From: a virus
IMG/VR virus record: IMGVR_UViG_3300028242_000098
Direction: 5' to 3' (one strand)
Length of the DNA stretch: 35,301 nt
Shown: positions 1-35,301 of the stretch, piece after piece
How positions within the stretch are numbered: position 1 is the first letter of the stretch
How the letters are laid out: each line of letters begins with the position of its first letter
Notes under the pieces: generated by a model
The model's input: the letters and a program-made list of their open reading frames with translations, nothing else
Databases searched by the model: none
Told to the model about the DNA's origin: nothing
Translations under genes and position numbers: made by a program

Positions 1-943
1 TAGCATACACCGTACATTACCAACAAAATTTAATTAATTAGACAAATTATTTTGAAAAAACTACGAACAATTCGTATAAAACGTATGATATTGTTCGCAA
101 CCTTATCATTTTGAACTACTAAACTCTGATAAAAAATTTATTTTTTGGCAATAATAAAATTTTTGGAACACAAGTATTAGACAAGATACTCTCACCATAT
201 AAACAGCATAATAAAAAATATAATAAAAAAATATTAGAGGGAACATATATCAATTGCTGTTGACTATGATTTTGATTTATGAGAATGACCAAATTTTGTT
301 ACAATTTTTTGTCACATTGTTTATAGAAATTTCCAAAAATACATGCCTTATGGACACAAAATTTTTTCAAAAAACTGAACAAAATAACAATAAAAAAATA
401 GATAGTAATGTTTATATACAAAAACTAATAAACTATGATTAGCCATTACCAAATGAAAGCAATTTTACGAAGTGAAAGCAATTTTTCACACTCGTACAAC
501 TTTTTTTTGGTGAAGGCTAAAAAACAATTTAGTGAGGTAAATTATCAAAAAAAAGTAATGCGAAGAAACAGATCATAAAAAAAGGATTATAAAAAAAATT
601 TGTAATGAATAACGAGCTATAAATTTTTTAATATAATCCTTGGGTCAGTAAAGAAAAATAAAAATAGTTAAACAGAGCCGACAAACTTTGTTAAAAATTA
701 ATACTTTCCAAAACTTAACCCAATATCTAGTTTATTTTAAGGAATATATAAAGATTATTAAACCAAATAAAGTACAACTTATCTTATTCTAAATATTCGG
801 TAACGAAAGGAAACTTGATTTTATCTAAATACTATTTTTATTTTTTAATTGTCTGACCCGAATGATTTTGAGATTTTCGAAGAATTGCTCTCGATTAATT
901 GTTCAGATTGATGAGAGTGTGAAAGAATGGAGACATCAAAACC

Positions 944-1105
944 ATGTATGGACAAATAAGACCAATGCCCAAGGAAGTGATTATTTCAAATAACTTCCAG
1001 GCACTAGAGGAAGCCATTGCTGAAATTTCTGAAACTGAAAACATCAGCAATGAAAAGGAATTCTTTGATTTGTACGAAATCAAGATAATGAAACTGGATC
1101 AATAG
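944..1105 (+). CDS. Small acidic hypothetical protein (53 aa, MYGQIRPMPKEVIISNNFQALEE...)
   Basis: Hand-translated ORF below the track cutoff; co-oriented with the early operon; the track ORF 895..1083(-) is probably its antisense shadow. Confidence 0.4.
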   Translation: MYGQIRPMPKEVIISNNFQALEEAIAEISETENISNEKEFFDLYEIKIMKLDQ

Positions 1106-1163
1106 CTTTAGTCCAGTAGACTGTTGAATTAAATATTAAAAACATTAACGGAGCCGACAAACA

Positions 1164-1268
1164 ATGATAGAACAAGATGTAAACGGTGTACCCCATGTTT
1201 TAGTACCAAAAGAGGCATGGGAAATTGTATCTGAAGTTTTTAGTAAACTCGACGAGATAGGTGAATAG
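1164..1268 (+). CDS. Micro-protein (34 aa, MIEQDVNGVPHVLVPKEAWEIVSEVFSKLDEIGE)
   Basis: GGAG upstream; protein-like composition; first of a tightly packed ORF chain. Confidence 0.45.
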   Translation: MIEQDVNGVPHVLVPKEAWEIVSEVFSKLDEIGE

Positions 1269-1324
1269 AAAATGAATAGCTATTGCCTATTTGAAGGACA
1301 TTGCATTAATGAGGTTGATAAAAC

Positions 1325-1627
1325 ATGACAACCTCAATTAATCAATTTGAAGATAACTTCCATGGCATTTTAACCCACAGTGGAGAAATCAAAATTGCCA
1401 AAGGTGATGTTGAACATGAAATCCTCTACATTGACGATGATGGAATCATATTGGTGGATGGTGGAAAAAAAGCATACCAAACACTAATACACTCCAAACT
1501 ATTGTCTTTAATAGAATATGCAACTGAAGGAGATACCGCATTAGTCAAATTCATAAGAGGAAAAGCGTTTATTGTCGGATTTAGGAAAAACAAGAGGGAG
1601 GACAAATATGGAAAAAACAATTCTTGA
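1325..1627 (+). CDS. Hypothetical early protein (100 aa)
   Basis: GAGGT upstream; ATGA overlap with the preceding micro-ORF; overlaps the next gene. Confidence 0.7.
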   Translation: MTTSINQFEDNFHGILTHSGEIKIAKGDVEHEILYIDDDGIILVDGGKKAYQTLIHSKLLSLIEYATEGDTALVKFIRGKAFIVGFRKNKREDKYGKNNS

Positions 1628-1832
1628 AATGCAAGGAAACCTTGACGAGGGACATTACATTGCATTCATATCTGAAAATGACAATCCATACTGTGTAGCA
1701 TTGAAATCAGATGAATTGAATTTCCTAGACGATAAAACAGTAGTAATTCGTAAAAAAGGAGGAAAATCTAAAATAATTAACTTGAACTTAATTATTGAAA
1801 TCTGCATCAGGAGGTTTGGCCAGTATGCCTAA
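1608..1832 (+). CDS. Hypothetical early protein (74 aa from ATG 1608)
   Basis: GGGAGG RBS before ATG 1608, preferred over the track start at 1572. Confidence 0.7.
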   Translation: MEKTILEMQGNLDEGHYIAFISENDNPYCVALKSDELNFLDDKTVVIRKKGGKSKIINLNLIIEICIRRFGQYA

Positions 1833-1959
1833 ACCTGCAAGATTATATCCAAAACCGGAACCAATGAACATTAATCCGAAATTAATTTTTATTGGAAGTA
1901 TGGTATTTGCAATAGTAATTGGATGGATAGGAATTGCAACAAGCACAGGAGGAGTATAA
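1825..1959 (+). CDS. Small single-pass membrane protein (44 aa, MPKPARLYPKPEPMNINPKLIFIGSMVFAIVIGWIGIATSTGGV)
   Basis: AGGAGG RBS; hydrophobic stretch; fills the gap between two operon genes. Confidence 0.65.
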   Translation: MPKPARLYPKPEPMNINPKLIFIGSMVFAIVIGWIGIATSTGGV

Positions 1960-1992
1960 TTGAACTCCTCCAAACAACATGATGGTGATAAA

Positions 1993-2553
1993 ATGGTAAA
2001 AGCCGAAATTATAGAAAGCCCAGAAGTTTCCAAAGAAACTGAATTAATAGCTACCGATAATGTCCCTAATGTCGATGTAGCTATTGAACAATGGGACGCT
2101 TATCAAAAACTCTGTAAAGGGTTACTAAATGAAACTGACTATCAAGAAATTATAGTTAAAGAAAAAGATGAGAATGGAAACTACATTAAAGTGAAAAGAC
2201 ACTTCAAGAAAAAATCAGCATGGCAAAAACTCTCACGTGCATTCAATGTTGACACTACCATTGTTGATCGTGAAATTGAAAGAACAAAAATGGGAAGAGT
2301 CAAAGAAGCCTACTACTGCGTCAGGGCAACATTACCTAACGGCCGTAGTGTAGAATCAGATGCATTATGCTCCAGGTCTGAAAAAGGAAAAGACAAAGTC
2401 TCAGACCATACAATAATGAGTACAGCAAAGACACGTGCAACCAACCGTGCAATAGCCGAACTGATTGGAGCAGGTGAAACATCAGCAGAAGAAATGACAG
2501 CAGAAAAGATTACAGGACAATCAAAATTTTTAAAAGAGGGTAACACCTCTTAA
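1993..2553 (+). CDS. Single-strand annealing protein (Rad52/Sak/RecT-like annealase)
   Basis: KKSAWQKL...GRSVESDALCSRSE...AKTRATNRAIAELIGAGETSAEEM resembles phage annealase cores; GGTGA RBS before ATG 1993; upstream of the helicase. Confidence 0.65.
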   Translation: MVKAEIIESPEVSKETELIATDNVPNVDVAIEQWDAYQKLCKGLLNETDYQEIIVKEKDENGNYIKVKRHFKKKSAWQKLSRAFNVDTTIVDREIERTKMGRVKEAYYCVRATLPNGRSVESDALCSRSEKGKDKVSDHTIMSTAKTRATNRAIAELIGAGETSAEEMTAEKITGQSKFLKEGNTS

Positions 2554-2578
2554 AATATTTTTTTAGGAGAAAATTAAA

Positions 2579-3082
2579 ATGAGTTTTAAAAATACTAAAC
2601 AGACAATATTCACAGGTACAGAACTTGACTTTGAAGAAATCGTGGAAATCCCTGAAGGATATGAAAAAGCAGAACTTAGAGACTTTGAAGATGGAACACT
2701 CATCACCGGAAGACCTGAAATGTCTTCAGTTACATCATACACTTTCGATGATGACGGCGAGGAAAAAACCGTTAACCGTTTTAAATTATTCATCTTCAAA
2801 GATGATGAAAAAATATACGTTGAAATAAACGTCAACCTCAAAAACGACGGAGACCTTCACAAAAACATCAGAAAAGGAAGCGTACTCTTTGACTTCATAA
2901 CATCCATTCTTGAATTGGAAAATGCAGGTTCAGTAGGAAGATCAAATATCTTAAGGAATGTTAACCTTGCTGAGTATAGGGAATTCGTAAACAGATTAGG
3001 TGAAATGACAATACAGGTCAAAGAGAAATCCGGAACATATATCTATTACAGTTTCCTTGTACGTGACGTTCAGGTAAAATAA
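2579..3082 (+). CDS. Acidic beta-rich protein, possible ssDNA-binding protein
   Basis: AGGAG RBS; lies between annealase and helicase; function inferred from position only. Confidence 0.4.
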   Translation: MSFKNTKQTIFTGTELDFEEIVEIPEGYEKAELRDFEDGTLITGRPEMSSVTSYTFDDDGEEKTVNRFKLFIFKDDEKIYVEINVNLKNDGDLHKNIRKGSVLFDFITSILELENAGSVGRSNILRNVNLAEYREFVNRLGEMTIQVKEKSGTYIYYSFLVRDVQVK

Positions 3083-3094
3083 GCAGGTGTATGA

Positions 3095-4789
3095 ATGAGT
3101 AATGTAGCTGAATTACCGACAAAGGATACAATAACACTCATTATCAACAGAGACAATGTTGATAAGGTCACATATGTATTTAAAAACAGATATGGTAATA
3201 AGATTGGAGAATACTTGAATAAATCTCCAGCTACATTATCTTCCCAAAGTAATGTCGCAAGACAGTTCAAACAAATTGTAAATCCTAAAGGAGATCTCAA
3301 ACCAAGACAGGTCAACAACCAGTTCGCAGAACTAAAACAACTATTGCAGCTCAACTATGAAAATGAGTTATCTGTTATCGAGCAGGAAATAGCTGATAAA
3401 AAACAGGCCGAGCAGGAAAAGGATGCATCCAAATTAAAGGAAGCTAACACAAAACTTCAATCTCTAAGCTGTCCTTTAATTTATATTGGCAGTCTTGTTG
3501 AATGGTTTACAGCAGGTGAACGAAACAACATAATGTATGCATTTACTGTATATGCGGGACAAGTAATTCTCAAAAATCCGGTTTCTGTAATATGTCTTGG
3601 CGAAGCAAGCAGCGGCAAATCACACATACAGGAAACCGCATTGAAACTGATTCCCAAAAGGTTTGTTGTCAATGAAAAAAAGATTACTGAAGCTGCACTC
3701 TTCAACCGTGCCAAAAAGGACAGGTACTTCTATGACGGAATGATTGTCAACTACGGTGATATGGGTGGAAGCAATGACCATGAATTTATGGAGGAGTCCA
3801 AAAACCTCATGAAGGAACTTCAGTCAGACGGATTTCTAAACAAGCCATTAAACATTCCGGACGGTGAAGGCGGATGGGATGTAAAAGATCTGGAGCTTGA
3901 AGGAAAGCCATGTCTGACATACACTACTGTACCTAATCATTATTTTGATGATCAGGAAATGAGCAGAAGTATCTTTATCACACCAAGAATGGACAATCAG
4001 AAAATCTTCAACAGAAGAAAAAGCGCACTTGAATTCAAGCACGGCAAAAGTTACAGAATATTAAAACAATACGAAAAGGAAGCAGAACTCATACCATACA
4101 TGCTTTTGCACCTAAAGGAGATTTTTGAAAATACTACTGTAATAAATCCCTATGTTCATTTTGTCATAGACTTTTTAAAGAATTCATCTTTTTATAAAAG
4201 GGATTTTGACAAGTTCAATGGGTTACTCAAAACAATAACTGCCCTGAACTACTATAATCATAAAGTCTATGATGTTGACGGAAAAAAGGTAGTGCTTACA
4301 AATATCGCTGATGTGCAATTGTTTATGAGTCTGCTCAGGCCATATAAAGAAAGCATATCAGCAAACCTTGCACCTAAAGCTGTTGAAGTCCTAAACGATA
4401 TCCGAAACAATATTGAGGACTGGAAACTTTCAAAGGACAGGGAAGTGCTGAACATGGGAATTACAACCAACGATTATTTCGCACTTCAAAATCTCGGACT
4501 GAGCAAGGCATCTGCAAGGAAATACATGTATGAACTGGCAGATAAGGGATTTCTTCAGGTTACCGACCAGTCAGGAAGATCCAACATATATGACCTTGCA
4601 AAAAGTGAAGTGGAATCCATAAGTTATGATTTAAAGCATATGGATGATTCTGTGTATAATGATATCTGCTATGAGATTGGTGAGTGGGTTGTAGACATTA
4701 TGAAGGAAGATAAATTTATTGAGGGGTTAAGTATAATGAATTTTGATTCAGATATTAGAAAGCCGATATGGATTGGTAAAAAAAACTAA
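3095..4789 (+). CDS. AAA+ P-loop ATPase, probable MCM-like replicative helicase with C-terminal winged helix
   Basis: Walker A GEASSGKS after a hydrophobic strand; DQEMSRSIFI arginine-finger-like motif; C-terminal LSKASARKYMYELADKGFL wHTH-like motif; no primase domain seen. Confidence 0.7.
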   Translation: MSNVAELPTKDTITLIINRDNVDKVTYVFKNRYGNKIGEYLNKSPATLSSQSNVARQFKQIVNPKGDLKPRQVNNQFAELKQLLQLNYENELSVIEQEIADKKQAEQEKDASKLKEANTKLQSLSCPLIYIGSLVEWFTAGERNNIMYAFTVYAGQVILKNPVSVICLGEASSGKSHIQETALKLIPKRFVVNEKKITEAALFNRAKKDRYFYDGMIVNYGDMGGSNDHEFMEESKNLMKELQSDGFLNKPLNIPDGEGGWDVKDLELEGKPCLTYTTVPNHYFDDQEMSRSIFITPRMDNQKIFNRRKSALEFKHGKSYRILKQYEKEAELIPYMLLHLKEIFENTTVINPYVHFVIDFLKNSSFYKRDFDKFNGLLKTITALNYYNHKVYDVDGKKVVLTNIADVQLFMSLLRPYKESISANLAPKAVEVLNDIRNNIEDWKLSKDREVLNMGITTNDYFALQNLGLSKASARKYMYELADKGFLQVTDQSGRSNIYDLAKSEVESISYDLKHMDDSVYNDICYEIGEWVVDIMKEDKFIEGLSIMNFDSDIRKPIWIGKKN

Positions 4790-5150
4790 AAAAACCAAAA
4801 AACCTTGAAAACTAAAAAACTTAAAAAACCATGTAAACTTATAAAAACTTTTTGAAAAGTTTTTTAAAAAAACTGTTTAGAATTGTTTTTAGTTTGATTT
4901 AAGAATTTTACTTTGGTTTTGGTAAGGTGGTTTTTACAAAAAACTTAAGGTTCTGGATATGAGCGGGGGCAATGTTTAACAAGTTGCCCCGCTTAGTCTG
5001 GAAAAATTTGGTTTTTTAAAAAATCAATTCTCAGAAACATTCTCTAAATTCTTATTTTTTAATTTAAAGGATTTTAAGAAGTTTTTAAAAAAACCATCAA
5101 AAAAGTTTACAGGAGTTTTTATGGTTTTTATGGTTTTTATAAAAATGCGA
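4790..5150. other. Candidate replication origin
   Basis: Non-coding; phased AAAAAC(C/T) and (A/G)GTTTTT tracts in both orientations around a GC-rich hairpin at 4961-4994; directly downstream of the helicase. Confidence 0.45.
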
Positions 5151-5155
5151 TTTAT

Positions 5156-5473
5156 ATGACATCTATAAGACAACAGATAATCAAAGCAAAAAAGGAAAAG
5201 CGAGAACGGGAGGAAGATATGTGGTTTGTAGATTACTGCAATAACTGTAAGACCGGTTTGGCTTTTAAAAATGATGTGCCCTGCCATCATCCATATTACT
5301 GCTGGCATGAAGGCGAATCAGCTATTGTACAGGCCGAGATTGTTAGAATAGATGAATACCGAAGACTGCATGGGCATGTCACATCACAGATGTATTATGA
5401 GTATAAAGAGTTAAGAAAAAGGCAAAGGCAATTGATATGGCGAGGCAGAAGAGAATTACTGAGAGACAAATAG
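5156..5473 (+). CDS. Basic Cys/His-rich protein, possible zinc-binding regulator
   Basis: CNNC...CHHPYYC motif; Arg/Lys-rich ends; last gene of the + arm. Confidence 0.55.
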   Translation: MTSIRQQIIKAKKEKREREEDMWFVDYCNNCKTGLAFKNDVPCHHPYYCWHEGESAIVQAEIVRIDEYRRLHGHVTSQMYYEYKELRKRQRQLIWRGRRELLRDK

Positions 5474-5476
5474 CTA

Positions 5477-5566
5477 TTATGTGGAATACCCCCTGCTAAC
5501 ATTAACTCTTTTGTTTTGACTATTATTCATTACATCTTGAAATGCGACAACAGAATCTAGAAACTC
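5477..5566 (-). pseudogene. Decayed duplicate of the terL 3' end
   Basis: Translates EFL-DSVVAF-...SQNKRVNVSRGYST*, compared with TerL EFL...DCVVAF...QSQRVNVDRWYST*; 29/36 nt identical at 5477-5512 vs 6475-6510. Confidence 0.65.
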
Positions 5567-5644
5567 TTAATCTATTATGGAAATAAATAATATCTATTGG
5601 ATTTAAGAAAAATTAATTGTTTAAAAATTAGAAGAGTAATGATA

Positions 5645-5755
5645 AGTTAAATCAATGTCTATAACATGATAACATGCTTGAACAGATAGACATTGAGTTA
5701 AATTTACTTATACAAATAGAATTTAAGAACCCAAAGTGGACTTTAAACTCTAATG
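5645..5755 (-). ncRNA. Putative two-hairpin small RNA, copy 1
   Basis: TATA box at 5775-5782; stems at 5717-5752 and 5652-5696; A-C mismatches on + become G-U pairs on -; ends approximate. Confidence 0.6.
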
Positions 5756-5864
5756 AATATTATGAAATAGATTGTATATAAAACTAGCAGTATGCTTTAA
5801 TAAACAAACACACAATATGATAATTTTAAATAACACATAACAGCATAAAAAAATAAGTAGAAAG

Positions 5865-5980
5865 TTTGAATCAATGCCTACAACATGTTTGCACATGCTT
5901 GAGTAGGTAGACATCGATTAAATCCATTCATTTAAATTTTAGAATTTAAGTACCCAGAAAGTGGATTTTAAACTCTAATG
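5865..5980 (-). ncRNA. Putative two-hairpin small RNA, copy 2
   Basis: TATA box at 6000-6007; stems at 5939-5978 and 5871-5917; GCAA tetraloop and G-U pairs on -; structure conserved despite substitutions relative to copy 1. Confidence 0.6.
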
Positions 5981-6027
5981 AATATTATGAAATAAATTAT
6001 ATATAAAGTTTATTGTTTTTTAATTTA

Positions 6028-6128
6028 TAAATTGCAGGAAGTGCCCATTACAAATAAACAAACCCAAACATAACCCGTTAAGGCTATCGATAAACAATCA
6101 TCATAATATTGAAGATTCCTGCAATTTA
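6028..6128. repeat. Perfect 13-bp inverted repeat enclosing a 75-nt A/C-rich spacer
   Basis: TAAATTGCAGGAA (6028-6040) / TTCCTGCAATTTA (6116-6128). Confidence 0.8.
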
Positions 6129-6154
6129 AAGGAGAAATCATTTATGACATCGGA

Positions 6155-6346
6155 TTAATTATAAATAATCCATATGATGACAAATGCCAGACACCACGTT
6201 ATGATGGTGTATATGAGCATTGCGACCCAAAGTTTTCTTTGGATACTCATAAGGATTCCCCCATTTAAATGAATGGATTTGCCAATAGGAGAGTTCATTA
6301 AAACTGTTGTTTTAAATTCCCCCATAGGCAATATTATTCTACTCAT
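6155..6346 (-). CDS. Small membrane protein with one C-terminal TM helix; an internal start would give a 31-aa peptide
   Basis: GGGAGGTGG RBS before ATG 6346; GGGGGA before the internal MSIQRKLWVAML...; hydrophobic C-terminus. Confidence 0.55.
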   Translation of the reverse strand: MSRIILPMGEFKTTVLMNSPIGKSIHLNGGILMSIQRKLWVAMLIYTIITWCLAFVIIWIIYN

Positions 6347-6474
6347 TATAATACCACCTCCCATTGGTCAAGAGTTTGATTACATATACTATTTAATTTA
6401 ATAGAATATATATTTTATTTGTTGGATTCCCAAAGCAAGATTGCTTTATACTTGAAATCTTAATTACTCAACTG

Positions 6475-7893
6475 TCATGTGGAATACCACCTATCCACAT
6501 TAACTCTTTGACTTTGAGTTTCTGAAGTTATTTTTTCATAAGCACCAGTGAATGCCACTACACAGTCATCGTGGATAGCTTCATTGGGATATGCAGTTAT
6601 TTTTTCCAGAAATTCCATAGCCCATTTTTTCGTAAACCCTGTTCTATCCCTCCCAACAAGGAATATTCCATTCTTCTGAATATCGGCTGAAACTCTTCTT
6701 GCCCTATCAATTTTGTTTTCTCTTGAGTTACCAGTGCCTGTGCTGAATCCTCTTCTATTTAACTCATCTATAATTAATAATCCGAAGTTTTTACCTGTAC
6801 TGCCGTCTAATTCTATATACTGTATATCTGACTTGTCACGTGCTGCAGTATTGATTATTTCATTGATCAAGTTTCTTGACTCAAGCTGAAATTCATATGA
6901 ATCCAAAATGTAAATGTTACCGGATAGATCTTTAGCTAACATGACTCCCGCAGTATAATCTGGATCACTGCCTTTCAGTTTGTCATCATTCAATACTTCA
7001 GTAGCTGCTAAATCCCAATATCTGATGACTTTAACGATTGGTATTTTCATGTATTCATCATGAGAGATTAGGTGGAAGTCTGATTCATCGAATAGCTGAC
7101 CTTTAACACTTGCATACCAGTTACCGTTCATTAACTGTTCTCTTGTAACTCTATCCAATCCCATTAAGTATTCTTCATAGTCCTTGCGGTCTAAATATAT
7201 ATTATCCAAATAGCTAGAGCTAATGAATCTGATTTGTGATTTGTCCTGAATATCTTCATCAATCTTTTCTATGAATCTTTCTCTTACCCATTTGTTTCCA
7301 CGCTTGCCAGGATTGCTTGAGCACATTAACTGTGTTGGAAGCTTATTGTCTTTTGTTTTCCTTACACGAGAACGCATATAAATATATTTGAATCTCTCCA
7401 ATTGTGTAAGCTCATCTATTCCAATGAATTGATATTCAGAACCCTGATAAGTATCCAAGTCATTAATGTTTCTCAAATATCCAAAAGTTAAAGAATTACC
7501 ATTTGGAAATGTCCATGAATGTTCTGTTCCATCCCACTTTGGTTTGATAGCTGAATTATTTTGAATCTCCTTTCTATTTAACCATTGACTTGCTTTGTGA
7601 ATTAAAGCTCCTTTACGTTTCAAGTCAGATAAAGTACGTCTCAATATTAACGCATGATATTCATTGACATCATCCTGAACATAAAACAAAGATCTCATTA
7701 AAAGACTGGTTGATTTACTTCCTCCAGCTGCACCTCCAATCAAAACTTCCTTTTCTGTAGCTAATATCATTTCTGCTTGCTTTGGAAATGGACTGAAGGG
7801 TATATATGGATTTTCATATACACACTTCTGAAGAATAGCTTTATCTTTAGCATCTAAATAGAATTGGTTGTTTTCATCATACATTATTATCAT
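6475..7893 (-). CDS. terL: Terminase large subunit
   Basis: Walker A GGAAGGSKS, Walker B FIGIDELTQ, SSNPG coupling motif, RNase H-like nuclease YWDLAA...DYTAG...HDDCV. Confidence 0.95.
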   Translation of the reverse strand: MIIMYDENNQFYLDAKDKAILQKCVYENPYIPFSPFPKQAEMILATEKEVLIGGAAGGSKSTSLLMRSLFYVQDDVNEYHALILRRTLSDLKRKGALIHKASQWLNRKEIQNNSAIKPKWDGTEHSWTFPNGNSLTFGYLRNINDLDTYQGSEYQFIGIDELTQLERFKYIYMRSRVRKTKDNKLPTQLMCSSNPGKRGNKWVRERFIEKIDEDIQDKSQIRFISSSYLDNIYLDRKDYEEYLMGLDRVTREQLMNGNWYASVKGQLFDESDFHLISHDEYMKIPIVKVIRYWDLAATEVLNDDKLKGSDPDYTAGVMLAKDLSGNIYILDSYEFQLESRNLINEIINTAARDKSDIQYIELDGSTGKNFGLLIIDELNRRGFSTGTGNSRENKIDRARRVSADIQKNGIFLVGRDRTGFTKKWAMEFLEKITAYPNEAIHDDCVVAFTGAYEKITSETQSQRVNVDRWYST

Positions 7894-8686
7894 CTATTTG
7901 TTTTGCAAGGATTTCAATTTCATTCATAATGTCTTTTTGTGAGATTTCAATTTTCTTATCTTCAAGTTCAAGAACTCTGTTTTTGAATAGTCTGTCCATT
8001 TCATCTTTGAATAATCTGTTTTTAGCTTCAAATGCTTTAACAGATAATTCCAGATATCTGATTTTGAGTTCTGTAATATCAATTAGATATCTTGCCAAAC
8101 TTTTTTCATTAGCATTGTACCTTACTTCCTGGTCGAGTTTAGCAAAGTCAATTTCAAGACCAACTGCATTTTTAGTAATCTTATCTAAGTTGTCAAGACC
8201 TGTTTTAATGTCAGTGACCTGTTGCTGAAGTATTGTATCAATAGCTAAATCAATATTGTCTGAATGAATTTCATTATCTATTATTTGGCCTTGAGCAATA
8301 GCTCTGTTTGTTAAAGCTTTCTTGTCTTTTGCTCTTGGGTCTTTTTCCTCATAAAGTAAATGATATTTCTTTTTGAATCTTGAGAATGTTGATCTGCTTA
8401 CTTCAAATTCATGTTCGTCAGCCAGCCATCTTCTGACATTGGCATCTGTTGCTCCGGAAGTTTTCATAGTTATTATTTCATCCAATAATGTTTCCAGGAA
8501 ATCATTTTTTGTCAGATTAAGTTTAGCTTTGAATTTCCTATAGGTAATGTCTGCAACATCTCTGTCATATTTTGTTTTTAGAAGTTCTCGAACCTCATTG
8601 TTGCTCATTCCCTTCTTACAACAATTTATGATTTCACGTTCGTGCTTTTCCAAAAAATAGATTATATCAGAATTTCCTTGACCCAT
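7877..8686 (-). CDS. terS: Probable terminase small subunit (two HTH-like repeats plus coiled coil)
   Basis: Overlaps the terL start; repeats NEVRELLKTKYDRDVADITYRKFK and ANVRRWLADEHEFEVSRSTFSRFK; helical C-terminus. Confidence 0.65.
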   Translation of the reverse strand: MGQGNSDIIYFLEKHEREIINCCKKGMSNNEVRELLKTKYDRDVADITYRKFKAKLNLTKNDFLETLLDEIITMKTSGATDANVRRWLADEHEFEVSRSTFSRFKKKYHLLYEEKDPRAKDKKALTNRAIAQGQIIDNEIHSDNIDLAIDTILQQQVTDIKTGLDNLDKITKNAVGLEIDFAKLDQEVRYNANEKSLARYLIDITELKIRYLELSVKAFEAKNRLFKDEMDRLFKNRVLELEDKKIEISQKDIMNEIEILAKQIDDNNV

Positions 8687-8696
8687 AGGTTCCCTC

Positions 8697-8945
8697 CTAC
8701 AAATCTCTTAATTCTTTTTCCAACTGTTCCTTTTTGGCTTGGATGATTTTGTATTCGTTTTGTTTTATTAGTTTCTGAAGAACTGGATCACTGTCGATTA
8801 TTTCCATTGTTTCTTCTGCATCCCCGATAGCTATCAGTTTTGCTCCAAGCTCGTAGGCATCTTTATGGTTGAAGGTTGATTCTTCTACTATTTTTTTGAG
8901 TGTTATATCCACTCTTGCGCTGATGTTGGTTTTTTCGGTTATCAT
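8697..8945 (-). CDS. Ribbon-helix-helix-like DNA-binding protein with coiled coil
   Basis: TNISARVDITLKKIVEESTFNHKDAYELGAKLI strand-helix-helix pattern; own TATA promoter. Confidence 0.5.
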   Translation of the reverse strand: MITEKTNISARVDITLKKIVEESTFNHKDAYELGAKLIAIGDAEETMEIIDSDPVLQKLIKQNEYKIIQAKKEQLEKELRDL

Positions 8946-9085
8946 AATACATATATTTATTATGTAATATATATAAAAGTTTATTATAAAAAAAATATAT
9001 AAGTAATAATAAAATTATTACTTACACGATACAAAATAAGTTTTTTTATTAAGAGCATTATCCTGGAGATTTATTTTTTGAAGTT

Positions 9086-9292
9086 TTATTGTTGCTGTTC
9101 TTTTTCATCCAGTTCGGCAAGTTCCTTTTTCAAATCATGTATTTTCATTTCTTTATAGTGTCTTTCAAACTTACCGGTTTCAATAAGAAAAGCTGATACT
9201 TCAAGAGCATCTCTATAGGTATAATTGGACTCTTGTATAATTTTCTTTTTTTCTTCATCCATATAGGATGAGGTATTATTAACATTGGCCAT
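9086..9292 (-). CDS. Ribbon-helix-helix-like protein, paralogue of 8697..8945
   Basis: NTSSYMDEEKKKIIQESNYTYRDALEVSAFLI aligns with the neighbour; own TATA promoter. Confidence 0.5.
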   Translation of the reverse strand: MANVNNTSSYMDEEKKKIIQESNYTYRDALEVSAFLIETGKFERHYKEMKIHDLKKELAELDEKEQQQ

Positions 9293-9435
9293 ATATATTA
9301 CAACCTATATAATAATTAATATAATATTATATTATTACATTTATATAAAGTTAATTATTTAACTCATACAATTATTATTTGGTTTTAAAAAAGATTTATT
9401 TAATGATAAAATAAAAAAAGAGTTAACATGGACTG

Positions 9436-10245
9436 TTAACTTGAATATAAATCTGTAAAAATCCAAGATGGATCATAAGCTATTATATTTCCGTCTTCAC
9501 ACCAGATTGTTCTGACATTGCCTGAAGTTGTGTCTGCAACTGCAGCAGGATCTCTGTTAATCCATTTTCCCCCAGTATGTTTTTTATGTCTTAATCTTAA
9601 TCTGATGTGGCCAGTTCCTGAGACCCTGCATCTGACATGGACAAACTGCACCTCATAACCTAATGATTTAGCTATTCTATAATACACTTGCCCCCAGTCC
9701 ACACAGTTGGAGCCTTTACCGGCTTTAGCATCTGTTATTGTTTTCTTGTCTGTTTTTTGTGAATCAAAGTATTTGCTGTATAATTTCTTTTTAGCTATTA
9801 CTGCTAAAGCTTCATCAATACTATTACCTTTGAAAGTATAAGTCTTTATAAATAACTTCATTGTTGAATCGTTATAGTCAGGTAATGTTGACTTGCGATA
9901 GACAATAGCAGGAAGCCTTCCGTTTGCTCTGATATAGCTTTCAGTTCTTATGGCCATGTCCACATATTCAGCCTTATCGATTTGTTCCTTGTTTTTTAAT
10001 GTTACATAGTTTGGAAGGAAATCCAATGACTTGTTATCTTTAATAGCTGCCATTGCATACATAGCCACCAGCTTATCGCTTCCTAATTTCTTTGCCTTCT
10101 TTTCTATGTCTTTACAATTACCTTTTAATGTTAATATCTGGTAATGGTCACGTTTCTTGTACTTCTTTTGGTTTTGGACAAGCCAGTAGGCTATCGAATT
10201 CATCGCTTGACAAAAGCTTGTCCAGCTAATATAATTATCTGACAT
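9436..10245 (-). CDS. pei: Pseudomurein endoisopeptidase (PeiW/PeiP/PeiR-like endolysin)
   Basis: Pseudomurein-binding repeat IDKAEYVDMAIRTESYIRANGRLPAIV; Cys-His-Asp triad SNCVDW / GHIRLRL / RDPAA. Confidence 0.88.
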   Translation of the reverse strand: MSDNYISWTSFCQAMNSIAYWLVQNQKKYKKRDHYQILTLKGNCKDIEKKAKKLGSDKLVAMYAMAAIKDNKSLDFLPNYVTLKNKEQIDKAEYVDMAIRTESYIRANGRLPAIVYRKSTLPDYNDSTMKLFIKTYTFKGNSIDEALAVIAKKKLYSKYFDSQKTDKKTITDAKAGKGSNCVDWGQVYYRIAKSLGYEVQFVHVRCRVSGTGHIRLRLRHKKHTGGKWINRDPAAVADTTSGNVRTIWCEDGNIIAYDPSWIFTDLYSS

Positions 10246-10468
10246 ACATTATAATTTGTATTATCTTATTTATTATGTTTTTTATATAAATTATATAATA
10301 AAAAATAATGTCATTTCCAAGTGTTAAAACAATCAATGTTTACGCAAAGATATCATCAATAAAATCAACAGTTAGTGTTTTAGATGCAATATGATGAATC
10401 GACATTGACATTAACGGTTGTGTTTGAGCAAATAAAAGTGGTTTTTAAAATGTTATGTATGAAATCAT

Positions 10469-10867
10469 TTAATAGTTGTCAATACTACGATTATGGATCC
10501 ACTCACGGTGCTTTCCGATAGCCACTCTGACAATAACATCGATTAAATCAAGATTATCAATTTGTTTGAAGTAATATTGTGCAGGCCCTTCCAACATTTG
10601 GCGAAGATCATAAAAAGGTCTAGGCTTAACTGCATCCGGATTCATCAATCCATAATTCTTTAATAGCTTAATATTCTCTGTTTCGTATTTTTCAAGTTTA
10701 GATTTCTGCACTTTACCAGCTACAGTCTTTTCTTTCTTGTCAAATATCTTAGCTATTTGGGAAGAGTCAATCAGGATACTGGATTCTACTAACAGTAATG
10801 TTATTTCTTTTCCTTTAACTGTTATTGTTGTTGGATGTGAGTTTTCAGAATCAAGAATTAGTTTCAT
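10469..10867 (-). CDS. Hypothetical protein, possibly DNA-binding (antirepressor-like)
   Basis: GAGG RBS; IDSSQIAKIFDKKEKTV helix-turn-helix-like segment. Confidence 0.45.
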   Translation of the reverse strand: MKLILDSENSHPTTITVKGKEITLLLVESSILIDSSQIAKIFDKKEKTVAGKVQKSKLEKYETENIKLLKNYGLMNPDAVKPRPFYDLRQMLEGPAQYYFKQIDNLDLIDVIVRVAIGKHREWIHNRSIDNY

Positions 10868-10910
10868 TGTTATTGCCTCATAATTATATTGTTTTTTCTG
10901 TTTAAAATAT

Positions 10911-11016
10911 ATAGCTGGGGGAAAGAGTAAAACCCAGCTATTTTTATGGATTCGGAGTTAAACTCTTTAGCAGAAGATGTTTTAGTGAAGAAAAAGCAAT
11001 TAAAACTTCACTAAAA
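10911..11016. terminator. Two hairpins downstream of the capsid genes
   Basis: 9-bp IR ATAGCTGGG/CCCAGCTAT (10911-10941) flanked by A/T tracts; 11-bp IR TTTTAGTGAAG/CTTCACTAAAA (10980-11016). Confidence 0.55.
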
Positions 11017-11101
11017 AGAGATTTATTATTCTTTAATCCCTACACGCTCCCTGACGAAAGGGTCCGATATATATTTAGGAGAAATTATGGAAGTTCGGTT
11101 T

Positions 11102-12028
11102 TTATGCCCTGAATTTACCAGTTATAATTCTGTTAGGTGCATTCATTAAAACACCAACGCTTGAAAGGATGAATAGCTTTGTATACATCGGCAGTTCATC
11201 CCGGATATCTTTTCTCATGAATTCAATCAACGGATAGAAGTCATACATCTCACCGTCGGGTCCTAAAGGTGCAACGGTTGTTCCTGTAGTTCTTGAGTAT
11301 AACAATTTCATTCCAGGGTTGATGTAGTCCATTCCAATGTAGGTTTTGTCACCCATTTCAGAACCACCATCACAGACAGCAGTTCCTAGAATATCAATGT
11401 TGTCCACACCATAATAGCTTTGAATATGTTCTACTGGTTCGACCTGTCTGTTGGAAGAGAACAAATCAGATTTCAATGTAGTTAATGATTTGTAGCTTAC
11501 TGCCATACTGTTTAAGTTGGTAAAGCTTCCTGCTGATTCCTTGAATTTTTCTTGAGCTTTCAATATGGTCATTCCAGTATCATCACCTGATTCAAAATCA
11601 TATTTGGCAACTTTGCTTGAATTGGTAATCATATCAATAGCTGCCTTTTCAATGCTTCTGCCGATAAGGATTCCCACATCCTGTAACATGTCATTAACGG
11701 AGATTAAATTGGAATCCAACATCTGTGCTGAAACATTCAGGACTCCACCAATGGTATCAATGGAAATGGTTTCACTGATTGGTTTTCTTACGTTTAATTC
11801 CTGAAGGGTTGCACCAGGAGCAATGTCTTTGGCTTCACCAAGAACTCCTGATTGAATAGCTTCCTCAATATTTACTCTTTGTGACATATAAGTGTAATAT
11901 TGGCTGTTTTCTTCAATCTCTTGTTTTGGAAGTAATCTGGTGAATTTCATCCATTTGGCTGAAGTGTCAGCAACAATCTGTGCCATTACTTCATTTTGTA
12001 CTTTAGCATCATTTCCTTTGGTTAACAT
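11102..12028 (-). CDS. Major capsid protein paralogue 2 (HK97-like fold)
   Basis: 308 aa; GATLQEL...TIGGVLNVSAQMLDS...MLQDVGILIGRSIE resembles the E-loop/spine-helix region; follows its paralogue and a decoration-like gene. Confidence 0.75.
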   Translation of the reverse strand: MLTKGNDAKVQNEVMAQIVADTSAKWMKFTRLLPKQEIEENSQYYTYMSQRVNIEEAIQSGVLGEAKDIAPGATLQELNVRKPISETISIDTIGGVLNVSAQMLDSNLISVNDMLQDVGILIGRSIEKAAIDMITNSSKVAKYDFESGDDTGMTILKAQEKFKESAGSFTNLNSMAVSYKSLTTLKSDLFSSNRQVEPVEHIQSYYGVDNIDILGTAVCDGGSEMGDKTYIGMDYINPGMKLLYSRTTGTTVAPLGPDGEMYDFYPLIEFMRKDIRDELPMYTKLFILSSVGVLMNAPNRIITGKFRA

Positions 12029-12042
12029 TAACTATTCCCTCC

Positions 12043-12981
12043 TTATGGTCTGCATGTACCTTTCAAAGCAAGTCCAGGTTTGTTTAACAATATTCCGACT
12101 TTACTTTGTATAAACAATTTTGTATATTGAGGTAACTCATCGTAAATGTCTTTTCTCATGATTTCAATGATTGGATAGAAGTCAGCTATGTTTTCATCAC
12201 TGGTGATTGGTGCAGTGGTAGTTCCGGAAGATTTGGAATATAATACAGTTAATGGAGCGTTTCTTAAATCGAATCCAATGTATTCTTTATCACCTACTAG
12301 TGATCCGCCGTCAGCTTGTGTAGTTCCCAGAAAATCGATATTGTCGATACCATAATAGCTTTGAATATCTTCAACCGGCTGTACTAACTTGTTGTTTTGG
12401 TAAGCAAGTTGTTTAACATATGATAATGTTTTGTATGACTCTGCCATGATGGTTAAATCTGCTCCTGCTCCAGCATTACCTTTAAATGCTTCTTGAGCAG
12501 CAATAACAAATTGACCAAACGCTTCCATGGTATCTTCAGTTTGAGTCGTATTGTACTCAGGAACTTGATTGGAATTCATTAAAGTATCATAGATGTTGAA
12601 TTCAATACGATTGGCTATAACAGTAGCTACATCACCCAACAAGTCTTCAAATGAAACAATATCAGAATCAAATACATCTTTATTAACATTCAAGACTCCA
12701 CCAACAGTATCTATACTGATAGTGTCAGTGATTGGTTTTCTAATGTTTAATTCTTGAAGTGAAGCTCCTGGAGCAATGTCTTTAGCTTCTCCAAGTAAAC
12801 CTTTGTTAATGGCTTCATCAAGATTAATGTTTTGTCTGAAGTAAGTATAGTAATCTGAATTTTCTTTGATTTCTTGTTTAGGAAACAATCTGGCTAATTT
12901 TAATCTTTTTGCAGTTTCATCAGTAATAGTTTGAGCTATTACTTCATTTTGGACTTTAGTATCATTTCCTTTAGTAATCAT
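12043..12981 (-). CDS. Major capsid protein paralogue 1 (HK97-like fold)
   Basis: 312 aa; same motifs; 70/100 identical to paralogue 2 over the first 100 aa (hand count). Confidence 0.75.
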   Translation of the reverse strand: MITKGNDTKVQNEVIAQTITDETAKRLKLARLFPKQEIKENSDYYTYFRQNINLDEAINKGLLGEAKDIAPGASLQELNIRKPITDTISIDTVGGVLNVNKDVFDSDIVSFEDLLGDVATVIANRIEFNIYDTLMNSNQVPEYNTTQTEDTMEAFGQFVIAAQEAFKGNAGAGADLTIMAESYKTLSYVKQLAYQNNKLVQPVEDIQSYYGIDNIDFLGTTQADGGSLVGDKEYIGFDLRNAPLTVLYSKSSGTTTAPITSDENIADFYPIIEIMRKDIYDELPQYTKLFIQSKVGILLNKPGLALKGTCRP

Positions 12982-12995
12982 TTCTTTATCACCAT

Positions 12996-13496
12996 CTATT
13001 CGGTTATATCGTAAGGTCTGAATACTTCAATGTAATTGTAACTGTCAGAGCTTTCTACTGGGTGCATTGCAATGTATTCGCCATCATCAGACTTAATAGC
13101 CCCAGTACTTGTTAATGCAATTCTGTCATTAACGTTAATGTTTGACAAACCACTGGCTAGCTTTAATCTGAACAAATGTCCAAGAACCAGAATTGCGGTT
13201 TTTCTTCTGCCTCCAGTCATGGTGACCGGATCGTTAACTGCAATGCCCAAGATGATTTCTGAGTTTTCATCAGTGTATTTTTTAACGGTTGGTTTTCCGA
13301 TATTTGAGTTTTCGGATAATGTTACGGCATCATCAACTTTAACTTTGACTCCAGAATACTCATAACCTGGAGTTTCACCGGTTGGAGTGGTGACAGTAGT
13401 TTCAGTGATGGTGCCTTCATCTAACAGGAAGGTTGTGACTTCTTTTCTCTCTTCAAGTAAAATAATTGAATCTGCCATTTTGGATATGTCCTCCAC
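12996..13496 (-). CDS. Probable capsid decoration/cement protein (paralogue A)
   Basis: Small beta-rich protein directly upstream of the MCP genes, a typical decoration position; shares LLDEG...VLG..FRLKL...DRI with two other ORFs. Confidence 0.6.
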   Translation of the reverse strand: MEDISKMADSIILLEERKEVTTFLLDEGTITETTVTTPTGETPGYEYSGVKVKVDDAVTLSENSNIGKPTVKKYTDENSEIILGIAVNDPVTMTGGRRKTAILVLGHLFRLKLASGLSNINVNDRIALTSTGAIKSDDGEYIAMHPVESSDSYNYIEVFRPYDITE

Positions 13497-13617
13497 TTAA
13501 ATTCTTTATTATGTAATTTATTATATAATTTATTATTTATTATATATAAAGATTTATATATTAGGACTACTTTTTTAATGGAAAATACTATAACCTAAAA
13601 GAGAAAATTAATAATAT

Positions 13618-13899
13618 ATGATACATAAAAACAATGAAGAATGTCTTAATGACATGTACCGGTTAGGAGTAGTGCAGGGAGAGCACAACATAAACTGGAC
13701 CGATGAATATAATCTACTGGAACATTCTAAAAACTATTACAATAAAATAAAAACTATTGCAGACAAATATGGCATAGAATGCAATAGGACACTTGAGGAT
13801 TACCGTGAAGACGAAGATGATGAAGAATATTTTCTATGGGATCGATGGGCATTCGATTTACATGAGATGACAAAAGAGCAGATAAAAAATAGATTATGA
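13618..13899 (+). CDS. Acidic hypothetical protein (moron, opposite strand)
   Basis: 93-aa ORF divergent from the decoration gene across an AT-rich promoter. Confidence 0.55.
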   Translation: MIHKNNEECLNDMYRLGVVQGEHNINWTDEYNLLEHSKNYYNKIKTIADKYGIECNRTLEDYREDEDDEEYFLWDRWAFDLHEMTKEQIKNRL

Positions 13900-13946
13900 A
13901 AGGACAAGATTTAAGTTAATAATTAAAATAATAAGGGAGTTATAAT

Positions 13947-14087
13947 CTAGAACAATACAATCCTCTGATTTCTTATTTCTTTTGCAAACTCTTTATCTTC
14001 CTGAGTAGGTGGTTCTTGCATTTCTTTTAAAACAGCAATTGCATCTTCACCTTCAAAAACAGGAGTTGTCCCGATTGGTCTTGCCAT
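13947..14087 (-). CDS. 46-aa protein MARPIGTTPVFEGEDAIAVLKEMQEPP..., homologue of the GNAT-associated small protein at 26300..26449
   Basis: AGAGGTG RBS; shares MA....TP...G.DA.......P.T..+ pattern; missed by the ORF track. Confidence 0.7.
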   Translation of the reverse strand: MARPIGTTPVFEGEDAIAVLKEMQEPPTQEDKEFAKEIRNQRIVLF

Positions 14088-14106
14088 AAAAAACACCTCT
14101 TTAGAT

Positions 14107-14442
14107 TTATATTAGTGGCAATAGGCTTTCTTTTAGTTCCGGAAGCTCTTCTGTGATGGTGTGCCATAACACTTCAAATTCAAAATGTTCATATTGGTGA
14201 GCCGCAAAGTTCCTCATTCCTTTGATTTGCTTCCATGGGATATTGTCATGTTTTTCTTTAAACTCATCGGACAATCTTGAAACGTATTCTCCAATTTGAA
14301 CAATGCACATGCTTGTGGATAACTGAAAAGATTGTGATGTTTGAAAGAGAAGATAATCTCGTTCATATTCATCCAACAGATTATCTGCAATGTCACAGTA
14401 TTCAATAATTTTTTTAACATATTGAATATCATTATTTTTCAT
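14107..14442 (-). CDS. hepT: HepT-like (DUF86) HEPN ribonuclease toxin
   Basis: IPWKQIKGMRNFAAHQY: Rx4H catalytic motif followed by Tyr; paired with MNT. Confidence 0.9.
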   Translation of the reverse strand: MKNNDIQYVKKIIEYCDIADNLLDEYERDYLLFQTSQSFQLSTSMCIVQIGEYVSRLSDEFKEKHDNIPWKQIKGMRNFAAHQYEHFEFEVLWHTITEELPELKESLLPLI

Positions 14443-14725
14443 AGATAAGAACTCCGTCTTTTTTAATTATTGCCAAAAAGTTTTTATCTTCAATTCCTGT
14501 TGATACAACATCAACATGACAATTGAAAATTTCCTCCAGGTCTTGGACAAATCCAATATAGTCCAATAAACCTTTTATATCTCCACGATCAATGAAAAAA
14601 TCCAAATCACTATCCTCATTAGCTTCGCCACGAGCATATGATCCAAACAGACTCATGCTGTCAACACCATACTCCTGTGCGATTGGAATAGCCTTTTGCT
14701 TAATTTCTTCAATAGTGTAAATCAT
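14432..14725 (-). CDS. mntA: MntA-like minimal nucleotidyltransferase antitoxin
   Basis: LFGSYARGEANEDSDLDF (GSx10DxD); overlaps hepT. Confidence 0.92.
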   Translation of the reverse strand: MIYTIEEIKQKAIPIAQEYGVDSMSLFGSYARGEANEDSDLDFFIDRGDIKGLLDYIGFVQDLEEIFNCHVDVVSTGIEDKNFLAIIKKDGVLIYEK

Positions 14726-14788
14726 GAAAAATCACCTTTCAATAATAATTATTATCACATTCATATATAATAAATTATTTGAAATACA

Positions 14789-15724
14789 TTAGCTTCTCAC
14801 AAAATAAATTGTATCCTCATCATAGCTACCTAACGCATCATATGCTGCCTGAGTCATAAATCTAAACTTACCAAAGACACCATATTCAACACCCATATAA
14901 ACTGGCCCTGTTGATTTTGCCAAATACATCTGTATACTTCCAGAATGCTTTAAAGGTATCACTGAATACTGGTCAAGTGTTTCAGTATCCCATGAACTGC
15001 CGTTATACTCTTTAATGGCCATGACAGAACTGGTTACAATAGCTACACGATAACCTTTACTGACACCTGTCGGCAATGTTGTTGTGGTTTGTATTTTATC
15101 AACTGGTAACTTCCATCCGGCCTCCTCATCACTGCCCTGACCTGTTGCACCAGTATCGCCTTTGTCTCCTTTATCACCTTTACTTCCGGTTGCTCCAGTT
15201 GCACCTGTAGCTCCAGTATCTCCTTTTTCTCCTTTTATGTTTCCTACGTTTTCCCAAGCAGCTCCATTCCAGACATAAAGAGATCCGTTTACTAAATAGC
15301 TATCTCCATCATTACCAGTTGGATGTTCAGCTATTAATTCCTCATAAGTATTATACGAACCTTTAATAGTGATGCCAGTGCCAGTAGCTCCAGTGTCCCC
15401 CTTTGCCCCGGCCGGTCCAGTATCGCCAGTAGCTCCTGTATCTCCAGTATCTCCTTTAGGTCCTTGTTGTCCTTTCTCACCTGTTGCTCCAGTATCACCT
15501 TTTACAGAGCCTGCATTTGCCCAGCCGTTTTCGTTCCAGTAGTAATAGCTGCCATCTACTATATATGCATCACCTAAACTACCTGAAGGGTGAACTGCAA
15601 TGAACTCTGAGTAATTATCATAATGTCCTTTTATTACAGTTCCAATTCCAATGTCTCCAGTATCTCCTTTAGGTCCTGTATCTCCTCTCACAGGTCCGAT
15701 TTCTATCCATTCTTTTTCAGCCAT
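14789..15724 (-). CDS. Collagen-like fibre protein with two intact globular modules
   Basis: Gly-X-Y (GDT/GAT/GEK) runs; two KGxY...HPxGxxGDxYxVxGxxYxW....WxNxGxxKG modules; C-terminal TQAAYDALGSYDEDTIYFV. Confidence 0.85.
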   Translation of the reverse strand: MAEKEWIEIGPVRGDTGPKGDTGDIGIGTVIKGHYDNYSEFIAVHPSGSLGDAYIVDGSYYYWNENGWANAGSVKGDTGATGEKGQQGPKGDTGDTGATGDTGPAGAKGDTGATGTGITIKGSYNTYEELIAEHPTGNDGDSYLVNGSLYVWNGAAWENVGNIKGEKGDTGATGATGATGSKGDKGDKGDTGATGQGSDEEAGWKLPVDKIQTTTTLPTGVSKGYRVAIVTSSVMAIKEYNGSSWDTETLDQYSVIPLKHSGSIQMYLAKSTGPVYMGVEYGVFGKFRFMTQAAYDALGSYDEDTIYFVRS

Positions 15725-15725
15725 C

Positions 15726-16808
15726 TTAATCCTTGCTCCATGGTTCTATAACTGTTTCTCTGAATCTTATTTTTCCACCGTAATCATAAATCATGAATGC
15801 TGGAAATACTGTGTCCATATTAGCTATTGCATCTGGAAGTGAGGATGTTTCATAGCTATAATATGTTGTTGTTCCCCAGTAATCTGTGATTGTAGCTTTA
15901 ACATATGCTCCATCATACCATAAATTAAATTTATAGGCACCATTAATGCTTAACTGTCCGGTTGTTGTATTTATCGTATTTATTGTATGATCGGTTCCTG
16001 AATATTGCAATCCCTTTTTACCGGGATATGCTCCAAGTTCCAGTATCTTGTTGTCACGGTAGTGTGTTAATGTTTTTGAATTCAGAAGGCAAATTCCTGA
16101 AGCCCAACCGCTTGATGATGAATACATTGGACTTACAAAAGATGAGAAGTGAATTCCCTTTTCAGATAAATCCACACCTTCAATTAAACTGGTTGGTATC
16201 AAATAAGCGGCCTGTGCTGCACCGTAGGTTTTTGAAATTTCAATCGCATTAACATAATCATAAGAACTGTTGAATTCAGCCACTTCACTAACGGTAATGT
16301 CTGCAGAACTTGGGTATTTAACTAGAGTATATGAATCAGAACTCACAGTATATTCGTCTTTATATCTGAATGCCAATACTTCCTTTTCAAAATGCACTCC
16401 TACATAATCATTAACTAATGCTTTGATTGATAATGTATCTCCAGCATTTTCAGGAACATATGAACACCGAGCAGTGCCGTTATCGAATAATGATTTGATA
16501 TGGATTTTCTCTTCACCGTTGATGCTTATGATAAAATCCGCAACCGCACCATCAGGCAATTCTGCATCATCATCACAATCCTTGTAAACACTAACATTAA
16601 CTGGTTGGCCGACTGCAGCCGCCTCAGTGTATGAGCCTCCAGGTGCTCCATTAGTTGGATGAACTAAAAACCATACTCTTCGTGCTAATGTGAAAACATC
16701 ATCATCGCTATAATAGACTATTCCGTGCTCTGTTAATAATTCCCTCAATGCATTCCTTACGGCTGTTAATTTTGTATTTGTATTGATTACATCACTTGCA
16801 ATTGACAA
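15726..16808 (-). CDS. Putative receptor-binding/fibre-tip protein
   Basis: TTG start with GGGTGA RBS; helical N-terminus MSIASDV...LTAVRNALRELL; Ig-like middle and beta-sandwich/lectin-like C-terminal half. Confidence 0.5.
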   Translation of the reverse strand: MSIASDVINTNTKLTAVRNALRELLTEHGIVYYSDDDVFTLARRVWFLVHPTNGAPGGSYTEAAAVGQPVNVSVYKDCDDDAELPDGAVADFIISINGEEKIHIKSLFDNGTARCSYVPENAGDTLSIKALVNDYVGVHFEKEVLAFRYKDEYTVSSDSYTLVKYPSSADITVSEVAEFNSSYDYVNAIEISKTYGAAQAAYLIPTSLIEGVDLSEKGIHFSSFVSPMYSSSSGWASGICLLNSKTLTHYRDNKILELGAYPGKKGLQYSGTDHTINTINTTTGQLSINGAYKFNLWYDGAYVKATITDYWGTTTYYSYETSSLPDAIANMDTVFPAFMIYDYGGKIRFRETVIEPWSKD

Positions 16809-16823
16809 TTTTAATCACCCCTA

Positions 16824-17666
16824 TTATAATATGTTTAATCTGCATGGTGAGGCCAACTCCAGTCTAGGAACATATGCATTTCTTCCAAGGCCTGTTCCAT
16901 GGCTTACATAACTCATCTTCAAATCTGCACTGGAATATCCGGATGGTAAATCTGATATGTTAATCCAATCATTCCATAGGAATTCCTTATCCTTAAACCA
17001 GTATACTGCCAAATAATCCTCATCATGTATCATGTGTAATCTGAATTTTTGGTTTGTGGAATCATATGTTCCATAATCCATTTTTGTTATTGTTGGTGTT
17101 GTACTGTTATTGAATATTGCATATGCCGGATGATATGTTCCTGAATCTAATGTAATTCCAATATAAAAACCTGAGAATGGAGAATTTGCTGTTGGAGTAC
17201 CATAGCTAAAACCTACGCCTGAAAAAGCATTATTGTTAAAGTTAGCCATTGCTCTTCCATATACTACCAAATCAAAACTATCTGTTGGATTGATTGTGCC
17301 TGTGTTGAATAATCCCCATGCTGTTGCATTTGAACTCTTTGCTAAAGATTGAAGATACCAGTAATCGTTATCTTCATAGGTTGTTGGATTGTATCTGTTC
17401 CATGAATATACATCACATCCGGTTACTGCAACACGATCTCCCAATTGGCCAGAATCATATGTTGAACTTCTCTCAATCTTCCAGACTGGAGGATTGCTTA
17501 TCATACTTATTAACTTTAAAATTGAATCATTGCTGGAATGGCTTGTGCTTAAATCATCCAGTTGATTTTCAAGTAAAGTTTTTAAACTTGTTAATCTGGT
17601 GTTCAGTTCCTGCTCATTAGATAGAATATCGGAAAGGTCTGGAGCTGTATATGACATATTAATCAA
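16824..17666 (-). CDS. Putative receptor-binding/fibre-tip protein
   Basis: ATGA-coupled to the short collagen gene; helical N-terminus similar to its neighbour (LNTRLTSLKTLL...SILKLI); aromatic beta-rich lectin-like body. Confidence 0.5.
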   Translation of the reverse strand: MINMSYTAPDLSDILSNEQELNTRLTSLKTLLENQLDDLSTSHSSNDSILKLISMISNPPVWKIERSSTYDSGQLGDRVAVTGCDVYSWNRYNPTTYEDNDYWYLQSLAKSSNATAWGLFNTGTINPTDSFDLVVYGRAMANFNNNAFSGVGFSYGTPTANSPFSGFYIGITLDSGTYHPAYAIFNNSTTPTITKMDYGTYDSTNQKFRLHMIHDEDYLAVYWFKDKEFLWNDWINISDLPSGYSSADLKMSYVSHGTGLGRNAYVPRLELASPCRLNIL

Positions 17667-17986
17667 CTCCCAAGTAATGTCAGGTTGCTTTGCTGAGCAG
17701 AGGTAATGTTTCCAATAGCTGTTTGGATGCTTTCGATTTCTGTAGCTATTGCACTGTTGGTTACTGCATTTGTAGTGTCTGAAGTATCCAATGTTGAAGT
17801 CATATTAACCGGACCTGCAGGACCAGTTGCACCAGTATCTCCTTTGAGTTCGCTGAGATAAATTATCGCCTCTGTATCTTCACCAACGAAAATTATTTGG
17901 CCATGGGATGTGTCCTTATATACATTGACACTACGGCCGCTTGCACCAGTTTCGCCTTTAAGGTTTCCTACATTTATCCATGCCAT
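17663..17986 (-). CDS. Short collagen-like adaptor protein
   Basis: N-terminal MAWINVGNLKG; two short Gly-X-Y runs; C-terminal amphipathic helix VTNSAIATEIESIQTAIGNI. Confidence 0.75.
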   Translation of the reverse strand: MAWINVGNLKGETGASGRSVNVYKDTSHGQIIFVGEDTEAIIYLSELKGDTGATGPAGPVNMTSTLDTSDTTNAVTNSAIATEIESIQTAIGNITSAQQSNLTLLGS

Positions 17987-18014
17987 ATTTTTATCACCTT
18001 TATTATTTGTTTAT

Positions 18015-18055
18015 AAAAAAAGGAAGCGCTAACTATTAAGCCAGCACTTCCTTTT
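18015..18055 (-). terminator. Intrinsic-terminator-like hairpin with U tract
   Basis: AGGAAGTGCTG...TAGCGCTTCCT(T)n on -, with G-U pairs only on that strand. Confidence 0.7.
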
Positions 18056-18073
18056 GAGGGATTTTAATGGATT

Positions 18074-18946
<873 letters not shown>

Positions 18947-18976
18947 ATATAAACACCTCTATTTATTTATTTTAAA

Positions 18977-19606
18977 TTAATCATTATGCCAAACGAATAG
19001 TTCACCTGCAACTAGGAAGGCATCTCCTTCGTTGGCAGTTGGATGTGCTGCAATTAGTTCTTCGAAAGTATCATAAGACCCGAGGATTACAGTCGCAGCA
19101 CCTGTATCTCCGGTGTCTCCTTTCTCTCCTTTACCTCCAAGACTTACTTGGAAACAATTGACATAATTGTATTCATCAGAGTCTGCAACAGGATGAAAAG
19201 CAAGGAACTCCCCGGCATTGTCAACAATAGCTCCATTTGGTGTCAGTTTGATTCTGTCACCAGCTTTAACAATTTGACCTGAAGCCAGTTTCAATCTGTA
19301 AAGTCCTCCGAGTAGTAGTACACTTCCTTTTCTCTCGCCGTTTGTCATTACAACCGGTTCATTGACAAGGACGCCGACAGGAACTTCTGTGTCGTCACCA
19401 GTGTATTTTCTGAGTGACTCCTTTCCTATTGCTGATTTGTCTGAAATACAGAGTATGTCGTCAACCATGCACTTATTGGAATACTCGTATCCAAGACTAC
19501 TACCAGATGTTGTTATTACATTATCGACTAATGTTTTAACTCCATCATCCAATAAGAAGGTAGTAATCTCCTTTCTTTCTTCCAATAAAACAATTGTATC
19601 ATTCAC
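18977..19606 (-). CDS. Decoration-protein paralogue B fused to a short collagen stub and truncated module
   Basis: N-terminal ~155 aa align with 12996..13496 (IVLLEERKEITTFLLD...GYEYS...RLKLASG...DRI...HPV..SD.YNY); then [13 protein letters not shown] and ILGSYDTFEELIAAHPT...GELFVWHND. Confidence 0.8.
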   Translation of the reverse strand: MNDTIVLLEERKEITTFLLDDGVKTLVDNVITTSGSSLGYEYSNKCMVDDILCISDKSAIGKESLRKYTGDDTEVPVGVLVNEPVVMTNGERKGSVLLLGGLYRLKLASGQIVKAGDRIKLTPNGAIVDNAGEFLAFHPVADSDEYNYVNCFQVSLGGKGEKGDTGDTGAATVILGSYDTFEELIAAHPTANEGDAFLVAGELFVWHND

Positions 19607-20196
19607 ATTATCACATCGAATATATGGTTTCCTTTAACTGAAGGATTGCATTTGATATTGCAGCCGTTTTCACTGGCCAGATTGCAGAAGTATAAATCCT
19701 CTGACAATACTGAATCATCTTCGTAGGTTACGAACTTGAAATATGGATATGATAGCTTTTTAAAGATATCAACTTTAATCAGTGCAATTCCAAGTCCTCC
19801 ACCTTTGATTTCAATTGGCCTTGGCACTTCATGAATCATGGTCTGGCCAGTAATGCAGTTTTGATCATCGAAGTTTTTGCCGAAAGTGAATATCACTGTC
19901 TGATCTGTCTTTGTTCTTTTTCTGTAGTACCATCCAAGCGCAATATCTGACTCGCATTCCAATAGCTTGATTAAAGTGTCTTGAGGAAGCTGTATGTCTG
20001 AGTCCACCATCAGTACATAGTCATAGTTTCCGGCCATTGCGTTTTTGGCTATTTGATTTCTGGCCTTGGCACAGTCATAGCCTGAAACATAATCAAAGTA
20101 GAGAGTACAACTGTCAGGTCTTTTGAGTCCGTATATGCTTTTGAAGCATTCCGGTTTGATGGTCTCAAAGGTTGGAACTGCAATCAGTATCTTCAT
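19603..20196 (-). CDS. GT-A fold (family 2-like) glycosyltransferase
   Basis: MKILIAVP start; ARNQIA; YDYVLMVDSD DxD motif; GGGLGIALIKVDIF; SEDLYFC. Confidence 0.85.
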   Translation of the reverse strand: MKILIAVPTFETIKPECFKSIYGLKRPDSCTLYFDYVSGYDCAKARNQIAKNAMAGNYDYVLMVDSDIQLPQDTLIKLLECESDIALGWYYRKRTKTDQTVIFTFGKNFDDQNCITGQTMIHEVPRPIEIKGGGLGIALIKVDIFKKLSYPYFKFVTYEDDSVLSEDLYFCNLASENGCNIKCNPSVKGNHIFDVIM

Positions 20197-20477
20197 TCCT
20201 CACCCTCCAGTTTCTGGATTCTCTCCTCAAGTTCATTCAAATTAGTCTTATCCTCTTTGTCACATCTATACTGATACAAGTCAATTAATAGTACAATGAT
20301 GATGGCTAAAGCAAATGGTATTATGCCTTCCATTAAAGCATACTTTGTTGCATTATCCATTATGATGTTGATAGCTACGGCTGTTAAAACAGCACTTGAA
20401 ATTGTTTTGGTAAAGTTACAGATGATGATTTTCTTTTTTAAATCTTTCATAGAAATCAACTTAACAATATTCTCCAT
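20193..20477 (-). CDS. Two-TM membrane protein with C-terminal coiled coil (holin-like or accessory)
   Basis: Two hydrophobic segments; LNELEERIQKLE. Confidence 0.55.
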   Translation of the reverse strand: MENIVKLISMKDLKKKIIICNFTKTISSAVLTAVAINIIMDNATKYALMEGIIPFALAIIIVLLIDLYQYRCDKEDKTNLNELEERIQKLEGEE

Positions 20478-20483
20478 AAAAGC

Positions 20484-20753
20484 CTATTCCTTTTGAGGGT
20501 ATCCCAAAACTCTTTTAGCTTTCTTCTTTGCGTATTCAACATCCCCATCGCCTCTTATCCTACTTGCATAATGACTGGCTACGCCTAAAATAATCATTAG
20601 TATGCAGTAGGGAATGGTATTTTCTGTGATTCCTAAAGATTCTGAGTATAACATGATGATTGGTATAATGGTGACTAAAAATGAAGTTAATATGTCAATG
20701 TCTTTTCTGTTTCGCTCTAACCATTCATAAAGCAATGTTTTCCACCTCTTCAT
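20484..20753 (-). CDS. Probable holin (two TM helices, basic C-terminus)
   Basis: Two hydrophobic segments; C-terminal KKKAKR. Confidence 0.55.
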   Translation of the reverse strand: MKRWKTLLYEWLERNRKDIDILTSFLVTIIPIIMLYSESLGITENTIPYCILMIILGVASHYASRIRGDGDVEYAKKKAKRVLGYPQKE

Positions 20754-20892
20754 ATGATTTGTTTGTGTGGCTGAGTATTATGCCGTCAACACAAATCTTT
20801 TCTTCAGTCCTGTAGACTTCTTCCGCGTTTTCCTCTACGTTTATCCAATTTTCGTATTCTTCAAGGGTTTCAAAGTATTTGATGTATTTCAT
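20725..20892 (-). CDS. Acidic 55-aa protein MKYIKYFETLEEYENW...
   Basis: ATGA overlap with the stop of 20889..21086; fills the operon gap; below the track cutoff. Confidence 0.65.
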   Translation of the reverse strand: MKYIKYFETLEEYENWINVEENAEEVYRTEEKICVDGIILSHTNKSYEEVENIAL

Positions 20893-21086
20893 TGTGCCTC
20901 CCAAGTAATTGAATAGTACAATATGCCGTCTTCGATTTTAAACTCAATGATGGGTTTAACTGCATAAGGATAACCAGAGTCTACATATTTGGTGCCGTTC
21001 CAGTAGAACCAGTGGCCTGTGGCCTGGTCAATGTAAGGGCCTTTGTTTTCCAATGTTCCGACAAGCTTCCTTATAGTCATAATCAA
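20889..21086 (-). CDS. Small beta-rich fibre adaptor-like protein
   Basis: PYIDQATGHWFYWNG...DSG and FKIEDGILYY resemble short motifs flanking collagen in phage fibres; GAGG RBS and own promoter. Confidence 0.5.
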   Translation of the reverse strand: MIMTIRKLVGTLENKGPYIDQATGHWFYWNGTKYVDSGYPYAVKPIIEFKIEDGILYYSITWEAQ

Positions 21087-21146
21087 ACCTCACTAATGAT
21101 ATTATATTTTTTATTATATAATTTATTATATATTTTATTATTTCTT

Positions 21147-21914
21147 TTATATAAAATATACTTTTTCATTATCATCGCAACCGTCCCATTCCATGTAGAG
21201 TTTGTTGTCCTCCCATACGAATCTGACGTTATTGACAATAGCCACGTCCGGAAGTTCGCAATAAGTGACTCCGTCCTTGTCCTTGATATAATTGGCCTGT
21301 GCCATGATGTTGGACTCTGTCGGTACGATCATGTTTACCACATGAGTTATTTCATCCTGCTCGAAGCTGCAGTCTGCAAGATCAATGCAGTTCTGGGATT
21401 CAGGATACATTTCGATTTCAGACATCTGCCTGTATACTCGGATGTATTCTGCATGTTCTGTTTCATCAAGACCGACAATTGACAGCAGCCTTAGGTCATG
21501 GCCTTCACTTGGATTGCACAAGCCGTTTTTGTCAATGTAGATTCTGTCATTTGGATGAATCCTTACGTTTGGCTTTTTAAGTTTTAATCTGAATACATCA
21601 CCCAATACGGCTACAGTAACTAAAGTATGTCCTGAAGAGCGAACCTGAACCTTTCCTAATAAATAGCCAAATGCCAGTTCTCCTTCCTTGGCTTTTCTAA
21701 CTATTGTATGATTCATTGTTGATGATTCATCCAGTGTTACCATTTCACCTACTCTGCACTGGTCGGATGAAATCCAGGCAGTATATTCCTCATTAACATA
21801 TGTTCTCTCACCCTCGTCCAGCAGGCAGGCTATTACATCCATCTTTTCTTCATGGCTTAAACCTGTCGGATATCCACGCCCATGGCCAATTGTTTCTCTA
21901 TATTCTTCAATCAT
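21147..21914 (-). CDS. Decoration-protein paralogue C with C-terminal extension
   Basis: LLDEG...CRVGEMVTLDESS...VAVLGDVFRLKL...PNDRI aligns with paralogues A and B; extra ~90 aa ending RFVWEDNKLYM. Confidence 0.6.
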   Translation of the reverse strand: MIEEYRETIGHGRGYPTGLSHEEKMDVIACLLDEGERTYVNEEYTAWISSDQCRVGEMVTLDESSTMNHTIVRKAKEGELAFGYLLGKVQVRSSGHTLVTVAVLGDVFRLKLKKPNVRIHPNDRIYIDKNGLCNPSEGHDLRLLSIVGLDETEHAEYIRVYRQMSEIEMYPESQNCIDLADCSFEQDEITHVVNMIVPTESNIMAQANYIKDKDGVTYCELPDVAIVNNVRFVWEDNKLYMEWDGCDDNEKVYFI

Positions 21915-23099
21915 TTAGAACACCCAATCCCAATCTTTGTTTTTAATTTTATCTGGAATGTATAGTCCAGTATTTTCCATTGACTCATCATCAGCATCCC
22001 ACAATAGCTTGTTTCCTTTATATGCTTTGGGATATTCATGTTCTCCTTTGAATAATCTGATTCCAGTTTTAGTTTGTTTTTCAGTAACTGTAATCTCAGG
22101 AATTCCGTTAGCTGCAAATATGGGTGATGGGAATATCAATAGCCATTTCAGGTCAACATAATTGTATTGGTCAAAATCAGTTGTGGCGTACCATTCTGGT
22201 GAGATTTCAACTTCCGCGTAATTCTTTTGATATATTTTAGTTGGATTGTTACGGTTAAATCCTTCAAGATAATCTGATGAACTTGATGTTCCCTTACCTA
22301 CACGGCCATGTAAATGGTATTGTTTCCAATCTCCCTCATCATCACTGCCTGATGAATATGCATCAAATGAACTGGCCATTACTAATGTTTCTGCTCCGTC
22401 AAACATGCAATATGACTTGCTTCCACCAAAGTTCAGCCTTGTTGACTTTATATCTTCCCGATATGCTGTGAGATTAAAGTCGGACTGCACCATGATGCTT
22501 CCGCTTGTTGTTCCATGATATGTTGCATTATCATTAACTGTAACATTGCCTTTTATTCTTTTGAATCTGGCTACAGTAACACGACAGTTACTTAAAGACT
22601 GTCCTGAAGCGAATGTTGTAAATAATGATGTTGGTGAGCTGCCTTCAAGGCTTGGAACAAATCTGGCACGTAGAAATTTTCCATTATCTGTTGAGTCATT
22701 ATTGATACTTAAACCTGAGTAGTTCATGAAATATTGTGAGAATGTATCAGAGTTTGCATCAAACATTAACAGATCATTACCTGATGTTAATGTGCTTGAG
22801 AATGTGGTGTCATGAACTTCAAGGATCAGCTTTGTAGTTTCAGAAATTTTTCCAACAGGAACTCTAACAACAATAGCTGCACCTTGAGATCCATATTCTG
22901 GAATATACAAGACAGGACAGTTGGTTCCATCTTTTGTTTTAATCTTCAGATTTTTCAAATCACTTCTGAATGAACTGGCATGAGAGCTATCCAACAAGTT
23001 ATCTAAGAATATATAATCATAGTTGGATGAATAGCTGCCGCTTCTTTTTTGGTAATTACTCATTGCAATGTTAATCTGCAATTCTTTCATCAATGTCAT
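21915..23099 (-). CDS. Putative adhesin/receptor-binding protein (DUF2341-like N-terminus)
   Basis: FRSDLKNLKIKTKDG...VLYIPE...AIVVRVP resembles DUF2341; beta-rich body; C-terminal IRLFKGEHEYPKAYKGNKLLW. Confidence 0.5.
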   Translation of the reverse strand: MTLMKELQINIAMSNYQKRSGSYSSNYDYIFLDNLLDSSHASSFRSDLKNLKIKTKDGTNCPVLYIPEYGSQGAAIVVRVPVGKISETTKLILEVHDTTFSSTLTSGNDLLMFDANSDTFSQYFMNYSGLSINNDSTDNGKFLRARFVPSLEGSSPTSLFTTFASGQSLSNCRVTVARFKRIKGNVTVNDNATYHGTTSGSIMVQSDFNLTAYREDIKSTRLNFGGSKSYCMFDGAETLVMASSFDAYSSGSDDEGDWKQYHLHGRVGKGTSSSSDYLEGFNRNNPTKIYQKNYAEVEISPEWYATTDFDQYNYVDLKWLLIFPSPIFAANGIPEITVTEKQTKTGIRLFKGEHEYPKAYKGNKLLWDADDESMENTGLYIPDKIKNKDWDWVF

Positions 23100-23208
23100 A
23101 AATAATATTTTATTATCTTTTTTATATAAATAATATAATAATAAAAATAATATGGCATATCAAAAGGTCGTATCATCCTTTGAAAAAATTAGCATATAAA
23201 AATAAATA

Positions 23209-23268
23209 AAAATAACAGTCCCTCCCCATAACCGTTAGTTTAATTATAGAAAAAATTAATTTAAACCA
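23209..23268. repeat. ~60-bp diverged direct repeat, copy 1
   Basis: AAAATAACAGTC-N9-AACCGTTAGTTTAATTAT-AG-AAAAAATTAATTT; matches 24149-24208. Confidence 0.8.
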
Positions 23269-23368
23269 TCATGAATTTTACGAAGAATACGAACACCTCC
23301 CCAGAGATGAGAAAAATCAAAGCTTTAAAAAGAGCAAAAAAATACTTTTGAAAAAAAAAGATAAATTA

Positions 23369-23743
23369 TTATAAAAATTTTTTAGCTTCAATTATGAATT
23401 CTTCAGCCTGAATCAAACAATCAAAAGCTTCCTGTTTATCAAAATTTACTGAAAAATCATAACTGGATTTTCTTCTAAGTTTTTTAGCATTAGAATAATA
23501 AGTATAAACCTCTTGACTAAAATCCCCATCACGAACAAAATCCTTGCTGAACTGAGCCAATATAGTGTCATGTTTTTTGCTGATAAAATCATGAGTGAGC
23601 AATAATGCTTTAGCAGCATCAAACATTGCATAATATGAATGAGTAATAGAACCCCTATACTTTCCAGCATCATATAATATTTGTGCCATGCTCAACTCTT
23701 CAACTGCCAAATCCATAACACCATTAACCTCTTCAACATTCAT
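23369..23743 (-). CDS. HEPN-domain protein (COG1895-type), partner of MNT
   Basis: SYYAMFDAAKALL and LRRKSSYD (Rx4Y rather than Rx4H); coupled to MNT. Confidence 0.85.
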   Translation of the reverse strand: MNVEEVNGVMDLAVEELSMAQILYDAGKYRGSITHSYYAMFDAAKALLLTHDFISKKHDTILAQFSKDFVRDGDFSQEVYTYYSNAKKLRRKSSYDFSVNFDKQEAFDCLIQAEEFIIEAKKFL

Positions 23744-24045
23744 ATGGGAACACCTTCAGCCATAACGGTTTTAAGGAAACTATAATCTTTTGTCTTATTG
23801 AAATGATCTTCAGTCATGACATGAGGTGAAATAACCTCTTCCTTTTCAAGAATAAAATCAACAACAAGATTATCAATAATTGATTCCAACTCCCTGTTAT
23901 CATGATGAACAACAATCAAAATATCAATGTCAGATTCATCACCATCATCCCCACGTGCAACAGAACCAAACAAAACCATTCTAATAATTTCATCCGAATC
24001 AATAGCATCAGCAAACTCATGAGCAATTTCGATTCTATTATACAT
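23740..24045 (-). CDS. Minimal nucleotidyltransferase (MNT)
   Basis: VLFGSVARGDDGDESDIDIL; GGTGA RBS; own TATA box near 24105. Confidence 0.9.
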   Translation of the reverse strand: MYNRIEIAHEFADAIDSDEIIRMVLFGSVARGDDGDESDIDILIVVHHDNRELESIIDNLVVDFILEKEEVISPHVMTEDHFNKTKDYSFLKTVMAEGVPI

Positions 24046-24148
24046 TACACATCACCAAAAGATTAACAGTCAATTTTATAATAATTAATATTAACCTCAT
24101 CAATTATAAAACCTTTGAAACTACAACTTTGTGAAAAAAACAGGTAAT

Positions 24149-24208
24149 TAAAATAACAGTCACACCAGTAACCATTAGTTTAATTATCTAAAAAATTAAT
24201 TTTAACTA
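24149..24208. repeat. ~60-bp diverged direct repeat, copy 2
   Basis: AAAATAACAGTC-N8-AACCATTAGTTTAATTAT-CT-AAAAAATTAATTT. Confidence 0.8.
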
Positions 24209-24326
24209 TTCTTTGACCATGATGAGTTTGCCCATCGACGGATTCTTATAAACCTTACCTCATTAATAAATATTTATGTGATGGAATCATATATTGTCAT
24301 CATTCCATTAAATGATATCTTTTTCT

Positions 24327-24413
24327 TCATTCCTTGATTCCGCACATTCCCATCAAGTCACATGGACAGCCAAATACCACACAATAGCCATGATAATACC
24401 ATTTGCAAAACAT
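24327..24413 (-). CDS. Cys-rich 28-aa micro-protein MFCKWYYHGYCVVFGCPCDLMGMCGIKE
   Basis: GAGGTGTG RBS at 24423-24430; TATA box near 24476-24484; 5 Cys and 1 His. Confidence 0.5.
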   Translation of the reverse strand: MFCKWYYHGYCVVFGCPCDLMGMCGIKE

Positions 24414-24610
24414 TTTAAAATTCACACCTCTAACATTAATATCTTTTTTTAATGCTTAATAATGTTAATGTTCCTTTTATATATGCAGAAATTATAAATC
24501 AACTTGATTTTACCATTAATGCAAGATAAACATTATTGTTCATAAGTAAATTCAATTAACTGTAATAATTTGTAGTTAATTCCACCATATTCAACTCATG
24601 TTTTAAGCGA

Positions 24611-24941
24611 ACCAATTCGCCAGGCCGCAACCACGCCGACCGCAAGGGAGGCGTGTGTGGAGGCCTGGTGTAAAGAATTGGTGAGCATATATTATAGTGA
24701 GGAACCGACCCTAGCGGTCGGTTCGAGGTTAAGTTTTGTAAACGTGATTTTATTTTGCATTGGCATTCGTGGGCAATTAAAGGAGAGCTTGCCCTCCTTA
24801 ATTAGGCATTGAGGGTTTCAATGCAAGATATTATAGGAAGTGAAACACCACAAACACTTCCCTATATCTAATTCAATAACGAGCGTTTAACGAAGATTTA
24901 TAGCTCCGGTGTAAAAAGTATAAAACACCATCATAGCTATA
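24611..24941. other. Cluster of five hairpins, the first ~60% GC (structured RNA or ssDNA signal)
   Basis: Stems at 24611-24682, 24702-24724, 24755-24826, 24832-24866 and 24899-24941. Confidence 0.7.
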
Positions 24942-25902
24942 TTCTAGTTCTATTGAATCCCATATCCTTTAAGATTTTATTGTACTCTTCACGAGTGGTG
25001 AATGATGGAGCGTTTTCATCTTCACTTCCGCCAGTAGATCCGGTTTGGCCAGTTTCACCATCGTTTCCAGGTTTTCTACCACCTGGAGTGGAACCGTCAT
25101 TAGCTGCTTCAATTTTTATTCTTCTCTCAGCAAGCTTTTCCATAAGTTCCATATCAACGTCACCGGACAATAGCTTATCTATTATCTCTTTATCCTGAGC
25201 GTTTTCATTATAGTTGAAGTTGTACTTGGCTTCGTACTCTTTTATCTTGCGTTCATTTTCAGCTTTTCTAAGCTCAGACAATTCCTTTAATATATCATCT
25301 TTACTGTCAATGAATTCCTTATTCTCTTCAATAGCTTTTTTAATTTCTTCATATTTTTCAGACTCTTCTTTAAGAGCATTAATCTCTTCCTGAAGCTTTC
25401 CGATTTCAGCATCTTTACCCTGCAGTTTTTCCAATAATAAACTAGTGGCCACATTAGTTTCCTTGCTGGGTTGAGGCTGTGGAGCAGGTTCAGGATTTGG
25501 ATTTCCCGCAGCACCAGTTTCTCCGGTTATTTCAGAATTCAACAATCTAATTTTTCTAGGGTTTTTAGTAACTCCAACGTCTATTAAACTCATAGTATCA
25601 ATTCCAAATGAATCTCCTTTATCCTTTAATAAGACATCAACTTTAGGAGATAGGCCTTTCCCGTCCATATCCAGTTCATCCGGAATTTCAATGAATAGCT
25701 TTCCTTCCTCGTATTCAATATTATTTCCAATACCCACATAGATATTGTCATGTTCAGAAGTTAATGGAATTCCTCCACGATAGTTTTCAGCTATTAGCTT
25801 TAGATCATCTTCAGTCCAGTTCACCGGTTTTGTCAGGCGATTATCCAAGTCGGAATAATCATATGATCCTACTTCAAAAAGTTCATGTCTCATAGTTATC
25901 AC
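24937..25902 (-). CDS. Prohead protease/scaffold fusion
   Basis: N-terminal PLTSEH...GLSP...DVGVTKNP resembles Mu-type/HK97 prohead proteases (His, Ser); Pro-rich linker; acidic coiled-coil C-terminal domain. Confidence 0.7.
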   Translation of the reverse strand: MITMRHELFEVGSYDYSDLDNRLTKPVNWTEDDLKLIAENYRGGIPLTSEHDNIYVGIGNNIEYEEGKLFIEIPDELDMDGKGLSPKVDVLLKDKGDSFGIDTMSLIDVGVTKNPRKIRLLNSEITGETGAAGNPNPEPAPQPQPSKETNVATSLLLEKLQGKDAEIGKLQEEINALKEESEKYEEIKKAIEENKEFIDSKDDILKELSELRKAENERKIKEYEAKYNFNYNENAQDKEIIDKLLSGDVDMELMEKLAERRIKIEAANDGSTPGGRKPGNDGETGQTGSTGGSEDENAPSFTTREEYNKILKDMGFNRTRI

Positions 25903-26299
25903 AATTTTATTATATTAATTATTATATATTTTATTACTTATTTTATATAAATCTTTATTATATTTTTAGTGTGATAGCAGAGGAAAAATATTAAAAAAAA
26001 TAAGTTGCCAAATTAATTTTAATTTCAAGAAATGTTTTAAAAATTATGAATCAGAAAAAAATATCATGAATTTTTAGACATAAAAAAAACAAAGTTGTAA
26101 AAACAGTATAGGGAAAATTATAATTATTTTCATGAATTATTGAAGAACCCACATACCACCCAATTCGCCCCTCGTCGAGACAAGGATATATAGGCTGAAC
26201 TTCTAATGAAGTTTTTACCTTCAAATAAACAATGTAAATATGATATCTCCATCCTTTAATAAAAAATGAAAATAATTTAGGTACAATTAAAAAAAGAAT

Positions 26300-26449
26300 T
26301 TAATGAATATATTTAATCTTTTTAAATACCTCATCAGCTCTTTTTAATGATTCTACCTCTTTTGGTGTTGACGGAGAATTTAATTTTTCAATGAATCTTT
26401 TTGCATCGATACCATCTAATGTTGGTGTAGCATTTACTTTACTTGCCAT
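26300..26449 (-). CDS. 49-aa partner (putative antitoxin) of the GNAT, MASKVNATPTLDGIDAKRFIEKLNSP...
   Basis: GGAGG RBS; directly downstream of the GNAT; TPxLxGxDAxxF pattern. Confidence 0.7.
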   Translation of the reverse strand: MASKVNATPTLDGIDAKRFIEKLNSPSTPKEVESLKRADEVFKKIKYIH

Positions 26450-26517
26450 GATTTACATCCTCCATATTTTAACTATTATATTAAATAGTATATTGCACTT
26501 TATTTAAATATATTGTG

Positions 26518-27030
26518 CTAGTTTAATTTTTCACAGATATCCCTATACATAGGAATATTCCTTCTATTTTTCTTATTTACAGATTCCAATTCTACAAATT
26601 GATTGTGATTATAGAAGTTTACAGTTTTGGTGTTATTATATGCATCAACTGAAACAAATCTAATACCAATTTCATTTCCTAAATTTCTGCAAAACCCAAC
26701 AACCCAATCTATCATTAAACTTCCAATATGCTGGTTTTGAAATTCCTTAGACACCGCCAACCTACCAATTTTAATTGCAGGATATTGAGGATATTGGATT
26801 TTAAGTTTTTCATTAATTTTAATTGAATCTGCAGATAATGAAAAAAATCCAACAACATCCTCCTCATAGATACATAAAAATATTGTGCAAAGATTATTCT
26901 TAATATTTTCAACGGAATCTTTTAATAGGAATTCATTTAAATCTTCGTCACCACAATCAAAATCAATTGTTTTTAACTGTTCTAAGTTAGTTTTAACAAT
27001 TTTTAAGTTATCTATATTGGAAATTTTCAT
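26518..27030 (-). CDS. GNAT acetyltransferase (TA-type toxin-like)
   Basis: FDCGDEDLNEFL; YPAIKIGRLAVSKEFQNQHIG acetyl-CoA motif; FVSVDAY...FY. Confidence 0.88.
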   Translation of the reverse strand: MKISNIDNLKIVKTNLEQLKTIDFDCGDEDLNEFLLKDSVENIKNNLCTIFLCIYEEDVVGFFSLSADSIKINEKLKIQYPQYPAIKIGRLAVSKEFQNQHIGSLMIDWVVGFCRNLGNEIGIRFVSVDAYNNTKTVNFYNHNQFVELESVNKKNRRNIPMYRDICEKLN

Positions 27031-27087
27031 GTATAATATATTAGATAAAATAATATTTAAAGATACTTATGAAATAAATATTTCACA

Positions 27088-28395
27088 TTATATTTCAACA
27101 CCACTATCAGTCAGAATCCTTTCACCGACAGGTTGTTCCTCTTCAAAGTTACTGAGATAGTTTTTATATATCTCATCCCCTTCAGAAGACAATTCCATAA
27201 TATATCTTAAAACGTCATCTCTTGAATAGCTAAAGTAAACATCTAAAGTTTCGCTGATGCCCATTAACTCCAACTGCATATTCAATAATTGATTGCAATA
27301 CTTTAACACCCATTTCTGGTCATTGGCCACATTAACAATGAAACCTGTAATAGCTGAATCGTTAATGTACTCCGCCACGTTCTGATTAGATTTCTCATTA
27401 CCTGCCTGTGACTGCGGTGTTACAAAAGTTCTTAAAATATTATTCCTGAAGATTTCGGTCTGTCTTGTATAGTCTGACTGGTAGTTGTTACCCCCGAGTA
27501 TTTTACTTTCAATTCCTGGCGGTACAATAGCTACGTTTGAATCAGCTGTTGTTCCGTAATCTGCATAAAGATTTTCTTTTGCAGTAGATGAAAGTTCTGT
27601 AACAATAGGTTGACCGTTTGAATCAAGTGATGGTTTTACTTCAATGATATTGTCCTTATTAATACGCTCAACTTGATTACGCTCCAAATTGCACTTGTGG
27701 TATATATCATCAAGACAATTAAGGATAATAGATTGAGCTTCACAGTAGATTTCATTGTACATGAAGTTAATTACCTCTTCAGGTTCGTACTTTACAGTCA
27801 ATGTTCCCTCCTCAACGCTGACATAATTATCGAACTCCTCCGGAGATCCGTTAACAATATCTTTAGGCATCTCATGCAAGTAAAGCTCGACTTCATTGTC
27901 ATCGTTGAATTCCTTTTTCAATCCATAGCCATGAGCCCCGATTTCCAAAAATATAGGTTTGATATATTTGCCGATGGATTTATCCCATCTCTCTACAGGT
28001 TTAATTAATCCTTCCCCATCGACCATTCCAGCCTGCAGGATGTTTTTAGCAACTTGTGATATGTCAATTTTTCTTGCCCATAAAATCAAAGTCAGTTTCT
28101 GTTCAGCAGATAATTTGTTTTCCTTATCCACCAATACAATATTTACATTTGCCTTATCGATTCTGTTTTTCAAAACACCTGAAGTGTAACCGTCAAGCTT
28201 AACAGCATAACGAGCATTGGCTATTGTCTTGTTAATTACCGGCGGCAGCGCATCGACAAGGTCAAGGCCGGTGTTTATCCCATCAGTCCTAGGTTGCCTT
28301 TCATTTTCGCCCCAATAGCTGCGCCTGGTGTTGTACTGTTCCACACGGTTGTTGAGTAATCTGGTTTTTATAAAAGAGGTTATTCCCATAAACAA
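27088..28395 (-). CDS. Probable portal protein
   Basis: 435 aa; first gene of the structural arm, upstream of the protease; helical pattern with AIVPPGIESKIL and RNNILRTFVTP typical of portal wing/stem regions. Confidence 0.7.
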   Translation of the reverse strand: MFMGITSFIKTRLLNNRVEQYNTRRSYWGENERQPRTDGINTGLDLVDALPPVINKTIANARYAVKLDGYTSGVLKNRIDKANVNIVLVDKENKLSAEQKLTLILWARKIDISQVAKNILQAGMVDGEGLIKPVERWDKSIGKYIKPIFLEIGAHGYGLKKEFNDDNEVELYLHEMPKDIVNGSPEEFDNYVSVEEGTLTVKYEPEEVINFMYNEIYCEAQSIILNCLDDIYHKCNLERNQVERINKDNIIEVKPSLDSNGQPIVTELSSTAKENLYADYGTTADSNVAIVPPGIESKILGGNNYQSDYTRQTEIFRNNILRTFVTPQSQAGNEKSNQNVAEYINDSAITGFIVNVANDQKWVLKYCNQLLNMQLELMGISETLDVYFSYSRDDVLRYIMELSSEGDEIYKNYLSNFEEEQPVGERILTDSGVEI

Positions 28396-28702
28396 TCATC
28401 CATTATATTATATTTTTTATTATATTATTTATATAAACCATATAATAAACTTTTGATTATATAAGGACAAAAAAATCATCTGCCCGCCATCCAAATTTTT
28501 TATTTTTTAACCAACCTCATTAATTTCCTATATACTGACACTTGTGAAAATAGAAATTATGAGAAATACATATGAAATAATAAAATAAACAGTCGATAAA
28601 AATAGCAGTTAATAATAAAAGTAATTATTTGATTAATCGTAAAATCAATTATTCGATGCTTTTGAAAAATATAAAAAAAGAGATCAACTGCCAAAGATGC
28701 AG

Positions 28703-30970
28703 TTAATCTGTAATGTCTTCACTTTCCTTTCTCCTGTATCCGACAACCAACAAGATCTCACACACCACTGCAAGTGCAATGAACTTCAAAATATCATCCG
28801 GACCGTTTTCCACAATATTCTTGGTAATCTCATAAGCCTTACTCACATCCTGTGATGCACCACTGCTTCCACCGGCACCGGCAGATGAAGCGGAACTTGA
28901 TGACCTGCCAGATGAGGTCATGCCGTTGACGCTTGGAGTTTCACTTGATGTTGAGTTTTCACTTGCAACCACATCATTATTATATGAGTTGCTAGCTGTC
29001 CCATCATTGTTGAATGAGTTCACGGTTTTTGTATCTGTTCCCTGATTTGTTTTGCGTGACAGGCTTTCACCATTGTCCCCGCTCAGGTCAGGAAAACCTT
29101 TAAAACCATTGTCACCATCAGCACTATCCGGACTATTGAATCCACTAGGAGTATTGCCGCCGGTGTTTATTGAACCTCCGCCATTGCCTCCCGGAAGCAA
29201 AGGATTGCCACCAGGAAATCCCGGCCTTTGAGGAACAATTCCACTGCCGTTAATGACATTGGTTCTGCCGTTGACGTTTTCAGGCGGAACATATACAAAC
29301 GGATCACCGCCATCAACCTCATTGCTTTGATGCTCGAGACCATACTCGAATATTGTGATTACACGGTTTCCTGAAAAATCATTATTCTTATCCTTATCAG
29401 TATCAGCACCAATATTGTCACCACGCTTGAAGGGATCATAATTGGTATCGGCATACTTGTCAGTTCTTACTAGCGTATTGTTGGTCACTGTAGTGTTGTC
29501 GGCATCCAGCATATGTGAAACGTAATAACCGTCACTGATAACAGTATTGTTCACCACCCTGTATGTGTGTGTACTGTCGGTTTTCTGAGAATATGAAATG
29601 CCGTAAAGGTTATCATCCCATTTCACAGCTCCAGTATTGTGGATTTCTATTATGTTGTTCATTATGATGTCATTGTTGTCCTGTGACTCAATACCCGCAA
29701 CCAAAGCCCAGCTGTGATTGCCCGCACGACCAGTCACATTAATGTAGTTGTTGAGAATTGTAATGTAGTTGTCACCATTGAAGTTATGTGAATAAATACC
29801 AATATTTGGACCGTTGCTCTTGGAGTACAAGTTATTGTATCTAATCATTACCCCGCTTGCAGGACCTGTCAACTGTATCGGATAAGCGGTTCCCGCAGCA
29901 TAAGCACCACCATTGGTACCCAGACGAATGCTATTGCCATCAACAAGCAAATCCTTTGCACGATAAACATCCAATGCATAAAGATAATTGGCCTCATCCT
30001 TATAGGTAATATCATCAATCAAAGTAATCACATTATTGGTAACATTGCAATTATTTGAATCACAGATGAATACGCTGTCCAATGTAGGATAAGCGCACTC
30101 GGGCCGGACATTTACATTGGTATTGATAATGTTATTGTTGAATGACAGGTCATCACAGTTGCTGATTCCCACTGCCAGACAGAATTCAGAATCCAAATTA
30201 GCAGTAGTGTCCAGAAATGCAACCGTACGCAAAGGCAACTGAGTATTGACTGTGTTGTTTTCAAATAAAGTATTAGGAGAGTGTTCCAACTTAATACCGT
30301 AAACACGACCACTGCTTGGGTTATTGCCGATTAAGTTTACAGTGCTGTTGGCTATCCGGACATTACGGTTATTCTTGTACTTGGTGCCTTCACTATAAAT
30401 ACCATAGGCATCAGCGTTCAATGGAGCGACGTAGTTGATAACAGTATTGTAAATACCTGCATTGTCGCAATGCCATAACAGGACTGCCGCATAATCATTA
30501 TCCTCAAAGGATTCAGTCACATTCAATACCAGATTGTTTAATGTGACATCATCAGCCTCAATGCTGAAAACAGTATTTTTCAATGTATGATTATTACCGT
30601 AGATAGTGACATTCTTAGCCCTAACGGTCAAAATGCCAAGATCCTCCATATCCTCAGATATGAACAGTTTAGCATCAGAGTAAGTGGACTTAAGCACTCC
30701 CCTTACAAAATAATCATCAACATTATCATTAGTGATATTGATTGTCAAGTCAGCTACATCCGCTTCGCCTACTGCCTGATTAGTGCTGGCATCATCCACA
30801 GTGTCCAATGATGAAACACTAGCAGTTTCATTGGACAAATCCAGAATCGTGTCAGTGACATTATCATCATGAGCTGAAACGGACGTTAATGAAATCACAA
30901 ATATTAACATCAACAGGGATATTTTCAATGAATCTCTTATCTTTCTCACCTCCCACAAAAAATCCATCAA
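28703..30970 (-). CDS. Host adhesin-like surface protein with right-handed beta-helix and C-terminal membrane anchor
   Basis: Signal peptide; NN-I/V beta-helix repeats; G/S/N-rich linker; SKAYEITK...ILKFIALAVVCEILLVVGYRRK. Confidence 0.85.
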   Translation of the reverse strand: MMDFLWEVRKIRDSLKISLLMLIFVISLTSVSAHDDNVTDTILDLSNETASVSSLDTVDDASTNQAVGEADVADLTINITNDNVDDYFVRGVLKSTYSDAKLFISEDMEDLGILTVRAKNVTIYGNNHTLKNTVFSIEADDVTLNNLVLNVTESFEDNDYAAVLLWHCDNAGIYNTVINYVAPLNADAYGIYSEGTKYKNNRNVRIANSTVNLIGNNPSSGRVYGIKLEHSPNTLFENNTVNTQLPLRTVAFLDTTANLDSEFCLAVGISNCDDLSFNNNIINTNVNVRPECAYPTLDSVFICDSNNCNVTNNVITLIDDITYKDEANYLYALDVYRAKDLLVDGNSIRLGTNGGAYAAGTAYPIQLTGPASGVMIRYNNLYSKSNGPNIGIYSHNFNGDNYITILNNYINVTGRAGNHSWALVAGIESQDNNDIIMNNIIEIHNTGAVKWDDNLYGISYSQKTDSTHTYRVVNNTVISDGYYVSHMLDADNTTVTNNTLVRTDKYADTNYDPFKRGDNIGADTDKDKNNDFSGNRVITIFEYGLEHQSNEVDGGDPFVYVPPENVNGRTNVINGSGIVPQRPGFPGGNPLLPGGNGGGSINTGGNTPSGFNSPDSADGDNGFKGFPDLSGDNGESLSRKTNQGTDTKTVNSFNNDGTASNSYNNDVVASENSTSSETPSVNGMTSSGRSSSSASSAGAGGSSGASQDVSKAYEITKNIVENGPDDILKFIALAVVCEILLVVGYRRKESEDITD

Positions 30971-31152
30971 TCATTAAATTTTAATAAAAATATTTTAACA
31001 AAAATTAAAATATGATTTATCTTTTGTTTGAAGGTTAATATATAATTTTGTAAAATGAAATTTACGAAAAAAAAGTTCTTATTTATAAATGAAAAAATTT
31101 CAACAAAATAATCCTAAAAAAAATAAAAAGAATGTGAAGATAAAATCTTCAC

Positions 31153-34100
31153 TTATTTTAATACAATTTTAACTTTCTTAGTTGTTGCCTTATAGTATTT
31201 GTTTCCTTTAAACTTAATAACTGCATTGTATTTGGCTTTTTTGGTTAATTTTTTAACTTTAAATGTAGCCTTACCCTTCTTGTTGGTTTTAGCAGTGTAA
31301 GTTTTTTTACCAATCTTAATGGTGACTTTCACTTTACCGATTGCTTTTTTACCGGATTTTAAAGTGATAGTGTATTTTTTGGTTTTCTTTTTAGCCTTGA
31401 AAGTTTTCTTTTTAGCAGTTATTTTAGATGCTGCCTTGTTGATTTTAACACTTGCGGATCCTTCAGATTTAAGGTATTTGTCATCACCGGCAAATGTGAA
31501 TTTAGCAGTGTATGTTTTTGGAACAAGTTTGGACACATCAACTGAAACCTGACCTTTACTGTCGGTGGTTAAAGTTTTTGAAATGCTTCCCACTTTAACA
31601 GTCACCTTCATACCAGTCAGGATATTTCCAGCCTTGTCTTTTAAGGTGACAACGAGTTTTTTACTTGTAAGATAAACCGCAGTTACCTTGGAAGCACTGA
31701 TGTCAGTAGCGATCTTACTGATTGATAAAGTAGTGTTTTGAACAATCGCAGCGTGATTATCATCACCAGAGTAGCTGATAGTGATATTGTGATTACCAGC
31801 AGGCAAGTTAGCTACAGTAATGCTTGCACTACCATTAACTACTTTTACAGTACCCCATTCCTTACCGTCAACATAGACAGTGAAATTACCCTCAGCACTA
31901 GAATCTAGATTAATGCTGAATGTAGGTGACTGACTGTCCGCCGGAACAGTAATGTTCAATGCCTGATCAGCAGGAACCTCAGCCATATTAACAGTAACAT
32001 TACACTCCCTAAAGACAGAATTATGATTCCTGTCAGGGTTAGCAGTAACTCTTAAGGTGTAATTGCCGACTTTTAAACCTGAAACATTGACAATACCATT
32101 ATCAATAGTGATATTTGCTTCAGGATGATCAACAATAACAGCAGTAAAATTAATTACTCCCTGACTGAAAACACTGCACTGACCCACATTACCATAAACA
32201 TAGTTTACCGGATTTAGAATATTAATATCAGAATCCACCTTATTAACCTTAATGTTAACAGTTTTGCTTATACTAGTATGGTTTTCATCAACTTGAGTAG
32301 TTACTTTTAATGTATAACTACTTGCATCCAAACCAGAAACAGTAATATTACCATTTTCTATTTTAATATTTGCTGTATTATCAACTACCTCAGCAACTAC
32401 ACTTGTTGCATCCTCATAAGATACAGTGGTAGAACCGGATTCACCATAATTGAAAATGATGTCATCACCTAAAGTTAAAGTGGAATTAACCTTATTAACT
32501 TTAATGTTAACTTCTTTGGTTACACCAGTATGGTTTTCATCAGCAACAGTAGTTACTCTTAAAGTATAGTTACCTGCCTTTAAGTTAGATACAGTGATTG
32601 TATTGCCTTGGATAGGAATAGAAGTTCCAGTTTCAACAATAACAGCTTCAACATTTGTAGCACCTGAATAGGATACAGTGGTTGAGCCTGTTTTATTCCA
32701 ATCAAATACAATATCATCTAAAGTTAAAGTGGAATTCACTTTATTGACAGTTACATTAATGTCCTTTTGTGATGCAGTGAACAAATCTGTTTCATTAAAC
32801 TTAGCAGTAACATTATAAGTATCAGCTTTAAGGTTTGCAAATGAAACACTGCCGGAACCCTCTTTGATTTCAGCAATTTTTTCATCATCCCCTAATTTGA
32901 CAGTAATGTTACCGGTGAATCTGGAATCAGTAGTAACAAATACAGTAACATTATTACCCCAATCAACATCATCCGCTTTGACTGTTAAATTGGAATCTGC
33001 TTTAACAACTTCAAATTTAATTAATTTGGATCTTCCCTCACCAGTATTCCAATTATTATTTGAAACACTATTATAATTAGGGTTATTGCTTGTAAATGAC
33101 CATCCTAATGCGTATGTGTCTTTAGCAGCAAATGGAGCATATGTGATAATAACATTATCTCCAGATTTAACCTGAACAGTCTTATCATCAACTATTCTAT
33201 TATTGAAACCACCAGTAAATACTTCTCCTATTTGAATAAGAATTTGCCCGGTTACACCTTCCGGAACAGTTACATTAACTGTAACATTATCCAAAGTAGT
33301 AACATTATTAACTATTACACTAATATTAGGAGTTACTCGGTTGACTGTGAAAGTTCTTGAAACAGTAGTTTCCCCATACTCTTCAGTTGCTAAAACAGTA
33401 ACAGTAACAGTATAAGTACCTGCATCTAAATTATCTAGAACAATACTAGCAGAATTATTTGAAAATTCTTTATTAACTTCTTCTTTAATAATATTATTGC
33501 CTGATTTTACAGTGTATGAAATATTTCCAGACTCCACACTAGAAACTGTAATATTTACAGTAGCATTTTCACCATAACTGATATCACTAGTATTTAATGT
33601 AACATTATGAGAATGTCCAACAACAATATCAGGTATTATAATAGTACAATCACTTAAATAAGTATCAATAAAATCATCAACACCATCTATATTATAAGTA
33701 TCTAAGGTATCGGGAGTAGTAACTGTAGTTTGATAAACTCCATTAGAATATGAAAGTGTACGTTCTTGTTCAAAAATAGTACACTTAATGTTAGGTAAAA
33801 TAATAATATTACCATAATCATCAACTAAAGAAGCATTAATAATCAAATTACTATTTTCTCCTACAGTAACACTTTCTTCACCATTTAAAAAAGTTAATGT
33901 TGCATGTGAACTGAAAACTCCAGAATCTTCGAAAGGATAATAAATATTATAAGACTTATCACAAATAATATTTTCTAAAGTTAAATCACCACTACAAATA
34001 CGAATTAACCCTAAAATCTCATCAGAATCATCATTGAGTATATTATTATTAATAAATGAACAATTATTAATTTTAACTTTATTATCAAAGTCTTCAGTAA

Positions 34101-34833
34101 GATACATTAAACAAGCTGAATAAGTATTTATAAATTTACAATCCTCAAAAATATAATTACCTTCTTCAAAGACGAAATAACCCCAAATATGATTATAATT
34201 TCCTTGGTTTTCAACTAATGTGGAGGAAAATATAATATTTTCAAATTTTAAATCGCAATTAGTAAAATAAAATACACTAGTTTCTGTAAATTTACCTGTA
34301 GGATAAATCTGAGAATCAATTGTTACTTTACCAGGATTATCTGCAATAATCATAACATTGTTCAGATCTTCTGGATAAAGCTCATCTCCAGCATTGAGAG
34401 TATAAATACCATCAAGCATATGAATAACAGTACCTTCGTCAACCTCATATATAATATCTATGAAATTCCCAGGAGCATTAGGAGATGAACCATCATCACT
34501 ACCATCTGGTGAAACATAAACATGATTATAATTGTCAATATCATTTAATAAATTATGTTCATTGCTATTTTCTTTGGAAATAATTTCTGTTGATTTATTT
34601 GATGATTCAGTTGAGTGTACACTATTCATTTGATTTGAGTCATCTTGATAATTTGCATCTGATATAGAAATTGAATTATCATAATCTATTTCAAATGATT
34701 CCGAATTTACATTAGTTTCATTAAGGTCTTTTGCAACAGCAAAATTCAAACTTAATAAAAAAACAATCAGAAGTATAAATAAGATATTTTTATTAAATTT
34801 CATTTTATTCACAATATTCAAAGAAAGTAACAT
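31153..34833 (-). CDS. Host adhesin-like protein with tandem Ig-like repeats and basic C-terminal domain
   Basis: Signal peptide; repeated L.AGxYxVTV/V.V.KVNSTL units; Lys-rich tail typical of Methanobrevibacter adhesin-like proteins. Confidence 0.9.
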   Translation of the reverse strand: MLLSLNIVNKMKFNKNILFILLIVFLLSLNFAVAKDLNETNVNSESFEIDYDNSISISDANYQDDSNQMNSVHSTESSNKSTEIISKENSNEHNLLNDIDNYNHVYVSPDGSDDGSSPNAPGNFIDIIYEVDEGTVIHMLDGIYTLNAGDELYPEDLNNVMIIADNPGKVTIDSQIYPTGKFTETSVFYFTNCDLKFENIIFSSTLVENQGNYNHIWGYFVFEEGNYIFEDCKFINTYSACLMYLTEDFDNKVKINNCSFINNNILNDDSDEILGLIRICSGDLTLENIICDKSYNIYYPFEDSGVFSSHATLTFLNGEESVTVGENSNLIINASLVDDYGNIIILPNIKCTIFEQERTLSYSNGVYQTTVTTPDTLDTYNIDGVDDFIDTYLSDCTIIIPDIVVGHSHNVTLNTSDISYGENATVNITVSSVESGNISYTVKSGNNIIKEEVNKEFSNNSASIVLDNLDAGTYTVTVTVLATEEYGETTVSRTFTVNRVTPNISVIVNNVTTLDNVTVNVTVPEGVTGQILIQIGEVFTGGFNNRIVDDKTVQVKSGDNVIITYAPFAAKDTYALGWSFTSNNPNYNSVSNNNWNTGEGRSKLIKFEVVKADSNLTVKADDVDWGNNVTVFVTTDSRFTGNITVKLGDDEKIAEIKEGSGSVSFANLKADTYNVTAKFNETDLFTASQKDINVTVNKVNSTLTLDDIVFDWNKTGSTTVSYSGATNVEAVIVETGTSIPIQGNTITVSNLKAGNYTLRVTTVADENHTGVTKEVNIKVNKVNSTLTLGDDIIFNYGESGSTTVSYEDATSVVAEVVDNTANIKIENGNITVSGLDASSYTLKVTTQVDENHTSISKTVNIKVNKVDSDINILNPVNYVYGNVGQCSVFSQGVINFTAVIVDHPEANITIDNGIVNVSGLKVGNYTLRVTANPDRNHNSVFRECNVTVNMAEVPADQALNITVPADSQSPTFSINLDSSAEGNFTVYVDGKEWGTVKVVNGSASITVANLPAGNHNITISYSGDDNHAAIVQNTTLSISKIATDISASKVTAVYLTSKKLVVTLKDKAGNILTGMKVTVKVGSISKTLTTDSKGQVSVDVSKLVPKTYTAKFTFAGDDKYLKSEGSASVKINKAASKITAKKKTFKAKKKTKKYTITLKSGKKAIGKVKVTIKIGKKTYTAKTNKKGKATFKVKKLTKKAKYNAVIKFKGNKYYKATTKKVKIVLK

Positions 34834-34962
34834 TAATATTTAAAAAAAATAATATTTTGGAGTTTTAAAATAAAAAAACTCCACTAAAATACATTTTCCT
34901 ATAAATAAACCATTAATGCTCTTTTGTTTATTTTTAACAATCTTATGTGTTTAATCACAAGC

Positions 34963-35301
34963 TTAAATGTAGTATAAAGAATTATCCATTGCACCAAAGT
35001 ATACAGTACCATCATTACCGACTGTGATACCTCCTGTAATCGCAGAACCAACATCAGAAGCCCAAACTAAACTATTTCTAAGAGATAAATTCAATTTTGC
35101 AACATCAAAAGCCCATAAAATACCATTATTATCTCCTATATAGAGTTTATTATTATAATATGCCATTGCAGTTGTGATTGGGTTAATGTTAAAACTGGTT
35201 TTACTACAAGATAAAGAAGAGGTATTATAATTAGCATGATAAATATAACTATTCTCATCTACAGTATAAACATTACCATTATAATCACTAACCAACATAT
35301 T
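34963..35301 (-). CDS. C-terminal part of a PQQ-like beta-propeller protein (runs off the window end)
   Basis: KLYIGDNNGILWAFD and ITVGNDGTVYFGAMDNSLY propeller-blade motifs. Confidence 0.7.
   Translation of the reverse strand, partial: NMLVSDYNGNVYTVDENSYIYHANYNTSSLSCSKTSFNINPITTAMAYYNNKLYIGDNNGILWAFDVAKLNLSLRNSLVWASDVGSAITGGITVGNDGTVYFGAMDNSLYYI

What the first reader, a model, noticed from the sequence alone, without database searches (positions are those of the whole stretch)
5645..6008. Tandem pair of promoter-bearing, two-hairpin small RNA genes with strand-diagnostic G-U pairs
Seen: two ~135-bp units (5652-5783, 5871-6008) share TTTAAACTCTAATGAATATTATGAAATA and a TATA box about 25 nt upstream of the first hairpin on -. 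Hairpin 1 is TAGAGTTTAA/TTAAATTCTA with a small inner stem. Hairpin 2 has an 11-bp outer stem, a 7-nt one-sided bulge (CTGTTCA vs CTACTCA) and an inner stem AGCATG/CATGTT. Substitutions between copies preserve pairing (a T-A to C-G swap; G-U pairs), the mismatches in the main stems are A-C on + and so G-U on -, and copy 2 has a GCAA tetraloop. No ORF is shared. Inference: a virus-encoded sRNA family (antisense regulator, RNA antitoxin or anti-defence decoy).
Basis: partly seen in the sequence, partly recalled or inferred. Interest (0 to 1): 0.7.

Follow-up and report, generated by a model that had tools for sequence, protein, structure and literature searches.

The report
RNA-controlled toxin module, methanogen virus
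The two repeats are small RNA genes belonging to a compact module in which a two-hairpin RNA pairs with the message of a 31-residue membrane peptide right at its ribosome-binding site, which looks like the first well-supported 'type I toxin-antitoxin' family in archaea and their viruses.

Summary
The two units are 89% identical. Each has a consensus archaeal TATA box 23-24 nt before hairpin 1, two hairpins that fold well only on the minus strand, and an oligo-T tract.

They are only part of the feature. The window is a Methanobrevibacter (Methanobacteriales) tailed virus. Unit 2 is the 3' part of a conserved ~620-nt module (6414 to 5847, minus strand). That module also holds a structured leader and a 31-codon ORF for a one-helix hydrophobic peptide. 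The ORF's ribosome-binding site and start codon are locked by pairing with sequence just past the stop codon.

The single-stranded linker between the two sRNA hairpins is complementary (15-20 bp) to the leader immediately 5' of the ribosome-binding site. In 18 of 19 modules from metagenomes and Methanobrevibacter genomes, linker and leader change together (at least 8 classes; mismatches are G-U only; 0 of 20000 permutations).

Unit 2 matches the window's own leader. Unit 1 is an orphan matched to leaders found in other genomes. Several loci have lost the ORF but kept the sRNA.

Best reading: a type I toxin-antitoxin-like module, a kind not yet reported in archaea. No transcript data or toxicity test could be obtained.

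The parts
6407..6414 (-). A/T-rich TATA-like box of the peptide mRNA. The predicted start, about 6383, falls at the invariant 5' block of the leader.
   Evidence: A conserved A/T box preceded by a purine-rich stretch lies at a fixed distance from the invariant block in 17 modules (A5). The start site is inferred, not mapped.
6251..6383 (-). Structured 5' leader of the peptide mRNA: a closing helix, two hairpins, then a single-stranded stretch.
   Evidence: RNAalifold consensus on 17 modules. The window's own fold reproduces it (z -4.95). The in-frame reading of the leader is broken in 6 of 17 modules, and the upstream start codon is not conserved.
6263..6280 (-). Target site for the sRNA linker. 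It is unpaired in the mRNA fold and ends 1 nt before the Shine-Dalgarno sequence.
   Evidence: 18-nt perfect inverted repeat with 5920-5937 (I3). Unpaired in both MFE and centroid structures. Co-varies with the linker.
6254..6262 (-). Shine-Dalgarno sequence of the 31-codon ORF. The start codon is at 6250-6248.
   Evidence: GGAGG-type motif 7 nt before the ATG in all modules (A5). About half of the virus's own genes carry similar motifs.
6155..6250 (-). 31-codon ORF (P0001): short basic N-terminus followed by one hydrophobic helix. This is the candidate toxin.
   Evidence: Same length and frame, with no indel, in 16 distinct variants. Mean hydropathy of residues 7-29 is 2.47. A profile search finds 15 further relatives, all with the peptide at or near the C-terminus of longer gene calls. 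No Pfam or PADLOC family matches.
6131..6146 (-). Anti-start (6146-6142) and anti-Shine-Dalgarno (6139-6131) elements just 3' of the stop codon. They pair with the start codon and the Shine-Dalgarno sequence, forming an intrinsic translational lock.
   Evidence: 14 predicted pairs. Most are kept in 15-17 of the 17 modules; variation is mostly G-U, with occasional non-pairs. Present in the window's own MFE and centroid structures.
6028..6128 (-). 3' domain of the peptide mRNA: a 13-bp closing helix (6128-6116 with 6040-6028) around two small hairpins.
   Evidence: Compensatory changes in the closing helix (U-A 9 / C-G 6 / G-U 2; U-A 8 / C-G 7 / U-G 2) and in both inner hairpins.
6000..6007 (-). 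TATA box of sRNA 2 (TTTATATA).
   Evidence: The same octamer stands at the same distance in all but three of the 19 copies whose upstream flank was read. It is enriched in the window (22 against 5.4 expected) and stands upstream of many of the virus's genes.
5847..5976 (-). sRNA 2, about 129 nt, the cognate regulator: hairpin 1 (5976-5941), linker (5940-5918), hairpin 2 (5917-5871), tail and a T7 tract (5853-5847).
   Evidence: Fold -35 kcal/mol, z -5.3. Covariance model score 162 bits. The linker pairs with the window's own leader at -21 to -24 kcal/mol, the best of all 17 leaders. Ends are predicted only.
5775..5782 (-). TATA box of sRNA 1 (TTTATATA).
5623..5751 (-). sRNA 1, about 128 nt, an orphan paralogue: hairpin 1 (5751-5718), linker (5717-5697), hairpin 2 (5696-5652), tail and a T5 tract (5627-5623).
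   Evidence: Fold -28.5 kcal/mol, z -5.3. Its linker pairs poorly with the window's leader (-6.0) but at about -25 kcal/mol with the leaders of L060, L067 and L069. No matching leader exists in the window.
5474..5519 (-). Remnant copy of the last ~46 nt of the large-terminase gene (78% identical to 6472-6517). With the real gene end it brackets the ~950-nt cassette.
   Evidence: D2. By my own reading of the sequence, the minus strand keeps a terminase-like C-terminal frame ending in a stop codon.

Best explanation
The two repeats are small RNA genes of a type I toxin-antitoxin-like module carried by a Methanobrevibacter tailed virus.

The module lies on the minus strand at 6414-5847. It encodes an mRNA for a 31-residue single-helix hydrophobic peptide. 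Translation of this peptide is held off in two ways:
- **In cis.** The Shine-Dalgarno sequence and start codon pair with a sequence just past the stop codon.
- **In trans.** An sRNA of about 129 nt is made from its own TATA-box promoter about 150 nt downstream of the ORF.

The sRNA has two constant hairpins separated by a variable single-stranded linker. The linker forms a 15-20-bp duplex with the single-stranded stretch of the leader that ends 0-2 nt before the Shine-Dalgarno sequence. This should block ribosome loading and perhaps mark the mRNA for decay.

Unit 2 is the cognate regulator of the window's own peptide mRNA. Unit 1 is a second, orphan sRNA. Its linker matches a different leader class, found in other Methanobrevibacter genomes, so it could neutralise a foreign module of host or rival-virus origin.

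- **Shown by computation:** the structure, strand bias, complementarity and co-variation, ORF conservation, and dispersed, patchy distribution.
- **Inferred:** transcription, RNA ends, translational repression and peptide toxicity.
For: **1. The sRNA is a conserved strand-specific structure.**
- 40 copies (36 distinct) were aligned, with 96.5% of cells paired.
- 8 pairs show changes on both sides, against 2.9 +/- 1.2 in shuffles (0 of 500). Slid controls pair at 26-43%.
- G-U cells number 126 and A-C cells 10.

**2. Promoter and terminator signals.**
- TTTATATA ends 23 nt before hairpin 1 in both units and in all but three of the 19 copies whose flanks were read.
- A run of four or more T (T4-T7) follows hairpin 2 within about 40 nt in most of those copies.
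- The octamer is the virus's general promoter box, with 22 copies against 5.4 expected.

**3. Target.**
- An 18-nt perfect complement joins the unit 2 linker to the leader at 6263-6280.
- Across 19 modules, 18 have contiguous duplexes of 12-20 bp (15 or more in 17). They total 308 Watson-Crick and 21 G-U pairs, with no internal A-C.
- Mean cognate energy is -18.6 kcal/mol against -8.2 for non-cognate pairs; 0 of 20000 permutations reach this.
- At least 8 specificity classes exist, including divergent modules reached independently through the peptide.

**4. Peptide.**
- The ORF has 31 codons, the same frame and no indels in 16 variants.
- It is hydrophobic with a basic N-terminus.
- The Shine-Dalgarno sequence and AUG are locked by a 14-bp helix that most of the 17 modules keep. 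The window's own fold shows the lock and leaves the target site unpaired.

**5. Behaviour typical of toxin-antitoxin loci.**
- There are 1-4 copies per genome, in only 4 of 151 sampled genomes of the family.
- Neighbours are unrelated host genes such as MFS and solute transporters, LonB, CobQ and McrBC.
- Seven loci have lost or truncated the ORF but kept the sRNA.
- Tandem modules of different class occur in L080. Orphan sRNAs occur in the window and L066.

**6. Literature.** No type I system has been reported in archaea (bioRxiv 10.64898/2026.06.17.732947; PMC12390103; PMC2887945).
Against: - No transcript evidence could be obtained. Promoter, RNA ends and independence of the sRNA from read-through of the peptide mRNA are all predictions.
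- Toxicity is untested.
- Variable sites in the ORF are not concentrated at third codon positions (14/14/18). Non-synonymous differences outnumber synonymous ones, 495 to 157. Coding therefore rests on frame, length and hydrophobicity conservation.
- One module (L064) carries a non-cognate sRNA (-5.9 kcal/mol). One divergent peptide locus (L087) has no sRNA downstream.
- The leader stays open in frame in 11 of 17 modules, so a longer product is not fully excluded.
- The outer stem of hairpin 1 is almost invariant and therefore uninformative about pairing.
- The sRNA alignment was fitted to the model's structure, which favours that structure.
Confidence: 0.68

Rival explanations
1. The 'sRNA' is not a separate gene. 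It is the 3' end of a long peptide mRNA that folds back on its own leader, a cis fold-back lock like the 5'-3' pairing of hok mRNA.
For: No run of five or more T lies between the stop codon and the sRNA, so read-through is possible. Co-variation of linker and leader would arise equally from intramolecular pairing. In L056, L059 and L079 a deletion fuses the leader directly to the sRNA.
Against: A consensus TATA box stands at a fixed 23-nt distance in all but three copies read. That includes copies with no peptide gene upstream: window unit 1, the second unit of L066, L072 and L078. Orphan and non-cognate units make sense only in trans.
Confidence: 0.12
2. The peptide is not a toxin. It is a small membrane protein with a physiological or viral role, such as a holin-like lysis or exclusion factor, whose synthesis is timed by the sRNA.
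For: The module lies in a virus that has a pseudomurein endoisopeptidase but no recognised holin. The peptide is a single transmembrane helix. Toxicity is untested.
Against: Most copies lie among ordinary chromosomal genes with no viral neighbours. The closest viral relative, with a 93% identical terminase, lacks the module. The ORF is repeatedly deleted while the sRNA is kept. The module occurs in multiple orthogonal classes and in tandem. These traits fit selfish or defence modules better than a lysis gene.
Confidence: 0.13
3. The repeats act as DNA: a replication origin, packaging site or recombination site lying between the replication and packaging genes.
For: They lie in the 1-kb non-coding gap between convergent replication and terminase genes. 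At the same place the relative vir323 has a field of short direct repeats that looks like an origin or pac site. An 18-nt inverted repeat could serve as a recombinase site.
Against: Strand asymmetry is strong: 126 G-U cells against 10 A-C, and 96.5% against 86% paired. The imperfect positions within the linker-leader duplexes are all G-U. The same element occurs at many chromosomal sites unrelated to viruses. No recombinase or replication gene travels with it.
Confidence: 0.04

Closest known systems
Bacterial type I toxin-antitoxin loci with a trans-acting, separately encoded sRNA of limited complementarity (tisB/istR-1, zorO/orzO, shoB/ohsC, dinQ/agrB of enterobacteria; PMC2887945; details from my own knowledge)
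   Same: A hydrophobic single-helix peptide of about 30 residues. A long structured leader. An sRNA encoded next to the gene, not overlapping it, that pairs over about 18-20 nt with the leader at or just upstream of the ribosome-binding site. Multiple copies per genome, with divergent specificities.
   Different: The host is an archaeon and its virus. There is no sequence similarity to any known toxin or Rfam family. The sRNA lies downstream and co-directional rather than divergent. Promoter and terminator are of the archaeal type (TATA box, oligo-T). The recognition sequence sits in a linker between two constant hairpins.
hok/sok and aapA1/isoA1-type mRNAs with an intrinsic translational lock (my own knowledge)
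   Same: The ribosome-binding site of the toxin is sequestered by long-range pairing within the full-length mRNA, so the message is inert until it is remodelled.
   Different: Here the locking sequence lies immediately after the stop codon (6146-6131), not at the far 3' end. No processing step is known. The antisense RNA is not cis-overlapping.
Phage-encoded antitoxin mimics, e.g. pseudo-ToxI RNA of phage PhiTE against ToxIN (Blower et al. 2012, my own knowledge); virus-encoded stand-alone antitoxins in archaeal viruses (MSTV1 VapB- and MazE-like, PMC11375127)
   Same: A virus carries an antitoxin without its toxin (unit 1). That antitoxin matches toxin modules residing in other genomes of the host genus.
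   Different: Those cases involve type III RNA or type II protein antitoxins. Here the orphan would be a type I antisense RNA. The function is only inferred from complementarity (about -25 kcal/mol with the L060, L067 and L069 leaders).
Archaeal regulatory sRNAs that mask ribosome-binding sites (e.g. Methanosarcina mazei sRNA162, PMC3510493, listed)
   Same: An archaeal trans-acting sRNA pairs with the translation-initiation region of a target mRNA.
   Different: The present family is a self-contained, mobile two-gene module. It has a hydrophobic mini-protein and interchangeable specificities, and is not a chromosomal regulator of metabolism.

Membership tests
Type I toxin-antitoxin system | Small (under ~60 aa) hydrophobic, membrane-directed toxin peptide | tested here: met
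   31 aa with a basic N-terminus and one hydrophobic helix. Length and frame are kept in 16 variants.
Type I toxin-antitoxin system | The antitoxin is an RNA that base-pairs with the toxin mRNA | tested here: met
   Computational only. 12-20-bp duplexes occur in 18 of 19 modules (15 bp or more in 17), co-varying over at least 8 classes, with G-U at every imperfect position inside the duplexes. The target is unpaired in the mRNA fold and adjacent to the Shine-Dalgarno sequence.
Type I toxin-antitoxin system | The peptide is toxic when made without the RNA; the RNA relieves toxicity | not testable with these tools
   Only indirect signs are available: recurrent loss of the ORF with retention of the sRNA and two layers of translational repression.
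Type I toxin-antitoxin system | Both RNAs are transcribed; the antitoxin RNA is less stable than the toxin mRNA | not testable with these tools
Promoter and terminator motifs are the only evidence.
Known type I toxin or antitoxin families (Hok, Fst, Ldr, TisB, Ibs, ShoB, TxpA and others; Rfam antitoxin RNAs) | Sequence or profile similarity to a described family | tested here: not met
   No Rfam match at gathering score. The best sub-threshold matches have E > 1. No Pfam, PADLOC or PHROG match. The Atlas nearest neighbour scores 0.76, below significance.
Archaeal TATA/TFB-dependent promoter | An 8-bp TATA box about 24-31 nt upstream of the start, preceded by an A-rich BRE-like stretch | tested here: met
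   TTTATATA is preceded by an A-rich stretch at a fixed distance from hairpin 1 in all but three of the 19 copies whose flanks were read. The same octamer stands upstream of the virus's genes. The start site is not mapped.
Virus-encoded antitoxin mimic (anti-abortive-infection decoy) | The viral RNA matches the antitoxin of a host-resident toxin module and lacks its own toxin | tested here: inconclusive
   Unit 1 has no matching leader in the window. It pairs at about -25 kcal/mol with leaders of class-B modules that lie among host genes (L060 lies beside McrBC). It is unknown whether the actual host of this virus carries that class.

The most novel reading that the evidence does not exclude
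This is the first type I toxin-antitoxin family of the domain Archaea. The virus uses it in two ways. Its complete module (peptide plus sRNA 2) acts as an addiction or exclusion device. The orphan sRNA 1 is a counter-defence decoy that silences a different-class, host-chromosomal toxin which would otherwise abort infection. The swappable linker between two constant hairpins would then be the product of an arms race in RNA specificity between rumen methanogens and their viruses.
Probability: 0.25. Interest if true: 0.9.

Novelty: new variant of a known kind. Interest (0 to 1): 0.8.

Why it matters
Type I toxin-antitoxin systems are regarded as a bacterial speciality. Recent papers state that none has been found in archaea.

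This family offers a concrete, testable candidate. It has a defined peptide, a defined sRNA, a defined 18-nt interaction site, and a natural set of at least 8 orthogonal specificities that can serve as built-in compensatory-mutation controls.

It would also be a rare example of a trans-acting sRNA with a known target in Methanobacteriales, and of an RNA regulator carried by an archaeal virus. Its hosts are rumen methanogens, in which toxic peptides and virus-host conflict have practical interest for methane mitigation. The constant-scaffold, variable-linker design resembles engineered RNA regulators.

Tried and rejected
- **Rfam** at gathering and permissive thresholds gave nothing meaningful.
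- **blastn** of the 1-kb gap against 50,697 phage and virus records found no match. The closest virus, vir323, lacks the element.
- **IMG/VR exact-pattern scans** gave 29 and 24 single chance matches. None scored with the covariance model.
- **Terminase-based locus search** returned only one locus (L055), whose terminase match (93%) equals that of vir323.
- **Whole-genome search** of the window's own genome: no genome is held.
- **Pfam, PHROGs, PADLOC and protein Atlas** found no family for the peptide.
- **Bacterial promoter and terminator scan** is uninformative for an archaeon: 12 promoter-like sites against 10.6 expected, and no hairpin-plus-T terminator.
- **Codon-position test of the ORF** gave no third-position excess.
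- **Longer leader-plus-peptide protein** was rejected. The frame is broken in 6 of 17 modules, and the codon after the upstream Shine-Dalgarno-like motif is not a start codon in several.
- **DNA-level element** (origin, pac site, invertase site) was rejected on strand asymmetry and G-U-only mismatches.
- **Search of earlier scan notes by sequence** gave only chance word matches.

Full report
**What the window is**

The large ORF at 6475-7893 (minus strand) is a large terminase. It is 93% identical to that of 'Caudoviricetes sp. vir323', a tailed virus assigned to Methanobacteriales, and 35% identical to those of the Methanothermobacter viruses psiM100 and psiM2 (PHROG terminase). ORF 9436-10245 matches a pseudomurein endoisopeptidase.

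Plus-strand genes end at 5473. Minus-strand genes end with the terminase at 6475. The finding therefore lies in a 1-kb gap between convergent gene blocks. No whole genome is held for the window.

**The observation**

The two units are real: 5640-5768 and 5859-5993 on the minus strand, 89% identical with a 27-nt identical block.

Energies are -28.2 and -35.2 kcal/mol (z -5.0 and -5.9). The plus strand folds much worse.
- TTTATATA ends 23 nt before the first base of hairpin 1 in both units.
- This octamer occurs 22 times in the window against 5.4 expected, mostly just upstream of genes. It is evidently this virus's TATA box.
- T7 and T5 tracts follow hairpin 2 by about 18-25 nt. Oligo-T is the archaeal termination signal (established knowledge).
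- The predicted RNAs run from about 5976 to 5848 and from about 5751 to 5624. They fold with z -5.3.
- Rfam has no match.

**Relatives**

The element is absent from vir323, which has a field of short direct repeats at the same place. It is also absent from 50,697 phage records and from IMG/VR.

An exact pattern spanning hairpin 1 found 15 metagenome loci and 11 loci in Methanobrevibacter genomes. A covariance model built from the two window units scored every one of them. Sampling 151 genomes of the family gave 4 carriers, with 1-4 copies each.

Over 40 copies (36 distinct), the following hold:
- 96.5% of cells are paired.
- 8 pairs have changes on both sides, against 2.9 +/- 1.2 in shuffles (0 of 500).
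- Slid controls pair at only 26-43%.
- G-U cells number 126 and A-C cells 10. On the opposite strand only 86% would pair.

The structure is therefore selected on the minus-strand transcript. One caveat applies: the alignment was fitted to the model's structure.

**The larger module**

Comparing the loci with the window showed that the conserved block is about 620 nt, window 6465 to 5845, and not the hairpin unit alone. Alignment of 17 intact modules (A5) and its consensus fold give this anatomy on the minus strand:

- an A/T box (6414-6407) and an invariant 5' block near 6383;
- a leader with a closing helix and two hairpins;
- an unpaired stretch (6280-6263);
- a Shine-Dalgarno sequence (6262-6254) and an ATG (6250);
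- a 31-codon ORF ending at 6155;
- immediately after the stop, an anti-start and an anti-Shine-Dalgarno element (6146-6131). These pair with the start codon and the Shine-Dalgarno sequence through 14 bp that most of the 17 modules keep;
- a 3' domain closed by a 13-bp helix with clear compensatory changes (6128-6116 with 6040-6028);
- the TATA box and sRNA 2.

The window's own mRNA fold reproduces the lock and leaves 6280-6263 unpaired (z -4.95).

**The peptide**

The ORF encodes P0001, which has a short basic N-terminus and one hydrophobic helix.

- It has the same length and frame in 16 distinct variants, with no indel.
- A profile search of 1.8 billion representatives found 15 more relatives. 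In each, the peptide sits at or within about ten residues of the C-terminus of a longer gene call.
- Those upstream extensions are translations of the conserved leader.
- In 6 of 17 modules the frame is broken. The codon after the upstream Shine-Dalgarno-like motif is often not a start codon. I therefore read the leader as non-coding.
- About half of the virus's genes use GGAGG- or GGTGA-type ribosome-binding sites.
- No Pfam, PADLOC or PHROG family fits.
- Variable sites are not concentrated at third codon positions. This is a weakness of the coding argument.

**The interaction**

The linker of unit 2 (5937-5920) is an 18-nt perfect complement of 6280-6263.

Across modules the linker and this leader stretch are the most variable parts, yet they change together:
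- 18 of 19 modules give contiguous duplexes of 12-20 bp (15 or more in 17).
- These total 308 Watson-Crick and 21 G-U pairs, with no internal A-C.
- The mean cognate energy is -18.6 kcal/mol, against -8.2 for non-cognate pairs.
- No permutation out of 20000 reaches the observed mean.

At least 8 specificity classes exist. Two come from divergent modules that I reached through the peptide, not the RNA (L082 and L084).

The duplex ends 0-2 nt before the Shine-Dalgarno sequence. That lies within a ribosome's footprint, so the likely effect is a block of initiation (inference).

There are two exceptions. L064 has an sRNA of another class. L087 has the peptide but no sRNA downstream.

**The two window units**

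Unit 2 pairs best with the window's own leader (-21 to -24 kcal/mol). Unit 1 pairs poorly with it (-6.0), but pairs at about -25 kcal/mol with the leaders of L060, L067 and L069. No such leader exists in the window.

Unit 1 is thus an orphan regulator with a foreign specificity. It keeps its own TATA box, hairpins and T tract. L066 likewise carries a cognate sRNA plus an orphan. L080 carries two complete modules of different class in tandem.

**Context and dynamics**

Most copies lie among ordinary host genes: MFS and sodium-solute transporters, a short-chain dehydrogenase, LonB, CobQ, an adhesin-like protein and McrBC. These neighbours show no similarity to the window's viral proteins. L065 shares viral genes with the window but holds the module elsewhere.

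Seven loci have lost or truncated the ORF while keeping the sRNA:
- L056, L059 and L079 share one deletion that fuses the leader to the sRNA.
- L069, L072, L076 and L078 have other deletions.

Patchy distribution, multiple copies, orthogonal classes, orphans and toxin loss are the usual behaviour of toxin-antitoxin loci (established knowledge).

**Comparison with known systems**

The design works like the bacterial type I loci in which a neighbouring, non-overlapping sRNA pairs with the leader (tisB/istR-1, zorO/orzO, shoB/ohsC). It combines this with an intrinsic lock reminiscent of hok and aapA1 mRNAs (my own knowledge; PMC2887945).

It is not a member of any described family. It also differs in domain of life, promoter and terminator type, co-directional downstream placement of the sRNA, and the constant-hairpin, variable-linker layout.

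The papers I could search state that no type I system has been found in archaea. Earlier notes of this scan describe retargetable antisense RNAs in Asgard archaea. Those are on other DNA, I did not test them, and they are not the same family.

**Verdict**

The main uncertainty is experimental: no transcript or toxicity data could be obtained here.

Noticed in passing
window 5474-5519 and 6472-6517; L070 9461-10088 and 10994-11321: The cassette is bracketed by a duplicated end of the upstream gene. In the window this is the last ~46 nt of the terminase gene (78% identity). In L070 it is about 330 nt of the 3' part of an Rce1-like protease gene (88-92% identity). L073 and L074 carry 84 and 37 nt of a terminase 3' end next to their modules, and in L074 the flanking genes are host genes. 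This hints at a way of moving that copies the target gene's end.
   Followed up: partly
L001 7420-8000 (vir323, downstream of the terminase gene): At the place where the window holds the module, the closest viral relative has a dense field of short direct repeats of a TGGACT-containing unit. It looks like an iteron-type origin or a packaging site.
   Followed up: no
window 24599-24709 and 28538-28796: Two other non-coding stretches of the window have 80-89% identical copies next to the module in unrelated loci. The first matches L080 twice. The second matches L057, L062 and L068. They may be further dispersed non-coding elements.
   Followed up: no
window, whole: TTTATATA occurs 22 times against 5.4 expected, often as a palindromic pair on both strands, 25-55 nt upstream of gene starts. 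This gives a usable promoter map of the virus.
   Followed up: partly
window 6383-6251 and homologous leaders: The leader stays open in frame with the peptide ORF for 39-62 codons in 11 of 17 modules, far more than an AT-rich non-coding stretch should. Each conserved 'amino-acid' block corresponds to an arm of an RNA helix. This could be a by-product of RNA constraints or a trace of an upstream coupling frame like mok of hok/sok.
   Followed up: partly
window ~6379-6369 and 5976-5968: The invariant 5' block of the peptide mRNA contains a 7-nt complement of the invariant 5' arm of sRNA hairpin 1. This could be a second contact, but it cannot be tested by co-variation because neither side varies.
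   Followed up: no
L064 3173-3743: This module's sRNA does not match its own leader. By my reading of the sequences, that leader would pair over 17 bp with the sRNA class of L080a, L071 and L090. It may be a recombinant whose regulator sits elsewhere in the genome.
   Followed up: partly
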